From Nitrospiraceae bacterium (GTDB taxonomy: Bacteria > Nitrospirota > Thermodesulfovibrionia > UBA6902): 64,000 nt of DNA. The stretch's first letter is position 1, and every line of letters begins with the position of its first letter. This document shows, piece by piece, positions 1 through 64,000 of this stretch. The stretch is taken from assembly GCA_003599505.1 (NCBI GenBank), contig QZKO01000018.1, positions 26,280 to 90,279 of the forward strand. The letters are read 5' to 3'. The notes below the pieces were generated by a model. It was not told the origin of the DNA. It saw only the letters and a list, made by a program, of their open reading frames with translations, and searched no databases. The translations under genes were made by a program, and so were the position numbers.

Positions 1-427
1 GTGAAAATTCTTCGATAATCCGGTTAAAAACCTTTTTACCGATCGACGCATGAACGATTTCCCTTCCTCTGAACATCATGGTGATTTTCGCCTTGTCTCC
101 GTGTTCCAGAAATTTCTTTATGTTCTTCATTTTGAAAAGCAGGTCGTGTTCATTGATCTGCGGCCTTACTTTTATCTCTTTTACAGTTATTGTCTTGCTT
201 TTTGTTGAATGTTTTTTGCTCTGCTGGTAACGGTATTTTCCATAATCCATTACGCGGCATACAGGAGGCTGAGCGCCCGGAGCCACTTCAACAAGATCAA
301 GGTCATGCTCCTGCGCGAGTTTTATGGCGTTCCTGACATCCATTATGCCCAATTGAGCGCCGTCATGGCCTATTACCCTGACTTCTCTGGCCCTGATCCA
401 TCTGTTTATTCTGAGTTCTTTTTCTAT
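1..427 (-). CDS. infC: Translation initiation factor IF-3 (runs off left edge); probable AUA start
   Basis: Manual translation IEKELRINRWIRAREVRVIGHDGAQLGIMDV...DLDLVEVAPGAQPPVCRVMDYGKYRYQ; SD AGGAGG (438-433) 5 nt before ATA at 427, which overlaps the thrS TAG. Confidence 0.95.
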   Translation of the reverse strand, partial: MEKELRINRWIRAREVRVIGHDGAQLGIMDVRNAIKLAQEHDLDLVEVAPGAQPPVCRVMDYGKYRYQQSKKHSTKSKTITVKEIKVRPQINEHDLLFKMKNIKKFLEHGDKAKITMMFRGREIVHASIGKKVFNRIIEEFS

Positions 428-2175
428 GATTGCCTCCTGCCCGATATTCCATCTTTGAGAAATGCCGCGAGTTTCTCCACAGTCATTTCTCCGATATTTT
501 CTCCGTTTCTTTTTCTTATATTGACTGTATTGTTTTCCATTTCTTTGTCACCTATTATACACATATAGGGGGTTTTTAATACAGCGGCTTTTCTTATTTT
601 ATAGCCTATTTTCTCATTTTCTTCATCGGTGTCGACCCTGACGCCTTCAGCGATCAGAAAGTCATATATTCGCCTGCAATATTCTACATGTCTTTCGGAA
701 ATAGTCAATATGGAAATGTGCACCGGCGAAAGCCATAGAGGGAACGCCCCGGCGTAATGCTCTATCAATATCCCGAAGAAACGCTCAAGAGACCCCATGA
801 GCGCGCGGTGTATCATAATGGGCCTGTAATCTTTGCTGTCCGCGCCCCGGTATGTTATATCCAGCCGTTCCGGAATGTTAAAATCCACCTGAATGGTGCT
901 GCACTGCCATTGCCTGCCGAGAGTATCTCTTACTTTAATGTCGATCTTCGGGCCGTAAAATACACCTTCGCCGGGGTCGATTTCATACTTCAGCCCCTTT
1001 TGTGAAAGCGCGTTCTCAAGCGCTCCGGTCGCCTTTTTCCATGCCGCGTCTGTTCCCACATATTTCTCAGGCCTTGTTGAAAGATAAATATCATAGTCGG
1101 AAAACCCGAATGTCTTCAGAATGAATAATGTAAACTCCAGCACCCTTAAGACTTCATCTTCGATCTGGTCTTCCATGCAGAATATGTGAGCGTCGTCCTG
1201 GGTAAACCCTCTCACTCTGAGGAGACCGTGCAGCACGCCGGAGCGTTCGTACCTGTAAACGGTGCCGAGCTCTGCAAACCGCAGCGGCAGGTCCCTGTAG
1301 CTCCTTAGATGACTCTTGAAAACAGATACATGGAAAGGACAGTTCATGGGTTTTATTTCATACTCCAGCCCTTCGATTTCCATGGGCGAATACATGTTCT
1401 CCTTATAAAAATCCACATGTCCTGTCTTTTTCCATAAATCGAGTTTTGCCATATGAGGAGTGTAAAGCACCTGATAGCCCGCCCTGTAATGTTCGTCCAG
1501 CCAGAAATTTTCAATAGACCTTCTGACGGCGGCGCCCCTTGGGTGCCAGAGCACCAGGCCCGGGCCTATGTCGTCATTCATGCTGAAAAGGTCGAGTTCC
1601 CTGCCGAGCCTCCTGTGGTCCCTCTTCCGGACTTCTTCAAGGAACTCAAGATGCTTCTTCAGCTCATCTTTTGTCGGAAACGAAACGCCGTAAATACGCT
1701 GGAGCATCTTGTTCTTCTCGTCACCCCGCCAGTAAGCGCCGGCAACGGACAGGAGTTTGAAGGCCCTGACCTTCCCGGTGGATTCAAGATGAGGCCCCCG
1801 GCAGAGGTCAATAAAATTGTCCTCTTCATAGAGTGATACGGTTTCGTCCGCGATCTCATTTATCAGTTGAACCTTATATTCCTCACCGCGCTCCCTGAAA
1901 AACCTTGCCGCTTCTTCTTTCGGCAATTCTTTTTTTATAAACGGTTTGTTCGCTTTTATGATTTCCTTCATTTTTTCTTCGATGCGGGGCAGGTCTTCCT
2001 GTGTAAAGGCATGACCGCTGTCGAAATCATAATAGAAGCCGTCAGGGATGGCGGGGCCTATGGCAAGTCTTGTATCCGGAAAAAGCTCTTTAACGGCATG
2101 CGCCATAATGTGGGAAGTGCTGTGGCGGTACGTGTTGAGAAATTCCTTATCGTTTTGCGGCTCTTCTAAAATAAT
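424..2175 (-). CDS. thrS: Threonyl-tRNA synthetase, short form without N-terminal TGS domain; probable AUU start (2175 or 2172)
   Basis: Motifs RHSTSHIM, GFYYDF, DLCRGPH, KPMNCP, RVRGFTQDDAH, FYGPKID, IHRA. Conserved sequence extends upstream of the ATG at 2106 to an in-frame TGA at 2178-2176; SD AAGGAGGT at 2188-2181. Confidence 0.95.
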   Translation of the reverse strand: MILEEPQNDKEFLNTYRHSTSHIMAHAVKELFPDTRLAIGPAIPDGFYYDFDSGHAFTQEDLPRIEEKMKEIIKANKPFIKKELPKEEAARFFRERGEEYKVQLINEIADETVSLYEEDNFIDLCRGPHLESTGKVRAFKLLSVAGAYWRGDEKNKMLQRIYGVSFPTKDELKKHLEFLEEVRKRDHRRLGRELDLFSMNDDIGPGLVLWHPRGAAVRRSIENFWLDEHYRAGYQVLYTPHMAKLDLWKKTGHVDFYKENMYSPMEIEGLEYEIKPMNCPFHVSVFKSHLRSYRDLPLRFAELGTVYRYERSGVLHGLLRVRGFTQDDAHIFCMEDQIEDEVLRVLEFTLFILKTFGFSDYDIYLSTRPEKYVGTDAAWKKATGALENALSQKGLKYEIDPGEGVFYGPKIDIKVRDTLGRQWQCSTIQVDFNIPERLDITYRGADSKDYRPIMIHRALMGSLERFFGILIEHYAGAFPLWLSPVHISILTISERHVEYCRRIYDFLIAEGVRVDTDEENEKIGYKIRKAAVLKTPYMCIIGDKEMENNTVNIRKRNGENIGEMTVEKLAAFLKDGISGRRQS

Positions 2176-2193
2176 TCAATACCTCCTTCGGGA

Positions 2194-2214
2194 CCCTGCC
2201 CTGTTCCGTGTCAA
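2194..2214 (-). repeat. Degenerate copy of tRNA-Val anticodon loop/variable region (att-like relic)
   Basis: ccctgccctgttccgtgtcaa vs ccctgacctcttccgtgtcaa at 13157-13177: 19/21 identical, same orientation. Confidence 0.6.
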
Positions 2215-3584
2215 AGTATAGCAGAAGAAGCTTTGCCTTTTCCAGATGTTACCAAATTATTCCAACGCGCAGCCTTTACCGCGATGAGCGCGGGAAACCG
2301 TACGGTCAGCGTCTGCGAAAAATCGAGAAAGGGCGCGCCGCTGCCCGCGGTCCCGGGGACCTCTCCGAGCCTGCGCTTCACCACGTGAAGGTGCGCAAGA
2401 AGAAACCCTTCCGACAATCGCCTGTCGGCCTCGATGAGCGCGTCAAAGACATCCCTGAAATGAATGGTCCGCGCGTCCGCACAGAGGAACCGGGCAGCCC
2501 CGCACGCCGGGCCGTACCGCGCCCTTCTTGCGTTCTCATCGCGCACGGCCCGGGACCAATCCTCTTTGAACACCCTCCCCTTCCTTTCCAGCAATGCCAT
2601 TTCGTCTTCCGTCAACCGGGGCGACAGATCGCGTTTTTTTCTGATCCTTTCGGTTCCCTCCCTCATCCTCTCCCTGAATGCGTCCTCCATATCACGGAAC
2701 GATATCTCGTCGTCAGGAAGCATGGGGACCGGGCACGTCGGGTCAGTAGTCAAACGTCCGAGCTCATCTATGGACGATATTCGGGTGAGCATATCATGCG
2801 CCAGTTTGTCCAACTCCGCAACCGGCGCATATGGGCTACTGTGAGGCGGCGTGGCTATATCAGCGCCCTCCCGCAGGATTAACCCGTCGACTAATCTTAC
2901 AAGGCCCGCGTTTTCCGACTCTGCCGCAGCCCGCATGATACCTGCGTCGTCCATTCCGAGGTAGTTCTTTAAATAAAAATCCGCGGGGAACAGCCGTATT
3001 GCGAGCAGCGGCGATTTGCCGAGGGCCCTCTGTATGAGCCGGAACTGGGCGGACTGAAACCCGCTTGCGGCCGCGAGATTAGGCCTGAATTTTTCCGTAA
3101 ACTCCCGGTTGTCGAACAATTCATCAGTCGCGAGATACCCCATAATCGATGGGACCATGCGCTTGCATGAATGCCTGATCCGCGCCGCGGATGTACTCGC
3201 GGGTCTCCAGAAATCCTCAGCCCCTGCCGCGTTATCACCTGTTCCGAGGCCTGTAAGACGGAAAAGCTCCCGGCCTTCAGCCTCCATGACTGCGCGGAAT
3301 GTGGCGGCAATCACCCGGAGATCGAAGATCATCTGCCTGAATACCAGTTCAAACATCTGGTGCGCGATGATGAATATCCGCTCATCAGGGGCGCGCGAGG
3401 TCGGCGCCTGTGCGCTCAGAAGCGTATCGAGTCTCAGATACCGGTGATAGGAGAGCAGCCTCTTGCCGTCGAATTCGGGATTGACTTCGACAGTGCCCTT
3501 ATCAGGATCGTCACGGATCGTTTCGCCCCTCTGTGCCGGGTCGACTGAAAAGCACCACCAGTTCGCATCAGGCCGCGGATTCAT
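2211..3584 (-). CDS. Tryptophan 2,3-dioxygenase-family heme protein (long, divergent)
   Basis: YLRLDTLLSAQ, ERIFIIAHQMFEL (distal His), FRPNLAAASGFQSAQFR, AHLHVVKRRLG (proximal His), GTAGS loop. Confidence 0.85.
   Translation of the reverse strand: MNPRPDANWWCFSVDPAQRGETIRDDPDKGTVEVNPEFDGKRLLSYHRYLRLDTLLSAQAPTSRAPDERIFIIAHQMFELVFRQMIFDLRVIAATFRAVMEAEGRELFRLTGLGTGDNAAGAEDFWRPASTSAARIRHSCKRMVPSIMGYLATDELFDNREFTEKFRPNLAAASGFQSAQFRLIQRALGKSPLLAIRLFPADFYLKNYLGMDDAGIMRAAAESENAGLVRLVDGLILREGADIATPPHSSPYAPVAELDKLAHDMLTRISSIDELGRLTTDPTCPVPMLPDDEISFRDMEDAFRERMREGTERIRKKRDLSPRLTEDEMALLERKGRVFKEDWSRAVRDENARRARYGPACGAARFLCADARTIHFRDVFDALIEADRRLSEGFLLAHLHVVKRRLGEVPGTAGSGAPFLDFSQTLTVRFPALIAVKAARWNNLVTSGKGKASSAIL
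2215..2223 (-). promoter_or_regulatory. Extended -10 promoter candidate for thrS-infC
   Basis: TGcTATACT at the 3' end of the TDO-like gene; weak -35. Confidence 0.35.
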
Positions 3585-4780
3585 CGCGCCCGTCCTCTGA
3601 GGGCTTCTTGCAGCGCCGCGGCGAACCCGGGCAGCGCGCGTTCGACCATCCCGTCATCAGCGGTGAGGGAGAGACGAAAATATCCGGGGATGTCCATGAC
3701 GGATCCGGGGATGCAAAAAATATTGTATCCGGCAAGCATCTTCACAAAGACAAAGTCATCGGCAATCGGTGAACGCACGATCACGTAGAACGTGCCTTCC
3801 GGCATGTTCGTCTCATATCCCATTGCCTGAAGTGCTGAAACGAGACGGTCCCTTCGCTGTTGAAGCCGGCTGATATCGATCGATATCCGGTCCAGATCGG
3901 CCAACGCGTGCTGAAGCAGGGCGTTGGGGAATGCCCAGCCCGCGAGCATCTGAAAACCGTAGAGCGCCCTCCGCATGTCTTCCCGGTCCGGCATCTCCGG
4001 CGGCAGCGCGATGAAGCCTATCCTCTGGCCGGGGGTAAGAAGGACCTTTCCATAGGTATAAACCAGAAACGACCGGGGATAGAATGCCGTAGGGCTGTGG
4101 TATGCCCGTCCGTCGAAGATGATCCGGCTGTATGCCTCATCGGAGATCAGATAGACTGGCCGCCCTCCCCGGCCGGATGCCTCCGTGAGCATGGCGGCGA
4201 GGGCCTTGAGCGTTTCAGGAGGATAGATCTTGCCCGTAGGATTATGAGGCGAATTCACGATTATCGCCCTGGTCCTCTGCGTCAGCGCGCCGCCGATTGC
4301 ATTCAGGTCCAGATCGAGCGTCGTCATGTCGGCTTTCACGCGCACGGGCGCACCGCCGGCGAGCATGATCATGCCTTCGTACTGAAACCACGGCGGGCTG
4401 ATGAATATAACCTCGTCGCCCTGTTCGATGATCACATTTAACACCACATTGAGAGCGGCGGTCGATCCGTTGGTGAGGAAGATGTCCTTTTCCTCAAAGT
4501 TCACACCGCGCCATCTTCGAAGAGATTTACAAACAACGGCGCGCGATTCAGGCTCATTCATCTTATAGGTATACCACCATAGGTTCCCCGGCTCCACATG
4601 TCTCCTGAGCGCGTCCACGAACGCGGGTATCGGCGCCTCGTGCGGATTGCCCAGGGTGAAATCGCATACAGACAAATCATTCGAATGGCGCAACCATTCT
4701 GTCTCCTCCAATATCCTCTGGAGAGGAGCAAGGGCATCGAGCGCGGCCCGCGTCTTTGCGGTCAGTGACGTAGAATGCAT
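3581..4780 (-). CDS. PLP-dependent class I/II aminotransferase
   Basis: GNPH, NSPHNPTG, ISDEAY, TYGKVLLTPGQRIG (PLP Lys), PEGTFY; ATGA overlap with the TDO-like gene. Confidence 0.93.
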   Translation of the reverse strand: MHSTSLTAKTRAALDALAPLQRILEETEWLRHSNDLSVCDFTLGNPHEAPIPAFVDALRRHVEPGNLWWYTYKMNEPESRAVVCKSLRRWRGVNFEEKDIFLTNGSTAALNVVLNVIIEQGDEVIFISPPWFQYEGMIMLAGGAPVRVKADMTTLDLDLNAIGGALTQRTRAIIVNSPHNPTGKIYPPETLKALAAMLTEASGRGGRPVYLISDEAYSRIIFDGRAYHSPTAFYPRSFLVYTYGKVLLTPGQRIGFIALPPEMPDREDMRRALYGFQMLAGWAFPNALLQHALADLDRISIDISRLQQRRDRLVSALQAMGYETNMPEGTFYVIVRSPIADDFVFVKMLAGYNIFCIPGSVMDIPGYFRLSLTADDGMVERALPGFAAALQEALRGRAR

Positions 4781-4802
4781 GCATACCTCCGTATTCTGTA
4801 TT

Positions 4803-5852
4803 TCAATCTGCCTTTTCCCCGGGCTTCTTCCCGGAGACGATATGCCAATATCCGAATGTCGGTGTCACCTGTATTTCCGTAAAACCGGCCTCTCTCAGCA
4901 TTGTCGAGAGCTCGCTTCCGGAAAACTGCTGCCCCCGGGTCCAGAGAAGCATCGAGACGTTGTATCCGGCAACGGTAAACGGCCCGGCCTTGTCATCGTT
5001 GAAGAGCATTTCATGAATAATGATGCGCCCTCCTCTGTCAAGGGCCGCAAAGCTCTTGGCCGTGAGAAAGCGGCACTCTTCAGGCGTGAAGTCGTGGTAG
5101 ATGTCCGAGTAGAAATGCAGGTCTGCCTTTGGAAAAGGCCCGTTCCACATATCGACGGCACACGTGCCGATGCGTTCTTTCAACCGGAAGCGCGCGATAT
5201 ATTCATCGGCGACTTCGCACACCGGCGACAGGTCGAGGACAAAGGCCCTGAGTGACGGCCACCGCAGCGCCGCTCCGATGGAGTGCGCGCCTGAACCGCC
5301 GCCGATATCGAGCATCAAGCTGTGCTGCGACAGATCGATTGCGTCCGGCCACGCAAGTGCGGGGGCCATACTGTGGCTGTGCATCATGCGGGTAAAAACG
5401 CGGGCGCGCTCCGCCTGCGACTCATTGGTTATATACAGGTCCTCTCCGCCGTAGATCTGCGGCATGTCGGTCAGCGCCGCCCTCTTCAGGCTTTCAAGCG
5501 TCAGCACGCTGTTAGCGATCGATACGTCGAAAAATGTGCCGAAATAGGTAGGGCTGCTTTTGACAAGATATAGTTCAGATGCCGGAGTCAGGGTGAACCG
5601 GCCGTTCTGATAATCGAGTAGTCCGAGGGAGCGGCAGGCAAGGACCAGGGCTTCGGCAGGACGGGCAGGGACGCGCAGCCCGTCACAAATGTCTTTCAGG
5701 GAACGCGGCTTCTCTGACAGGAGTGAAAACAGACCGAGGGAGTGCGCAAGAAGTACGGCCTGATAGCCGTAGATGCCCATGACAATGTCATAAAACAGGC
5801 GGTCATCGGTAGCAGGCTTACTTGTGCCGGCGGAGTCAACAGGCTTCAACAA
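4803..5852 (-). CDS. SAM-dependent methyltransferase, Methyltransf_2 type with N-terminal dimerisation domain
   Basis: LDIGGGSG, DL, IYHDF, GGRIIIHE; likely TTG start at 5852 with SD AAGGAGG 6 nt upstream (ORF track start 5966 is probably too long). Confidence 0.9.
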   Translation of the reverse strand: MLKPVDSAGTSKPATDDRLFYDIVMGIYGYQAVLLAHSLGLFSLLSEKPRSLKDICDGLRVPARPAEALVLACRSLGLLDYQNGRFTLTPASELYLVKSSPTYFGTFFDVSIANSVLTLESLKRAALTDMPQIYGGEDLYITNESQAERARVFTRMMHSHSMAPALAWPDAIDLSQHSLMLDIGGGSGAHSIGAALRWPSLRAFVLDLSPVCEVADEYIARFRLKERIGTCAVDMWNGPFPKADLHFYSDIYHDFTPEECRFLTAKSFAALDRGGRIIIHEMLFNDDKAGPFTVAGYNVSMLLWTRGQQFSGSELSTMLREAGFTEIQVTPTFGYWHIVSGKKPGEKAD

Positions 5853-5874
5853 AGACGACCTCCTTCCTTTAAAT

Positions 5875-5902
5875 ATCTTATCAGGAATTGCCTTCGAGTC
5901 AA
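5875..5902 (-). promoter_or_regulatory. Sigma70-like promoter for the MT-AT-TDO operon
   Basis: TTGACT-N16-TAAGAT with TG extension. Confidence 0.45.
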
Positions 5903-6303
5903 GCCCGCGCAATATGGGAGATAAAACACGCGTAAGGAACTGCAGCAGAAGGTCAAAAGCGGACAAGACAAACGTGGAGAAGAGGGAAAGACTGAATAAA
6001 TATTAACGATCAGGCGTTCTTGTTGTCTTGTTTTGTATCTTTATTAACGCAGTTAACTTTTTTACGGACCGGTTTGCTTAAACAGGCCTTGCAAATCGTT
6101 GAACCTTTTGCATCATAACACCCATCTTCATAAATCTTTTTTTCCAAATCCTCACAATATATTCTTATCCCTTTCATATAAATATATTGTAGGCCCCATG
6201 TGATTTAATAGCAAGGCATTTCAGCGCAACGGTTCCGGTTGGAAGATGGCAAGCTGAAGAAATAAAACGCATGAAGTTCAATTAGTGATGTGTAATGCCG
6301 TTT

Positions 6304-6660
6304 CTATGTGTATTGTATGGCAACTTCATAGACAATATTTGAGTGATGGGGGCGAGGACCATTGTCATCACAACCCAGTTCTCCTTTTGACGCCTCACTG
6401 TGGTTTCTGATCATGGAGGTTATTATCCTGGTCATATCAAACCCGCCGTCAACACAGTCGTCGCTCAAACAGGCCACCTTGAAAAAAGCATAACTGTCGG
6501 GAGAGAAATTCAGGGTCCGGAGTAAAGACTTTGCCCCCCTCTGGGTGTACATTATGCTAATAACGATGCTTGCAACCTCAGGGAATTGTCCGGCCATAAA
6601 ACCCGCGTCCAGCCTCTCCTGATTTCTTTCTGCCCTTGCCTGATTATTTTTATTAAACAT
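6304..6660 (-). CDS. Hypothetical protein downstream of csp (C-x4-C...C...H)
   Basis: ATG at 6660 with SD AGGAGG; ACLSDDCVDGGFD motif. Confidence 0.75.
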   Translation of the reverse strand: MFNKNNQARAERNQERLDAGFMAGQFPEVASIVISIMYTQRGAKSLLRTLNFSPDSYAFFKVACLSDDCVDGGFDMTRIITSMIRNHSEASKGELGCDDNGPRPHHSNIVYEVAIQYT

Positions 6661-6673
6661 GTTCCTCCTGAAT

Positions 6674-6707
6674 GAGAAGTCCCTCTCCAAAGGGAAAGGG
6701 ACTTCTC
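6674..6707 (-). other. Stem-loop 3' of csp
   Basis: GAGAAGTCCCT / AGGGACTTCTC 11-bp inverted repeat; no U-tract. Confidence 0.6.
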
Positions 6708-6714
6708 TGTCTGT

Positions 6715-6915
6715 TTACAGCTTCACTACATTGATGGCTTTGGGGCCTTTCGGGCCGCTCTCAGTATCAAAACTGACCGCGTCACCTTCGGCAAGGGATT
6801 TAAATCCATTGCCCTGGATGGACGTGTGATGAACGAAAGCTTCACTTCCGTCTTCACAAGCAATAAAGCCAAAACCTTTTTGGTCGTTAAACCATTTTAC
6901 AGTTCCCTGGTTCAT
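6715..6915 (-). CDS. Cold-shock protein (CspA family)
   Basis: [15 protein letters not shown] (RNP1), AFVHH (RNP2), [10 protein letters not shown]. Confidence 0.97.
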
Positions 6916-6966
6916 TTCTTTTACCTCCTTATCTATAAATTAAAATCACGGAAGTCCTCAACAATT

Positions 6967-7001
6967 AAAAAAGGCCACAAAGTTAAAAATCTTTGTGGCC
7001 T
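6967..7001 (-). promoter_or_regulatory. Terminator-like hairpin in the csp 5' leader
   Basis: AGGCCACAAAG-N8-CTTTGTGGCCT followed by U-tract, between promoter and RBS. Confidence 0.65.
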
Positions 7002-7035
7002 CATAAACGACAAAAACTTCCAAAATTCTTTACTG

Positions 7036-7064
7036 AGCTTAGCACTTCCACACACGCTTGTCAA
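7036..7064 (-). promoter_or_regulatory. Sigma70-like promoter of csp
   Basis: TTGACA-N17-TAAGCT with TG extension. Confidence 0.65.
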
Positions 7065-7292
7065 TGCCATACTCTGTCTTTGTCTCTGTCTTTGCTCTGT
7101 CTCAGGCATCAGGCGATAGGCGCAGCGGAAGACCAGACCCGCCAAGTACAGGAATTTGACAAGGGGGCAGGGATTCATGTATTGTCGTGATACCGGCTCG
7201 TGCCTTAATTCCGGTCCCCGCTGATTGGGGACATGAGCGGGGAATCCACAAACTTCCCACTTCTAAAAAGTTAATCAATCAGGAGGGTGACT

Positions 7293-7484
7293 ATGGCAAT
7301 GCGTTCAGGGATGTACAGCAGCAATAAGCGGAAGAAAGAATTGATGCGGCAGAAAAAGCAGGAAGAGAAAAGACTGAGACGGCAAAAGAACGTTAAAGAT
7401 TCTCCTCAGGACCCCGGAGAACCGGGCCCGGTGGATGCCGCGCCCGAAACAACTGCGGATGCGACGGGGCCTGTGACCGAATAA
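7293..7484 (+). CDS. Small basic hypothetical protein
   Basis: SD AGGAGG; KRKKELMRQKKQEEKRLRR then acidic/Pro tail; upstream TTGACA-containing promoter. Confidence 0.7.
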   Translation: MAMRSGMYSSNKRKKELMRQKKQEEKRLRRQKNVKDSPQDPGEPGPVDAAPETTADATGPVTE

Positions 7485-7544
7485 AAATATGAGACCACAT
7501 GGATCGTTAATTACTCAAAAGCCTGCGCAACAGGAGAACGCCCT

Positions 7545-7760
7545 ATGGACGGGACCAGACGTTCGGACATAAAACCGGGACTGCGTGTATCAATAGTGCT
7601 TAAAAAGGACCAGCGGACCGGGAAACTGACAGAAGGAATTGTAAAAGATATTTTGACCAAATCACCGGTGCATCCACATGGGATTAAAGTCCGTCTGGAA
7701 AGCGGAGAAGTAGGGCGTGTAAAAGTCGCCGGCGGTAGTCGGGATAAAGATTCTGCCTGA
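7545..7760 (+). CDS. YwbE family (DUF2196) protein
   Basis: DIKPGLRVSIVLKKDQRTGKLTEGIVKDILTKSPVHPHGIKVRLESGEVGRVK. Confidence 0.9.
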   Translation: MDGTRRSDIKPGLRVSIVLKKDQRTGKLTEGIVKDILTKSPVHPHGIKVRLESGEVGRVKVAGGSRDKDSA

Positions 7761-7830
7761 AGCTGATCGCGAATGGATAGAACGTCTTAAGGATGAAATA
7801 GATAGGAGAAGTAATAAGTAAGGCTCAGAA

Positions 7831-7971
7831 TTACTCCCCCTTCACCACAAAACTCACTGTCTCAATCACATTATTATCAAAATCAGTAAGTGATAATGTA
7901 TGCCTTCCAGGCATGGGCTTCCAGGAAACGGAGTTTTCATCGCTGCCAAGTAATTCACCGTCGGACTTAAT
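7831..7971 (-). pseudogene. Orphan C-terminal fragment resembling penicillin-binding protein 1C
   Basis: Manual translation DGELLGSDENSVSWKPMPGRHTLSLTDFDNNVIETVSFVVKGE*; in-frame stop immediately upstream. Confidence 0.55.
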
Positions 7972-8053
7972 TCATCTTTCATAATGAAGACATGTTGAAA
8001 AGATTTAAATTGAAGAGATTGACAACTCATATAATTCGGGGTAGATTCTTTCT

Positions 8054-8260
8054 ATGAAGAAATACTCATCAATAATCTTTGTTTTCCTTTTGCTCTTTCC
8101 CTTTACCATTAAAGCTCAGGAAGGTGTTCGGCAAACAAAGAAACCGGCCCCGACAGAAAGGTCCGAGTTGCGGTTTGTGATTTATGTAATAAGCGGAGGC
8201 AGGAAACCGGGCGGGTCGTTCAGCTCCGTCAATGAAGCTTTCACGCCTCCCCGTCCCTGA
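8054..8260 (+). pseudogene. Short signal-peptide-bearing ORF, probably a truncated secreted protein
   Basis: MKKYSSIIFVFLLLFPFTIKA signal; TTGACA(8019)-N17-TAGATT places +1 near the ATG. Confidence 0.35.
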
Positions 8261-8264
8261 TAAT

Positions 8265-9173
8265 ATGAGCGCCACAAGAAAAATCCGGAAGGTCCTGAAG
8301 AGCAGGCGCACCATCGAAGGCGCCGGTGTACACCTAAGGAGGGCCTTCGGAAATAGTGAAGTCCCCATGTTTGATCCATTCCTGCTTCTTGATGATTTCC
8401 GCTCGGATGCCCCGGACCATTACATGAAGGGTTTCCCCTGGCATCCTCATCGCGGCATTGAGACAATAACATATATGTTAAGCGGAAAAGTGGAGCACGG
8501 CGACAGCATGGGTAACAAGGGAGTGATCACACCCGGCGACGTCCAGTGGATGACGGCAGGAAGCGGCATCATTCATCAGGAGATGCCGAAGGGCGATGAT
8601 GACGGAATCATGGGAGGATTTCAGCTATGGGCGAATCTGCCCTCGTCTCACAAAATGATGGAGCCCCGGTACAGGGACGTAAAAAACGCTCAGATTCCGG
8701 AGGTAACTCTTGAAAAGGGAAGCAGGATCAAAATCATATGCGGGAAGGTTGGAAACACTGAAGGCCCGGTCAGGGGCATTGTCATTGAACCGGAGTACCT
8801 CGACATCTCTGTTCCTCCCCGTTCGGAGTTGATTCATGCCGTTCGACCCGGGCACACGGTATTCGCATATGTGATTGAAGGCAGGGGATATTTCTGCCGG
8901 GAGAAAAACCCGTTCACTTATGAAGTCACGGGGGAGAACTATTTCGACATTGAGCGTGATCCTTTTATCGGGGACGGCACATTGGTACTTTTCGGTGGCG
9001 GCAATGAAATAATAGCCCAGACTGAGGATGAGCCCTTCAGATTCCTCCTTATTTCCGGAAAACCAATAGGCGAGCCTGTGGCATGGTATGGGCCGATTGT
9101 GATGAACACCCAGGAGGAGCTGCGAATCGCCTTTGAGGAGTACCGAAACGGTACGTTTATAAAGTACAAATAA
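8265..9173 (+). CDS. Pirin family protein
   Basis: DPFLLLDDF, GFPWHPHRGIETITY, QWMTAGSGIIHQE, QLWANLP, GPIVMNT. Confidence 0.95.
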   Translation: MSATRKIRKVLKSRRTIEGAGVHLRRAFGNSEVPMFDPFLLLDDFRSDAPDHYMKGFPWHPHRGIETITYMLSGKVEHGDSMGNKGVITPGDVQWMTAGSGIIHQEMPKGDDDGIMGGFQLWANLPSSHKMMEPRYRDVKNAQIPEVTLEKGSRIKIICGKVGNTEGPVRGIVIEPEYLDISVPPRSELIHAVRPGHTVFAYVIEGRGYFCREKNPFTYEVTGENYFDIERDPFIGDGTLVLFGGGNEIIAQTEDEPFRFLLISGKPIGEPVAWYGPIVMNTQEELRIAFEEYRNGTFIKYK

Positions 9174-9193
9174 AATTAATTAAGGAGAACATC

Positions 9194-9355
9194 ATGGCGA
9201 CAATGAAGGCAGTAAGAATACACTCCTTCGGCGAACCGGAAGTTCTTAGGATAGTTAGGGACACATCCCGAATTTCTCCAAAAAATATGGGATGTGTCCC
9301 CATATTTCCCCCATATTTCCCGCATATGGGATGTGTCCCCATATTTCCAAGATAA
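9194..9355 (+). pseudogene. N-terminal remnant of an NADPH:quinone reductase/MDR-family gene, truncated at a repeat
   Basis: SD AAGGAG; MATMKAVRIHSFGEPEVLR then sequence derived from the repeat. Confidence 0.7.
9258..9348. repeat. REP/MITE-like cluster
   Basis: GGGACACATCCC (9258-9269) inverted to GGGATGTGTCCC (9289-9300); 25-bp direct repeat ATATGGGATGTGTCCCCATATTTCC at 9285 and 9324. Confidence 0.85.
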
Positions 9356-9416
9356 ATCTTATTTTCTCCTATGCTATAATCGAAAAAACCGGGGGGGCGG
9401 ATTGTGAGATTCCGGA

Positions 9417-9944
9417 TTGAGATGTTGTAAGAAATTTATATCTGTAGTTTTTCTTTTCTTTCTCCTATCACTCTGCATATCCTTTCAAGCATACGCCAAA
9501 GATTCCAAAATCATCAGAGGCGCGGTAACGAAAGTCAGTGACGGAGACACTGTTACCATCAGGCCCTTCACCGGCAAGCTCTTCAAGTGCAGGTTATACG
9601 GCATCGATGCGCCAGAGGTCTCTCATAATGGCAAGCCGGGGCAACCTCATGGTCGGGCCGCTGAAAGGGAGCTTGGCAACCTTGTTCTTCATTCAACTGT
9701 TGATATTATTCTCACGGGAGATTCGTCATATGACAGGGAGATATGCATCCTCAAGAAAAATGGTCTTGAAATAAACCGCGAAATGGTGAAACGCGGTTAT
9801 GCCTGGGCGTACCTGCAGTATCTTAAACGCCCTTATGCATCAGAGTATATCGAGGCTGAAAATGAGGCACGAAAGATGCGTCGTGGATTATGGCAGGAGA
9901 CGAATCCGACACCGCCGTGGGAGTTCCGGAAACGTCATAAATAG
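9417..9944 (+). CDS. Secreted thermonuclease (SNase) family protein
   Basis: Signal peptide; VSDGDTV, RLYGIDAPE, GQPHG, GYAW, ARKMRRGLW, PWEFRK. Confidence 0.92.
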   Translation: MRCCKKFISVVFLFFLLSLCISFQAYAKDSKIIRGAVTKVSDGDTVTIRPFTGKLFKCRLYGIDAPEVSHNGKPGQPHGRAAERELGNLVLHSTVDIILTGDSSYDREICILKKNGLEINREMVKRGYAWAYLQYLKRPYASEYIEAENEARKMRRGLWQETNPTPPWEFRKRHK

Positions 9945-10091
9945 CGATCATGATTTAATATCTCCTACCGATTTAACCCTTGAAGAAATGCAGAAACCCT
10001 TTCAAGGATTTGTTAGGACACAAGACCTTGACCATGACCCTCAGATATTCTCACCTCGCACAGGCCCACAAAGTTGCGGAAGGCCCGGGGG

Positions 10092-10514
10092 TTATTTCCG
10101 TTTTATGGAAAAATTTTGTTTAGGGTAGGCGATTTCGAGGATAAATTGATCTAAAAAATTTTTTACTCCCAATAGAACAACTTGTAACCCGTCCGTAAAA
10201 TCAATCAGTGTATTAGGAATATGATACGCAACCGTTTTCAGGTCTTTTCCGAAAATATCAATTTCTGTTGTATGTGAATATGCGGTAGTTAATCCACCAG
10301 CCGTATTAATACCTTTTGGAGTCCCTTTGTTAAGATCATGTCCTAACTGGGAAGCAAAAAATGAAGGCATTGAGCATTCATCAGCGCCTGTATCAATCAA
10401 TCCATAAGTGAATATGTCTTTACCTTTATGAGGATTTACCACTTTAATCGGCAACCACGGGCGAGGCACATTATCAGGAGTGATACTTAAAAAAGGGAAG
10501 TTTCTTATGGGCAT
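10092..10514 (-). CDS. Single-domain retropepsin-like (clan AA) aspartyl protease
   Basis: GLIDTGAD catalytic motif, flap TAGG, C-terminal LLGVKNFL. Confidence 0.85.
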   Translation of the reverse strand: MPIRNFPFLSITPDNVPRPWLPIKVVNPHKGKDIFTYGLIDTGADECSMPSFFASQLGHDLNKGTPKGINTAGGLTTAYSHTTEIDIFGKDLKTVAYHIPNTLIDFTDGLQVVLLGVKNFLDQFILEIAYPKQNFSIKRK

Positions 10515-10705
10515 TAGTAGATATGCGCCATTCCCTTTAGTGGTACATAAAAGATGACGGGGTTTCTTGCTTTCTTTCTTGCGGCTTCAAGGACCTTTAT
10601 CGGATCTTTACCGGAACTTAGCACTTCATTGTTTTTAAAAGAACGCGTAGCAACATATTTACCGCCGTATTTGTTGCCGTCTTTCAATAACACTGATGTT
10701 TGCAT
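10514..10705 (-). CDS. Small DUF5678-like protein
   Basis: KYGGKYVA...EVLSSGKDP...VLEAARKK..NPVIFYVP; SD AAGGAGG; TAATG coupling to the protease. Confidence 0.75.
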   Translation of the reverse strand: MQTSVLLKDGNKYGGKYVATRSFKNNEVLSSGKDPIKVLEAARKKARNPVIFYVPLKGMAHIY

Positions 10706-10915
10706 ATTGTTCCTCTCCTCCTTTCTCACATATTACTCATCGGCATAATATGCAAGACCTTGAGATTTTAAAAATAGGGGAATTTGTCTTTATTGATATG
10801 ACATATATCATAATTATATATGACTGCCAATGGTTTTTACATCATATTGAAACCAATCATAATTTGTCAAGCAAGACTAAATCCGGCAGCCGTTCTTGGA
10901 TAGCGGATCGTCCAC

Positions 10916-11621
10916 TTATCTGTAATTTATTTTCCTTCTCAAATACCATCTGCCCGTCAACATCGCCGCGCCTGTAACAAAGAGAACGGAGCTTATCGGT
11001 TCGGGGACGACGGTAACATCGCCGGGATGCACTGCAAGAGCGTAGTAATTGATGCCCTTACTGCCACCCCACTGGACACCATCCGTGAAGCCGAAGTACA
11101 ATGCGCCGTCAGAATCAGACACGCCTGGACCCCACCCGAATCCAGTCATCGACCAGTACATAACATTAGTTCCAGTCCTTATATCTTGAAATGGCCCGTA
11201 ATTTAACATTCCCGAACCCGGCTGTGCAGAGTCGCAACCGAGCCCATTACCTGTTACCCATTTACATCTACCCAAATTATCAAGTTCTGTTATAGAATAA
11301 ATGTCCCATCTCGCTACTTGTTATATTGTAGCCAGCTTGCTCAGGCCATGGGGCATACACACTTGATGGTAATCTCCAATTGTCATAAACAGTACTGTTG
11401 AAATTCACTGTCAAGGCTGCTGCCCAGTCCATCTGATTGTACCAGGTATCAGGTGAATTCGAATAATCGTACCACGTGATATTAAGATCGTCATCATAGA
11501 TAAGCTGATTGCCGAGACTATCTGATCCACGGTTGAATAATTCGGCATGACCGGTATTAATAAGAAACAATACTGCCCAAAAAACTATGATGCAGAAACC
11601 TCTTTTCATTCCCTTTTCCAT
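10916..11621 (-). pseudogene. PEP-CTERM surface protein (DUF1566/Lcl-like) with a 1-nt frameshift near 11290
   Basis: Signal peptide, LIYDDDLNITW, WRLP, SEMGHLFY; removing one A restores HLFYTELDNLG and joins to YWS...ALAVHPGDV.VVPEP-TM-RRK. Confidence 0.85.
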
Positions 11622-11759
11622 TTTCCATTACCCTTTAAAAACAACTATTGCGTATGAAGTTATGTGAATGAGAATAACGCCCGAACCGGAATAATTAATT
11701 ATTTCTGAAACGACAGATAGTAGTCAATGAAAATATAGGGGCCATAAAAATAATTAATA

Positions 11760-11829
11760 GGGACACTGACCCATGAGGGGACATGGCTGAAGTTGAAAGG
11801 TAGGCTTTCAAAATCAAGGTCAGCGTCCC
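11760..11829. repeat. Short inverted repeat related to the 9258 element
   Basis: GGGACACTGACC ... GGTCAGCGTCCC (11/12 complementary). Confidence 0.6.
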
Positions 11830-11897
11830 AAAGATTTAGTATACCATAACCGGCCTAATCGGCCGGACATTAATTAACGCTAATTTTGATTTGTATA

Positions 11898-11934
11898 TTG
11901 ACATAATAACTACATTAGTGTAATCTTAATTATG
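11898..11934 (+). promoter_or_regulatory. Promoter with nested dyad symmetry (candidate autoregulatory operator)
   Basis: TTGACA-N17-TAATCT; CATAAT...TACA ttag TGTA...ATTATG. Confidence 0.45.
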
Positions 11935-11959
11935 ATAATTGATTATTAAAAGGAGAAAT

Positions 11960-12592
11960 ATGAACTTTAACAGTAAGACCGTATCAAAAATTACAGGCTT
12001 AAGTTTCAGACAGGTTGATTACTGGGACAGGACTCATTTTATAAAACCCTCCGTAAGCGAGGCTTCAGGCTATGGCTCTGTAAGGCTCTACTCTTTCAAT
12101 GATCTGATTCAATTGAGAGTTGCAAGGACCCTTATGGATAAGGGAGTAAGCCTACAGAAAATCAGAAAGTCTTTAACATATCTCAAGAAGCATATACCCG
12201 AAATAGAAAAGCCTCTTTCGGAATTGAAATTCCTGACAGACGGAGAAACGATCTTCATTATTACAAAAAACCAGAAGGAAATTATTGATACCTTAAAAAG
12301 CGGGCAGCTTGTCTTCTCAATCGCAATCGGAGAGATCGTAGAAAACCTTAAAGGAGAGGTTGTAGCTTTTCAGCAAAATAAGAAATACTCTGTTACCGTA
12401 AAAGGCAAAAAGTATGAAGTTGTTTTGCATCCCGACACAGAAGACGGCGGATTCTGGATAGACTGCCCTTCTCTTCCCGGGTGTGCTTCTCAAGGTGAGA
12501 CGATTGAAGAAGCGCTTGAGATGATAAAGGATTCTATAGAGGGACATCTTGAGGTTGCAGAGAAAAAGAAAAAGGTTAAAAAGGCTTCATGA
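11960..12592 (+). CDS. MerR-family HTH fused to a C-terminal HicB antitoxin domain
   Basis: N-term ITGLSFRQVDYWD...GSVRLYSFNDL...GVSLQKIR; C-term DGGFWIDCPSLPGCASQGETIEEALEMIKDSI; SD AGGAG. Confidence 0.88.
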   Translation: MNFNSKTVSKITGLSFRQVDYWDRTHFIKPSVSEASGYGSVRLYSFNDLIQLRVARTLMDKGVSLQKIRKSLTYLKKHIPEIEKPLSELKFLTDGETIFIITKNQKEIIDTLKSGQLVFSIAIGEIVENLKGEVVAFQQNKKYSVTVKGKKYEVVLHPDTEDGGFWIDCPSLPGCASQGETIEEALEMIKDSIEGHLEVAEKKKKVKKAS

Positions 12593-12819
12593 GCAGCCTT
12601 CATAATCTGAAACCTCAGAGAGTAATAAAGGCATTTGAAAGGGCGGGTTGGGAGGTGGCAACACAAAGAGGCAGTCATGTGAAGCTGACAAAAGAGGGAA
12701 GCCAGTATATCTTGTCAATCCCGATGCACAAAGGAAAGCCGATAAAGCAGGGATTGTTAAGAGACCAGATCAAAAAAGCCGGGCTGACAGTGGAAGAATT
12801 TTTGAAGTTGTATTTGTAA
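12589..12819 (+). CDS. hicA: HicA-family mRNA interferase toxin
   Basis: GWEVATQRGSHVKL, IPMHKGKPIKQGLLRDQIKKAGLTVEEF; ATGA overlap. Confidence 0.93.
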   Translation: MSSLHNLKPQRVIKAFERAGWEVATQRGSHVKLTKEGSQYILSIPMHKGKPIKQGLLRDQIKKAGLTVEEFLKLYL

Positions 12820-12839
12820 CAGGTGACCGGAGGGAAATA

Positions 12840-13022
12840 ATGGAAAAGAAAAAGAAGACGACAATTGAAGAAGGAGTATTGGAATATCCGATTAGTCTTT
12901 CTTTGAAATGTCCTTCTTGTGACTGGGAGTGGAGCGATTCCATTTATTATGTACCAGCTTCTATTTCGACACAATGTCCAAGATGTTTTCATAAGCCAAT
13001 TTATTTAATTAGTCTCTGTTAA
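12840..13022 (+). CDS. Small zinc-ribbon-like protein (60 aa)
   Basis: SD GGAGG, ATG 12840; CPSC and CPRC. Confidence 0.55.
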   Translation: MEKKKKTTIEEGVLEYPISLSLKCPSCDWEWSDSIYYVPASISTQCPRCFHKPIYLISLC

Positions 13023-13091
13023 GAGAGCAGTAGCAAAAAGAAAATACGAGTTAAAAATATACTGCTTCACATTTTACTTCACACTTAGCAC

Positions 13092-13121
13092 AAAAGGAGC
13101 TAACCGTTGCCGGTTAACTCC
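13092..13121 (-). terminator. Intrinsic terminator after tRNA-Val
   Basis: GGAGTTAACCG-GCAA-CGGTTAGCTCC-TTTT. Confidence 0.75.
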
Positions 13122-13132
13122 CTGATTTTTAA

Positions 13133-13207
13133 TGGTAGGCACGAGGGGTATTGAACCCCTGACCTCTTCCGTGTCAAGGAAGCGCTCTCCCACTGAGCTA
13201 CGCGCCT
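13133..13207 (-). tRNA. tRNA-Val(GAC)
   Basis: AGGCGCGTAGCTCAGTGGGAGAGCGCTTCCTTGACACGGAAGAGGTCAGGGGTTCAATACCCCTCGTGCCTACCA; cloverleaf, anticodon GAC, encoded CCA. Confidence 0.97.
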
Positions 13208-13275
13208 TCAAGTTGTATAAGATAACATTTTTACAATCCTTAAAGTCAACATCACGCGGCCGGCTTTCCGGCAGT

Positions 13276-14481
13276 TTATTTCGCCGCGAGAATCGTCTCT
13301 ACAGTCTGGCCGGCGATCTCAAGCTCTTCATTTGTCGGAATAACAAGAATTCTTACTTTCGCGTCAGCTTTATTTATTTCATGGGCCGCCCCGGAAGATG
13401 AGGCATTCTTCTGCTCATCGATTTTGATTCCAAAAGCTTCAAGACCTTCACAGCACCTGGCCCTTATAAGCCCCGCGTTTTCTCCGATCCCCCCTGTAAA
13501 TACTATGGCATCAGTTCTGCCGAGGACTGCATGGTACGCGCCTATGTATTTCTTTATGCGGTAACAGAACATATCAATAGCCAGCTTGGCCAGGTCGTCT
13601 TTCCCGGAATTGCTGATGATTTCCCTCATGTCATTCGCTCCGCAGATGCCTTTAAGCCCGCTCTCCTTATTGAGCATTCTTTCAATATCATTAATCGACA
13701 GACCGCTTCTCTCCGCGATATAAAACGGCAGGGAGGGGTCGATATCTCCGCACCGGGTGCCCATGATGAGTCCTTCAAGCGGCGTCATTCCCATGGAAGT
13801 ATCTATGCTCCTGCCTCCCCTGACAGCCGCTGCGCTGACGCCGTTGCCGATGTGAAGTGTAATCAGGTTAATCTCTTCCGGGGGTCTTCCAAGATAAGCG
13901 GCCGCCTGTTTTGAAACAAACTGATGTGAAGTGCCGTGAAACCCGTAACGCCGGACGTGGTAATTCTTATAGAGCTCATAAGGGACCGCATAGTGGAACG
14001 CATGCGGAGGCATGGTTTGATGAAATGCCGTGTCAAACACAGCGACCTGCGGGACATCCGGGTAGTTTTTCACGGCGGCTTCAATGGCGACGAGATTTGC
14101 GGGATTATGCAGCGGGGCAAGGGGGGCCATTTCCCTTATGGTTTCAATTACCTTATCATTGATGACAGCCGGCTTTTGAAAAACCTCGCCTCCATGCACA
14201 ACCCGGTGGCCTATGCCGAACAGCTCCTCCAATTGCCGCGTCAAACCTGTATCTTCCGACACACAGGTAATCCACTGAAGGCCCTCACTGTGGTCATCAA
14301 TCTTTCGCGTCAGGGAAATTTCTTCATACTCACCGTCAGCCTTCATCCACCTGTGTTTCAGGCTGCTGACGGGTTCTCCGATGCGATCAATAACGCCCGA
14401 GGCAAGCACGCTTTTATCCGACATATTGAAGATTTTGTACTTGATGGACGAGCTGCCTGAATTTATTACAAGGACGTTCAT
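13276..14481 (-). CDS. ackA: Acetate kinase
   Basis: INSGSSSIK, GHRVVHGG, APLHNP, RRYGFHGTSH, TSMGMTPLEG, PTNEE. Confidence 0.97.
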   Translation of the reverse strand: MNVLVINSGSSSIKYKIFNMSDKSVLASGVIDRIGEPVSSLKHRWMKADGEYEEISLTRKIDDHSEGLQWITCVSEDTGLTRQLEELFGIGHRVVHGGEVFQKPAVINDKVIETIREMAPLAPLHNPANLVAIEAAVKNYPDVPQVAVFDTAFHQTMPPHAFHYAVPYELYKNYHVRRYGFHGTSHQFVSKQAAAYLGRPPEEINLITLHIGNGVSAAAVRGGRSIDTSMGMTPLEGLIMGTRCGDIDPSLPFYIAERSGLSINDIERMLNKESGLKGICGANDMREIISNSGKDDLAKLAIDMFCYRIKKYIGAYHAVLGRTDAIVFTGGIGENAGLIRARCCEGLEAFGIKIDEQKNASSSGAAHEINKADAKVRILVIPTNEELEIAGQTVETILAAK

Positions 14482-14500
14482 AAAAAAAGGGTTCAAGGGG

Positions 14501-16627
14501 TCAAGGGTCCGAGGGTCCAGGGGTCAGCGGGACCGTGGGTTTGAGGGCCTGCGCCTGGATCGCCGTAATGGCGACTGTGTTGACAATATCAGGCACTGTG
14601 CATCCCCTGCTCAGGTCATTCACCGGTTTTTTCAGCCCCTGCATCACGGGGCCGATTGCAACGGCATTTGCAGACCGCTGAACTGCCTTATATGTATTAT
14701 TGCCTGTATTGAGGTCAGGAAAAATAAAGACCGTGGTATTGCCGGCAACTTCGCTGCCCGGCATTTTTGCCTTTGCGACGCTTGCGTCAACGGCTGCGTC
14801 ATACTGGATCGGCCCCTCAACTTTCAGATCGGGTCTCAGCCTCCTTACTATTCCTGTTGCCTCCCTGACCCGGTCCACGTCCTCACCTTTCCCGGATTCT
14901 CCCGTAGAGTAGGACAGCATGGCAATATACGGCTCGATAGAAAACATTCCCGCTGTTTCCGCGGAGCTGATAGCGATGTCCGCCAACTGTTGTGCCGACG
15001 GTTTGGGATTTACCGCGCAGTCGCCGAAAACAAAAACGCGGTCCGCGAGGCACATGAAGAAGACGCTCGAGACGATGGAGCATCCCGGTTTTGTCCTGAT
15101 TATTTCAAAGGCGGGACGGACGACGTGCTGAGTAGTATGCGCAGCGCCCGACACCATGCCGTCGGCAAGTCCCCGGTGCACCATCACGGTCCCGAAATAG
15201 TTTACGTCCGCCATGACGTCATATGCCATCTGGTATGAAATGCCTTTATGCTTTCTTGATTCATAATATGTATCCGCGAAGGCGGTACGGAGCTCCGAGT
15301 TCGCCGGATCGATGATACGGACATGGTCCATTGAAAGGCCGAGGTCCGTAATTTTTCCGGCGACTTCATCAGGGTCTCCAAGCAGGGTAATGTCCGCCAC
15401 GCCCCGGAGGAGAAGGATTTCGCATGCCTTGAGTATCCGTTCATCCGTCCCTTCAGGCAGCACGATGTGTTTGCGTTCTTTCTTCGCTCGTTGAATCAGT
15501 TCATATTCAAACATCAGCGGCGTGACACGGCCGGAAGGGGTCACGGCGATCCGGCGCTCCAGTTCTCCGAAATTGATATTCGCCTCCATCAGGCCGAGGG
15601 CCGCTGAAGTCTTCCTTTTGTTTTCAGGCGCCATAGTCCCTTCAATGGCGTTTACGTTCATCGCGGTCGTAAATGTATCGGTCTGCACCGAAAGTATGGG
15701 CACAAGAGACCCTCTGAGCCCTGAAAGCAGGCTGACTATCTGGCTTGCTGGCTTAAGGTCGCCGGTAAGGAGAATGCCGGCGATTTGCGGGTAGGCCCTT
15801 GAAGCATCAGCGAGCAGAGAGCCGATGATGATATCGGAACGGTCGCCGGGCGTTATGATGAGACTTCTGTCCTCCACATGATCAAGGAAGTTCGGCAATT
15901 CCATTGCGGCAACTTTATAATTTCTGATTTCCCTGTCAAGGCTCTCAATGTCGCCGCTGATCACCTCTGCCTTCAGAAGTCTCGCTATTTCTCCGACAGT
16001 CGGCTTGTTTAAAAGGGGGTGGTCAGGAAGCACATAGACAGGGAAGGCGTCCGTAAATTCCTGCTTCAACGCGGTTTCGGCTTTATTATGTTCTTCACCT
16101 GCCACCCGGTTGACGACAACAGCAAGCAGTTCTCCGTTTTTGTCTCTTACGGAATTTTTCAGCACTCTCACCGCTTCAACTATGTCCCTTACGCTCCTGC
16201 CGTTTCCTTTTACTACCGGGACAAGGGGTATGCCGAGATGGTTCGCCATCTCAATATTGAATTCAAACTCGAAGGCGTTTGCCATGGCAGTATAATCGGT
16301 CCCGGCGCAGATAATAAAGTCGCAGCGGCTCTCAAGTTTTTTATATTTCTCGAGGATAAGGCTGTAGAGGTCATTAATACGCCCGTTCGCGATGAACTTC
16401 CGGACCTCCTCGAAGGCGCAGCCGTACATTTCGTCTGCGGCCCCTTCAAGGGCGTACCGTGTTGATAATAACCTGATAAGGCTGTCTCCGTTTTCTCCCG
16501 GATAAATCACGGGCCTGAAAAAACCGGTTTTCCGTCCATGACCGGAAAGCATTTCCATCATCCCAAGCACGACTACAGACTTTCCGCTTCCGGGCACGGT
16601 CCCTGTTATGTATAACCCCTTCGGCAT
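14501..16627 (-). CDS. pta: Phosphate acetyltransferase, long form (AAA_26/DRTGG plus PTA)
   Basis: ITPGDRSD, IVLPEG, GDCAVN, FPDLNTGNNTYKAVQR, NDLSRG. Confidence 0.96.
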   Translation of the reverse strand: MPKGLYITGTVPGSGKSVVVLGMMEMLSGHGRKTGFFRPVIYPGENGDSLIRLLSTRYALEGAADEMYGCAFEEVRKFIANGRINDLYSLILEKYKKLESRCDFIICAGTDYTAMANAFEFEFNIEMANHLGIPLVPVVKGNGRSVRDIVEAVRVLKNSVRDKNGELLAVVVNRVAGEEHNKAETALKQEFTDAFPVYVLPDHPLLNKPTVGEIARLLKAEVISGDIESLDREIRNYKVAAMELPNFLDHVEDRSLIITPGDRSDIIIGSLLADASRAYPQIAGILLTGDLKPASQIVSLLSGLRGSLVPILSVQTDTFTTAMNVNAIEGTMAPENKRKTSAALGLMEANINFGELERRIAVTPSGRVTPLMFEYELIQRAKKERKHIVLPEGTDERILKACEILLLRGVADITLLGDPDEVAGKITDLGLSMDHVRIIDPANSELRTAFADTYYESRKHKGISYQMAYDVMADVNYFGTVMVHRGLADGMVSGAAHTTQHVVRPAFEIIRTKPGCSIVSSVFFMCLADRVFVFGDCAVNPKPSAQQLADIAISSAETAGMFSIEPYIAMLSYSTGESGKGEDVDRVREATGIVRRLRPDLKVEGPIQYDAAVDASVAKAKMPGSEVAGNTTVFIFPDLNTGNNTYKAVQRSANAVAIGPVMQGLKKPVNDLSRGCTVPDIVNTVAITAIQAQALKPTVPLTPGPSDP

Positions 16628-16802
16628 TCAGCTCCTCTCAATTCCTTATTGGCCGGTCAGCTCCGAATACGGCCATGTCATATTATTCACCTGTTCTACT
16701 CAAGTTTCGGCTTCTTTACGAAAGAAGTTAAGTTTGTTGCAACGTATGACGATATAACCCTAAGGAGTTTATATATAAAATCTTACCATTAAGGATACAA
16801 CT

Positions 16803-19253
16803 ATGGAAGACATTAAGAGGACCGAAAAGCTGGAATCAACGATCAAGGGCTATATAGAGCACCATCTCGGCAAGGACTGCGAGAGGTCGCATATTTTTGA
16901 CTTTTATATCGGGCTTGCCTATGCCATCCGGGACAGGCTTATAGAGGAATGGCTTGCCACCCAGCGGTCTTATTATAAGACCAAGGCCAAGCGCGTCTAT
17001 TATCTTTCCCTTGAATTCCTTGTCGGCAGGACGCTTGGAAACAGCATGGTGAATCTCGGCATTGAGGATGAATGCACCCGGGCGCTGGAGACGCTGGGCT
17101 GCAGGATGGAGGATATAAGGGAGTCAGAGTGGGACGCAGGGCTCGGCAACGGCGGGTTGGGACGTCTTGCAGCCTGTTTCCTTGATTCCTTTGCTACGTT
17201 GGGAATCCCGGCTTACGGATACGGGATAAGATATGAATACGGGCTCTTTTACCAGAAGATAAAGGACGGATACCAGGTTGAAACCCCTGACAACTGGCTG
17301 AGGTACGGCAATCCATGGGAAATAGCCCGGCATGGACACTTTTTCTCAGTCCGTTTTCATGGAAGGGTAGACCAGCATACCGACTCAAACGGGATATTGA
17401 GAAATGAATGGGTCGACACTGAAGAAGTCATGGCAATGGCCTGCGACACTCCCATACCGGGCTACAGGAACGACAAGGTAATCAATATGCGGCTCTGGAC
17501 AGCGAAGTCTTCGAGGGATTTTGATTTGCACTTTTTCAACGGCGGCAATTATATCAACGCAGTTGAAAACAAGGCAAAGTCGGAAAGCATCTCAAAGGTG
17601 CTCTACCCCTCGGACCACATTATGGAGGGCAGGCTGCTGAGGCTGAAGCAGCAGTATTTCTTTGTCTCCGCGACCTTTCAGGACATCATAAGGAGATATA
17701 AAAAAGATGAGCTTGCTTTTGATAATTTTACAAACAGGGTGGCCGTGCAGCTCAATGACACCCATCCCGCCATCGCCATTCCGGAGCTTATGAGGATACT
17801 GGTGGATATCGAGGGGCTTCCCTGGAAAGATGCATGGGACATTACGGTCGGGACATTTGGATATACAAATCACACTGTCATGCCCGAGGCCCTTGAAAAA
17901 TGGCCGGTCTCAATGTTTGAAAATCTTTTGCCGAGACATTTACAGATAATCTATGAGATCAACAGGAGATTTCTCGAAGAGATAAACTGGCGCTTCCCCG
18001 GAGATTTTGAAAAGAGAAAAAGGATGTCGCTTATTGAAGAAGGTGATGAAAAGATGATAAGGATGGCGCATCTCGCCATTGTGGGAAGCCACTCTGTCAA
18101 CGGCGTTTCAAAGCTCCATACCGAAATACTCAAGGACCGGATATTCAAAGATTTTTATGATATGTTTCCTGAGAGGTTCAACAATAAGACGAACGGCATT
18201 ACCCCGCGCAGGTGGCTCAGGAAGGCAAATCCCCTCTTGTCCGACCTGATCACGGAGTATATAGGAGATAAGTGGATTGCGGACCTGGATGAGCTGAAAA
18301 AACTGGTCCCGCTGTCCGGGGACAAGGAATTCAGGGAAAGGTGGATGGACGCCAAGACAGAAAATAAAAAGCGGCTCGCTGAATATATTTTCAAAAAGAA
18401 CAGGATAAGGGTTGATGCCGGCTCCATGTTCGATGTCCAGGTCAAGAGGGTTCATGAGTACAAAAGGCAGCTTCTGAATGTCCTGCATGTTGTGACCCTC
18501 TACAACAGGATAAGACGCGGTAAAGATGAGAACGTTTCACCCCGCACGGTGATTTTTTCCGGCAAGGCGGCCCCTTCATACCGGATGGCAAAGCTTGTAA
18601 TCAAGCTGATTCATTCAGTGGCAAATGTTGTTAATCACAGCAAAGAGACAGGCGAAAGATTGAAGGTGGTTTTTCTCTGTAATTATAATGTTTCTCTTGC
18701 GGAAAGGATAATTCCCGCCGCTGATTTGTCCGAGCAGATTTCAACCGCCGGGACAGAAGCGTCCGGCACAGGCAACATGAAGCTTTCATTAAACGGCGCC
18801 ATGACAATCGGCACCCTTGACGGCGCGAATATTGAGATAATGGAAGAGGTGGGTAAAGACAACATTTTCATCTTCGGGCTGACCCCTGAGGAGGTCCTGG
18901 AACTGAGGGGTTCAGGTTATAATCCCCGCCTCTATTATGAAAAGGACCAGGAATTGAGAGAGGTTTTAGACATGATAGGGAATGGATATTTCTCCCCTGA
19001 AAACCCCGGGCTTTTCAAGCCTGTAATCGACTCCCTCCTCTATCATGGTGATACGTATATGGTCCTTGCCGATTACAAATCCTATATCGACTGTCAGAAA
19101 GAAGCCGGCAACCTCTATAAAGACAAACATGAATGGGCCGGGAAGTCTATCCTGAATGTCGCGAATATGGGGAGATTTTCCAGCGACCGCACTATACTGG
19201 AATACGCGAAAGAGATATGGGGAATAGACACGGAAATAAAAAAGTCCCTCTGA
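16803..19253 (+). CDS. glgP: Glycogen/maltodextrin phosphorylase
   Basis: GLGNGGLGRLAACF, QLNDTHP, QVKRVHEYKRQ, EASGTGNMK. Confidence 0.97.
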   Translation: MEDIKRTEKLESTIKGYIEHHLGKDCERSHIFDFYIGLAYAIRDRLIEEWLATQRSYYKTKAKRVYYLSLEFLVGRTLGNSMVNLGIEDECTRALETLGCRMEDIRESEWDAGLGNGGLGRLAACFLDSFATLGIPAYGYGIRYEYGLFYQKIKDGYQVETPDNWLRYGNPWEIARHGHFFSVRFHGRVDQHTDSNGILRNEWVDTEEVMAMACDTPIPGYRNDKVINMRLWTAKSSRDFDLHFFNGGNYINAVENKAKSESISKVLYPSDHIMEGRLLRLKQQYFFVSATFQDIIRRYKKDELAFDNFTNRVAVQLNDTHPAIAIPELMRILVDIEGLPWKDAWDITVGTFGYTNHTVMPEALEKWPVSMFENLLPRHLQIIYEINRRFLEEINWRFPGDFEKRKRMSLIEEGDEKMIRMAHLAIVGSHSVNGVSKLHTEILKDRIFKDFYDMFPERFNNKTNGITPRRWLRKANPLLSDLITEYIGDKWIADLDELKKLVPLSGDKEFRERWMDAKTENKKRLAEYIFKKNRIRVDAGSMFDVQVKRVHEYKRQLLNVLHVVTLYNRIRRGKDENVSPRTVIFSGKAAPSYRMAKLVIKLIHSVANVVNHSKETGERLKVVFLCNYNVSLAERIIPAADLSEQISTAGTEASGTGNMKLSLNGAMTIGTLDGANIEIMEEVGKDNIFIFGLTPEEVLELRGSGYNPRLYYEKDQELREVLDMIGNGYFSPENPGLFKPVIDSLLYHGDTYMVLADYKSYIDCQKEAGNLYKDKHEWAGKSILNVANMGRFSSDRTILEYAKEIWGIDTEIKKSL

Positions 19254-19278
19254 ACATGGGGAATACAGAGGGACTTTT
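19240..19278. terminator. Bidirectional terminator between glgP and csp
   Basis: AAAAGTCCCTCTG / CAGAGGGACTTTT. Confidence 0.7.
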
Positions 19279-19286
19279 GCGGTCAA

Positions 19287-19487
19287 TCAGATCTTTACTA
19301 CGTTAACAGCCTTGGGGCCTTTTGGTCCCTGTTCAATATCGAAGCTTACTGCCTGACCTTCGGCGAGGGTTTTAAAGCCGTTGCTCTGGATAGAAGAATA
19401 GTGTACAAAAATATCGCCACTCTCTTCAGAAGTTATAAAGCCGTAACCCTTAGCTTCATTGAACCACTTTACTTTTCCGTCAGCCAA
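19287..19487 (-). CDS. Cold-shock protein (TTG start)
   Basis: [21 protein letters not shown]; SD AAGGAGG. Confidence 0.96.
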
Positions 19488-19546
19488 CTTCTTATACCTC
19501 CTTATTAAAACTTAAGCAAAAAAAAGATTTGCTTCTCTTAAAATAA

Positions 19547-19574
19547 GGCCATAAAGTTTAAAGCCTTTGCGGCC
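19547..19574 (-). promoter_or_regulatory. Leader hairpin homologous to that of the first csp
   Basis: GGCCGCAAAG-N8-CTTTATGGCC then TTATTTT; promoter candidate TTGACT(19642)-N17-CATCAT upstream. Confidence 0.55.
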
Positions 19575-19701
19575 CCTTTTTAATGCTTATAAAAAACATC
19601 TCAAATTTTTTATATGATGTCATCTTTTTTATCAAAAGTCAACAAAAAAATACATAAAACTAACGCCTTAGTGGTAAGTTGGCTCCATCCGCTCCAATTG
19701 T

Positions 19702-21096
19702 TTATTCAGCGCTTCTTGCCTGAAATCCGATTGACTTCTTTTTCATCTTTTCGATTAAAGTCGTCCTGTTGAGTCCGAGAAGGCTTGCGGCCTTGCTCTT
19801 GATGCCTTTTGACATTTCCAGCGCCTGGATAATCATATTGTTTTCTATTTCATCAAGCATCAGGTTGAGGTCGACTCCGGTGGAAGACAAGGATTGAATT
19901 TTTTCGACCGGCTTAGTCGCCCTGCTTCTTTCATGAAATCTTTCCGGGAGGTCGTCCGGAGTAATGGTGTCCCCTTCTTTCAGAATAATCAGCCTCTCAA
20001 TAAAATTTTCCAGCTCCCTTACGTTTCCCGGCCATCTGTAATCCACAAGGCAGTCCATCGTCTCCGGAGAAATTTTCGGGGGCTCTTTTTTCTTTCTTTT
20101 TGACATTTCCACGATAAAATGTTCAGTCAGCAGAGGTATGTCTTCCTTCATTTTCCTCAGCGGGGGCAGGTGGACCGGGATCACATTAAGCCTGTAAAAA
20201 AGGTCTTCCCTGAACAGCCCCTCTTTGACCGCCTTCTCCAGGTCACGGTTTGTCGCGGCAATAATGCGGACATCAACTTTTATCGTCTTTATCCCCCCTA
20301 CCCTTTCAAATTCCTTTTCCTGCAGGACCCTCAACAGTTTTACCTGAAGTGAAGGCGCCAGTTCTCCTATCTCATCAAGGAAGAGCGTTCCGTTATTGGC
20401 AAGCTCAAAACGTCCTATCCTTGTATTCACGGCCCCGGTAAAGGCGCCCCTTTCATGACCAAAAAGCTCCGACTCGAGAATGTCTTTCGGTATGGCGGCG
20501 CAGTTCAGGGGGACAAACGTATAACGGGACCTGGAGCTGTTATAGTGTATCGTTTTCGCGACAAGCTCCTTCCCTGTGCCGCTCTCGCCGGTGATAAGCA
20601 CGGTGCTGTCCGTATCGGCTATTTTTTCTATAAATTTAATGACCTCCTGGACCGGGGCCGAGTTTCCGATGATTTTGAGCGGGCTGAACTTCCTCTTCAG
20701 TTCTTTTTTGAGTCTCGTGTTTTCTTCCTGCAGCCTGGAGACATCAAGCGCCCTCTTTATCGCCATGTATACATCTTCAAGGACAAAAGGCTTTGTTATA
20801 TAGTCAAAGGCGCCGAGCTTCATTGCTTCAACTGCCGTAGGGACGCTGGCATAAGCGGTTATCATTATTGAGGAAGTGTCAATCTTTTCCGAGTCGACCT
20901 CCCTCAGGACGTCGAGGCCGTTCATTCCAGGCATCATGAGGTCCAGAAGCATGAGGTCGAATTTTTCGGATTTAAGAAGATTGATACCCGAGGCGCCGTC
21001 TGACGCGGTTAGGACTTCAAACCCCTTGCCCGTGAGAAAATCTTTTAACAGTTCTCTGATAGACGCTTCATCATCTATTACCAGGATCCGTTGCAT
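19702..21096 (-). CDS. Sigma54-dependent response regulator (REC-AAA+-HTH), likely flagellar FleQ/FlrA-like activator
   Basis: GESGTGKE, GAFTGA, FLDEIGE, WPGNVREL, HTH LGLNRTTLIEKMKK; adjacent to flagellar genes. Confidence 0.9.
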   Translation of the reverse strand: MQRILVIDDEASIRELLKDFLTGKGFEVLTASDGASGINLLKSEKFDLMLLDLMMPGMNGLDVLREVDSEKIDTSSIMITAYASVPTAVEAMKLGAFDYITKPFVLEDVYMAIKRALDVSRLQEENTRLKKELKRKFSPLKIIGNSAPVQEVIKFIEKIADTDSTVLITGESGTGKELVAKTIHYNSSRSRYTFVPLNCAAIPKDILESELFGHERGAFTGAVNTRIGRFELANNGTLFLDEIGELAPSLQVKLLRVLQEKEFERVGGIKTIKVDVRIIAATNRDLEKAVKEGLFREDLFYRLNVIPVHLPPLRKMKEDIPLLTEHFIVEMSKRKKKEPPKISPETMDCLVDYRWPGNVRELENFIERLIILKEGDTITPDDLPERFHERSRATKPVEKIQSLSSTGVDLNLMLDEIENNMIIQALEMSKGIKSKAASLLGLNRTTLIEKMKKKSIGFQARSAE

Positions 21097-21125
21097 GTTA
21101 CTATATTGCCATATCGCAATAACAA

Positions 21126-21141
21126 CGTCAACAGATTGACG
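21126..21141. promoter_or_regulatory. Palindromic GTCA-N6-TGAC box upstream of the activator gene
   Basis: CGTCAACAGATTGACG. Confidence 0.5.
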
Positions 21142-21185
21142 GCAAATTTAAATATTTTTTTCCAACGATTTCAGGGGATTCAATC

Positions 21186-21596
21186 TTACCCGGTTTTCAG
21201 GCGCGCCCTGCGGGGGGTATCGAGTATGATCTGGACGCCTCTCATATTCCGGACATTTACAAGAAGCGGCCCCTGGGAATTCGCTATGACATCGCCTCCG
21301 CTGACTCTGATAATAACAAGCACAACCAGGTCATTATCGTTTTCAAGCCTGATAAATTCCCTGACCGTCCTGTCGAGCTCTATTGAAAAATCAATTGAGA
21401 CAACGTCGGGGGGAGAGACAATAAATGCCATATCAGGGTCATCAACAGACTGGAGCCATTTGAGCGGGGTATCTTTATGGTCCACAATAATGAACCGTTT
21501 CAGGTCCGGCAGGCCTACGAGTCCTTCGGGGAAATTTATGATTTTATCTTCCTGGGCTTCCAGGGTCCCAAACCTTGACGTGTTGAGTGTGATCAT
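21186..21596 (-). CDS. fliW: Flagellar assembly factor FliW
   Basis: [30 protein letters not shown]. Confidence 0.93.
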
Positions 21597-21823
21597 TTCG
21601 TCCTCAGTGTTTTATTGATTTTTTCGAATTCTTCCAGTGAAATATTCAGGGACATGACATTTTCCTTCCTGATTTTCTCGTAAAGCTCATCACGGTAAAT
21701 CTTCATGCGGGCCGGGGCCTTGATGCCGAGTCTTACGGAATTCCCCTTTATTTCAACAATAGTGATGGTGATATCATCACCGATTTTTATGGATTCGTCC
21801 GACTTCCTTGTCAAAACCAGCAT
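21593..21823 (-). CDS. csrA: Carbon storage regulator
   Basis: [17 protein letters not shown]...VRLGIKAP...IYRDE with C-terminal extension. Confidence 0.96.
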
Positions 21824-21878
21824 CCTGCCTCCATTTTATAAACCTGTCTCCGCGACCTCCGCGGTTAATTAATCTTTC

Positions 21879-22757
21879 CTATCCCAGAAAATCCATCAAC
21901 GATTGCGATATTACTTTTGAGCCGGAAGCCCTCAGGGATTCCAGGGCTACCTGTATCTTCGTCAGCTCGCTGATGTTCCCCGCGATGTCGGCATCTTCGG
22001 TATTCGAGAGCATCGTTTTCATTGTAAGGCTTCTGTCTTCGTGAGTGGTTTTTACCCTTTCAAGATAGTTCATCCTCGCGCCTACGGAAGCGCGCACGTT
22101 TGCGACCTGGTTGATATCGTTATCAATGGATGTAATCGATGCCCGTATCGCCGGAGCGTCATTATTGACCAACGAGTCATACAGATTGTCAAGAGTTTCC
22201 ATGAAAGTCTCGCTTCCGTAACTGAAGGCCTCATCTCCCGTAATATTTATGGCAATAGAGGAATCCCTGTCGGTAAGAATATTCATTTCATTAGTATCAC
22301 CGGCATAATTAAAACCGGAATCAAACGGCTGAGTGTCTGTTTTGTAACCGGAAAATATATACCTGTTGCGGAGTTTGGTTTGAGAAAGCCTCATGACCTC
22401 ATCCCTCAGGTTGGCGACTTCCTCGGCCATTGAGGCCCTGCTCTCCGCGGTTTGTGTGTCTGTGGCGGCCCCAACCGCAAGCTCGCGGGCGCGGATCAGC
22501 GAGTTCGCTACAGATGACATAATCGTGTCCGTCAGCCCCAACTGGCTTTCGGCCTCATCCATATTTTTCATGTATTGCTCGATTTCATTAAGGCTCACCT
22601 TGTAATCCATCGCGCTTATCGTTCCGAAGACGTCATCTGAAGGCTTGTTGATCTTTTTCCCTGTGGAGAGTTGTTCCGAATGAACAAACATATCCTTTAT
22701 CCTTTCCTGCAGGGACCTTGTCATCTGGTTGAATATTGTAAATGCCGTTATTCTCAT
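21879..22757 (-). CDS. flgL: Hook-associated protein 3
   Basis: MRIT, LSTGKKINKPSDD, YIFSGYKT, SLMDFL. Confidence 0.95.
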   Translation of the reverse strand: MRITAFTIFNQMTRSLQERIKDMFVHSEQLSTGKKINKPSDDVFGTISAMDYKVSLNEIEQYMKNMDEAESQLGLTDTIMSSVANSLIRARELAVGAATDTQTAESRASMAEEVANLRDEVMRLSQTKLRNRYIFSGYKTDTQPFDSGFNYAGDTNEMNILTDRDSSIAINITGDEAFSYGSETFMETLDNLYDSLVNNDAPAIRASITSIDNDINQVANVRASVGARMNYLERVKTTHEDRSLTMKTMLSNTEDADIAGNISELTKIQVALESLRASGSKVISQSLMDFLG

Positions 22758-24379
22758 AAGTTTATTATCATTTCGAGCAATTCATCGGTTACCTTTAATA
22801 TCCTCGCGCCCGCTTCATAAGAGCGCTGATAACGGATAAGGTTGGCGGCCTCTTCATCAAGAGAGACACCGGATGTCTGCTCTCTTTTCTTCTGGAGCTC
22901 AAAAAGCATATTGTCATCATATGTCAGGCTGTCCGACGCCGCCTTGCTCATGATGCCGAGGTTTGAAACAATCCCGCTGTAGTAATTATCAAAGGTGGCC
23001 CCGCTGAGGTTGGAAACGCCGTTCTGGGACAACTGATACATCTGGAGCGCCTTTGTATTGTCCCCCGGAAGCGTCAGATTTGAAGACGCCGCGGCGATTT
23101 TCCGGGTGTCCGTCAGGGCGACGCTGAAATTTTCAATTACGCCCGTAAGGGGACTGATGAAAAAACTGTCGCCCGCGGCCGGAGCGCCGTCGATAACCAC
23201 ATCGATGCCGTCGAAAGTAATCGTGCTTCCGGCAGAATATGATTGTCCTGACGCGACTGTTGCGCCTGTTGTTTGATTTATTATGTCATAAGTAGAGGCC
23301 CCTGTAAAATTTATATCATATTCATCAAGCGTCAGAGCAGAGGTGTCGGAAACAACGGCTGACGAGATATACGCGCCTGATGAATAATCGAGTGAATATA
23401 TTTGCAGCGGTCCAAAAAAATCATTGTTTGTGGAGCCGTCGAGTCCGTAGCCGGACTGGTGCAGGGTGTTGGTTTCCTTGACGATTGAGGCGATCAATTT
23501 CCTCAGACGCGTCAACGTCTCCGATTCAATATCGTCCTTGACATCGAGATATCCGCCGAGCTGTCCTTTGTTGAATACGGATGTTATGTCTTCATCGTTA
23601 TATGTAATGGTACTGTTCCCTTCAAGGTCCGTTGATGTGGAAAGTTCGTAAGCCTGTTGGGGAGTCACAAGACTCTTGCCTCCCACCAGGATCGTTACGT
23701 AATTATTATTGTCTTCATACCATGTATAGTTTATAAGCCCCGCGAGGTCGTTGAGAAGCTGGTCCCTCTGGTCTCTCATATAACTTGCTTCATTTTCTCC
23801 CTGCCCCGCTTCTGTCAGAGACATCTTCTCATTTAATAATGAAATTTCCGAGGTTATCGAGTTAATCTTATCAACAACATTTCTGATTTCGAGATTTACA
23901 TTATCCAGCGCGGATGAGACATCTCTTTCCATCTGCTTTGCGTTGAGTACCAGGGCATCCGCCTGCTGGAGCAGAGCGGTCCTCTGGGCCTGGTCTTCCG
24001 GGTTGGACGCCACCCCCTGCCAGGCGTTGAAATAATTCTGCAGCGACTTGGACAACCCCAGGTCTTTTGCCTCGTTGAATATCTGCTCAACCTGGCTCAG
24101 GGAGCGGTCAAGCGCATAGGACCTGCCGAAACTCTGATTTTGTCCTAATATCTGGAGATGAATAAATTTGTCATAATTCCTTCTTATTTCATTGACCCTT
24201 ACGCCCCTGCCTAAATAATTTCCCCTGACCTGGACGGCACTCGCCACCTCGAGCACTACATCCTGACGATTATACCCGGGCGTATTGACATTCGCTATAT
24301 TATTGCTCACTACATTAAGCGCGGACTGACTTGCAAACAGGGCTGATTTGCCTATATCAAAAAGTCCAAAGAGGGACAT
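22754..24379 (-). CDS. flgK: Hook-associated protein 1
   Basis: NNIANVNTPGYNRQ, SGVSLDEEAANLIRYQRSYEA. Confidence 0.96.
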   Translation of the reverse strand: MSLFGLFDIGKSALFASQSALNVVSNNIANVNTPGYNRQDVVLEVASAVQVRGNYLGRGVRVNEIRRNYDKFIHLQILGQNQSFGRSYALDRSLSQVEQIFNEAKDLGLSKSLQNYFNAWQGVASNPEDQAQRTALLQQADALVLNAKQMERDVSSALDNVNLEIRNVVDKINSITSEISLLNEKMSLTEAGQGENEASYMRDQRDQLLNDLAGLINYTWYEDNNNYVTILVGGKSLVTPQQAYELSTSTDLEGNSTITYNDEDITSVFNKGQLGGYLDVKDDIESETLTRLRKLIASIVKETNTLHQSGYGLDGSTNNDFFGPLQIYSLDYSSGAYISSAVVSDTSALTLDEYDINFTGASTYDIINQTTGATVASGQSYSAGSTITFDGIDVVIDGAPAAGDSFFISPLTGVIENFSVALTDTRKIAAASSNLTLPGDNTKALQMYQLSQNGVSNLSGATFDNYYSGIVSNLGIMSKAASDSLTYDDNMLFELQKKREQTSGVSLDEEAANLIRYQRSYEAGARILKVTDELLEMIINL

Positions 24380-24834
24380 TATGTCTCCTTTGAAAGCAGG
24401 ACCCCTGTTGTCCGGGGCATATGATGGGTTGTAAACGAGCTGAAAAAACTTGTTGATGTTTTTACATGCCTCAGGGAACGGTCCAGCAGGATGCTGTTGA
24501 ACCTGTTCATCTCTTCTATACTCTGAAGGAGGGAGATCATCTGTAACCGCAACGCGGAAAACGTATCGTCGCCTGTATGTCTTGCCAGCTCTTCAAGGTT
24601 ACCGGCTTTCATGTCCCCGCTGTCTTCCGCGAACTTTTTCATTAACCTGACGCGCTCTTCTTCGAGGAGTCTGAGACGCATAACGACTGTATCTTTCTCT
24701 TTTGAGATTTCTTCAATCTTGTCCGCGTTGATGTCCACAAGACAGGCCCTCTCCTTTTTCAGAAGGTCAAGAAGCGTCTTGTAGGCGTTGATCTGCTCTT
24801 CCAGTATGTTCTTAATCGCCTTGCCGGATGTCAT
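24379..24834 (-). CDS. flgN: Flagellar export chaperone FlgN
   Basis: Helical protein between flgM and flgK; N..N..LL motif. Confidence 0.85.
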   Translation of the reverse strand: MTSGKAIKNILEEQINAYKTLLDLLKKERACLVDINADKIEEISKEKDTVVMRLRLLEEERVRLMKKFAEDSGDMKAGNLEELARHTGDDTFSALRLQMISLLQSIEEMNRFNSILLDRSLRHVKTSTSFFSSFTTHHMPRTTGVLLSKET

Positions 24835-24850
24835 ATCTCTTCTTATTATG

Positions 24851-24877
24851 TTCTCGGTTATTTTTCTTTTTCCTTGA
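24851..24877 (-). promoter_or_regulatory. Possible sigma28 promoter for flgNKL
   Basis: TCAA-N15-ACCGAGAA. Confidence 0.4.
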
Positions 24878-24903
24878 GAAGGCCTTTACGGTCCGGTTTA
24901 ACG

Positions 24904-25197
24904 TCAGATCTCTTCCAGTATTTTTTGCGCTATTTTTCTCGGGTCGATATTATAGTTGCCGGCGTCTATGGCTTTCTTAAGCTCGTCAACCTTGTCGGTC
25001 CTTATGTCCGGAAGCTCATCTATTTCCGCTTTAAGCTCGCTTATTTCCTTTGCCTTCTCTGACAGACTGATCTTGTCTTTTTCAGCTTCAGACTTTTGGG
25101 CTTCTCCCTTCTTGTCTGCCTTCTTGCTGTCAGTTACCTCCTGGACCTTGTTGTACAAATCCTTTTTGTCAACCGGGTTATTTCCATCAATTTTCAT
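24904..25197 (-). CDS. flgM: Anti-sigma28 factor
   Basis: DKISLS, DIRTDKVDELKKAIDAGNY...IAQKI. Confidence 0.95.
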   Translation of the reverse strand: MKIDGNNPVDKKDLYNKVQEVTDSKKADKKGEAQKSEAEKDKISLSEKAKEISELKAEIDELPDIRTDKVDELKKAIDAGNYNIDPRKIAQKILEEI

Positions 25198-25267
25198 TTT
25201 TTACCACCCCTTTGTGTTAAACATTTTTCCATTCCACTGTTTTGTTTTTTTACACCTCCTGTTTCTC

Positions 25268-25294
25268 TTATCGGCACTTCCTTAATTTTCTTTA
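25268..25294 (-). promoter_or_regulatory. Sigma28 promoter of flgM
   Basis: TAAA-N15-GCCGATAA, perfect consensus. Confidence 0.85.
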
Positions 25295-25349
25295 ATTTAA
25301 TTTCCATCAACCTTCTGCACCCTATTTCCTCTGCCCTATTCCCTGCTCC

Positions 25350-25688
25350 CTACTTTGTATTATCCTCCATATCGGGTCTTCTTTCAAGCCAGCCTTCTAT
25401 TGCCTTTTGAAGTCCTAACCCCCTGCCGGCAAGCGCCTTCGATACTTCCATATCAAAAAGACTCATGTATGTTTCATTGCCTGCGCCTTTCACGTCCGGA
25501 GCAATGCTCTCTGAAGTCTTTCTCATAACTTTTATTAACTCATGCACAAAAAGCGCCTCCATCTCTTTTGCTACTTTACTGATTTCGGATTTCCTGTTTA
25601 CAGCATCTGTTCTGAGCTCTTTATCCTGTGTCCTCTGCGCTCTATCCAGTAAACCGGCCTTAAGTAACTCTGTATTTATCATATCCAT
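25350..25688 (-). CDS. flgJ: Rod-binding protein FlgJ (single domain, no muramidase)
   Basis: AKEMEALFVHELIKVMRKT...MSLFD...GLGL. Confidence 0.88.
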   Translation of the reverse strand: MDMINTELLKAGLLDRAQRTQDKELRTDAVNRKSEISKVAKEMEALFVHELIKVMRKTSESIAPDVKGAGNETYMSLFDMEVSKALAGRGLGLQKAIEGWLERRPDMEDNTK

Positions 25689-25725
25689 AATTAACTCTAC
25701 TACCCCCTATTCCCTACACCCTTCT

Positions 25726-26901
25726 TCATATTATTTCCAGCTCCGCCTTTAATGCGCCCGCCGCTTTCAGCGCCTGGAGGATGGATATAAGGTCACGGGG
25801 CGTAACTCCCAGGGCGTTCAGGGCCTTTATTACTTCGCCCAGGGTCACTCCGGATATCTGTACCAGCGACCCCTTCTGCTCTTTCACTGAAATTTCCGTG
25901 CGCGGCAATGTAACCGTCTCGGCCCCTTTAGGAGCGAACGGAAGAGGTTGTGAAACCTCGGGAGTTTCCCTGATTTCAATAGACAGCGAACCGTGAGCGA
26001 TAGCTACCGGCGATATTGTCACATTTTCGCCGACAACTACAGTTCCGGTCCTCTCGTTAATAACTATCTTAGCGGTCATATCAACCCTGACGTCAAGGGA
26101 CTCAATTTTTGTGATTAATCCGACGAGACTGTCCTGATATTCATCAGGTATCGACAGCCTGACCGATGAAGAGTCCGCAGGGACCGCGTAACTGCCATGC
26201 AATGCGTCATTGATTTGCCCGGCTATCATATGCGCTGTCGTGAAATCAGCCCTGTGCAGGAACAGCCGGACACTGCCGCCGTTTCCGAGCACGAACGGAG
26301 GTTCTCTCTCTATGGTCGCGCCTTCCGGGATCTTGCCCGCGGCGAGGTGATTTTTCTGTGCCTTCGAACCTTCTCCTTCCGCGGCAAAACCGCCTATTGA
26401 GAGAGGCCCCTGGGCCAGGGCGTAGACTTTGCCGTCCGGGCCTTTGAGGGGCGTAAGAAGCAGTGTGCCTCCCTGAATGCTTTTTGCGTCGCCGATCGTT
26501 GAAACGAGCGTATCAACCCTGGTGCCCGGTTTTGCGAACGGCGGAAGCGTGGCGGTGACGATGACCGCGGCAATATTCTTTGATTTCAGGTCCTCCAGAC
26601 TGATTGTAAGGCCCGTCCTTTTCAACATGTTGATAATGCCCTGCACTGCCGCCTGTCCTTTATCTCCGGTGCCGTCAAGGCCGACCACTACGCCGTTGCC
26701 TATAAGCTGATTGTCCCTCACCCCTTCAAAATGCGCTATGTCTTTTATACGCTCGGCGTATGCGGCAGGGGCAAGGGGCAAGGGGCAAGAGGCAAAAAAG
26801 AAGATAATTATGAATAACGCAAATATTCCGCTTCGTGTTACTTCCGAATTCTTATTCCTGACCCCTGGTTTCTGTTTTATAACTCTTAACTCATAACTCA
26901 T
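25726..26901 (-). CDS. flgI: Flagellar P-ring protein (start uncertain)
   Basis: ERIKDIA..EGVRDNQLIG.GVVVGLDGTGD, INERTGTVV, LKAAGAL. Confidence 0.96.
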   Translation of the reverse strand: MSYELRVIKQKPGVRNKNSEVTRSGIFALFIIIFFFASCPLPLAPAAYAERIKDIAHFEGVRDNQLIGNGVVVGLDGTGDKGQAAVQGIINMLKRTGLTISLEDLKSKNIAAVIVTATLPPFAKPGTRVDTLVSTIGDAKSIQGGTLLLTPLKGPDGKVYALAQGPLSIGGFAAEGEGSKAQKNHLAAGKIPEGATIEREPPFVLGNGGSVRLFLHRADFTTAHMIAGQINDALHGSYAVPADSSSVRLSIPDEYQDSLVGLITKIESLDVRVDMTAKIVINERTGTVVVGENVTISPVAIAHGSLSIEIRETPEVSQPLPFAPKGAETVTLPRTEISVKEQKGSLVQISGVTLGEVIKALNALGVTPRDLISILQALKAAGALKAELEII

Positions 26902-26917
26902 AACTCTTAACCGCCTT

Positions 26918-27664
26918 TCAGAACGGCCAAACCCTATCAAGTACCCGTACCAGCCAGCCCGGGCTTTGCTTGTCCTGGATTACCCCGTCTCCAACATAAT
27001 AAATCCTGGCGTCCGCTATTTTATTGCTCAACACGGTATTGCTTGTGTCAATGTCGTCGATCCTTGTCATCCCGGAAAACACCAGTATCTGTTTTTCGTT
27101 GTTAATAGTCATTTCCTTCCTTGCTTCCAGCACGAGGTTTCCGTTAGGCATCACCTCCACAACCTTCGCGGTTATTGTGGCCGCGAGTTTCCCCTCTCTG
27201 TTTGTGTCTCCCTTGCCTGTAAACTCCGATATTCCCGTACCGGCGACTTTTGGCTCGAATATATTTGCGCCTTTATAAAGATCTTTCAGCAGGAACGCAT
27301 TGTGCAGGTTGAAATCCGTATTCATCCCGAATATCTCCGTCGCGTCAAAATCCGCCGATGAATCACGGCTTGTATCCGTATCAGCCTTGCCCGAGCCGGA
27401 CAAATTCTCCACGATCCGTATCGTAACAAGATCGTTGAGCCTTCGCGCCTTTGTGTCTTCGAATATGTTAGCCGAATCATTCCAGAGGGAGTTGGCGGAC
27501 GGCGTTATTTTTTCCTTTTCATGATAAACGTATTTCGGGGGCTCCGGCGGCAATTTTGAGGACGGAGTAGCGCAGGAAAACAGCGGTAAGCAGTAAGCGG
27601 TAAGCAGTAAGCAAAAAACTAAGAGTTTAGATTTGTTATAGTTCCACTCTAACCGTATTTTCAT
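26918..27664 (-). CDS. flgH: Flagellar L-ring lipoprotein
   Basis: Lipobox LFSC; DTKARRLNDLVTI.I.E, PNGNL, IADARI.Y.G, PGWL. Confidence 0.95.
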   Translation of the reverse strand: MKIRLEWNYNKSKLLVFCLLLTAYCLPLFSCATPSSKLPPEPPKYVYHEKEKITPSANSLWNDSANIFEDTKARRLNDLVTIRIVENLSGSGKADTDTSRDSSADFDATEIFGMNTDFNLHNAFLLKDLYKGANIFEPKVAGTGISEFTGKGDTNREGKLAATITAKVVEVMPNGNLVLEARKEMTINNEKQILVFSGMTRIDDIDTSNTVLSNKIADARIYYVGDGVIQDKQSPGWLVRVLDRVWPF

Positions 27665-28394
27665 CGATTAAAACTCCTCTCACCTCTTTTTTTGAGGACA
27701 GGTTCATTGCCTTTATCTGCGTTCCGACATATCCCTTCTCTTTCGTCTCACCGGCTGCGGCAATGCTGAACCCCTCCGCGCCTATTAAAAGGACCACCTT
27801 TCTCCCTTTTCTGACAAGTTGTTCTTTTTCCACCATTTCTTCAGCAATTACCATGTCAGCCATAACAGACCGCTTTAAATTTTTTCCGATAACGGCCCCC
27901 GGATCTTTGACGGCGCCCTTCGGGATTTTATTTATATCCATCTCCGACACGTACAGGTCTTCATCCTGTAAAACATATCCCTTATTAAACGGCCTCCTGC
28001 TTTTAACAACAAAGTCAAAAGCCCTGACGTCCGCCCTAACGGTTGTTTTTCGGCTGTTATCATAACTGAAAGAAAAAACCCCTTTGCCGAGCGGGCCCCG
28101 TTCAACTGTTATCAGATCCGGCAGCCGGGCCGGGACATCTCCTGTAACGTGCACATTGCTCACTTCTATCTTTTCCCACGGATAATTTTCCGCCAGGAAT
28201 GCCTGCAGCGCTTCCGCCGGATTCCATGTCTCGTCCGCAAGATCTGAAGTTTGGAAGCCTGAGGCGCATACCGGCAGAAGACAAAAGGCCGCGAAAAGAA
28301 GACAGCGGAGAAATATTCTTGCAGCCGACTCCCGATTTGCGTTTTCCTTATTCTGTATTTTTTTTCTCCTCATCTTTTTCTCCAGGCCTTTCAT
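27636..28394 (-). CDS. flgA: P-ring formation chaperone
   Basis: SAF-like domain; LVRKGRKV, G.VGTQIKAMNLSSKK; gene position. Confidence 0.9.
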   Translation of the reverse strand: MKGLEKKMRRKKIQNKENANRESAARIFLRCLLFAAFCLLPVCASGFQTSDLADETWNPAEALQAFLAENYPWEKIEVSNVHVTGDVPARLPDLITVERGPLGKGVFSFSYDNSRKTTVRADVRAFDFVVKSRRPFNKGYVLQDEDLYVSEMDINKIPKGAVKDPGAVIGKNLKRSVMADMVIAEEMVEKEQLVRKGRKVVLLIGAEGFSIAAAGETKEKGYVGTQIKAMNLSSKKEVRGVLIDENTVRVEL

Positions 28395-28425
28395 TTCCTA
28401 CACCCTACACCCTGCTCCCTACACC

Positions 28426-29214
28426 CTATCTTCTGATATTGTTTGCCATTTGCAGCATTTCATCCGAGGCCTGCACCACCTTTGCGTTCAGCTCATACGC
28501 CCTTTGACTTACTATCATGTTCACCATCTCTTCCACTATATTCACATTGCTCATTTCAAGAAACCCCTGGTTTACAGTCCCCAGTCCGTCAGACGCGGGG
28601 TTCCCGGTAGTCGCTTCACCTGAGGAGCCCGTCGGAAGGAACAGGTTTTTGCCTATCGCGTTCAGGCCGCCCGGATTAATAAACTGGGCCAATTCTATTT
28701 GTCCTACCTGTACAGGCGTAGAGCTGCCGGCCTGTAACACCGACACCGCGCCGTCGGATGTAATGGTAATCTGCAAGGTATTTGAAGGGATTGTGACGGC
28801 GGGCTCCAGAGGATATCCGTCAGAGTTGACCACGCGCCCTTCACTGTCAATCTTGAAAGAGCCTGAACGTGTGTATGAAACCTCCCCGTCAGGCTTCGTT
28901 ATCTGGAAAAAGCCGTTTCCTTCAATTACCAGATCAAGACTGTTGCCGGTGGAAACAAAGTCTCCCTGCTGGAACATCTTCTGGACCGCGGCGGGTTTGA
29001 CGCCGAGACCGACCTGGATGCCGGAAGGAAGCGTGGCCCCTTCAGCCGAAGACGCGCCGGCCGACTTCAGTCCCTGATATAACAGCTCCTGAAAATCCGC
29101 CCTGCTTTTTTTGAACCCCGTGGTATTAACGTTTGCGAGGTTATTGGAGATGACGTCGATACCGAGTCTCTGCGCCTCCATTCCCGTTGCCGCTATAAAT
29201 AATGACCTTTGCAT
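28426..29214 (-). CDS. flgG: Distal basal-body rod protein
   Basis: SNNLANVNTTGFKKSRADFQELLYQ, LEMSNVNIVEEMV. Confidence 0.97.
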   Translation of the reverse strand: MQRSLFIAATGMEAQRLGIDVISNNLANVNTTGFKKSRADFQELLYQGLKSAGASSAEGATLPSGIQVGLGVKPAAVQKMFQQGDFVSTGNSLDLVIEGNGFFQITKPDGEVSYTRSGSFKIDSEGRVVNSDGYPLEPAVTIPSNTLQITITSDGAVSVLQAGSSTPVQVGQIELAQFINPGGLNAIGKNLFLPTGSSGEATTGNPASDGLGTVNQGFLEMSNVNIVEEMVNMIVSQRAYELNAKVVQASDEMLQMANNIRR

Positions 29215-29238
29215 ATCTTATCCCTCCATTTTAACCCC

Positions 29239-29267
29239 GTAAGGGCGGGTTTAAAACCCGCCCCTAC
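29239..29267. repeat. GTAG-type REP-like palindrome, copy 1
   Basis: GTAAGGGCGGGTTTAAAACCCGCCCCTAC; 28 bp shared with 49446-49473. Confidence 0.85.
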
Positions 29268-29279
29268 TCTAAACTTTTA

Positions 29280-29987
29280 TTATTTCCCCAGCTCATTTGC
29301 TACTTTCGACGACGCTTCGTCAAAAGTCTGTATCATCTTCTGATAGGCCTCAAACTCTCTCAGGGACGTAAGCATCTGCACGATCTCCCTCATCGATTCA
29401 ACGTTTGAAGCCTCCAGATATCCCTGGCTTACCGTGGATTTTATCTCTATGCCCTGCTCATCGGCAGCGAATGCTCCGCCGCTGAGTTTCTGTAATTTTT
29501 CTTTCTCCGCGAAATCGACAATCCTGAGCGCGCCTGCGGATATGTCGTCGATAAAGACCTCACCGGCGGCATTCACGTCGATCTTTCTGCCCTGCGCTGA
29601 AATGGGCCCGCCGCTGCCCAGGAGTTTTATATTGTCCTGTGTGGTCAGGTAGCCCTCGCCGTCGATTTTGAAATTACCGTTTCTTGTATACCTGCCGCCT
29701 TCAAGCGCAAAAAAACCTTCGCCGTTTATCGCGAGGTCCAGAGGATTGCCTGTCCTCATTAGAGTGCCGCTCGAAAAGTCGGTCACTACGCGCGAGGTTT
29801 CAGTCATGGTCCTCCCGTCCTCAACAAGAGGAGGCTTGTTGTCGACAGGGATCAGATAATCCTTAAACGCAATACGCTCCTTTTTGTAGCCCGGGGTTGC
29901 CGCGTTCGCGACATTCTGGGCAAAGATATCCAGATGCCTCTGCTTGATGACAGCTCCGGAAAGCGCTATGTATATTCCTTTATACAT
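29280..29987 (-). CDS. flgF: Basal-body rod protein FlgF
   Basis: AQNVANAATPGYK, TGNPLDLAI, YTRNGNF, GYLEASNV. Confidence 0.93.
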   Translation of the reverse strand: MYKGIYIALSGAVIKQRHLDIFAQNVANAATPGYKKERIAFKDYLIPVDNKPPLVEDGRTMTETSRVVTDFSSGTLMRTGNPLDLAINGEGFFALEGGRYTRNGNFKIDGEGYLTTQDNIKLLGSGGPISAQGRKIDVNAAGEVFIDDISAGALRIVDFAEKEKLQKLSGGAFAADEQGIEIKSTVSQGYLEASNVESMREIVQMLTSLREFEAYQKMIQTFDEASSKVANELGK

Positions 29988-30003
29988 TCCTTATTAAGTT
30001 ATC

Positions 30004-30018
30004 GCAAACCTGATGCCA
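30004..30018 (-). promoter_or_regulatory. Sigma54 promoter of the flgF operon
   Basis: TGGCAT-CAGGT-TTGC; IHF-like AATCAGTCACTTA upstream. Confidence 0.8.
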
Positions 30019-30108
30019 GAGATTTATTTTTTCCCGTTAATTTTATTGTTGTGAAATCAGTCACTTATATTTTGCCTTTAAAATCCCTGTGTCAATTTCC
30101 TGTTTGTC

Positions 30109-30147
30109 ACAGGGAAGATATTTCCTTGTATTGAAAATCTTTCCCTG
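30109..30147. promoter_or_regulatory. Candidate enhancer boxes upstream of flgF
   Basis: ACAGGGAAGATATTTCC and an inverted CAGGGAAAGATTTTCA. Confidence 0.55.
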
Positions 30148-30185
30148 CCCCTACTCCCTGCATCCCGCAACATGCCCCTTTATCT

Positions 30186-30353
30186 TTATATCCTGATATC
30201 CACTCTGCCTTCTTTTTTTTCAGGCTCATCCTTGTCCTTTTTTTGTTCCCTGTCCCTGTCCTTCTTCGGATTTCTCCGGGGGGCCTGTCCGGCTTCCCTT
30301 TCCTGTTTTACAGGGAGTATCACGTCTATGTTTTTTAATCCGTCAATCGCCAT
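30186..30353 (-). CDS. 55-aa charged protein after fliA (not in ORF track)
   Basis: MAIDGLKNIDVILPVKQERE...EKKEGRVDIRI*; starts 10 nt after the fliA stop. Confidence 0.65.
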   Translation of the reverse strand: MAIDGLKNIDVILPVKQEREAGQAPRRNPKKDRDREQKKDKDEPEKKEGRVDIRI

Positions 30354-30362
30354 TGCAGCATT

Positions 30363-31094
30363 TCATTTCGCCCATTTGAGCTTTGACTTCAGTTTTACAA
30401 GCGCCTGACTGTGAATCTGACAAACCCTTGACTCCGTAATACTCAGCACCTTCCCTATTTCCTGCATCGTAAGCTCTTCATAGTAATACAATGATAAAAC
30501 CAGTTTTTCCTTTTCAGGCAGACGGTCTATCAGCTCCGCCAGATTCTCCTGCAAATCTTTTTCCTCAAGGGTTTCAAGGGGCGTTTTCGAAGAAGTATCG
30601 GCAATACATTCCGAGAAGTTCAGGTCGCTGTCATTATATTTATTGGTCTTGAAATCCTCGATCCGTACCGGCGATGAAGCGACAGCGTACTGCAATATCC
30701 TGTAATATTCATCGAGGGGCATCTTCAACTGCTTCGCCACCTCGGTATCGTCAGGCGCCCTGCCGTGCTGTTTTTCAAGTCTTTCCCGGGCGCCGTTAAT
30801 TACGTCTATCTTCTTTCTCATGGACCTCGGGATCCAGGCCGTGGCCCTCAGCTCATCGATCATCGCCCCCTTTATGCGCAATTCAGCGTATGTCTTCAGC
30901 TTGACCTTGCCGGGCTCAAACCTTTTAAGCGCGTCCATCAGGCCCATAAGGCCGACGCTTATAAGATCATCGATGGTCACATGGGGAGGGAGTTTCCACG
31001 AAAGCCTGTACGCCGTATACTTTATGTACGGCAAAAACTCCTTGATGATTTGTTCTTTTGTTTCTTCTTTTATCTCTGTCCTGTATTTCAGCAT
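30363..31094 (-). CDS. fliA: Sigma28
   Basis: DDLISVGLMGL, RIKGAMIDELR, LSITESRVCQIHSQA. Confidence 0.96.
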   Translation of the reverse strand: MLKYRTEIKEETKEQIIKEFLPYIKYTAYRLSWKLPPHVTIDDLISVGLMGLMDALKRFEPGKVKLKTYAELRIKGAMIDELRATAWIPRSMRKKIDVINGARERLEKQHGRAPDDTEVAKQLKMPLDEYYRILQYAVASSPVRIEDFKTNKYNDSDLNFSECIADTSSKTPLETLEEKDLQENLAELIDRLPEKEKLVLSLYYYEELTMQEIGKVLSITESRVCQIHSQALVKLKSKLKWAK

Positions 31095-31909
31095 TTTGCC
31101 TTCAACAGACCTCCAAGAAAAAACTGGAGCGTCCCCTTTACATGGTTATTGTTTTCAACGGATATTTTTTCGGCTATCTGCATAATGCTCCTGGCCGCTT
31201 CGCTCTCCGGGTAAACCTCCAGCAGCGCTTTCTGCTGCCGCACCGCCTTTTGCAGGAGGGGGTCATAGGGAACATGTCCCAGATAGTCAAGAGATATGTT
31301 GAGGAATTTCTCCGCCGCGACCGAGAGCCTTCTGAACACTTCTCTCGCCTCTTTTTCGCCTTTCACGTTGTTGACCAGTATCTTGAATTTCTTCTCCTGG
31401 TATTTTGTGAAGAGCACTTTCATAAGGGCGTATGCGTCGGTCATTGCCGTCGGTTCGGCTGATGTTACGATTATGATTTCCTGCGCGGCCATGCAGAAGA
31501 AGGCGACGTTGGAGGATATCCCGGAAGATGTGTCTATAAGGAGATAGTCCACCGGGTCTTCATATCCCTCAAATTCTTCAATAAGCCTCAGTCTCTGGAA
31601 TTCATCAAGCTCCGTGAGCTCCTGGATGCCGGAGCTCGCGGGCAGGACTTTTATCCCGGAGGGACCTTCCACGATAAGGTCCTTCAGCTTCTTTTCCCCC
31701 TTGAACAGATGCCTGATGTTGTACTTTGTCGCCAGGTTCAGCACGACGTCTATATTGCTGAGGCCGAGGTCCGCGTCAAAGACCATCACTTTCTTGTTAA
31801 GCCTGCTGAACCCTATCGCAAGGTTTGCCGTGATATTTGTTTTTCCGACACCGCCTTTGCCGCTCGCTACCGCTATCGTTCTTACTGTCTTTCCTTCCGT
31901 GATGTCCAT
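31088..31909 (-). CDS. flhG: MinD-like ATPase FlhG/FleN
   Basis: SGKGGVGKTN, DADLGLSN, EPTAMTDAY. Confidence 0.95.
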   Translation of the reverse strand: MDITEGKTVRTIAVASGKGGVGKTNITANLAIGFSRLNKKVMVFDADLGLSNIDVVLNLATKYNIRHLFKGEKKLKDLIVEGPSGIKVLPASSGIQELTELDEFQRLRLIEEFEGYEDPVDYLLIDTSSGISSNVAFFCMAAQEIIIVTSAEPTAMTDAYALMKVLFTKYQEKKFKILVNNVKGEKEAREVFRRLSVAAEKFLNISLDYLGHVPYDPLLQKAVRQQKALLEVYPESEAARSIMQIAEKISVENNNHVKGTLQFFLGGLLKAKC

Positions 31910-32973
31910 TATGCGCTCCCTGTTCTCAGAATAAGATTGGTCAGTTTTCTGTTCTCGATAAATTCAATATTGCCCGGGACCCTCTGTCCCGTAGTTATAT
32001 ACGCGACCGGTTTCCTGTAGGTGCGGCACAGGTTATATATGGAACCCAGTTTCACTGCTTCGTCCGTCTTTGTAAAGGCTATATAATCTATAGGAAGACC
32101 GCCGTAGTGCTTATAGGTATCAATGAGGAAGTCACAATCGCTCGAGGCGCTGAGCAGAAGCTGGGTCTCCAGCGGCAGGCCCATTTTATAAATATCCTTG
32201 AGACTCTTTATATATTCATCATCCTTCGGGTTCTGCCCCGTGGTGTCTATAAGCAGGATGTCCCTGTCGTTGAATTTCCTGATGCTTTTTTTCAGGTCCT
32301 GCGCGTTTGAAACAATCTCCAGCGGGACCCCCAGCATTTTCGCGTAAATCCTTATCTGCTCCACCGCCCCTATCTTGAATGTGTCTACCCCGATGACGGC
32401 CGTTCTTCTTCCTTCCTTGACAGCCTTTGAAGCGAGCTTCGCGATTGTAGTAGTTTTCCCCGCGCCTGTGGGGCCTATGAGCATAACGGCCCTCATGTTG
32501 TATCTGCCCGACATGTTCCAGACGCCGGAATAAGGGGTGTCGTAAAGCCTCGAACGGCTTATGTCCTCGGATATCAGCGTTTCCAGGTCTTCTATGCCCC
32601 CGGCCCTTTCCACAAGATTTAACGCGTATTCGTCGCGGATCGACCGTTCCCGGAGAAAATAAAACATTTTCTTCCTGTCCGCGGGCAAGGTCAGCTCGCA
32701 CCCGCTGTTCCGCATGGCTTCGACGCATTCTCTCAGAGTTCTGATTTCATTTTTCAGCTCGGCGATATCGCCCGTTGAAGCCGTGGAGGCCGGCAACACG
32801 CTCTTGCCGTCATAGTGTTCAATGTCAAAGTCGACGGCGGCCGTAATCTCCACATACGGCTTCGAGCCTTTCCTGTCTTGCGAAGAGATGATGACCGCGT
32901 CCTCCCCCAGCTCTCTCTTGACGCTCGCCAGGGCTTCGCTGAAAGTCCTTGCCTGATATTTTTTAATTTTCAT
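31909..32973 (-). CDS. flhF: SRP-type GTPase FlhF
   Basis: GPTGAGKTTTIAKLA, DTTG, TKTDE, GQRVP. Confidence 0.95.
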   Translation of the reverse strand: MKIKKYQARTFSEALASVKRELGEDAVIISSQDRKGSKPYVEITAAVDFDIEHYDGKSVLPASTASTGDIAELKNEIRTLRECVEAMRNSGCELTLPADRKKMFYFLRERSIRDEYALNLVERAGGIEDLETLISEDISRSRLYDTPYSGVWNMSGRYNMRAVMLIGPTGAGKTTTIAKLASKAVKEGRRTAVIGVDTFKIGAVEQIRIYAKMLGVPLEIVSNAQDLKKSIRKFNDRDILLIDTTGQNPKDDEYIKSLKDIYKMGLPLETQLLLSASSDCDFLIDTYKHYGGLPIDYIAFTKTDEAVKLGSIYNLCRTYRKPVAYITTGQRVPGNIEFIENRKLTNLILRTGSA

Positions 32974-34993
32974 AGCGTAACATTCCCCTTATATCCAGAT
33001 TCGCAGTCGATACGATTTCTGCGCTTGAAAGCACTACGATAGACGATGAAATCCTCTCCACAATCCTTCTCAGGTATTTTCTGGCGTTCGGAGAACAGAG
33101 GACGACCGGCTGTATCCCTCTCAGCTTCCCTGATGAAAGGATTTTTTCAATGCTTTTTACCAGCCTGTTTATGACATCCGGGCTTATGGCGCCGCCGTCT
33201 GTCTGCGACATCAGTTTTTCAAAAGTCGGGTCCAGCGTAAATACCGGCAGCCTGCCGTCTTCGCTTACATATTGTTTGGTAATTGTCCTTGAAAGGGACT
33301 GCCTTACGTACTCCGTCAGGGCTTCAGGGTCCTTGATATTGGGTGAATAATCCAGCAGGGTGTCAAAAATCGTGATAATGTCTTTAATCGGGACCCGCTC
33401 CTTAAGGAGGTTCTGCAGCACCCTCTGCACCGCGCCGAGCGTAAGGTTCGCAGGCACAAGCTCTTCGACGATCTTGGGATAGGCTTTTGAAATATTATCC
33501 ATCAGCTTCTGGGTCTCTCTCCTGGTAAGGAGCTCCCAGGCGTGCCCTCTGATAAGCTCCGTAACATGCGTGCCGATAACAGTGGCAGTATCGACAACCA
33601 TGTATCCTGAAAGCTGGGCCTTTTCCACTTCCTTTTCATCGATCCAGTACGCGGGCAGGCCGAACGCGGGTTCTTTCGTGGGAATGCCCTCTATCTTCTC
33701 GGCTTCCCCTGACGCGACGGCAAGCCAGTTCCCCATCATCACCTCTCCCTTTGCTATTTCTACGCCGCGTATCAGAAAACTGTACTCATGGGGCCTGAGC
33801 TGAAGGTTGTCCTTGATATGGATGGGCGCGACGACAAACCCTATCTCTGACGCTATCTGGCGTCTCATCGCCTTTATCTTCCCTAACAGCTCCCCTTTCG
33901 GTTCGTCGACAAGCGGGATAAGACCGTAGCCTATCTCGAGGCTCAGGGGGTCCAGCTCAAGATAAGATTCTATCTTCGGCTCCTCGCCTGCGGGCTGAGG
34001 AGTCGCCTCTGTGTTTTCTTCTTCCGCCGGCATCTTCGTTATAGCATACGCGGTCCCCCCGGCGACGATGGAGACAAGGAAAAACGGAATGTGAGGGAGA
34101 CCGGGGACAAAGCCGAGGACCATCAAGACTCCCGCCACGGTGACAAGGGCCTTCGGGTTCATCAAAATCTGCTGGGTAATGTCTTTGCCTATGTCGCTGT
34201 CTTTGCCTGCGCGGCTCATTACAATGCCCGCTGCGGTTGAAGTAAGAAGCGCCGGTATCTGGGACACCAGACCGTCGCCGATAGTCAGAATCGTATACGT
34301 CGTAGAGGCGTCGCTGAACGGCATGCCTTTCTGGAATACCCCGATGATCAACCCCCCTACGATATTTATTGCCGTGATTACCAGCCCCGCGACGGCGTCG
34401 CCCCTGACAAATTTGCTGGCGCCGTCCATCGAGCCGTAAAAATCCGCTTCCTGCGAGATCAGCTCCCTGCGTCTTCTCGCCTCCCTGTCGTCTATAAGTC
34501 CCGTATTGAGGTCCGCGTCTATAGCCATCTGTTTTCCGGGCATCGCGTCCAGTGTAAACCTGGCCGCGACCTCCGCTATCCTTCCGGAGCCTTTCGTTAT
34601 GACCACAAAATTCACAATTACAAGTATAAGAAATACCACTATCCCGACAGCGTAATTTCCTCCGACCACAAAATTTCCGAAAGACTTTATGACCTGTCCT
34701 GCGGCCTCCACGCCCTCGTTGCCTTTCAGGAGTATCAACCTTGTCGACGCTACATTCAGGGCCAGCCTGTAAAGCGTCGCCAGAAGCAGGACAGAAGGCA
34801 GGACTGAAAAATCGAGAGGTTTCCTGATATATATGGATGTAATAAGAATTGTGACTGACAATGAAATTGAAAGCGTCAGCAGGATATCAAGAAAAAAGGA
34901 TGGAAGAGGAAGGATCATCACCCCGATTATCGATACCGACAGCACGGCGATAAACACATCTTCTCTTTCTTTAAGCATCCTGAAAAAGTTCAT
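32963..34993 (-). CDS. flhA: Flagellar export gate FlhA
   Basis: RLALNVASTR, RIAEVAARFTLDAMPGKQMAIDADL, GSMDGASKFVRGDA; ATG 34993 has the better SD. Confidence 0.97.
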   Translation of the reverse strand: MNFFRMLKEREDVFIAVLSVSIIGVMILPLPSFFLDILLTLSISLSVTILITSIYIRKPLDFSVLPSVLLLATLYRLALNVASTRLILLKGNEGVEAAGQVIKSFGNFVVGGNYAVGIVVFLILVIVNFVVITKGSGRIAEVAARFTLDAMPGKQMAIDADLNTGLIDDREARRRRELISQEADFYGSMDGASKFVRGDAVAGLVITAINIVGGLIIGVFQKGMPFSDASTTYTILTIGDGLVSQIPALLTSTAAGIVMSRAGKDSDIGKDITQQILMNPKALVTVAGVLMVLGFVPGLPHIPFFLVSIVAGGTAYAITKMPAEEENTEATPQPAGEEPKIESYLELDPLSLEIGYGLIPLVDEPKGELLGKIKAMRRQIASEIGFVVAPIHIKDNLQLRPHEYSFLIRGVEIAKGEVMMGNWLAVASGEAEKIEGIPTKEPAFGLPAYWIDEKEVEKAQLSGYMVVDTATVIGTHVTELIRGHAWELLTRRETQKLMDNISKAYPKIVEELVPANLTLGAVQRVLQNLLKERVPIKDIITIFDTLLDYSPNIKDPEALTEYVRQSLSRTITKQYVSEDGRLPVFTLDPTFEKLMSQTDGGAISPDVINRLVKSIEKILSSGKLRGIQPVVLCSPNARKYLRRIVERISSSIVVLSSAEIVSTANLDIRGMLRYEN

Positions 34994-35048
34994 TCCGCTC
35001 CTCTGCAATTAATATTGAATTTTAAATTTTGAATTTTGAATTTCTTTA

Positions 35049-36086
35049 TCATATCTTCCCCTTGATCTTGTAGATATACGCCAGTATCCGCGCAACCGCG
35101 ACATAGAGCTCTTCAGGTATGAAAGTATCGATCTCGTGTTTAAAAAGCGCCCTCGCGAGAGGTTTGTCTTCCACTATCGGCACCCCGTGCTCAGCGGCGA
35201 TTTCCTTTATCTTTTCAGCGACGACCCCGGCGCCTTTCGCGATTATCTTCGGAGCGAACATCTTTCTGTCCTCATACCTGAGCGCAATCGCCAGGTGGGT
35301 CGGGTTGGTAATGACCACCGTGGCCTTAGGCACTTCCTGCATCATACGCTTGCGCGCGGTTTCTTTCTGAATGCTCCTTATCCTTGATTTGATCATCGGG
35401 TCGCCTTCCATCTCCTTGTGCTCTTCCTTGACCTCCTGCTTTGTCATTCTGAGAGACTTTTCATATTGCCATTTCTCCAACAGGAAACTGACAAACGCCA
35501 CCACCAGATAATAAAAAAAGGCAATCCCTACGGCGCGGGCCAGCATCCCGCCGGAAACCTTTACCAGAGCAGGCAGCTCCATTGCCGAAAGCGAAGGAAG
35601 CGCCTTCAGGTCATTCTTTAATACGTAATAGACAACCCATCCGCCTACCGTAAACTTCAGAATGCTCTTTAATAAGTCGGTCAGGCCGCTCAGGGAGAAG
35701 AAACTTTTTATCTTGCCGAGAGGGTTGACCTTTTCGAAATCGAATTTAAAAGGTTTTATGGACCATCCGCTCTGTACAACACTTGTGAATATGACCAGGG
35801 CCATTGCTGTAATAAAGAAAGGAAGGAGTATCTTTGCGCCGTGCAGGAACGCGATCCTGGTCACCTCTATGGGGTCCGTGCCGTACCGCATGCTGAGGAT
35901 GCCGCCTGTAAGCGTCGACATGTCCAGCAACATATATTTGCCGCCGATATAAAATACCATCAGTATTCCGCCTGTCGCAGCCATCGAGACAAGATCCTTG
36001 CTTTGAAGGATCTGTCCCTTTTCTCTTGCCTTCTGCCTCTTTCGGGGCGTCGCCCGTTCAGTTTTTTCCTGGAATTCTTCAGCCAT
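35049..36086 (-). CDS. flhB: Flagellar export switch FlhB
   Basis: EKTE, EGDP, NPTH autocleavage motif. Confidence 0.97.
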   Translation of the reverse strand: MAEEFQEKTERATPRKRQKAREKGQILQSKDLVSMAATGGILMVFYIGGKYMLLDMSTLTGGILSMRYGTDPIEVTRIAFLHGAKILLPFFITAMALVIFTSVVQSGWSIKPFKFDFEKVNPLGKIKSFFSLSGLTDLLKSILKFTVGGWVVYYVLKNDLKALPSLSAMELPALVKVSGGMLARAVGIAFFYYLVVAFVSFLLEKWQYEKSLRMTKQEVKEEHKEMEGDPMIKSRIRSIQKETARKRMMQEVPKATVVITNPTHLAIALRYEDRKMFAPKIIAKGAGVVAEKIKEIAAEHGVPIVEDKPLARALFKHEIDTFIPEELYVAVARILAYIYKIKGKI

Positions 36087-36097
36087 AACTCTTGACT

Positions 36098-36868
36098 CTA
36101 ATCTGTTCTCGCCATTGCGATAATACGCGCCATTTCATTTCGCAAATCAATAATATTCAGGTTAAAGACATGTTCAAAGACCGGGATGCTTAATATAATC
36201 AGCGTCAATCCTAAAAAGATATTAAGCGGCAATGTAATAAAGAATATGTTCATCTGGGGCGCGACCTTGTATAAAAAACCTGTCAGGATATTGCTCAACA
36301 GCAGACCGACAATAACAGGCGCTCCGATTTTTAATGCAAGGACAAACAGCTTATTCCCCAGGGAAATCACTTGAGGGATGACCGGCATGATGTTTAACTG
36401 ACCTGAGGGCAGCAGCTCAAAACTTTTCACGAAGATATATATAATTTCATGATGGGCGTCCATAACAAGAAAATACAGCATCGCCATGACCCCGTAAATC
36501 TCTGAAATCAGCGTAGTCTGGCCCAGTTCAGGGTTAAACACCGCAGCGACGGACAATCCCATAGCCTGACTGATGACATGCCCCGCCAGATTAATTGCCA
36601 TAAAAACAAACCTGACTGTAAGCCCGAGGGCAAAAGCTATAAGGATTTCCTTGATTACCAGCAGCGCTATGACATCCTCCCGGACTTCTACATTAACCAC
36701 CGGCGTCAGCATAATCGCTATAAAAACCGCTAAGCCCAGCCTGAACTGTCCCGGCATTTCTTTTCCTCCGATAATAGGCAGCAGGCTGACAAAGATGCTG
36801 CTCCTGATAAGGATGACCAGGAAGTTGGTGATGTATGGTGAGAGAGATTCTATAGTTATATTATTCAT
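36098..36868 (-). CDS. fliR: Flagellar export protein FliR
   Basis: Start MNNITIE overlapping fliQ stop (ATGA); APQMNIF. Confidence 0.93.
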   Translation of the reverse strand: MNNITIESLSPYITNFLVILIRSSIFVSLLPIIGGKEMPGQFRLGLAVFIAIMLTPVVNVEVREDVIALLVIKEILIAFALGLTVRFVFMAINLAGHVISQAMGLSVAAVFNPELGQTTLISEIYGVMAMLYFLVMDAHHEIIYIFVKSFELLPSGQLNIMPVIPQVISLGNKLFVLALKIGAPVIVGLLLSNILTGFLYKVAPQMNIFFITLPLNIFLGLTLIILSIPVFEHVFNLNIIDLRNEMARIIAMARTD

Positions 36869-37134
36869 TTTATATAATTCGGTATCTGCTCTATCAGGTT
36901 CGTAGTAAAAGACATAAGCTTTCCCAACATCCACGGCATCATAAGAAAGATACATATAAACACTGCAAGCATCTTGGGCACAAATGTCAGTGTAAACTCC
37001 TGTATCTGCGTCACCGTCTGGAAAAAACCGACCAGCACGCCGACGACCAGACCGGTGAGCAGCGGCGGACCGGCAACGAGCATCGTAATTTTGAACACTT
37101 CCTCTGAAATCCCTCTTACAAATTCCGGACTCAT
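36865..37134 (-). CDS. fliQ: Flagellar export protein FliQ
   Basis: FQTVTQIQEFTLTFVPK. Confidence 0.96.
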   Translation of the reverse strand: MSPEFVRGISEEVFKITMLVAGPPLLTGLVVGVLVGFFQTVTQIQEFTLTFVPKMLAVFICIFLMMPWMLGKLMSFTTNLIEQIPNYIK

Positions 37135-37877
37135 GCAAAACTCCTTACCATTGAACCGATTATCAGGTTCCAGCCGTCGACAAGCACAAACAGGAGCAGT
37201 TTAAAAGGCAGCGATATCATGACCGGCGGAAGCATCATCATTCCCATGCTCAGCAGTATGCTGGCTATCACCATGTCTATTATCAAAAACGGCAGAAACA
37301 GCAGGAACCCGATTTCAAACGCGGTCTTCAGCTCGCTTATCGCAAAAGCGGGAACGAGCACGCTTACCGAAAGCTCCCCCGGGGTTTTGGGAGCGGGCTG
37401 CTTCGACAGACCGACAAACAGCGCAATGTCTTTCTGCCTTGTCTGTTTCAGCATGAACTCCTTTAAAGGCGGGAGGGCCTGGGTGACCGCTTCCCCGAAA
37501 TCTATGTCTTCTTCGATATATGGCGTAATCGCCTTTTCATTAATCACATTAATTGTCGGAGACATTATAAAAAAAGTCAGAAACAGCGCAAGCCCGATAA
37601 TTACAGGGTTCGGCGGTATGCTCTGTCCTCCGAAGGCGTGACGCAGGAATGAAAGCACCACGACAATGCGCGTGAACGAAGTAAACATTATCAGCACGGC
37701 CGGCAGGAATGAAAGGAAACTGATCAACAGGAATATCTGGATTAACGGGTTATCGATCTCCTGCAAGTCAATCGCGTGCGCGGGGGACGCGGCAGCGAAG
37801 ACGCAGAACAGGAGAATTACTACTGCAGCAACTGCTTTTGCATTTTGAATTTTGAATCTTGAATTTTGAATCTTCAT
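37131..37877 (-). CDS. fliP: Flagellar export protein FliP
   Basis: TSFTRI, PAFAISELKTAF, GMMMLPP, FVLVDGW. Confidence 0.97.
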   Translation of the reverse strand: MKIQNSRFKIQNAKAVAAVVILLFCVFAAASPAHAIDLQEIDNPLIQIFLLISFLSFLPAVLIMFTSFTRIVVVLSFLRHAFGGQSIPPNPVIIGLALFLTFFIMSPTINVINEKAITPYIEEDIDFGEAVTQALPPLKEFMLKQTRQKDIALFVGLSKQPAPKTPGELSVSVLVPAFAISELKTAFEIGFLLFLPFLIIDMVIASILLSMGMMMLPPVMISLPFKLLLFVLVDGWNLIIGSMVRSFA

Positions 37878-38188
37878 TTCCCTTCCGCCTTCATCCTCAA
37901 CCTGAATTTATCGAATTTGTTTTGAAAGGGCTCGCTGCCGGGCAATTCGAGCTCGCCTTCGGCGAAGGATTTAAGGAGCCTCATCTCGTTGGACGTCACT
38001 CCCAATATCAGGACCTCCTTTCCCACTTTCAGGGCCGCGACTCCCTTCTTGGGACCGAACGGCTGGTAACCGACGATGCTCATGAAACCGGTCCTGTTCT
38101 GTTTCTTTTTAAAGAAAAAACCCGCGGCTGCAATCAGGATGATTACGAAAAGCAGCGCCGCAGCCGTCTGGATATACGTCGCCGTCAT
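37874..38188 (-). CDS. fliO: Flagellar protein FliO
   Basis: N-terminal TM, LILGVT; between fliN and fliP. Confidence 0.88.
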   Translation of the reverse strand: MTATYIQTAAALLFVIILIAAAGFFFKKKQNRTGFMSIVGYQPFGPKKGVAALKVGKEVLILGVTSNEMRLLKSFAEGELELPGSEPFQNKFDKFRLRMKAEGK

Positions 38189-38517
38189 TTCAGTTGACTC
38201 AGCCTTTCTGTCGGGCTTATGATGTCGGTAAGCCTTACGCCGAATTTTTCATTGACCACAACAACTTCTCCCCTCGCTATAAGCCTGCTGTTTGCCAGTA
38301 TCTCCATCGGCTCGCCCGCCAGCTTTTCAAGCTCGACAATAGACCCCTGACCGAGCTGCAACAGCTCCTTTATCAGCATCTTTGTCTTTCCGATCTGGAC
38401 ACTCAGCTCGACAGGGATATCAAGCAGAAATTCTATGTCCCTTATCGCCGCCGCGGCCTTCTGGCTGTTTTCGTCCTTCAGGTTCTCAAATTCATGTTCC
38501 TGCACATCCTGGCTCAT
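38185..38517 (-). CDS. fliN: Motor switch protein FliN
   Basis: LLDIPVELSVQIG, LGQGSIVEL, GEVVVV. Confidence 0.96.
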   Translation of the reverse strand: MSQDVQEHEFENLKDENSQKAAAAIRDIEFLLDIPVELSVQIGKTKMLIKELLQLGQGSIVELEKLAGEPMEILANSRLIARGEVVVVNEKFGVRLTDIISPTERLSQLK

Positions 38518-38537
38518 TTATTACTCCTTTCTTTTTC

Positions 38538-39515
38538 TCAGTATTCGGCAAACCCGGTCAATTTCAACGCCTGGTTTCCCCTGCTTATGCCGGGGGTCCC
38601 CTTGAACTTCGGTGAGTGTTCAACATTCATCAGGAGTTCTTCCCTGACCGATTTTCCGATATTAATGACGGTCCCTTTTTCAAAGTTCATAATGTCCTTG
38701 AAATTGACGGTAATGCTCCCCAGCTCCACGGTCACGTTTACAAACATCTCCATCAGGTTTGCTTTCATCACCTGCGCCCATCTCTTGTCCGTCTCAAACT
38801 TGTCCCCGTGTATTCCGGAATAAAGTTTTTCCTTGATCGGCTCCACCATCGCGTAAGGGATACAGAAGAGCATCTTGCCCGCGAAGTCTTCAATCTCGAT
38901 CAGCACCTCGATGCTTATTACGATTTCCGGCGGCGTAACAATGGTAACGAACTGCGGGTTTATCTCGGAGCTTATATATTCCGTCTGCAGGGGGCACAGC
39001 TCGCTCCACGAGGAGCCCAGGTCTTTTAATGCCATTTTTACGACTTTCTGGATCACCCTCTGCTCAATAGCGGTAAAGGCCCTCCCCTCGGATTTGATAT
39101 TCTTTGCGTTGGCCCCCCCGAAGAAAAACTCGATTATGGCAAATACAAGGGGGGCCTCAAAAACGAGCAGGGAATATCCCCTGAGCGGGTCCATCTTGAA
39201 AATATTTATACTCGAAGGCACCGGGATCGTCTTGATAAAATCGCCGAACTTGATGACTTCCACAGTCTGTACGCTGATATCGATGAATTTCATAAGGAGT
39301 GAAGACACGGAGCTTCTGAACAGCCTCGCGAAGTTCTGGTTCGCTATTTCAAGGCCGGGCATACGGCCGCGGATAATCCTCTCCTGGTTTGTAAAATCAT
39401 AGGTCCTGACCCCGCCGATTATTTTATCGCGGGCTTCTTCAGTGTCTATTTCGCCTGAAGCCACCCCTTTTAACAGGGCGTCGACTTCATCCTGTGAAAG
39501 TATTTTGTCCGTCAT
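38538..39515 (-). CDS. fliM: Motor switch protein FliM
   Basis: ILSQDEVDALL CheY-binding peptide, FFGG, EINPQF. Confidence 0.96.
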   Translation of the reverse strand: MTDKILSQDEVDALLKGVASGEIDTEEARDKIIGGVRTYDFTNQERIIRGRMPGLEIANQNFARLFRSSVSSLLMKFIDISVQTVEVIKFGDFIKTIPVPSSINIFKMDPLRGYSLLVFEAPLVFAIIEFFFGGANAKNIKSEGRAFTAIEQRVIQKVVKMALKDLGSSWSELCPLQTEYISSEINPQFVTIVTPPEIVISIEVLIEIEDFAGKMLFCIPYAMVEPIKEKLYSGIHGDKFETDKRWAQVMKANLMEMFVNVTVELGSITVNFKDIMNFEKGTVINIGKSVREELLMNVEHSPKFKGTPGISRGNQALKLTGFAEY

Positions 39516-40009
39516 TGCATTACAAATTCGGTAAAATAAAGGTTTTTAAAAGCGTCCTTTTCCATGCCCATTATCTGGTTGGCCCTGAAAAGTATCTCGT
39601 CTTTCAACTGGAACTTTCCCTCCGGGCTCGATATTGAAGCGAGTGATTTACTGCTTACAAGGGTGATAATTGTGTCTCTCAATTGAGGGGTCCTTTCTTT
39701 TACGGTTTCTTCCAGTATGTTGTCGGACAGCTCGAATTGGACAGTCACCTTGAGGTAGCGGCCGTGCTCTGAGAGATTCAGGACAAAAGGATCAAGGGCC
39801 GCAATGACCGTCTTGCCTGTTTTCTGCTCTTTATGATCTGCCGTATCGTCTCCGCCTTTGCCCGCGAATAATTTATATCCGGCGAACCCGCCGGCGCCCA
39901 GCACAAGAGAGACGGCAACGATTATAATGAGCAGTTTTTTGTTGCCTTTCTTTTTCTTTGTCTCTTCTTCAGGCCTTTCAACCTGTATTTCATCTTTTTC
40001 TTCTGCCAT
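39512..40009 (-). CDS. fliL: Basal body protein FliL
   Basis: TM, FVLNL..RYLK, PQLRD, YFTEFVMQ. Confidence 0.94.
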   Translation of the reverse strand: MAEEKDEIQVERPEEETKKKKGNKKLLIIIVAVSLVLGAGGFAGYKLFAGKGGDDTADHKEQKTGKTVIAALDPFVLNLSEHGRYLKVTVQFELSDNILEETVKERTPQLRDTIITLVSSKSLASISSPEGKFQLKDEILFRANQIMGMEKDAFKNLYFTEFVMQ

Positions 40010-40096
40010 GCTCTAAACCCTCCGGATTGTTTACCTGTTCAGTCTTCCTGTTGACTTTCGTAACCAAGTTCACAACTCATCTTCTTTTTTTATATA

Positions 40097-40111
40097 TCAA
40101 ATATCGTGCCT
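40097..40111 (-). promoter_or_regulatory. Degenerate sigma54 promoter of the fliL operon
   Basis: AGGCAC-GATAT-TTGA (GA instead of GC at -12). Confidence 0.5.
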
Positions 40112-40155
40112 GTTCCAATCCCTTGATAAATATAGTGTTCCGGTCCGTCCATAAT

Positions 40156-40169
40156 GTCAAAATAATGAC
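40156..40169. promoter_or_regulatory. GTCA-N6-TGAC box upstream of fliL
   Basis: GTCAAAATAATGAC. Confidence 0.45.
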
Positions 40170-40191
40170 CTTAAGATGGATACTTGGCTCC

Positions 40192-40219
40192 TAAAGAAAT
40201 GTAGTCCGGTTGCCGATAC
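40192..40219 (+). promoter_or_regulatory. Sigma28 promoter of the diguanylate cyclase gene
   Basis: TAAA-N16-GCCGATAC. Confidence 0.7.
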
Positions 40220-40260
40220 GTCTATAGTACAAAACAAATTTTGTCCAAAAGGGGATATTA

Positions 40261-41559
40261 ATGAATACGGAAACCGCGCCGAAAGACATCGATATAGCGT
40301 CATTCGAAGAGAAAGTTTACCTGATTTCGGATGAATTGCTCGGCATACTCAAAGAGCTGTCAAGGGACAACCAGAAACAGATAAACAGCAAACTGATTGC
40401 CGATAAGATGTCAAAAAGTGAAAGTGTTAAAAAAGCGCTGGCTGATAACAGCAGCGCGACCACCGGCAATGATATTGTCGGGCTGGAGAAAATAGCTGAT
40501 ACAGTCATTGAAAAGCTCTCGGAGATTGTTCCTCCTCATATAATTGAAAATTTAAGCGCTATAAAAGGCCTGTCTAATAACAAAGGCGTCCCTGGAAATT
40601 CGATGGACTGGCTGGACTCTCCGGTCGGCATACTGAAAAAATATATCGATTCCCTCTCAGCCCGGAACAAGGAACTTGAAGATTTTATGAAACAGACATT
40701 GGGGCATCTCTCAGCCATCGAAAGTCCTCTTGAGAGCGAATTATCTTCACAACAGCAGAGATTCAGGGAAGACAAGGACTTTGAAAATGATTTGTCCCAA
40801 TATATTAATAAAATGCGGGACGAATGCAATACTTATAATGACATCAACCTTCTTAAAGCGGCCTTTCTGGGCAAAATAGAAAATATCAACAGGGGCTTTG
40901 AAAAAAAGAGGGAGAGAGACATCCTGCGGCTGAAAGAGACTGAAACGACCCTCAATAAAATGAGAGAGCGGATGAATGAAGTCAAACGTGAAGCCGACGC
41001 AATAAGAAAGAAAGCCGAGGAGATTGAAATAGAGTCCTATCGCGATTCCCTCACCGGGCTCCATAACCGCAGGGCATATGATGAGCGGATGACCGAGACC
41101 CTGGCAAATGTCGGGAGATACGGCGTTACAGCGTCATTAATGGTATGCGACATAGACTTCTTCAAAAAAATAAATGATAACTTCGGTCATAAAATAGGAG
41201 ACCTGGCCCTGAAAAAACTCGCGGACCTCCTCAGGGAACGGCTCAGAAAAAACGATTTCATCGCGAGATATGGGGGCGAAGAGTTTGTCATTATCCTGCC
41301 GCATACCGACATCAAAGGGGCGCTTGTTGCCGCTGAAGGGGTCCGGTCTTATATTGCGAAATCGGTCTTTTCATACAGAAACCAGAGAATACCCCTTACG
41401 ATCAGCGTGGGCGTCGGTTCATTTAAAAACGGCGATGACGCGGCAGTTATATTTGAAAGAGCCGACCAGGCCCTTTATCTCGCGAAGAAATCAGGCCGGA
41501 ATGCCGTAAAGACCGAAACCGACCTGACCGCGCAATACGAAGCGGTCCCACATGAATAA
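40261..41559 (+). CDS. Cytoplasmic diguanylate cyclase (helical/coiled coil plus GGDEF)
   Basis: DSLTGLHNRR, DIDFFKKIND.FGH, RKND I-site, RYGGEEF. Confidence 0.93.
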   Translation: MNTETAPKDIDIASFEEKVYLISDELLGILKELSRDNQKQINSKLIADKMSKSESVKKALADNSSATTGNDIVGLEKIADTVIEKLSEIVPPHIIENLSAIKGLSNNKGVPGNSMDWLDSPVGILKKYIDSLSARNKELEDFMKQTLGHLSAIESPLESELSSQQQRFREDKDFENDLSQYINKMRDECNTYNDINLLKAAFLGKIENINRGFEKKRERDILRLKETETTLNKMRERMNEVKREADAIRKKAEEIEIESYRDSLTGLHNRRAYDERMTETLANVGRYGVTASLMVCDIDFFKKINDNFGHKIGDLALKKLADLLRERLRKNDFIARYGGEEFVIILPHTDIKGALVAAEGVRSYIAKSVFSYRNQRIPLTISVGVGSFKNGDDAAVIFERADQALYLAKKSGRNAVKTETDLTAQYEAVPHE

Positions 41560-41566
41560 CCCCGGC

Positions 41567-41594
41567 TAAAGTAATAATCCCGAAGTTCCGATAA
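41567..41594 (+). promoter_or_regulatory. Sigma28 promoter of the chemotaxis operon
   Basis: TAAA-N16-TCCGATAA. Confidence 0.65.
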
Positions 41595-41657
41595 TTATGC
41601 ATATAGAAGAGTGGGACCGTTATATAGTTATTGCATCAGATAAATGCGGGGTATGAA

Positions 41658-43082
41658 ATGCATAAAGCAAAATTTTCATCTCTTATAAAGAACCTCGGGC
41701 ACCCTGACGCCTCTAAAAGACGGGCCGCCGCAGAAGCCCTGGCAGAAGGGGATGAAAGGGCCGTCTATCCTCTGATCAAGGCCCTCAGAGATAATAATTA
41801 CGGAGTACAGGACGCCGCGATCAATTCGCTCAAGCAGATAAGAGAAGAAGTCACGGCTTATATGGTGCTGCCGCTCCTCAGGGAAGACGCTTTTCTGAGA
41901 AATACCGCGTTGATGATACTGAGAGAATTCGGGCCAATGACCGTTCCCCTCCTCCCTCTCTTGCTGAAAGATAAGGATGACGACATAAGGAAGTTCGCGC
42001 TGGACCTTATTCATGACATTCAATACTGCGGCTATCCTGAAAAACTGACTGAAATGCTCATTAACGACCCCAACCCGAATGTGAGAGCGTCTACCGCAAG
42101 CACCCTGGGCGTCCTGCGCCGCAAGGAAGCCGTCCCGCAGCTTGTTGAAGCGCTGCGCGATGAGGAATGGGTATGTTTTTCGGCCCTCGAAGCGCTTTCG
42201 GAAATGAAAGACGAGAGATCTCTTGGTCCCATCATTGCCCTCCTGGATAACCCCTCCGGGGCCATCAGGCTTGCAGCCATTGAAACCCTCGGCAAATTCG
42301 GTTCACAGAAGGTGGAACAAGCTTTGACCGGGCACATACCGAAATCGGAAGGCCTGGAAAAGAAAGTGACTTTGATAAATCTTGTCAGGGCGGGAGAGCC
42401 GCCTCCCTTGCCCGGCATATCCGACGATCTTATAGACATACTGATAAACGGCGAATGGGACGAGAAGTTCGTCGCCATTAAAGGCCTTCTGTTCCTGAGA
42501 GAAGCGCGCGCGATCTATCATATGCTGGATATTGCCGGGGCGATCGATTTTTCCGACCCTGACAGGGAAGATAAAATACAGGCTATCAAAGAGGCAGTCA
42601 TCTGTTACGGATGCGATGACCTCCTCCTGAAAATCCTTGATGACGATACCATGAAATACAGGGGAAAAGCACTGGCCGTTGAGATAGCCGGAGAATTAAA
42701 ATGCAGGTCTGTAGTCAAGTCTCTTATACGCCTCATAAAAAGCGATTTCAGAGACGTAAGGAGGGCCAGCGCGTATTCTCTGGGGCAGATGGAAACCGGA
42801 GAAGCCACTGAACACCTGATCGAAGCGGCCGATGACTATGACAGTCACGTCAGGAAGTCGGCCGTGATAGCCCTCGGCAAGATAGGCGATATGGCCGCGT
42901 TTGAACCTCTGATGAAACTGCTCCGCAAGGAAGCCTACCATGATATAACCGATGAGCTCATAAACTCGCTCCTTCATATCAACACCACGCTGTTTCTGTC
43001 GCGCATCGGAGAATTCAACGACCATATAAAGACAGTCGCTGCAAGATGGTCCCCGGAATACAAACCGGAGGTCCCATGCTGA
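41658..43082 (+). CDS. HEAT/PBS-lyase repeat protein
   Basis: Repeated L..L.D....VR..A..ALG units. Confidence 0.9.
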   Translation: MHKAKFSSLIKNLGHPDASKRRAAAEALAEGDERAVYPLIKALRDNNYGVQDAAINSLKQIREEVTAYMVLPLLREDAFLRNTALMILREFGPMTVPLLPLLLKDKDDDIRKFALDLIHDIQYCGYPEKLTEMLINDPNPNVRASTASTLGVLRRKEAVPQLVEALRDEEWVCFSALEALSEMKDERSLGPIIALLDNPSGAIRLAAIETLGKFGSQKVEQALTGHIPKSEGLEKKVTLINLVRAGEPPPLPGISDDLIDILINGEWDEKFVAIKGLLFLREARAIYHMLDIAGAIDFSDPDREDKIQAIKEAVICYGCDDLLLKILDDDTMKYRGKALAVEIAGELKCRSVVKSLIRLIKSDFRDVRRASAYSLGQMETGEATEHLIEAADDYDSHVRKSAVIALGKIGDMAAFEPLMKLLRKEAYHDITDELINSLLHINTTLFLSRIGEFNDHIKTVAARWSPEYKPEVPC

Positions 43083-43894
43083 ATATTCCCCTTCAGGACT
43101 CCACGTTTCAGGGGCTGCGCGACCATATCTATGAAAAGAGTGGAATTTACATCGCCGACACAAAAAAATACCTTATCGAGAACAGGCTCGCGAGGATCCT
43201 GCAGGAAAAAAACCTGAAAAGCTACGAAGATTATCTGAAACTTATAAAATTCAGCCTCAACGGCAATGAGCTCAGCAGGCTGCTGGACGCGGTAACGACA
43301 AACGAGACCTATTTCTTCAGGGAACCGGACCAGCTTAATATTTTTGTAAACGAGATAATGCCCAAACTGCTGATGCAAAAGAAGCACGCCGTCAGGATCT
43401 GGTCTGCCGCCTGTTCATCCGGCGAAGAGCCGTATACGCTTGCCATGATGCTGCTGCAAAAAGGTTACAGTCCGAAACAGTTCGAGATAACAGGCTCTGA
43501 TATAAGCGAATCCGTACTGGAGGCCGCCAGAAAAGCCGTCTATAATTCATATTCCGTCAGAAATATTCCCGAGCCTTTCCTTAATAAATATTTTTCCGGC
43601 AGCGAACAAAAGTTCGCCCTCAATGAATCCGTCAGGAATATGGTCCGGTTCATGAAGGTAAATCTCGTTGATGACAAAAACATAAAATCCCTCCGCCATA
43701 TGGACGCGGTCCTCTGCCGGAATGTTCTTATCTATTTTGACGTAAAATCAAAACAGAAAGTCGTCTCGCATCTGTACGATTGCCTGAATGACGGGGGCCA
43801 TCTTTTCATAGGGGCCTCTGAAAGCCTGCATAATGTCACAAGGGCCTTCAGGCCGAATGTTTTAAACAAGGTAATAGTTTATCAAAAGGGGTGA
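43076..43894 (+). CDS. cheR: Chemotaxis methyltransferase
   Basis: TTNETYFFRE, IWSAACSSGEEPY, CRNVLIYF. Confidence 0.96.
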   Translation: MLNIPLQDSTFQGLRDHIYEKSGIYIADTKKYLIENRLARILQEKNLKSYEDYLKLIKFSLNGNELSRLLDAVTTNETYFFREPDQLNIFVNEIMPKLLMQKKHAVRIWSAACSSGEEPYTLAMMLLQKGYSPKQFEITGSDISESVLEAARKAVYNSYSVRNIPEPFLNKYFSGSEQKFALNESVRNMVRFMKVNLVDDKNIKSLRHMDAVLCRNVLIYFDVKSKQKVVSHLYDCLNDGGHLFIGASESLHNVTRAFRPNVLNKVIVYQKG

Positions 43895-43940
43895 AAACCG
43901 ATATGCTGACGGACAACAAATATTTCTTAGGGGTGATTCC

Positions 43941-44318
43941 ATGAAAATAATGATCGTTGATGATTGCCAGACAACAAGAAAACTGCTGGGACATTACCTG
44001 AAAGCGCGCGGGTTTTCGGTCGTGTTCGCTGAAAACGGTCTTGACGCCCTTGAAAAGCTCGGGGCGGACAAGGTGAGCCTCATAATGACGGACCTGAATA
44101 TGCCGTATATGGATGGAATAGAATTCATCAGGGCCGTAAAGTCGGACCCCAACCTGTCTCATATCCCGGTCCTGATGGTCACGACCGAAAATGACACCGT
44201 GGAGAAGGAGCGCGCCCTTCATTCCGGGGCAGACGGATATATAGTAAAACCGGTTACCGGAGAGGCCATTGCGGAAAACATCAAAAATATCTTAAAGCAG
44301 ACAGTGATGGGAGGTTGA
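43941..44318 (+). CDS. Single-domain response regulator (CheY-like)
   Basis: VDD, TDLNMP, VTT, KP. Confidence 0.9.
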
Positions 44319-44319
44319 T

Positions 44320-44715
44320 ATGTCAGATTTTAAAATGAAAATCCTTGTTGTCGACGATTTCTCGACCATGAGAAGGATCGTCAAGAATCTCCTGAGACAA
44401 TTGGGATATGAAAACATAGAGGAAGCCGAGGACGGCGCGCAGGCCTTTACAAAGCTTAAACAGGGAGGTTTCGGTTTTGTTGTAAGCGACTGGAACATGC
44501 CGAATATGGACGGCCTGGAGCTTTTAAAGAACGTCCGGAGCGACCCCGAGCTGAAAGACATCCCGATCCTTATGGTGACCGCCGAGGCGGAAAAAGAGAA
44601 AGTCATAACGGCCATACAGGCGGGGGTAAACAACTATGTCGTCAAACCCTTTACAGGCGAAATCCTGAAAGAGAAAATGGACAAGATATTCGAAAGGCTT
44701 CAGGCCCAGCGGTAG
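44320..44715 (+). CDS. cheY: Chemotaxis response regulator
   Basis: [28 protein letters not shown]. Confidence 0.96.
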
Positions 44716-44750
44716 GCGATGACAAATAAATATTGCATGGAGATAAATCT

Positions 44751-46595
44751 GTGAACGACGAAATGGAAGAAATCATACAGGAATTCATCACGGAGGCCGA
44801 GGAATCGCTCGAAAAGATAGAGCCGCGCTTTGTCGAGCTTGAGCAGCAGGGTCAAAACACGGACCTTCTTAATGAGATATTCAGGTCCATGCATACGATC
44901 AAGGGCGCCGCGGGTTTTCTTGGATTTCAGTCCATAGTCGACGTTGCTCATGCCTCGGAAAATATAATGAAAAGACTGAGGGACGGAGAAATTGATTTAT
45001 CCAAACCCCTCATGGACGCGATCCTTAAATCCATTGATATGCTCAGGCTTCTGCTCGGGCACCTTAATGAGAAGGACGGCGTTGAGGAAAATGTCGCGCC
45101 CCTGGTGCAGGAGCTGGGCAATGCCCTGAAAGCCACGATGTCGCGGACCGCTACCGGCGACGCTCCATTGCAAAATCCCGCCGCTCCGGCGGCCGCGGTT
45201 ATGCCTGCGGCGCAAATAACTGAACCTGTAAAAACGGAGGAGGACGGGCCGGAGGAGGAAGAGGAGTCTCATATGTCCGGGGCCGTTCAGAAACCTGCGG
45301 AGGCCCCTGCCGGAGCGCCGGAAATCTCAGCGGTTTCAGGCGTGGGCGAACATAAACCCAATGAAATAATACAAACGGCCAAAGATAATATCCAGAAGGC
45401 CCAGAACCTGAGGGTGGACGTCAGCAGGATCGACAAGGTTATGGACCTCGCCGGCGAAGTGGTCCTTGTCAGAAACAGGCTGTTGAATATATCCAACTAT
45501 TTTGATATGAAATATTCCGAAGACCCGATGTCCGAAATCCTGACGGAATCCGTATCTTTCCTGGACCGCATCACTTCCGATATGCAGCTTGCTGTGATGA
45601 AGATGAGGATGCAGCCTATCCAGAAGGTCTTAAGCAAGTTCCCGAGACTTGTGAGAGACATGTCCGCTGCCGTCAATAAAGAAGTTGAATTACAGATATC
45701 CGGAGAAGGCACCGAAGTCGACAAGACGGTAATAGAAAACATCGGCGATCCCCTGACCCACATCCTGAGGAACTCCATCGATCACGGAATTGAGTCCGCG
45801 GAAGAGAGGGTTTCAAAAGGCAAGCCGGCGAAGGGCAGGATAATTATCAGCACATACCAGAAAGGCACGCAGATCGTTATCGAGATTATGGACGACGGAA
45901 AGGGTATCGACCTGGAAAAACTTAAGATGAAAGCCGTTGAAAAGGGGCTCATGACTGAAGAAGAGACCCGGAAAATGTCGGACAAGGACGCAATAGATAT
46001 CATATTCCTGCCGGGTTTCTCCACAAAAGAAGTCGCGACCGAACTCAGCGGACGCGGCGTGGGCATGGATGTCGTGAAGACAAACATATCCATTTTAAAC
46101 GGTTACGTCGAGGTGTCTACCGTGAAAGATGCAGGGACCACGTTCAAGATAAGCATACCGCTTACCCTGGCCATAATCCAGGCATTGATGGTTGAAGTAG
46201 ACGGCGCCAAATACGCCATACCCCTTTCCCCGATAGAAGAGACCCTTAAGGTTATGAAAAAGGAAATCAATAATGTTACAGGTCAGAACGTGATCGTTAT
46301 CCGCGACAAGGTCTGCCCCCTCTTCGACCTCAACAGCATCCTCGGCCTCGGTCTCAACGGTCATGATGATTTTGAATACAAGTATCTCATCGTCATCTCG
46401 ATGGGCGACAGGAAATTCTGCCTGGCTGTCGACCGCCTTGTAGGGCAGGAAGAAGTCGTTATTAAAACACTGAACGGGCTTGATTCGACATCTTCCTACG
46501 TCCTCGGCGCGACCATCACCGGAGACGGCAAGGTCGTTTTCATACTTGACGTAGCGGGAATATCGAGAAACCTTCTTGGGTTGAGCAAGGTATAG
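44751..46595 (+). CDS. cheA: Chemotaxis histidine kinase (no evident P2 domain)
   Basis: FRSMHTIKG, HILRNSIDHG, DDGKG, SGRGVGMDVV, C-terminal CheW-like domain; likely GTG start. Confidence 0.96.
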   Translation: MNDEMEEIIQEFITEAEESLEKIEPRFVELEQQGQNTDLLNEIFRSMHTIKGAAGFLGFQSIVDVAHASENIMKRLRDGEIDLSKPLMDAILKSIDMLRLLLGHLNEKDGVEENVAPLVQELGNALKATMSRTATGDAPLQNPAAPAAAVMPAAQITEPVKTEEDGPEEEEESHMSGAVQKPAEAPAGAPEISAVSGVGEHKPNEIIQTAKDNIQKAQNLRVDVSRIDKVMDLAGEVVLVRNRLLNISNYFDMKYSEDPMSEILTESVSFLDRITSDMQLAVMKMRMQPIQKVLSKFPRLVRDMSAAVNKEVELQISGEGTEVDKTVIENIGDPLTHILRNSIDHGIESAEERVSKGKPAKGRIIISTYQKGTQIVIEIMDDGKGIDLEKLKMKAVEKGLMTEEETRKMSDKDAIDIIFLPGFSTKEVATELSGRGVGMDVVKTNISILNGYVEVSTVKDAGTTFKISIPLTLAIIQALMVEVDGAKYAIPLSPIEETLKVMKKEINNVTGQNVIVIRDKVCPLFDLNSILGLGLNGHDDFEYKYLIVISMGDRKFCLAVDRLVGQEEVVIKTLNGLDSTSSYVLGATITGDGKVVFILDVAGISRNLLGLSKV

Positions 46596-46609
46596 AACAG
46601 GAGGCGTTT

Positions 46610-47848
46610 ATGCAGCAATACATAGGCTTCAATCTGAATGACAACGAGTTCATGATCCCCATACTGAAGGTGCGTGAAATCATCACAATGCCTTCCATAA
46701 CCAATTTACCGCAACTGCCGGACTATATAAAAGGAGTAACAAATCTCAGAGGGACCGTTATCCCGGTTGTAAATCTGAAGAACCTCCTCAATTCAACCGT
46801 CAACGGAGACTGCGGAAAAACGGTCATAGTCGTTTCCGCAGGGAAAATAACTTACGGCATAATAGTCGACGGCATCACCGGGGTCGTCAAGGTGAATGAG
46901 TCGGATATTGAACAACCCGATCAGATCATCAGCGGTAACGCCGACCTGCTCGAAGGCGTGGCAAAGCTCGACAACAGGCTGATTGTCCTGCTTAACACCA
47001 AAAAGATACTTCCCGTGGATGACCTGGACCTGCTTGAAGAGACGATCATAAACGTAAATACATCCGGAAACGGGGACAACGTTGAAGTCCTCAGGGAAAT
47101 AGACACCATCGGCGGGAAAGTCACTGTTAAGGAAGTAAAGAACGCAAAGGACTTTTTCAGCGGCAAATTTGACGCGAAAGACCCCAAAAACCGCGTATTC
47201 GAGCTGATGCTGGATTTTATGGACTGCGTGGCTTCCAATGATTACCGGAAGATGGACGGAGTCGTCGAACAACTTTTGAGGGCGACGGACAGCGACCTGT
47301 TCAGGGAACTGGGCAAGATAACGCGAAGGCTCCATGATTCCCTTGAAGAATTCAGGGGCTCCATAAACAACGGCCTGCAGAGGATTACGGAAAATGACGT
47401 CCCCAACGCTGTCGACAACCTCCAGTTCGTGATCAAAAAAACCGAGGATGCGGCCAATAAAACAATGGGCATTGTCGAAAGGTATTTCGAGGAATCGAAT
47501 GATTTTTCAAATCATGTAGAGGAAATAAAAGGCCATGATGAATCAGTCGCTTATCTCAGGACGTTCAAGGATTCAATGGATAATGACATGACCCAGATCC
47601 TTACGGCCCAGCAGTTTCAGGACATCACAGGGCAGACCATCAAGAAGGTCATCGACCTTGTAAATCATGTGGAAGTTGAGCTTTTAAGGCTGATAACAAA
47701 GTTCGGCATGATGATAAAGCCCGAAGCGGATAAAGCAGCGGCCCTTGCCATATCGGGGCAGAGTGAAGCGCTTGAGGAGCCGGGGAAATCAGCGGTAAAA
47801 GTTACGCAGTCCGATGTCGAGTCGCTGCTGAATGAGTTCGGTTTTTAG
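46610..47848 (+). CDS. CheW-CheZ fusion protein
   Basis: Residues ~1-135 CheW (GVTNLRGTVIPVVNL, GIIVD); C-half CheZ (LQFVIKKTEDAANKTM, AQQFQDITGQTIKKV, terminal QSDVESLLNEFGF). Confidence 0.88.
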   Translation: MQQYIGFNLNDNEFMIPILKVREIITMPSITNLPQLPDYIKGVTNLRGTVIPVVNLKNLLNSTVNGDCGKTVIVVSAGKITYGIIVDGITGVVKVNESDIEQPDQIISGNADLLEGVAKLDNRLIVLLNTKKILPVDDLDLLEETIINVNTSGNGDNVEVLREIDTIGGKVTVKEVKNAKDFFSGKFDAKDPKNRVFELMLDFMDCVASNDYRKMDGVVEQLLRATDSDLFRELGKITRRLHDSLEEFRGSINNGLQRITENDVPNAVDNLQFVIKKTEDAANKTMGIVERYFEESNDFSNHVEEIKGHDESVAYLRTFKDSMDNDMTQILTAQQFQDITGQTIKKVIDLVNHVEVELLRLITKFGMMIKPEADKAAALAISGQSEALEEPGKSAVKVTQSDVESLLNEFGF

Positions 47849-47916
47849 CCACAGAGAACACGGAGGTCTTTCTCTGTGTCTCAGTGACTCTGTGTTAATA
47901 AAGGAGGAGGAACAAC

Positions 47917-48363
47917 ATGGAAAACAGTCTGGTAATGGATGAAGTCCTTCAACTGGTCACGTTCTCCCTTGACCAGGAGGTATACGCCGTGGACATCCTT
48001 AACGTCCAGGAGATAAACAGGATAACCGGTATTACAAAAGTCCCCAATGCGGCGAATTATATGGAAGGGGTAATCAACCTCAGGGGCAAAGTCATACCTG
48101 TCATCAACCTCAGGAAGAAATTCGGCCTTCAGAACAAGGAGGTCGATGATTCTTCAAGGACAATAATAATGGACATACAGGGTGTTACATACGGCCTTAT
48201 GGTAGACTCGGTTTCCGAAGTATTGAGGATCCCGTCGGATGTCGTGGAGCCCCCGCCTCCCCTGGCGTCGGGAATGGCGGGAATGTTTATTAAAGGCATA
48301 GCAAAGCTGGAGAACCGGCTCATTATACTTGTCAACATCGACAAACTGATGGGCCAGTCATAG
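47917..48363 (+). CDS. cheW: Chemotaxis coupling protein
   Basis: GVINLRGKVIPVINLR, GLMVDSVSEV. Confidence 0.96.
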   Translation: MENSLVMDEVLQLVTFSLDQEVYAVDILNVQEINRITGITKVPNAANYMEGVINLRGKVIPVINLRKKFGLQNKEVDDSSRTIIMDIQGVTYGLMVDSVSEVLRIPSDVVEPPPPLASGMAGMFIKGIAKLENRLIILVNIDKLMGQS

Positions 48364-48373
48364 GGATTATTAA

Positions 48374-49414
48374 ATGGTAAGAGTCCTGGTCGTCGATGAT
48401 TCGGCCTTCATAAGGAACACCCTCACCAGCATGATCTCCTCAGACCCTGAAATCCAGGTCGTGGGGGTCGCCCGCGACGGCGTCGAAGCCGTGGAGAAAG
48501 TCGCTCAACTGAAACCCGACATCGTCACCCTTGACGTGGAAATGCCGAGGATGAACGGCATTGAGGCGTTAAGGCAGATAATGGAAAAGACCCCTGTCCC
48601 CGTTATTATGGTCAGCTCCCTGACCACTGAAGAGGCCAGGATCACGCTTGACGCCCTCGACATAGGCGCGGTAGACTTTATCCCCAAGAACCTTTCCGAC
48701 CTGTCGATCAACATAGTCAAAATCAAAGACAATCTGATTGATAAAATCAAAAAGATAGGCAAAAGAGGGCTGCCTCTGTTAAAAAGATTATCTTCCCGGA
48801 AACCGCTTATGATGCCCGGGACCTCTCATGTCGTTTCTCACAGGAGAATCAATATCGTAGCGATAGGCTCGTCCACAGGCGGCCCGAAGGCCCTGCAGAA
48901 TATACTCACGCGGCTGCCGAAGGATTTCCCCGTGCCTATTCTTATAGCCCAGCACATGCCGCAGAGTTTCACCGGTCCTTTTGCCGAAAGACTGAACCAG
49001 TTGAGCTCAATTGAAGTCAAAGAAGCGGAACAGGGCGAAGTCATTAAAAGAGGAATTGCATACATAGCCCCGGGTGGCGGACATATGAGCATAGTGAAGA
49101 AAAAAATAACCGAGACGATAATATCCATATCCGGGAACAAAGGAGAATATATCTACAAGCCTTCTGTCGACGTCCTCATGCTCTCCGTTGTTGAATGTTT
49201 CTCCGGACACGTTCTCGGCGTCATCCTTACAGGAATCGGTAACGACGGTTTAAAAGGCATGCGGGAAATCAAAAACAACGGCGGCAGGACCATTGCCGAA
49301 GACGAGGAATCATGCGTTGTCTACGGCATGCCGAAAGTTGTGGTTGAAGCCGGCATAGCCGATAAAGTCGTCCCCGTTGATGAAATAGCAGGCGAGATAA
49401 TCAATTCGGTTTAA
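48374..49414 (+). CDS. cheB: Chemotaxis methylesterase
   Basis: REC domain plus GSSTGGP, AQHMP, LTGIGNDG, VVYGMP. Confidence 0.96.
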   Translation: MVRVLVVDDSAFIRNTLTSMISSDPEIQVVGVARDGVEAVEKVAQLKPDIVTLDVEMPRMNGIEALRQIMEKTPVPVIMVSSLTTEEARITLDALDIGAVDFIPKNLSDLSINIVKIKDNLIDKIKKIGKRGLPLLKRLSSRKPLMMPGTSHVVSHRRINIVAIGSSTGGPKALQNILTRLPKDFPVPILIAQHMPQSFTGPFAERLNQLSSIEVKEAEQGEVIKRGIAYIAPGGGHMSIVKKKITETIISISGNKGEYIYKPSVDVLMLSVVECFSGHVLGVILTGIGNDGLKGMREIKNNGGRTIAEDEESCVVYGMPKVVVEAGIADKVVPVDEIAGEIINSV

Positions 49415-49445
49415 TCCCTCGGGGACAATGGAAGCAATTCCGTAA

Positions 49446-49473
49446 AAGGGCGGGTTTAAAACCCGCCCCTACT
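49446..49473. repeat. GTAG-type REP-like palindrome, copy 2
   Basis: AAGGGCGGGTTTAAAACCCGCCCCTACT between convergent cheB and flgE. Confidence 0.85.
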
Positions 49474-49507
49474 ACCACTAATCTCTACACCCTACACCCT
49501 ATCTTAC

Positions 49508-50806
49508 TTACCTTGTCAGGTTGACAAGCTCTGCCATTAGCTCATCGGACTTCGAGACGATCCTCGAATTGGCCTGATAACCCCTCTGTGAGATGATCAT
49601 TTTCACAAACTCTTCGGCAAGGTCCACGTTGCTCAGCTCAAGGGTGCTCGAAAGCACCTGTCCCGTGCCTGAGGTCCCCGGGGCCGTGATTATGGGCTGG
49701 CCTGAACCGCTGGATTCGGCAAACAGGTTTTTCCCCATCTTTGTAAGCTCCGTCGGAGAAACAAACTTCGCGAGAGCGATCTGGCCGATGGCCCTTGTCT
49801 GCCCGTTCGTAAAAATACCGGTTATCGTGCCGTCCTGGTCGATGTTTATGCTCCTCAGCGATCCTGATGAATAACCGTCCTGGTTCTGGAATATGGTTGC
49901 GGAGCTGGAACCGAACTGTGTGGTCCCGTCAAGCCCCGTGCCCCCATCCGTTGTAATAGAGGTCCCGAAATTAAAATCTATCGCCTGGCCTGATGCTGCG
50001 CCTCCGGCGAAATCAAACCCTCCTGAGGCAAGCGGATACGTTAACGCGCTTTCCACATCAAGCGCGCCGTTGTTGTCGAAATCCAGGGTGCCCTGCGCCT
50101 GTATTTCCGTGCTCCCGCTTAACGAGGCGCTGGCGTCGACAACCGCAAACCATTCCCATGTGTTCCCTGTTGTCGCTTCAGTGTCTTTTCTGAAATAGAC
50201 ATTTACCACGTGAGCGTTCCCGAGCGAGTCATATACTGTAATGGAGGTTGAGAAGTTTGAAGTGTTGTTGGGGTTGGTCACATCAAATGCGGCCGGCACC
50301 GACTGCCTTGAATCAAGGTTTGCCGATATTTCAACAGTGGTTGTAGGGTTGGGCGGGCTGTTCAGGGTCGACAGGTTGATGTCGCCTATGCTGTTGATGA
50401 CCGGGGCGCTTGACAGCGACGTCGCGGAGAAAAGGTACCCCTGCAGGCGCAGTCCGTTGGGATTAACGATATTGCCGTCCTTGTCAAGGGCGAACTGTCC
50501 GGCCCTTGTGTAAAACGTCCCGTTCGCGTCGCTTACGATAAACAGGCCGTCTCCGCCGATAGCGAGGTCCAGGACACTTGTCGAATTCTCGAAAGTCCCC
50601 TGCGTAAAGGTCGGCTTCACGGAGCTTACCGCGACGCCTCTTCCTATCTGCGACGTGCCCAGACTCTGGCTGAGGATATCGCCGAAGTACGCCCTGCTGG
50701 CCTTGAAGCCGTGAGTGTTCATGTTGGCCACGTTGTCGCCGATGACGGAAAGTGCGGTACCGTTGGCGTTCATTCCGCTTACTGCCGTAAATAGTGAAGT
50801 TAACAT
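49508..50806 (-). CDS. flgE: Flagellar hook protein
   Basis: GDNVANMNT.GFK, YTRAGQF, VYDSLG, QDGY, LELSNVDLAEEF. Confidence 0.97.
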   Translation of the reverse strand: MLTSLFTAVSGMNANGTALSVIGDNVANMNTHGFKASRAYFGDILSQSLGTSQIGRGVAVSSVKPTFTQGTFENSTSVLDLAIGGDGLFIVSDANGTFYTRAGQFALDKDGNIVNPNGLRLQGYLFSATSLSSAPVINSIGDINLSTLNSPPNPTTTVEISANLDSRQSVPAAFDVTNPNNTSNFSTSITVYDSLGNAHVVNVYFRKDTEATTGNTWEWFAVVDASASLSGSTEIQAQGTLDFDNNGALDVESALTYPLASGGFDFAGGAASGQAIDFNFGTSITTDGGTGLDGTTQFGSSSATIFQNQDGYSSGSLRSINIDQDGTITGIFTNGQTRAIGQIALAKFVSPTELTKMGKNLFAESSGSGQPIITAPGTSGTGQVLSSTLELSNVDLAEEFVKMIISQRGYQANSRIVSKSDELMAELVNLTR

Positions 50807-50819
50807 TTGTACCTCCTCT

Positions 50820-51470
50820 TTATTGGATTGTCTCTATTTCACTGAGATAAACATTCCTGCCGCCGTTCAAGGTCAGATATGTGCTGCCGTCTTTGAAAAC
50901 AATTCCGGTTACGGTGCCTGAAGAGCTCGTCAGGGCCGCGACAGAATTGTCTTTCGAATCCTTTGCCTGAATATCAAACGTATAGACGCCCTCCGGCATC
51001 TGGTTCCCTGAACTGTCTTTGCCGTCCCAGACAAAGATGTTGTCGCCCTGCGTCCGGGGCCCGGCCTCTTTTGTGGCTATAATTCTGCCGGACCCGTCAT
51101 AAATCGAAATACTCACTGATGACGCGTCTCCGGACAGGTTGTAGCCTATATCCGCCGTTCCGTTTAAATATGCGGTGTCCCCTGAAACCTTTACGGTCCT
51201 GCCTATAAGATTTGCAATCGAAGAGTTCTGCATCGATTGCTGAAACGCGAGGACTTCATCCAGCGTGCTGCCTATATTGTTAAGCGTTTCAAGCGAGCTG
51301 AACTCAGTCAGTTGGGCCGTAAACTGCATGCTGTCCATGGGACTTAACGGGTCCTGATAGCTTAGTTGTTTAAGGAGGAGCTGCATGAATTCCTCCTTCC
51401 CGAGAGTCTGGCCGTTGACAGACTGTATCTGACTTGCGCTTGCGCTATTGGTTACACCTGATATTTCCAT
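50820..51470 (-). CDS. flgD: Hook capping protein
   Basis: LGKEEFMQLL..QLSYQDPLSPMD, WDGKD. Confidence 0.96.
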   Translation of the reverse strand: MEISGVTNSASASQIQSVNGQTLGKEEFMQLLLKQLSYQDPLSPMDSMQFTAQLTEFSSLETLNNIGSTLDEVLAFQQSMQNSSIANLIGRTVKVSGDTAYLNGTADIGYNLSGDASSVSISIYDGSGRIIATKEAGPRTQGDNIFVWDGKDSSGNQMPEGVYTFDIQAKDSKDNSVAALTSSSGTVTGIVFKDGSTYLTLNGGRNVYLSEIETIQ

Positions 51471-51581
51471 GGCTGCTCCTTTCCTTTGCCGATCATTCCT
51501 TGAGCAATATTTTAATCCCCTCGCCTATTGCCTATTGCCCCTCGCCTCTTGCCTTTCGCCTTTCGCCTTCTTTTATTGTAT

Positions 51582-53078
51582 TCATGCAAATACGCTTACA
51601 AGACCGCTCGCTGCGCGCGTCTTCCCTTCCGCGTAGATAATTTCTTTTTCATTATTGTCATCTTTAGCGGCGGTAAATACTCCCTCTTCCTGCCCTTTGC
51701 GCTCTTTCAGGGCCACGGACATCCCCCCGACATGCATCCCCTCTTTTGAAAGAGAATCCACTATGTGCTGCATATTATTTTCAATAAACTCTCTCGTCAT
51801 CTTCTCAGTGGTATTAATGTGGACGTTCAGCATCCCTTTTTCCATGCTGACATTAATGTCAAGCTTTCCGAGCGTGCCATGATCGACAGACACGCCCAGT
51901 CTGCTGTTGCCCTTTATGACATAGACGATATTATCCAGGACTTGTGTAAAGCCTGCCGGCCTTGCGGCAGACCCTGATACTATCCCTTCCCCTCCCCTGC
52001 TGTTTCCGGTCGCTATACCTGAATTCACCGGACCTGAGCTGTCGGATATTGTTTCCGCGTTCGCGCCCCTTGGGGAGGTGTTCTGAAAATTCCGCGCTGC
52101 GTCCATATTATTAATCTCTTTTGTTTTTCCGGGTATCAGGAGGTCTTGCGGATTTTTTATCAACCCCGCGGTTTCTTTTGTATTCTCGTTTGCAATGTCC
52201 CCATCATCATGAGTTGTCTGCTCACGATGCGCGTTTTTGTCAACAAGAAGTCCCCGCGCGGCCTTCACCAAATCCACCTGGCTTGCTTCAGTATTGTCCT
52301 CCGGGTTGTCATTGATATTTTGACCAAGAGCAGCAAGGAGATTATTGCTGTCGTTTGAGTTCCCCTTTACCGGCCTTCCGGCGTCGGAGGCGGACAACAT
52401 AATTCCAAGTTTTAAACCATGTTCGGATGGAGTGCCTGGCTGGGGCAGGTTGTCTTTGCCTGTGGTTACCGGCAAATCAGGCCGGGGACCATTTTCATCA
52501 GCTCCCTGATAAGCGGTCAATATCTCATATAACAACGCCCCCGCCTTCAACCCGTTCTCACTGGAAGGCCCCGGTTTCACCAGGTTTTCTGAAGCGCCCA
52601 AAGTCCCTTCAGGTGTCGTCCCTTCAGATGTCCCACTGCCTTCACTCAGATCGGCCTGGAGATCCGGTGAGACATTCTTGTCAGCTCCCTGGAGAGCAGT
52701 AAATATCTCATGCAATAATGCCCCGGTTTTAAGCCCGTTCTCCGGCCCTTCCAATAATGCTCCTGTTGTCTTGCCGGATTCACACTCATTGATTAAAACG
52801 GTCTGTTGGCCTGACATATTAGTCAACGCAGCGGAGACCATACCTGACAATAGATCGCCCGCTATTGTTAATCCATTTCCGGACTGATCAGTTAAACCGG
52901 CGCCCGTTTCAGGATTCTCCGCAGCGCTGTTATTGCCGTTATTGTTTAATTCCTGATTGATCACGAGGCTGAATCCGGAGCCGCCTGATTGCGCTCCACC
53001 CTCAGGAGCTGCAACAGACGTGTTATTCACAGGCTGGGCTGTATTTATTTCCGGCATCGATGATGGCATCATTTCCAT
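51582..53078 (-). CDS. fliK: Hook-length control protein
   Basis: Low-complexity N-region plus C-terminal LGKLDINV...L..EGMHV domain, upstream of flgD; start placed downstream of the sigma54 promoter. Confidence 0.85.
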   Translation of the reverse strand: MEMMPSSMPEINTAQPVNNTSVAAPEGGAQSGGSGFSLVINQELNNNGNNSAAENPETGAGLTDQSGNGLTIAGDLLSGMVSAALTNMSGQQTVLINECESGKTTGALLEGPENGLKTGALLHEIFTALQGADKNVSPDLQADLSEGSGTSEGTTPEGTLGASENLVKPGPSSENGLKAGALLYEILTAYQGADENGPRPDLPVTTGKDNLPQPGTPSEHGLKLGIMLSASDAGRPVKGNSNDSNNLLAALGQNINDNPEDNTEASQVDLVKAARGLLVDKNAHREQTTHDDGDIANENTKETAGLIKNPQDLLIPGKTKEINNMDAARNFQNTSPRGANAETISDSSGPVNSGIATGNSRGGEGIVSGSAARPAGFTQVLDNIVYVIKGNSRLGVSVDHGTLGKLDINVSMEKGMLNVHINTTEKMTREFIENNMQHIVDSLSKEGMHVGGMSVALKERKGQEEGVFTAAKDDNNEKEIIYAEGKTRAASGLVSVFA

Positions 53079-53091
53079 GCCTTTATGAAAA

Positions 53092-53106
53092 GCAATCCGC
53101 ATGCCA
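53092..53106 (-). promoter_or_regulatory. Sigma54 promoter of fliK-flgDE
   Basis: TGGCAT-GCGGA-TTGC. Confidence 0.8.
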
Positions 53107-53196
53107 GTTATTTACGGAGTGAAAAATGTTTGATTATTTAGCAGTTAATAAAAAGCGGACGGCTTGAGGGGATTTTTTTAAAGAAATTTTTTCACG

Positions 53197-53213
53197 ACAG
53201 GGAAAGTTTTTCC
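53197..53213. promoter_or_regulatory. Candidate enhancer box upstream of fliK
   Basis: ACAGGGAAAGTTTTTCC; 14/17 match to 30109-30125 at the same offset from the promoter. Confidence 0.55.
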
Positions 53214-53231
53214 GCTTGCAGAGCGAAAACT

Positions 53232-53270
53232 AAAAAAAAACGGCAAGGAAAAACATATTGCCTTACCGTT
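53232..53270 (-). terminator. Intrinsic terminator
   Basis: AACGGTAAGG / CCTTGCCGTT then long U-tract. Confidence 0.75.
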
Positions 53271-53301
53271 CTTTTTTATAACTTATTTTTAATGCAATAA
53301 A

Positions 53302-54339
53302 TCAGTTGCCGCTATTTTTCTCATCCCGGTTATTTATCTCATCACCTAAATCTTTTGCATTTTCTAAATTAGCATTGGCAAGGATTGCATTTTTTATCTC
53401 TGTCATTGCGTTTCCAACAGTAGAACCCGTATTGTATCCGGGATTCAGGTATTGCAAAATCTGTATCTCACCGCTTGTAAGCAACGTCGATTCGGAAAGG
53501 CTTGATGCCACGTTTAAACACAACGCGGCATATTGCTGTATTGCCTTCTGCAGCATGGTCTTCTTGCCCTGCATCGAGAGGTAATAATTCAAATCATTTG
53601 CTGATGTGAAAACTCCACCGCTTTTTGTTACGGCAGTGTTTATAAAGGAAGTTCTTTCCTCATCATGAGTCTTCCAGAAACCCATGCTTCTTGCCCCGCT
53701 TGGAGCATCAACTGTGGGAGGGGTTCCGTCAATCAGTCCTGTGAATATGTCTGATGTGCTGTCTCCGTTTAAACTTCCAGTGACTAATAGAAGTATCATC
53801 TTCATACCAAGTGTGGCATTTGTACCTATCACGCTTTGGAGTTCATTAATATACTGTGAAGGATGCGCGACATCCGTATTCAAGACAACATTTGTCAGAT
53901 TTAAGGTTCCCGGGTTATTAATATCGAGAGTTGGGTTCAGATACCACTTCAGTCCGTCGGTTACAAACACTATATCGGACAAGGTGGCAGAGAAATAATT
54001 AAATGGTCCGTCAGTTGATGATGTGTCGGTTATCGTCAGGACCGCGTCGGTAAATGTTGAACCACTTTGCCTTGTAGCGCCGCTGATGATAACAGATTTG
54101 CCGATTATACTTTCATTGGCGCCATTTTCAGTAATATGTGTTCCATTAAGGTAATTTACCTGGGAAATTACTGCATTATCAAGGCTCAATGAACCGGCGG
54201 TGTCAGTAGTTGCCGTGGTCTTGGCATTCCCTGAAAAATTTGCTGTCGGCAATCCGATAGTCGACCATGAATTCCCTGCGCCTATGATCATAAAAAGCAA
54301 TAAAGCCACTACAATCATCAAAAGTCTCTTCATTTCCAT
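53302..54339 (-). CDS. Secreted protein, paralogue of the adjacent PEP-CTERM protein, with a C-terminal GFWKTH-type helical domain
   Basis: Sec signal; Thr/Asn-rich beta region; GARSMGFWKTH...QYAALCLN. Confidence 0.8.
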   Translation of the reverse strand: MEMKRLLMIVVALLLFMIIGAGNSWSTIGLPTANFSGNAKTTATTDTAGSLSLDNAVISQVNYLNGTHITENGANESIIGKSVIISGATRQSGSTFTDAVLTITDTSSTDGPFNYFSATLSDIVFVTDGLKWYLNPTLDINNPGTLNLTNVVLNTDVAHPSQYINELQSVIGTNATLGMKMILLLVTGSLNGDSTSDIFTGLIDGTPPTVDAPSGARSMGFWKTHDEERTSFINTAVTKSGGVFTSANDLNYYLSMQGKKTMLQKAIQQYAALCLNVASSLSESTLLTSGEIQILQYLNPGYNTGSTVGNAMTEIKNAILANANLENAKDLGDEINNRDEKNSGN

Positions 54340-54414
54340 AGTCCTCCTCTTTTATATTGAAAATTTAAAAACTCGCAAGCGCGCATTCATGTCCCCGTGT
54401 CATGTACCGGAGCG

Positions 54415-55158
54415 CTATTCCGGATTAATATATTTTCTCTTCCAGAAACGTCTTATCGCCAAAGTCGCTCCGCCTGCAATAAAGAGAACTGAGCTTAGCG
54501 GCTCCGGTGTAACAGCCATCTTACCCTGAATAGACCCGGTTGCGTCGTTTGTAAACGCATACCCTCCGCCATTGGTGCCGGAATAAAAGGAAAAATCCAT
54601 GCCGAGATTTAAATAACCGCGAGACTGGTAACTCGCCTGTAATTCCTGTATGTATTGGGAGCCGTTATCATAAAACGTTATATTGGTGAGAGTTGCTATG
54701 GTATTATCCCAAAGAGGGTTTAATTGTGTCCCGAACAAACCGTCTGTGATGATAAAATTTTCAAGCTGCGCGGTAAGATATGTTGTCCCGCCGTTAGCTA
54801 TTGTAAAAAGGACAGAACCGGTTCCTCCTGAAGAGCTTCCGAATTGTAAATTATTCGGGTAACTACTGTTATAAAGAGTGTTGATTGAAATCACCGCCCC
54901 TGTAACAGGATCAACCCCTTCTCCAAAATAACTCCCGTCCATATAATTTCCACCGGTTATATTCCAACCTGAAAAAACCAGTGAGTAATAAGGTTTCTGA
55001 GAGGGACCGCCGCCGCTTCCATCCAAATATGTAAATGAAGCGGTGTAATCCAGATAAGGCAGATAGGGATATTCTGCGAACGCATTGTTTGACAACAGTA
55101 AAATACCTGCTATCAAAACAAGCGGGAACAGAAAAATTTTCTTTATTGATATTTTCAT
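54415..55158 (-). CDS. PEP-CTERM sorting-domain surface protein
   Basis: Signal peptide; VTPEPLSSVLFIAGGATLAIRRFWKRK. Confidence 0.9.
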   Translation of the reverse strand: MKISIKKIFLFPLVLIAGILLLSNNAFAEYPYLPYLDYTASFTYLDGSGGGPSQKPYYSLVFSGWNITGGNYMDGSYFGEGVDPVTGAVISINTLYNSSYPNNLQFGSSSGGTGSVLFTIANGGTTYLTAQLENFIITDGLFGTQLNPLWDNTIATLTNITFYDNGSQYIQELQASYQSRGYLNLGMDFSFYSGTNGGGYAFTNDATGSIQGKMAVTPEPLSSVLFIAGGATLAIRRFWKRKYINPE

Positions 55159-55498
55159 CTCTTACCCCCTTTAAAAGACAGTTGATTATCTATCTAAGCC
55201 TAATGGTTGTATATATAAGGAAAGATTATAGATTAATTAAACCGTAATAAAAAATTTATGTCAAGGATTTTTAAAGTTCCTTATAGGGGGTATAAATATT
55301 TCAAATTTGCCTTATCGCGCAAATAGTTAGCGAATTTTTCAGGAAGAACTCAACAACTCCCCTTGCACAACCCGATCAGCGATAAATCAGGATAGGTATT
55401 TCTGCCTATTGATGATGAATTATTTTGTGATAACTTTTTATTAAGGCAAAAGGCTAACGGCAAAGGGCTAAAGGTAAAGAAAGACCGAGATCGGATAT

Positions 55499-56713
55499 AT
55501 GAAAGAAATTAAAAGGCGGGACTTTCTTAAACTTGCGGGGGCGACTCTCGTCCTTGCGGCATGCAGCAGAGGCGGCGGTGGATCAACGGAAGACCAGTCC
55601 GGAGACCAGTCCCCGACAGGACAGCCCGGCGCGGTTTCCTTTAACTTCAGGATTACCGAGGCCCTTGTCGAAATGATCGACGGGACCCTTGTCTACTCAT
55701 GGGTCTTTGAAGACACGGCGTCAGGACAACCGGTACTCCCTGGCCCGGTCATACAGGCTGAAGAAGGAGAATTAATTTCCCTGACTATTGAAAACGGCCT
55801 CCGCGAAAACCACAGTTTCCTGGTCCCTTCAGCTCCGGGTTCGCCGGACGTAGTGGACTTCGGCATGATAGCCCCTGGTGAAAAAGTTACGAAAAGCTTT
55901 ACCGCGCCTTCCGCCGGCACATATCTTTACTTCGATCCCCTGAACGCCCCGGTAAACCGCGTTCTTGGTCTTCACGGCGCTATGGTGGTACTTCCGAAGA
56001 CAGGCAATACCCCTTACAGCGTCCCTACCCCGGCGGTCCAGCAATTGTTCAACGATCTTGGGACCACGGACCATTTCCCGAAACATGCCCTGTCACCCGC
56101 GGGCTGGCAGCGTGACCGCTTCAGGATATGGCTGATGAGCCAGGTGGACCCGGCATTCAATGCCCTGGCGCAAAGCGGGGTCATTATCAATCCCGCTGAC
56201 ATGAGAGATAACTTCCTCCCCCGTTATTTCACCATCAACGGCAAATCAGGGGCCTTTTCGTCGCATGACCACAGCGTTGTTTTAAGCGGACGGATCGGTC
56301 AGCCGATGCTGGTGCGCATACTGAACGCCGGCCTCTTTACACATTCCAATCATCTCCACGCCAATCATTTTTATGTAACTTCGGTAAACAACGTTGTACG
56401 TGAAAACGTTTTCAACATAGACTCTTTTACAATATCGCCGCTGGACCGTGTGGACTGGCTCGTGCCTTATATCAGGCCCCCGGACATCGCCGGAGACCCG
56501 GATACCCCTCTGCGCGAACTTATACCCAATGAACTGGCGCTTGTGATAGGCGGAGATATCGGCGTGCCGCAGTCTCCCCTCGTATTTCCCATGCACTGCC
56601 ATGTCGAGCAGTCCCAGACTGCTGCCGGAGGCAATTACCCTCAGGGCACGGTTACACATTTTGAATTTTTAGGCGACATCGACGGCGTGGATTTCCCGAA
56701 TGCAGGAGGATAA
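55499..56713 (+). CDS. Multicopper-oxidase-domain protein A, Tat lipoprotein signal
   Basis: KRRDFLK...LAAC; PGPVI; C-terminal HSNHLH and MHCH; N-terminal Cu motifs degenerate. Confidence 0.85.
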   Translation: MKEIKRRDFLKLAGATLVLAACSRGGGGSTEDQSGDQSPTGQPGAVSFNFRITEALVEMIDGTLVYSWVFEDTASGQPVLPGPVIQAEEGELISLTIENGLRENHSFLVPSAPGSPDVVDFGMIAPGEKVTKSFTAPSAGTYLYFDPLNAPVNRVLGLHGAMVVLPKTGNTPYSVPTPAVQQLFNDLGTTDHFPKHALSPAGWQRDRFRIWLMSQVDPAFNALAQSGVIINPADMRDNFLPRYFTINGKSGAFSSHDHSVVLSGRIGQPMLVRILNAGLFTHSNHLHANHFYVTSVNNVVRENVFNIDSFTISPLDRVDWLVPYIRPPDIAGDPDTPLRELIPNELALVIGGDIGVPQSPLVFPMHCHVEQSQTAAGGNYPQGTVTHFEFLGDIDGVDFPNAGG

Positions 56714-56734
56714 TGAACTTGAAAGGAGAACAAA

Positions 56735-57865
56735 ATGGCTTTACCGGTAATTCCCCGCGGTGAGATGCCGCCTGATGAAACTCTCGCTTTCCATAAGCAT
56801 GTCTGCCCTCCGGACTTCGGAGGTCCCAACCCTGATCCTCTCAATCCGGACTTAATACTCAGTAGAAACCTGCTCATCAGCATAGACCTTCTGCTGCCTG
56901 AAAACGCCAGAGTACCGATGTGGATAATCGAGGACCCTGATGACCCGGTAAACGGCAGGGTCTTCCCGTCCAAGACCATCCGCATCCCCAGGGGGGCCCT
57001 CGTTAACGCCTTGGTCGGTTGTGAGGGCGGCACCCACACCATCCATTGGCACGGGATTGAGCCGACCCCAATGAATGACGGGGTAGGCAAGCATTCCTTT
57101 GAAGTTGACGGCAATTTTGTTTATCAGTTTCAGCCCCGTGAGGCAGGCACTTATTTTTATCACTGCCACAAGAACACAGTCCTTCACTTCGAGATGGGGC
57201 TTTACGGACTCCTGATAATCGACCCGGATGTGCCCGGCGCGCCTTTCACCGACGGAGGCCCGGGTTTTTGCGCGGCCTTCAGTCCTGCAACAAACCACGT
57301 TATCCCCTATGACGTGGAGGCCTTCTGGGTTGCCGACGAGATTGACTCCAGGTGGCACACCCTGGGGCACGACGACTTTATGCAGGAGTGCGATCCCGAA
57401 AACCCGGTCGATCCGGCCAACTTTACACAGGACGGCTTCCTGAACGATTTCAGGCCTGATATCTTTGTCGTCACAGGCATACCCCGGAGGGTCAACAACC
57501 CCTCACCCTTCAGCGCTGCCGACGATCCGCTTTTCGGGCCCCTCGTGGCGCCTGCACTGCAGGCCGGGCAAACCCTGCTTGCGCGTATCCTTAACGCGGG
57601 CTACACCATACAGCAATTCACCCTCGGCATAGACGCGGAAGTCATCGCTATGGACGGACACGCGTTAGGGGTCCCTCCATTCCAGCAGTACTCAAGTCCC
57701 TTCCGGCTTCCTGCCGGGACGCCTTTTCGTCTCACCACGGCAATGCGTCATGACCTTATAATAACGCCGGCTTCTCCCGGGATATTTCCTGTCACTATAG
57801 AGTATTTTCACTCGGTCAGCGGAAGGAGACTTTTCACAGCCCGGACAGCCATAACGGTAATCTGA
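56735..57865 (+). CDS. Multicopper-oxidase-domain protein B, no signal peptide
   Basis: HTIHWHG, NDGVG, GTYFYHCHKNTVLHFEMGLYG; C-terminal domain lacks Cu motifs. Confidence 0.88.
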   Translation: MALPVIPRGEMPPDETLAFHKHVCPPDFGGPNPDPLNPDLILSRNLLISIDLLLPENARVPMWIIEDPDDPVNGRVFPSKTIRIPRGALVNALVGCEGGTHTIHWHGIEPTPMNDGVGKHSFEVDGNFVYQFQPREAGTYFYHCHKNTVLHFEMGLYGLLIIDPDVPGAPFTDGGPGFCAAFSPATNHVIPYDVEAFWVADEIDSRWHTLGHDDFMQECDPENPVDPANFTQDGFLNDFRPDIFVVTGIPRRVNNPSPFSAADDPLFGPLVAPALQAGQTLLARILNAGYTIQQFTLGIDAEVIAMDGHALGVPPFQQYSSPFRLPAGTPFRLTTAMRHDLIITPASPGIFPVTIEYFHSVSGRRLFTARTAITVI

Positions 57866-57897
57866 CAACAAGCGTCCCTTTGAATATACAGACCGGC

Positions 57898-59904
57898 TCA
57901 ATGATATTTGGCTGCTATAAATTTGTCCGATCCGAGATATTCCACCGCCTTGTTGATATCCTTCCCTCTGCCGACAAGTAAAAGGACGTCCCCTGATTGC
58001 AGGGCAAGGTCAGGCGAAGGGTTCTGATGAATCCTGTCGCCGCGCTGGACCGCCATTATTGTAACTCCTGTCTCTGCGCGCAGATTCAGGTCTTTTATTG
58101 TATGCCCGTTAACTCCTGAAGAACCTTTAATAAGATAGGTATCGGTATCCATGTCCTTTAGAAATTCATATCTTTCAGCAAGAGGTATCCGGGGGAGCCC
58201 GACGGTCCTTAAGACATTGTAACTGTTCTTTCTGATACTCTGAGTGTAATCCGCGACTACGTTCCTCGGGACATTATAATAATGAAGCACCCTTGAGAAT
58301 ATTTCTACTGAAGTCTCAAACTCCTCGGGGATTACCTCATTAGCTCCGAGCGCAATCAGATCTTCCACCTCGGCAAGGTACCTGGTCCTGACAATAATGT
58401 AGATATCGGGGTTTTCATGCCTTGCGATGGAGACTATCATCCTTGCAGAGGCAGGATCGGATATCGCTATAACAAGCATTCTCGCGGTCCTGATATTCAT
58501 TTTATGGAGTATCTCCTTGCTCGTGCCGTCTCCGTAATATATCGGCTCCCCTTTTTTCTTCATCTTCCTCACCGTGTCGCTGTTCATCTCGAGCACCGCG
58601 TAGGAGATGCGGGCCTCTTTCAAAACCTTCGCGAGGTTCCTGCCGTTGAGCCCGAACCCGATAATAATGACATGCTTCTGTCTTTTTCCCGGACGCCCTT
58701 CCGGTTCGGTGACTTTCCTGATCCTGTCGATCCTCTGCATTACCTGTCTCGACACCATCCACCCGGATATTAAAGGCGCCGCCTTAACGATAAACGGCGT
58801 TACAATCATTGTCAGGATGGAAGATGAGAGGAATACCTGATAGAAATCCCCTGTCACAATGCCGGCTGCTTTCCCGGCTATAACAAGCACGAAAGAGAAT
58901 TCCCCGATCTGGGAAAGTCCGATGCCCGTATAAATAGAAGCTCTTAAAGGCGCGCCTATTAAAAGGGGGGAAAGCGTTCCGGTAAATATCTTGATCCCGA
59001 ATATCAGGATAACGGCTGTCACAATTAACGGGAAATTGCCGCTTATATACCCTGTATCCATAAGCATCCCGACCGATACGAAAAACAGGCCGATAAAGCT
59101 GTCCTTGAAAGGCAGCAGGTCCGACATCGCCTGGTGGGCGTACTCTGATTCGGATATTATCAGGCCCGCCAGGAATGCGCCGAGCGCGAGGGAAAGGCCG
59201 AACTTCGAAGTCAGCAGGGCTATACCGAAACAGAGGAGGATGATGGTCGTTATAAATAATTCCCTGCTCCTGGTCCGCACGATCTGATGCAGCAGGCCCG
59301 GCACAAACCAGCTCGCGCTGACAAGCACGACCGCGATAATCAGGGCCGCGTTGCCGATCTTCACCAGCACACTCATTATGTTGATCCCTTCGCCTGATAA
59401 AGCGGGGGTAAGGAGCATCAGCGGGACCACGCAGATATCCTGGAAAATCAGTATGCCGAGCATCATGCGCCCGTGAGGCGAATCCGTCTCGCCCTTTTCA
59501 GCAAGCAGTTTCAGCACGATCGCGGTGCTGCTCAGCGCTATGAGAAAGCCGATAAAGACGGATTTATTGATGTCACGCGTTACATAAAAAGAAGCGGCTG
59601 CCGCAAGCGTTATCGTCAGCAGCACCTGCAGTCCGCCGCCTACCAGCACGGCCTTCCTCATTTTTGTAAGCTTCGCGATCGAGAACTCTATGCCGATTGT
59701 AAAAAGGAGGAGGATGACTCCTACCTCAGCGAGCATCTCTACAGAGTGCGTGTCTTTGACTATGCCGATGCCGTAAGGGCCGATAATCACCCCCGCGACA
59801 AGAAATCCTACGACTGAGGGTATTTTCATCCTGTTGAATAAAAACACCACCATAGCGGACGCCCCGAAAATGATTACCAGAGATTTTAAAAATTCCGATT
59901 CCAT
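57898..59904 (-). CDS. CPA2 (Kef-type) cation/proton antiporter with TrkA_N and TrkA_C domains
   Basis: ALSSTAIVLK, GILIFQD, GAFLAG, QIGEFSFV, IIGFGLNG, YGDGT. Confidence 0.93.
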   Translation of the reverse strand: MESEFLKSLVIIFGASAMVVFLFNRMKIPSVVGFLVAGVIIGPYGIGIVKDTHSVEMLAEVGVILLLFTIGIEFSIAKLTKMRKAVLVGGGLQVLLTITLAAAASFYVTRDINKSVFIGFLIALSSTAIVLKLLAEKGETDSPHGRMMLGILIFQDICVVPLMLLTPALSGEGINIMSVLVKIGNAALIIAVVLVSASWFVPGLLHQIVRTRSRELFITTIILLCFGIALLTSKFGLSLALGAFLAGLIISESEYAHQAMSDLLPFKDSFIGLFFVSVGMLMDTGYISGNFPLIVTAVILIFGIKIFTGTLSPLLIGAPLRASIYTGIGLSQIGEFSFVLVIAGKAAGIVTGDFYQVFLSSSILTMIVTPFIVKAAPLISGWMVSRQVMQRIDRIRKVTEPEGRPGKRQKHVIIIGFGLNGRNLAKVLKEARISYAVLEMNSDTVRKMKKKGEPIYYGDGTSKEILHKMNIRTARMLVIAISDPASARMIVSIARHENPDIYIIVRTRYLAEVEDLIALGANEVIPEEFETSVEIFSRVLHYYNVPRNVVADYTQSIRKNSYNVLRTVGLPRIPLAERYEFLKDMDTDTYLIKGSSGVNGHTIKDLNLRAETGVTIMAVQRGDRIHQNPSPDLALQSGDVLLLVGRGKDINKAVEYLGSDKFIAAKYH

Positions 59905-60020
59905 GTTTTCCGCATAGTATAAATTATGCGTGGCTCAAGCGCAAATCTGCATTCACCTCAAGACAGGCGAAGGGCAAATGGCGAAAGTCCCAAGGTTTTA
60001 AGATGGGGGGCAAGCGCGGG

Positions 60021-61091
60021 TTATATACAGCACCCTCTTATGGTGTCTTCCAGCGCGGAAAGAGAGGCTTTTATCTTTATGGGCTTGGCGGAAATCTTTA
60101 AGGCGTTGTCGGGGTCTTTCAGTCCATGCCCTGTGAGGGTGCAGACGATGGTGTCTCCTTTTCTGAAATAGTCCTGCTTCGATAATTTTATTACGCCTGC
60201 CAGAGACGCCGCGGAAGCGGGCTCGCAGAAGATCCCTTCTCTTGACGCGATAAATTTATACGCCTCTAAAATTTCATCGTCGGTTACGGAGTCGATTCTC
60301 CCTCCGGATTCGTCCCTCGCCGCCTCCGCGCTCTTCCAGCTTGCGGGGTTGCCTATCCTGATGGCCGTGGCGACCGTCTCCGGCTTTGTCACGGGATGCC
60401 CCAGCACAATCGGCGCCGCGCCTGCGGCCTGAAACCCTATCATCTTCGGCAGGGAGCTGATCTTCCCCGCTGAACGGTATTCTTTGTAGCCCTTCCAGTA
60501 GGCGGTTATGTTCCCGGCGTTGCCCACCGGAAGCGCATGATAAACCGGCGGCTTCCCCAGATGGTCACAGACCTCAAAAGCCGCTGTCTTCTGTCCTTCT
60601 ATTCTGAAGGGGTTCAGGGAATTCACGAGCACGATAGGGTATTTTGCGACAATCTCCTTGACCATCCTGAGGGCGTCGTCAAAATTCCCGTCAATCTGTA
60701 TTACCATCGCGCCGTGTATCATGGCCTGGGCCAGTTTTCCCATGGCTATCTTTCCTTCAGGGATAATTACTATGCAGGATATGCCGGCCCGCGCGGAATA
60801 CGCGGAAGCGGAAGCTGATGTATTGCCGGTCGACGCGCAGATGACCGCCCTTGCCTTCTCCTCCGCGGCCTTTGAGATCGCGAGCGTCATCCCCCGGTCT
60901 TTGAAAGAGCCGGTGGGGTTCGTTCCCTCAAATTTAAAATATATGCTTATCTCTTCCTTTATGATTTCCTGAATATGGGAAGCGGCCAGCAGAGGGGTGT
61001 TCCCTTCATTAAGAGTAATGACGGGCGTTTTTTCACTTACGGGGAGAAACCCGCCGTATCTGTTGATCAATCCATGCCAGGGCCGCGTCAT
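60021..61091 (-). CDS. thrC: Threonine synthase
   Basis: [47 protein letters not shown]. Confidence 0.95.
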
Positions 61092-61327
61092 TATTCTATT
61101 ATGTCGCCTTCCACGAGCTCCACGTTAACACCCTGCTGCCTGAGAGACTCAATGCCCTTGTTAATGCTTTCCTGGGGACCTTCCAGCTCAAGGATCATCT
61201 CGCCGGCGGTTTCAGTCACGCGCGCCCTTCTTATATTCGGCATGATGTCGTATTTCTTCGCCATGGCGAATATGACAGGCTCCCTTATGAGATGCTGCGG
61301 AAACGTCAGTTTTACTCTCGTCTTCAT
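61091..61327 (-). CDS. Stand-alone NIL domain protein
   Basis: LTFP...EPVI....[13 protein letters not shown]....GEMILEL.G. Confidence 0.88.
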
Positions 61328-61394
61328 TATGCTCCCCTTTTTAAATCAGCTTTAAGCTATTAGCAATCAACAGTCAGTTGCTTACGGCAGACCG

Positions 61395-61688
61395 CTAAAT
61401 GCTGATCGCTGTAATAATGCCTCCTGCAATCGCAGGGACTATGGAAACTTCGTCACCGTCTTTGACCACGGTCTCCTCGTTTTTAAGGAACCTCACATCT
61501 TCTTCATTCACATACACATTCACAAACCTTCTCAGTTTTCCGGCCTCGGATATCCTTTCACCCAGCCCGGGATACTTGCTGTCGAGTGTGTTGATCAGCG
61601 ATATGACCGTGCCCGGGTCGCCTTCGACCTCGTCCTTCCCTTTTGTCAGTCTCTGAAGGGGGACAGGTATTTTTACCTTTACCGCCAT
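61395..61688 (-). CDS. MoaD/ThiS-family sulfur carrier with extension after Gly-Gly
   Basis: RRFVNVYVNEEDVRF...VPAIAGG-IITAISI. Confidence 0.92.
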   Translation of the reverse strand: MAVKVKIPVPLQRLTKGKDEVEGDPGTVISLINTLDSKYPGLGERISEAGKLRRFVNVYVNEEDVRFLKNEETVVKDGDEVSIVPAIAGGIITAISI

Positions 61689-61750
61689 TCTGTATTCCTC
61701 CTTATAACTTTATCTGTATAATCTTCTTATCATCTACGTAATCAGAAGTT

Positions 61751-62989
61751 TTATTTCTCATTTATCTTCTTCAGCGCTTCTTCAAAAGACTTCATGTTGG
61801 GCTGAATATAATGAGGCTCGCCCGTGTGTCCCATGATGGCTTCCTTTGTCTTGAGACCGTTTCCGGTGATGCAGAGGACCGTTAAATCGTCTTCCTTAAT
61901 GTAGCCTCCCTTTATCAGCTTAATCGCGGAGGCCAGGGTGACTCCCCCCGCTGTCTCGGCAAATATTCCTTCTGTTCTTGCAAGGAGCTTTATCGCGTCG
62001 ATAATCTCCTGGTCCGGGACATCTTCCCCGAATCCGCCGCTCTCCCTTACGACATTCGTAGCGTAATAACCGTCCGCCGGGTTCCCGATCGCGAGTGATT
62101 TGGCGATTGTATCGGGCTTCACCGGTTTTATGACGTCAACGCCCGATTTTATGGCGGTGACGATCGGCGCGCAGCCCGTCGCCTGCGCGGAAAATACCTT
62201 TGTGCGCAATTCGTCAATCAGCCCGATCTGCTTCATTTCCTTGAAACTCTTCCATATCTTGGTCAGCAAAGAACCGCTCGCGGAAGGGACAACCACCGCG
62301 TCAGGCGCCTTCCAGCCAAGCTGTTCAAGTATCTCGTAACCCTGTGTCTTTGAACCTTCCGCGTAAAAAGGCCTGATATTTATGTTTACAAACGCCCAGC
62401 GGTATTTATTTGCCACTTCACTGCACAGCCTGTTGACATCGTCATAATTACCGTCAACAGCGATCAGGTTAGGCTCATACACAAGTGACGCGACTATCTT
62501 GCTGCGTTCAAGGGTCGCTGGGATGAAAATAAATCTCTTGAAGCCGTCTGCCGCGCCGTGGGCCGATACCGAATGCGCCAGGTTGCCGGTAGACGCGCAT
62601 GCCACCGTATCGAACCCGAATTCCCTGGCCTTGGAAAGCGCGACAGCCACCACGCGGTCCTTGAATGAAAGGGTCGGATGGGTGACCGTGTCGTCTTTTA
62701 TATAAAGTTCTTTTACCCCGATAATCTTTGCGAGCTTATTCGCCTTTACGAGAGGCGTGAATCCTGAATTGAGACCGCTCGCGGGCTCTCCGTCAATCGG
62801 CAGCAGTTCTATGTATCGCCACAAATTCTGCGGCCTCGACAGAATTTTCTCTCTTGTCAGAACTTTCTTTATTCCGTCATAATCGTAAACTACTTCAAGA
62901 GGACCAAAGCAGAATTCGCAAACATAAACAGGGTCAACGGCGTATTCCCTTCCGCATTCCCTGCATTTCAGTCCTTTAACATACCCCAT
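61751..62989 (-). CDS. Threonine-synthase-like PLP enzyme (possible sulfur-carrier-dependent O-phosphohomoserine sulfhydrylase)
   Basis: N-terminal CRECG..CEFC; HPTLSFKDRV, CASTGNLA, SLAIGNPADG, ITGNGLK; adjacent to MoaD and MoeB. Confidence 0.85.
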   Translation of the reverse strand: MGYVKGLKCRECGREYAVDPVYVCEFCFGPLEVVYDYDGIKKVLTREKILSRPQNLWRYIELLPIDGEPASGLNSGFTPLVKANKLAKIIGVKELYIKDDTVTHPTLSFKDRVVAVALSKAREFGFDTVACASTGNLAHSVSAHGAADGFKRFIFIPATLERSKIVASLVYEPNLIAVDGNYDDVNRLCSEVANKYRWAFVNINIRPFYAEGSKTQGYEILEQLGWKAPDAVVVPSASGSLLTKIWKSFKEMKQIGLIDELRTKVFSAQATGCAPIVTAIKSGVDVIKPVKPDTIAKSLAIGNPADGYYATNVVRESGGFGEDVPDQEIIDAIKLLARTEGIFAETAGGVTLASAIKLIKGGYIKEDDLTVLCITGNGLKTKEAIMGHTGEPHYIQPNMKSFEEALKKINEK

Positions 62990-63144
62990 TTTGAGTCCTC
63001 CGTAAAAAAGCTGACAGCTTTAAGCTATAAGCGTTAAGCCAGGCTCACTGAAAAAATTATTTAATCTTATCACATTCCGATACAAGGATGCTCTGAAAAA
63101 ATTAATATCCTTTTGCTGAAAGCCGACAGTTCATAGCTGTTCAG

Positions 63145-63945
63145 CTATATCGAGCAGTACTGCTCCGGTATATCCGACAGCTCCTTGATTTTCGGATTTT
63201 TACCGCACATCGGGCAATCGGTATTTTTCGGAATTTTTACCTTTCTGAAGTTTACGCCGAGTGCGTCATATATCAGTAATTCACCCTTTAAAGGCTTGCC
63301 TTTGCCCAAGATCAGCTTGAGGACCTCGGTTGCCTGAAGCGCGCCGATTACCCCGGGCAGGACCCCTAACACACCGGCCTCCTGGCATGACGGAACAAGG
63401 CCCGCCGGCGGCGGCTCTTCAAAGAGACAGCGGTAACACGGGCCGTCTCCCGGCATTATGGTCGTAACCTGTCCCTCAAACCGGAGAATGGCCCCGCTTA
63501 CCAGGGGTTTTTTCAGCATGACACAAGCGTCGTTGATAAGATACCGCGTAGGAAAATTATCGGTCCCGTCCACGACGATATCATAGTCTTTTATCAGACC
63601 GATAATATTCTTGCTGTTGATCCTCTCCTTCACGGCGATGACATTGACGTCCGGATTCAGCGATTCGAATGTCTGCTTTGCCGAGTCGGCCTTGTTTACG
63701 CCGAGCGTCTTTACGCTGTGCGCTATCTGTCTCTGCAGGTTGCTCAGCTCCACCACGTCATTGTCCACAAGCGCAAGGGTCCCTATGCCCGCTGCGGCAA
63801 GATAATACCCGACAGGACAGCCGAGCCCTCCCGCGCCTACTATAAGGACCCTGGCATCCGATATCTTCTGCTGACCCTTGCCCCCGACTTCAGGGAGGAT
63901 TATATGCCTGCTGTACCTTTTCAGTTGTTCTTCTGTAAATTCCAT
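63145..63945 (-). CDS. moeB: MoeB/ThiF-family sulfur-carrier adenylyltransferase
   Basis: RYSRHI, GAGGLG, SNLQRQ, DGTDNF.TRY, CYRC, PSCQEAGV, CPMC. Confidence 0.93.
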   Translation of the reverse strand: MEFTEEQLKRYSRHIILPEVGGKGQQKISDARVLIVGAGGLGCPVGYYLAAAGIGTLALVDNDVVELSNLQRQIAHSVKTLGVNKADSAKQTFESLNPDVNVIAVKERINSKNIIGLIKDYDIVVDGTDNFPTRYLINDACVMLKKPLVSGAILRFEGQVTTIMPGDGPCYRCLFEEPPPAGLVPSCQEAGVLGVLPGVIGALQATEVLKLILGKGKPLKGELLIYDALGVNFRKVKIPKNTDCPMCGKNPKIKELSDIPEQYCSI

Positions 63946-64000
63946 CAGTCCTCAACCTCTTTTCTTACCCGGACAATCCATTCCTTCGGGCTTATTTTAT
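63945..64000 (-). CDS. 3' end of an upstream gene, possibly TusA/SirA family
   Basis: ...KISPKEWIVRVRKEVED* with TGATG coupling to moeB. Confidence 0.45.
   Translation of the reverse strand, partial: KISPKEWIVRVRKEVED

Follow-up and report, generated by a model that had tools for sequence, protein, structure and literature searches.

Multicopper oxidases have been described as single three-domain or six-domain chains or as homotrimers whose chains have two domains each, and in the two-domain enzymes, which are trimers, the cluster lies between protomers (the available part of PMC13151041). In the type C two-domain oxidases, e.g., those of Nitrosomonas europaea (3G5W) and the metagenomic mgLAC (2ZWN), each chain has two cupredoxin domains with the type-1 site in the N-domain (motifs HTIHWHG and HCH-x5-H), and the cluster forms where the N-domain of each chain meets the C-domain of its neighbour. 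These enzymes are homotrimers of a single gene product that holds all eight cluster histidines (same part of PMC13151041). The locus described here is in a 64,000 nt stretch of a Nitrospiraceae genome (contig QZKO01000018.1; the window), and its two adjacent genes, A and B, likewise encode proteins of two cupredoxin domains, with B having the N-domain type-1 site and the motifs of type C, but the two halves of the predicted cluster are on two gene products. Chains of two-domain types A, B and C carry cluster ligands in both of their domains, unlike either A or B. We consider it probable that A and B are subunits of one obligate heteromeric two-domain multicopper oxidase, of which B is exported on the Tat signal of A, and the trinuclear O2-reducing cluster would most likely lie between these two different proteins.

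Both open reading frames were found where an earlier note on this DNA had placed them, and translation confirmed the positions of their motifs (Table 1). The scores of A and B to PF07732 and PF07731 all exceeded the Pfam cut-offs. The genes share one reading frame, and the spacer adds two in-frame stops (TGA and TGA) to the TAA of A, giving three stops between them. An AAGGAG ribosome-binding site (56723-56728) lies 6 nt 5' of the ATG of B, upstream of which there is no in-frame start, and a TGA is found five codons 5' of that ATG. A promoter and terminator scan gave nothing above shuffled expectation. There is no terminator-like site between A and B.

Table 1. Features of the A/B locus, in positions of the window; ligand roles are predictions.
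Feature	Position	Strand	Description
Gene A	55499..56713	+	404 aa, two cupredoxin domains; Pfam Cu-oxidase_3 35.5 bits, Cu-oxidase_2 21.1 bits
A Tat signal peptide and lipobox	55499..55564	+	KRRDFLK ... LAAC, Cys22; from translation
A N-domain (~residues 45-175)	55631..56023	+	without canonical copper ligand; PDB sequence matches to NirK domain 1
HSNHLH (A 282-287)	56342..56359	+	His285, His287 predicted cluster ligands; His282 vestigial type-1 His
HCH (A 366-368)	56594..56602	+	His366, His368 predicted cluster ligands; Cys367 vestigial
A/B spacer	56714..56734	+	21 nt, TGA ACT TGA AAG GAG AAC AAA
Gene B	56735..57865	+	376 aa, two cupredoxin domains; Pfam Cu-oxidase_3 46 bits, Cu-oxidase_2 32.2 bits
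B N-terminal arm (residues 1-36)	56735..56842	+	N-termini conserved in 120 relatives; modelled on the N-domain of A
HTIHWH (B 101-106)	57035..57052	+	His101 type-1 ligand; His104, His106 cluster ligands (predicted)
HCHKNTVLHFEMGL (B 143-156)	57161..57202	+	HCH-x5-H-x4-L

Translation bore out the earlier description of A as a protein with a Tat lipoprotein signal and a C-domain containing HSNHLH and HCH without a later type-1 His or Met. Its N-terminus, MKEIKRRDFLKLAGATLVLAAC, has a Tat motif and, after it, a lipobox (LAAC, with Cys22); the matches to Pfam TAT_signal (E 0.0083) and to TIGR01409 (E 0.019) fell short of the cut-offs. A twin-arginine motif was present in 70 of the 72 A relatives having an N-terminus, and just four of these 70 Tat-bearing proteins had a lipobox, so the membrane anchor that had been proposed is plausible for the A of the window but not for the family as a whole. 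The HCH of A is followed by VEQSQTAAGG, hence the missing type-1 His and Met. Among 77 relatives from genome_contigs, His285 was kept in all, and His287, His366 and His368 in 76 each. His282 was kept in only 58 of the 77 and Cys367 in 39, the others having Asp (14), Gly (10), Ser (9), Leu (3) or Asn (1) at position 367, from which it follows that A has no type-1 site. As vestiges, His282 and Cys367 point to an ancestor whose C-domain also held a type-1 site, and, as read from the sequence, the four putative cluster histidines of the C-domain are the sole canonical copper ligands of A.

Protein B also proved on translation to be as described, i.e., encoded 21 nt downstream, without a signal peptide, and with HTIHWH, HCH-x5-H-x4-L and a ligand-free C-domain. 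In its second motif, His143 and His145 are predicted to bind the cluster and Cys144 and His151 the type-1 copper, while Leu156 would take the axial place as a non-ligating residue. Each of the seven ligand positions (His101, His104, His106, His143, Cys144, His145 and His151) was kept in 80 of 80 genome_contigs relatives, and position 156 was Leu in 52 and Met in 28 of them. Neither sequence nor profile alignment revealed an HxH pair in the C-domain of B or in the N-domain of A. The best PDB sequence matches of B were the type C oxidases 3g5w (E 1.9e-12) and 2zwn (E 8.9e-12), via its N-domain. The PDB sequence matches of both proteins fall in the N-domain, with one weak C-domain match of A, to 2zwn. 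SufI (6syy), a copper-free relative of the fold, was among the weak PDB matches of B.

The relationship between the two proteins was apparent in their profile alignment by hhalign (probability 98.9%, E 2.3e-17), which was co-linear from the N-domain to the start of the C-domain (A 58-286). In this alignment, ENHSF of A (103-107) is opposite GKHSF of B (118-122) and not opposite HTIHWH, which indicates that the copper loop of A went by deletion of ~18 residues rather than by substitution. YLYFD (A 142-146) pairs with YFYHC, so that Asp146 is opposite Cys144, and Asn153 and Leu158 of A pair with His151 and Leu156 of B. The N-domain of A had earlier been called degenerate on account of ENHSF and YLYFD; its lack of ligands held, but ENHSF is not the counterpart of HTIHWH. 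The domain carries a strongly conserved stretch, YLYxDPLNAPVNRVLGLHG. Eight cluster histidines, in four HxH pairs, are reached only by A and B jointly (A 285/287 and 366/368; B 104/106 and 143/145), and the invariance of this complementary pattern is far beyond chance. A and B would descend from one duplicated two-domain multicopper oxidase gene, of which each copy retained half of the ligands.

If A and B depend on each other, their genes should be found together, and this co-occurrence, which the earlier note had put forward as a check, was evident in both directions. There were 493 confirmed relatives of B in genome_contigs, and at the loci of the best 80 of these, A lay just upstream in 78 cases: 77 strong same-strand matches and one in which the last 33 residues of A were visible at a contig edge. 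Of the other two loci, one had no upstream DNA and one had no A. Relatives of A numbered 259. At 80 metagenome loci found via A, B was downstream in 70, and in none of the other ten was it clearly absent. In a phylum sample of 401 genomes, seven held A and six held B, and all six B holders carried A on the same contig. The B without A, from Bacillus sp. JJ1562 (L081), adjoins CopC and CopD in a genome that also holds a full pair (L076), and an A without B (G169) is a truncated 301-aa remnant. The gene order is kept across more than 10 bacterial phyla, and the split form prevails, with none of the 77 genome_contigs pairs forming one open frame. Many of the holders are, by their record titles, anaerobes or groundwater bacteria. 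The cultured holders, which include Neobacillus niacini, Methylobacterium segetis, Skermanella aerolata and Salinilacustrithrix flava, make the idea of an A/B heteromer open to direct test.

A single fused gene had been named in the earlier note as grounds for refutation. Fused relatives do exist, and 19 of the 124 proteins examined were single-chain fusions of A followed by B, but they support a coupling of A and B rather than refute it, and in the window the genes are separated by their three in-frame stops. The fusions occupy three positions in the tree of B parts, where the starred branches force at least three changes, and in the clade nearest to the window the full-length fusions, eight in number, all begin with a twin-arginine motif. 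Both B motifs were present in all 19, and a recognisable HSxHxH/HCH pair was found in the A part of 11; nine fusions of a distant clade read HPH in place of HCH. An AlphaFold2 model of one natural fusion (pLDDT 70.9, pTM 0.77, with several interface loops of low confidence) matched the folds of ceruloplasmin (5n0k, TMq 0.47) and MnxG (9bxa_A, 0.50) better than those of three-domain laccases (0.23-0.27), which, for a model of moderate confidence, counts as weak support.

Modelling of one chain each of A and B, the complex prediction that the earlier note had called for, gave a score of 0.97 (median of three runs), compared to 0.00 for the best of three controls. The same mark was attained for 58 of 80 solved complexes and for 2 of 110 mismatched pairs; this calibration holds only roughly, since our own alignments were supplied, and the score may have been helped by resemblance to the known homotrimer structures of two-domain oxidases (3g5w, 2zwn and others). 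At least 95% of the contacts agreed between runs, and partner pLDDT was at least 94. The modelled interface (A 285, 287-290, 368-371 and 373-382; B 104, 106-115 and 147-153) places the His sets of A and B face to face, and B 3-36 contacts A 54-80. The conserved face of the A N-domain (residues 142-160) is unoccupied in this dimer.

The proposals that each chain supplies four cluster histidines, that the centre forms at an A/B interface and that B travels on the Tat signal of A as part of an obligate heteromer are thus supported computationally by the invariant ligands, two-way co-occurrence, single-Tat fusions, the complex model and the presence of TatC. In the enzyme envisaged, an electron donor would reduce the type-1 copper in the N-domain of B (His101, Cys144 and His151, with the non-ligating Leu156 in the axial position), and electrons would go via the Cys144-His143/His145 triad to a trinuclear cluster held by His104, His106, His143 and His145 of that domain and His285, His287, His366 and His368 of the A C-domain, where O2 would be reduced to water. 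The genes show the hitchhiker pattern, i.e., a signal on A alone, a signal-less partner (the N-termini of B relatives are conserved and likewise have no signal peptide) and Tat machinery in the genome (TatC, 234 bits). The complex would assemble in the cytoplasm and be exported by Tat via the signal of A alone, and in the source organism mature A would be lipid-anchored at Cys22. Copper loading, oxidase activity, co-export and a 1:1 unit are what we infer for A/B. This model gives no reason for the strong conservation of the A N-domain. That conserved, ligand-free domain may provide a new site for docking or for binding substrate.

ORF clustering and Pfam tallies of the flanking ORFs at the 80 genome_contigs loci revealed no widely shared neighbour gene; the scans covered 126 of 129 downstream ORFs (three of 1090-1800 aa were left out) and 123 of 125 upstream (two long ones left out), the ORFs having been chosen greedily by length, so that some are spurious antisense frames (e.g., cluster 1). 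Pfam matches downstream were to SCO1/SenC (seven), aldehyde dehydrogenase (five), CusB-type HlyD_D23 (three), CopC, CopD and di-haem peroxidase (two each), and upstream to SCO1/SenC, di-haem peroxidase and YtkA-like proteins (two each). The PEP-CTERM genes adjacent to the locus, to which the earlier note had looked for context, were not among the conserved neighbours at these 80 loci, and the link was dropped as a family feature. Because copper-handling genes adjoin a minority of A/B pairs, a metal ion or a periplasmic redox carrier could be guessed at, weakly, as the substrate.

Several known identities and precedents were considered and set aside. A NirK identity is disfavoured, since TIGR02376 (cut-off 296.3 bits) scored 47.6 for A and 17.1 for B and the ligands follow a trinuclear-cluster pattern rather than that of a type-2 site of three His. 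CopA/PcoA and CueO are disfavoured by TIGR01480 scores of 36 and 49.1 bits against 478.95 and by a content of only 8 Met in each of A and B. Separately, the source genome encodes an oxidase of three domains that does have a Met-rich stretch. OmpB and OmpC of Geobacter are, in the portion of PMC5566968 consulted, MofA-like large single-chain proteins and do not belong to the A/B family; that paper also notes that Sideroxydans ES-1 has three oxidase genes in tandem. The "hitchhiker" in the consulted portion of the Nitrospina genome paper (PMC3578206) is NxrB and not the oxidase of that organism.

Among other readings of the A/B data, one retains the chemistry of the A/B interface and replaces a plain AB heterodimer by a three-membered ring of two-domain units (A2B or AB2) or by a larger AB assembly. 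Known two-domain oxidases are trimeric with the cluster between protomers (PMC13151041, in the part available), two chains fill just four of the six domains of a ring, the fusion model fits six-domain proteins best (ceruloplasmin TMq 0.47, MnxG 0.50), and the conserved face 142-160 of A is free in the dimer. On the other hand, the genes occur one to one and the 19 fusions fix a 1:1 ratio within a chain, a closed ring of three cannot have A and B in equal numbers, and the fold match depends on a moderate-confidence model; we regard such a ring as possible, although somewhat unlikely. It is improbable that the A/B heteromer is not chiefly O2-reducing in the cell and instead stores or senses copper, or takes hydroxylamine or nitrogen oxides as substrates. 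The archaeal two-domain Nmar_1354 converts hydroxylamine to nitroxyl, but it takes up O2 itself (both from the accessible part of PMC11761707). Copper nitrite reductase, TIGR02376, is indeed the best NCBIfam match of A, but at a score far under its cut-off (47.6 versus 296.3 bits) and confined to the ligand-free N-domain; and while many holders are anaerobes or groundwater bacteria, all eight cluster histidines are invariant along with the type-1 triad, a pattern that marks the four-electron reduction of O2.

The notion that A and B act apart, as decayed tandem duplicates that bind copper or are copper-free, with A exported alone and B cytoplasmic, could draw on the half of the ligands missing from each chain, on the existence of copper-free relatives of the fold (SufI, 6syy) and on the orphan B adjoining CopC and CopD. 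Decay, however, would not preserve exactly complementary His sets in 76-80 of 77-80 relatives, hold the gene order over more than 10 phyla or give repeated in-frame fusions, and we find this notion very hard to credit. Harder still to credit is a pseudogene, or a single gene that errors of sequencing or assembly have split: the common frame of A and B and the fused relatives are what one would expect of it, but between the genes stand TAA, TGA, TGA and a ribosome-binding site, and no genome_contigs pair (0/77) is one open frame.

A cluster split over two genes in a widespread family would, if the obligate A/B heteromer is real, constitute a fourth design of multicopper oxidase and a natural example of a metalloenzyme whose duplicated genes underwent complementary losses. 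A/B would, in addition, be the first proposed case of Tat hitchhiking by a copper oxidase, and either protein expressed singly would be inactive. We see about an even chance that A/B is the first multicopper oxidase with a trinuclear cluster from two gene products, exported pre-assembled by Tat, spread by gene transfer through more than 10 phyla including strict anaerobes, and representing a four-domain stage between the trimeric two-domain and the six-domain oxidases. In at least one RefSeq plasmid, A is annotated as "hypothetical protein", and surveys of laccase-like genes therefore probably misjudge A/B loci.

Like the proposed A/B enzyme, Nmar_1354 (PDB 9CCK) and the fungal POXA3-type laccases have been described as hetero-oligomeric multicopper oxidases. 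The 9CCK "heterotrimer" is not a precedent, both of its chain types coming from one gene by fragmentation (accessible part of PMC11761707), and the small subunit of the POXA3 type contributes no ligands and is itself no copper oxidase (according to the part of PMC10443355 available). No heteromeric bacterial copper oxidase was found in the papers searched, with subscription journals and supplementary files outside the scope; the POXA3 type was the only heteromer there. Among Tat hitchhiker enzymes are the NiFe hydrogenases and DmsAB. In PaoABC, one subunit has a twin-arginine signal and its signal-less partners are exported with it as a folded complex (part of PMC4273604), as proposed for A/B. 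None of these three is a copper oxidase, unlike A/B as proposed, and no multicopper oxidase reported to use Tat hitchhiking was found in the papers searched.

The type A and type B oxidases (SLAC-type small laccases) are trimers that resemble the proposed A/B enzyme in two-domain design and Tat export. In contrast to them, A has neither an axial residue nor a second type-1 His, and 37 of 77 relatives have some other residue in place of its Cys; from its ligands, a homotrimer of A could not build a cluster. The six-domain oxidases, ceruloplasmin and MnxG of the Bacillus Mnx complex, are like A/B in that ligands occur at only some domain interfaces, and ceruloplasmin has one trinuclear cluster. 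The difference is in how the domains are distributed: ceruloplasmin and MnxG have six on one chain, whereas A/B has four on two chains, or on one in its natural fusions.

The earlier note had described A and B, two neighbouring genes of the window, as a split multicopper oxidase, and the open reading frames, motifs and ligand columns showed this observation to be real; translation recovered every motif that it had named, each in its place in A and B. Both proteins match the multicopper oxidase domains Cu-oxidase_3 and Cu-oxidase_2 above the Pfam cut-offs. Against NCBIfam, both proteins stay far below every cut-off, the best matches being NirK for A (47.6 bits versus a cut-off of 296.3) and CopA for B (49.1 bits versus 478.95). 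The N-terminus of A reads KRRDFLK, followed by a lipobox. B has no signal, and a longer N-terminus is excluded because a TGA lies five codons 5' of its ATG. In the 21-nt spacer between the genes, two further stops lie in frame, and an AAGGAG site precedes the ATG of B by 6 nt.

Sequence searches returned many relatives of A and of B at 50-77% identity, frequently on contigs of matching length, and the ligand columns were read from the A and B frames of the best 80 loci in genome_contigs, a database of genome contigs (77 A and 80 B). The conserved columns tabulated here mean that A retains cluster ligands only, and B the type-1 site together with the other half of the cluster; judged by sequence, neither A nor B alone has ligands in both domains. 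A Leu/Met toggle at the axial place is usual for a type-1 site. In the A part of a distant fused clade, HPH stands instead of HCH. Alignment of A with B by hhalign (probability 98.9%, E 2.3e-17) identifies them as paralogues with the same two-domain layout, and pairs Asp146 with Cys144, Asn153 with His151 and Leu158 with Leu156 (A residue first). In one detail this alignment departs from the earlier note: the ENHSF of A lies opposite GKHSF of B rather than HTIHWH, and the copper loop of A was therefore lost by deletion.

Genes and sites around the A/B pair (window coordinates) and ligand columns of the family (residue numbers)
Feature	Position	Strand	Remarks
506-aa protein	51582-53102	-	C-terminal FliK hook-length control domain (PF02120, E 1.9e-13)
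Two secreted proteins	53302-55158	-	just upstream of A; no family assigned; low-G+C stretch (0.39-0.45)
Nearer of the two	54415-55158	-	PEP-CTERM-like tail, weak NF038129 match (E 0.032)
A	55499-56713	+	ORF, 404 aa
A stretch 142-160	55922-55978		YLYxDPLNAPVNRVLGLHG; Asp146 in 74, Arg154 in 74, Leu158 in 75, His159 in 70 of 77
A/B junction	56711-56737		A and B share one reading frame; TAA, TGA, one sense codon, TGA between them
B	56735-57865	+	ORF, 376 aa
B ligands	His101, His104, His106, His143, Cys144, His145, His151		kept in 80/80 each
B axial place	156		Leu 52, Met 28 (n = 80)
A column	His282		kept in 58/77
A ligand	His285		kept in 77/77
A ligands	His287, His366, His368		kept in 76/77 each
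A column	Cys367		kept in 39/77; otherwise Asp 14, Gly 10, Ser 9, Leu 3, Asn 1

Residues 142-160, in the ligand-free N-domain of A, are among the best-conserved stretches of the family; when aligned to B, Asp146 falls at the type-1 Cys position and Asn153 at the type-1 His position. This stretch lies outside the modelled A/B interface, and may serve as a docking face or as a metal or substrate site that has been remodelled. After HCH, Glu370 and Gln373 of A are each kept in 75 of 77 sequences; Glu506 of CueO serves proton delivery, and by analogy these two residues may do the same.

Co-occurrence of A and B, a check proposed in the earlier note, was run from both sides. A scan of genome_contigs with B confirmed 493 relatives, and in 77 of the best 80 a strong A match lay directly upstream on the same strand. 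At L067, the 367 nt upstream of B encode the last 33 residues of A, L080 begins at the B match, and L081 (Bacillus sp. JJ1562) carries B without A despite upstream DNA. The B of L081 is, in the B tree, a close copy of that in a full pair of the same genome (L076); CopC-like and CopD-like genes follow this orphan (L081 5698-8937). A scan of metagenomes with A confirmed 259 relatives, and B (at least 80 bits) lay downstream in 70 of the best 80. Seven of the remaining ten have less than 250 nt of downstream DNA and L167 has 301 nt. At L135, B residues 1-55 are matched at 50 bits up to where the contig stops, and at L149 an ORF whose N-terminus, judged by eye, resembles that of B runs off the contig.

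Among 401 genomes of the window's phylum, with presence scored at E 1e-20 or better, A was found in 7 and B in 6, all six B holders having A on the same contig. The seventh A holder (L087, G169:C16) has a 301-aa A remnant lacking the C-domain, adjoining two-component regulator genes, and another genome (L088, G245:C18) has a rearranged locus in which A and B are both cut and the remainder of B is separated from a B-like N-terminus; both loci are decayed. In this sample, the pair was found in 0 of 2 same-genus and 0 of 7 other same-family genomes. The G+C of the pair is 0.55 versus 0.39-0.45 for the upstream flank, and phyla are intermixed in the B tree, which together point to gene transfer of the pair. 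The PEP-CTERM genes once suggested as its context are not a conserved neighbour. Among 1.84 billion representatives of 50% identity clusters, the A profile matched 187 at E 1e-30 or better, 1111 clusters at 1e-10 and 4571 at 1e-3. Source names for relatives of A and B are merely "multicopper oxidase domain-containing protein" or "FtsP/CotA-like", and A on an Indioceanicola profundi plasmid is annotated "hypothetical protein". On a plasmid of Arthrobacter sp. FW305-BF8 (L090 4538-6885), the surroundings of two overlapping "multicopper oxidase domain-containing" genes (526 and 280 aa) are those of metal transport and include Nramp, a metal-dependent regulator, a third oxidase and a cation transporter.

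A search for longer chains and a check of 124 proteins revealed 19 that carry A then B in one chain. Nine are near the window's pair (60-72% identity, linkers of about 15-20 residues; P0130 is N-terminally cut), nine form part of a distant clade, and P0255 stands alone. Those inspected with a full N-terminus start with a twin-arginine motif, and one cluster of fusions comprises four members drawn from three sources. FastTree analysis of 100 B parts placed fused forms at three places, and the starred branches require three or more changes of state; the 77 genome_contigs pairs are all unfused. Fusions may arise easily through loss of intergenic stops like those in the window, and they argue that A and B would act as one unit in equal numbers. 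Many other B-type proteins of 550-1170 aa (e.g., P0123, P0124, P0249-P0254, P0259) have C-terminal CarboxypepD_reg, SdrD_B, other Ig-like domains or cell-wall-binding repeats, which suggests that the B subunit may be displayed on the surface in some lineages.

Prediction of the complex from A 44-404 and B, each with our own alignment, gave a score of 0.97 (median of three runs) versus 0.00 for the best of 3 controls; of 80 solved complexes 58 reached that mark, as did 2 of 110 mismatched pairs, counts that hold only roughly with our own alignments, and likeness to solved two-domain oxidase trimers, which share this kind of interface, may help the score. At least 95% of contacts agreed between runs, and partner pLDDT was at least 94. 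The interface has 283-289 contacts, between A 285, 287-290, 368-371 and 373-382 and B 104, 106-115, 131-136 and 147-153; in addition, an arm of B (3-36) lies on the A N-domain (54-80), and the B C-domain against A 179-192 and 303-311. The model supports A/B binding rather than showing it. An AlphaFold2 model of the fusion P0241, with 18 fused sequences as alignment, reached pLDDT 70.9 and pTM 0.77 (weak loops at 308-343, 356-392, 407-432 and 510-522). Foldseek against the PDB placed six-domain proteins on top, i.e., rat ceruloplasmin (5n0k, E 2.7e-25, TMq 0.47), factors V and VIII, and MnxG (9bxa_A, TMq 0.50), with three-domain laccases at TMq 0.23-0.27. This hints, and we hold it loosely, that the four domains may correspond to four of the six positions in the ring of a two-domain oxidase trimer; candidate stoichiometries are AB, a ring of three or something larger.

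A lipid-anchored A, as earlier claimed, stands for the window's protein (LAAC, Cys22) and fails as a family trait: 70 of 72 A N-termini have a twin-arginine motif, the other two being cut or containing N, and only 4 of these 70 have a lipobox, which makes the lipid anchor a local feature of the window's organism. TatC is present in the window's genome (234 bits). It is established for other enzymes that a Tat signal can carry folded partners lacking one of their own, as in PaoABC (PMC4273604). Hydrogenases and DmsAB are further cases.

In the proposed path, a donor would reduce the type-1 copper in B, electrons would pass through the Cys-His triad to a trinuclear cluster at the A/B interface, and O2 would there be reduced to water, as is standard for such oxidases. 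The window's genome has a separate, ordinary three-domain CopA/CueO-like oxidase (L002 1357-2613, G000:C21; its frame continues past the contig end), which carries a Sec-type signal, a Met-rich stretch and the motifs HWHG and HSH, and this speaks against the pair being a plain duplicate in the cuprous oxidase role. A haem-copper oxidase subunit I and a bd-like oxidase are encoded in this genome too. Copper-handling genes lie near a minority of pairs (SCO1/SenC 9, CopC 2, CopD 2 and CusB-like 3 among 249 flanking ORFs), and could reflect cofactor delivery or metal detoxification. Type-1 sites with Leu in the axial place tend to have a higher potential, as in fungal laccases and Fet3p. Weak guesses at the reaction would be, in order, metal-ion oxidation, O2 removal with a periplasmic carrier, and oxidation of organic substrates.

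The main interpretation of the earlier note is thus backed by independent lines of comparative evidence: a predicted heteromeric two-domain multicopper oxidase is supported, and we consider it probable that A and B share one cluster. A heteromeric bacterial multicopper oxidase was not found in the literature searched, and in the accessible text of a 2026 paper every two-domain oxidase is still a trimer, of type A, B or C (PMC13151041). The A C-domain has a single weak PDB match (2zwn, E 2.1e-5) and the other listed best stretches are N-domains only, so no solved chain is close to A or B over its full length. By sequence, the A N-domain is similar to domain 1 of copper nitrite reductases (1ndr, E 2.9e-8), without having their ligands. 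The B N-domain is similar to 3g5w (E 1.9e-12) and 2zwn, two-domain oxidases of type C, with which it has HTIHWHG and HCH-x5-H in common.
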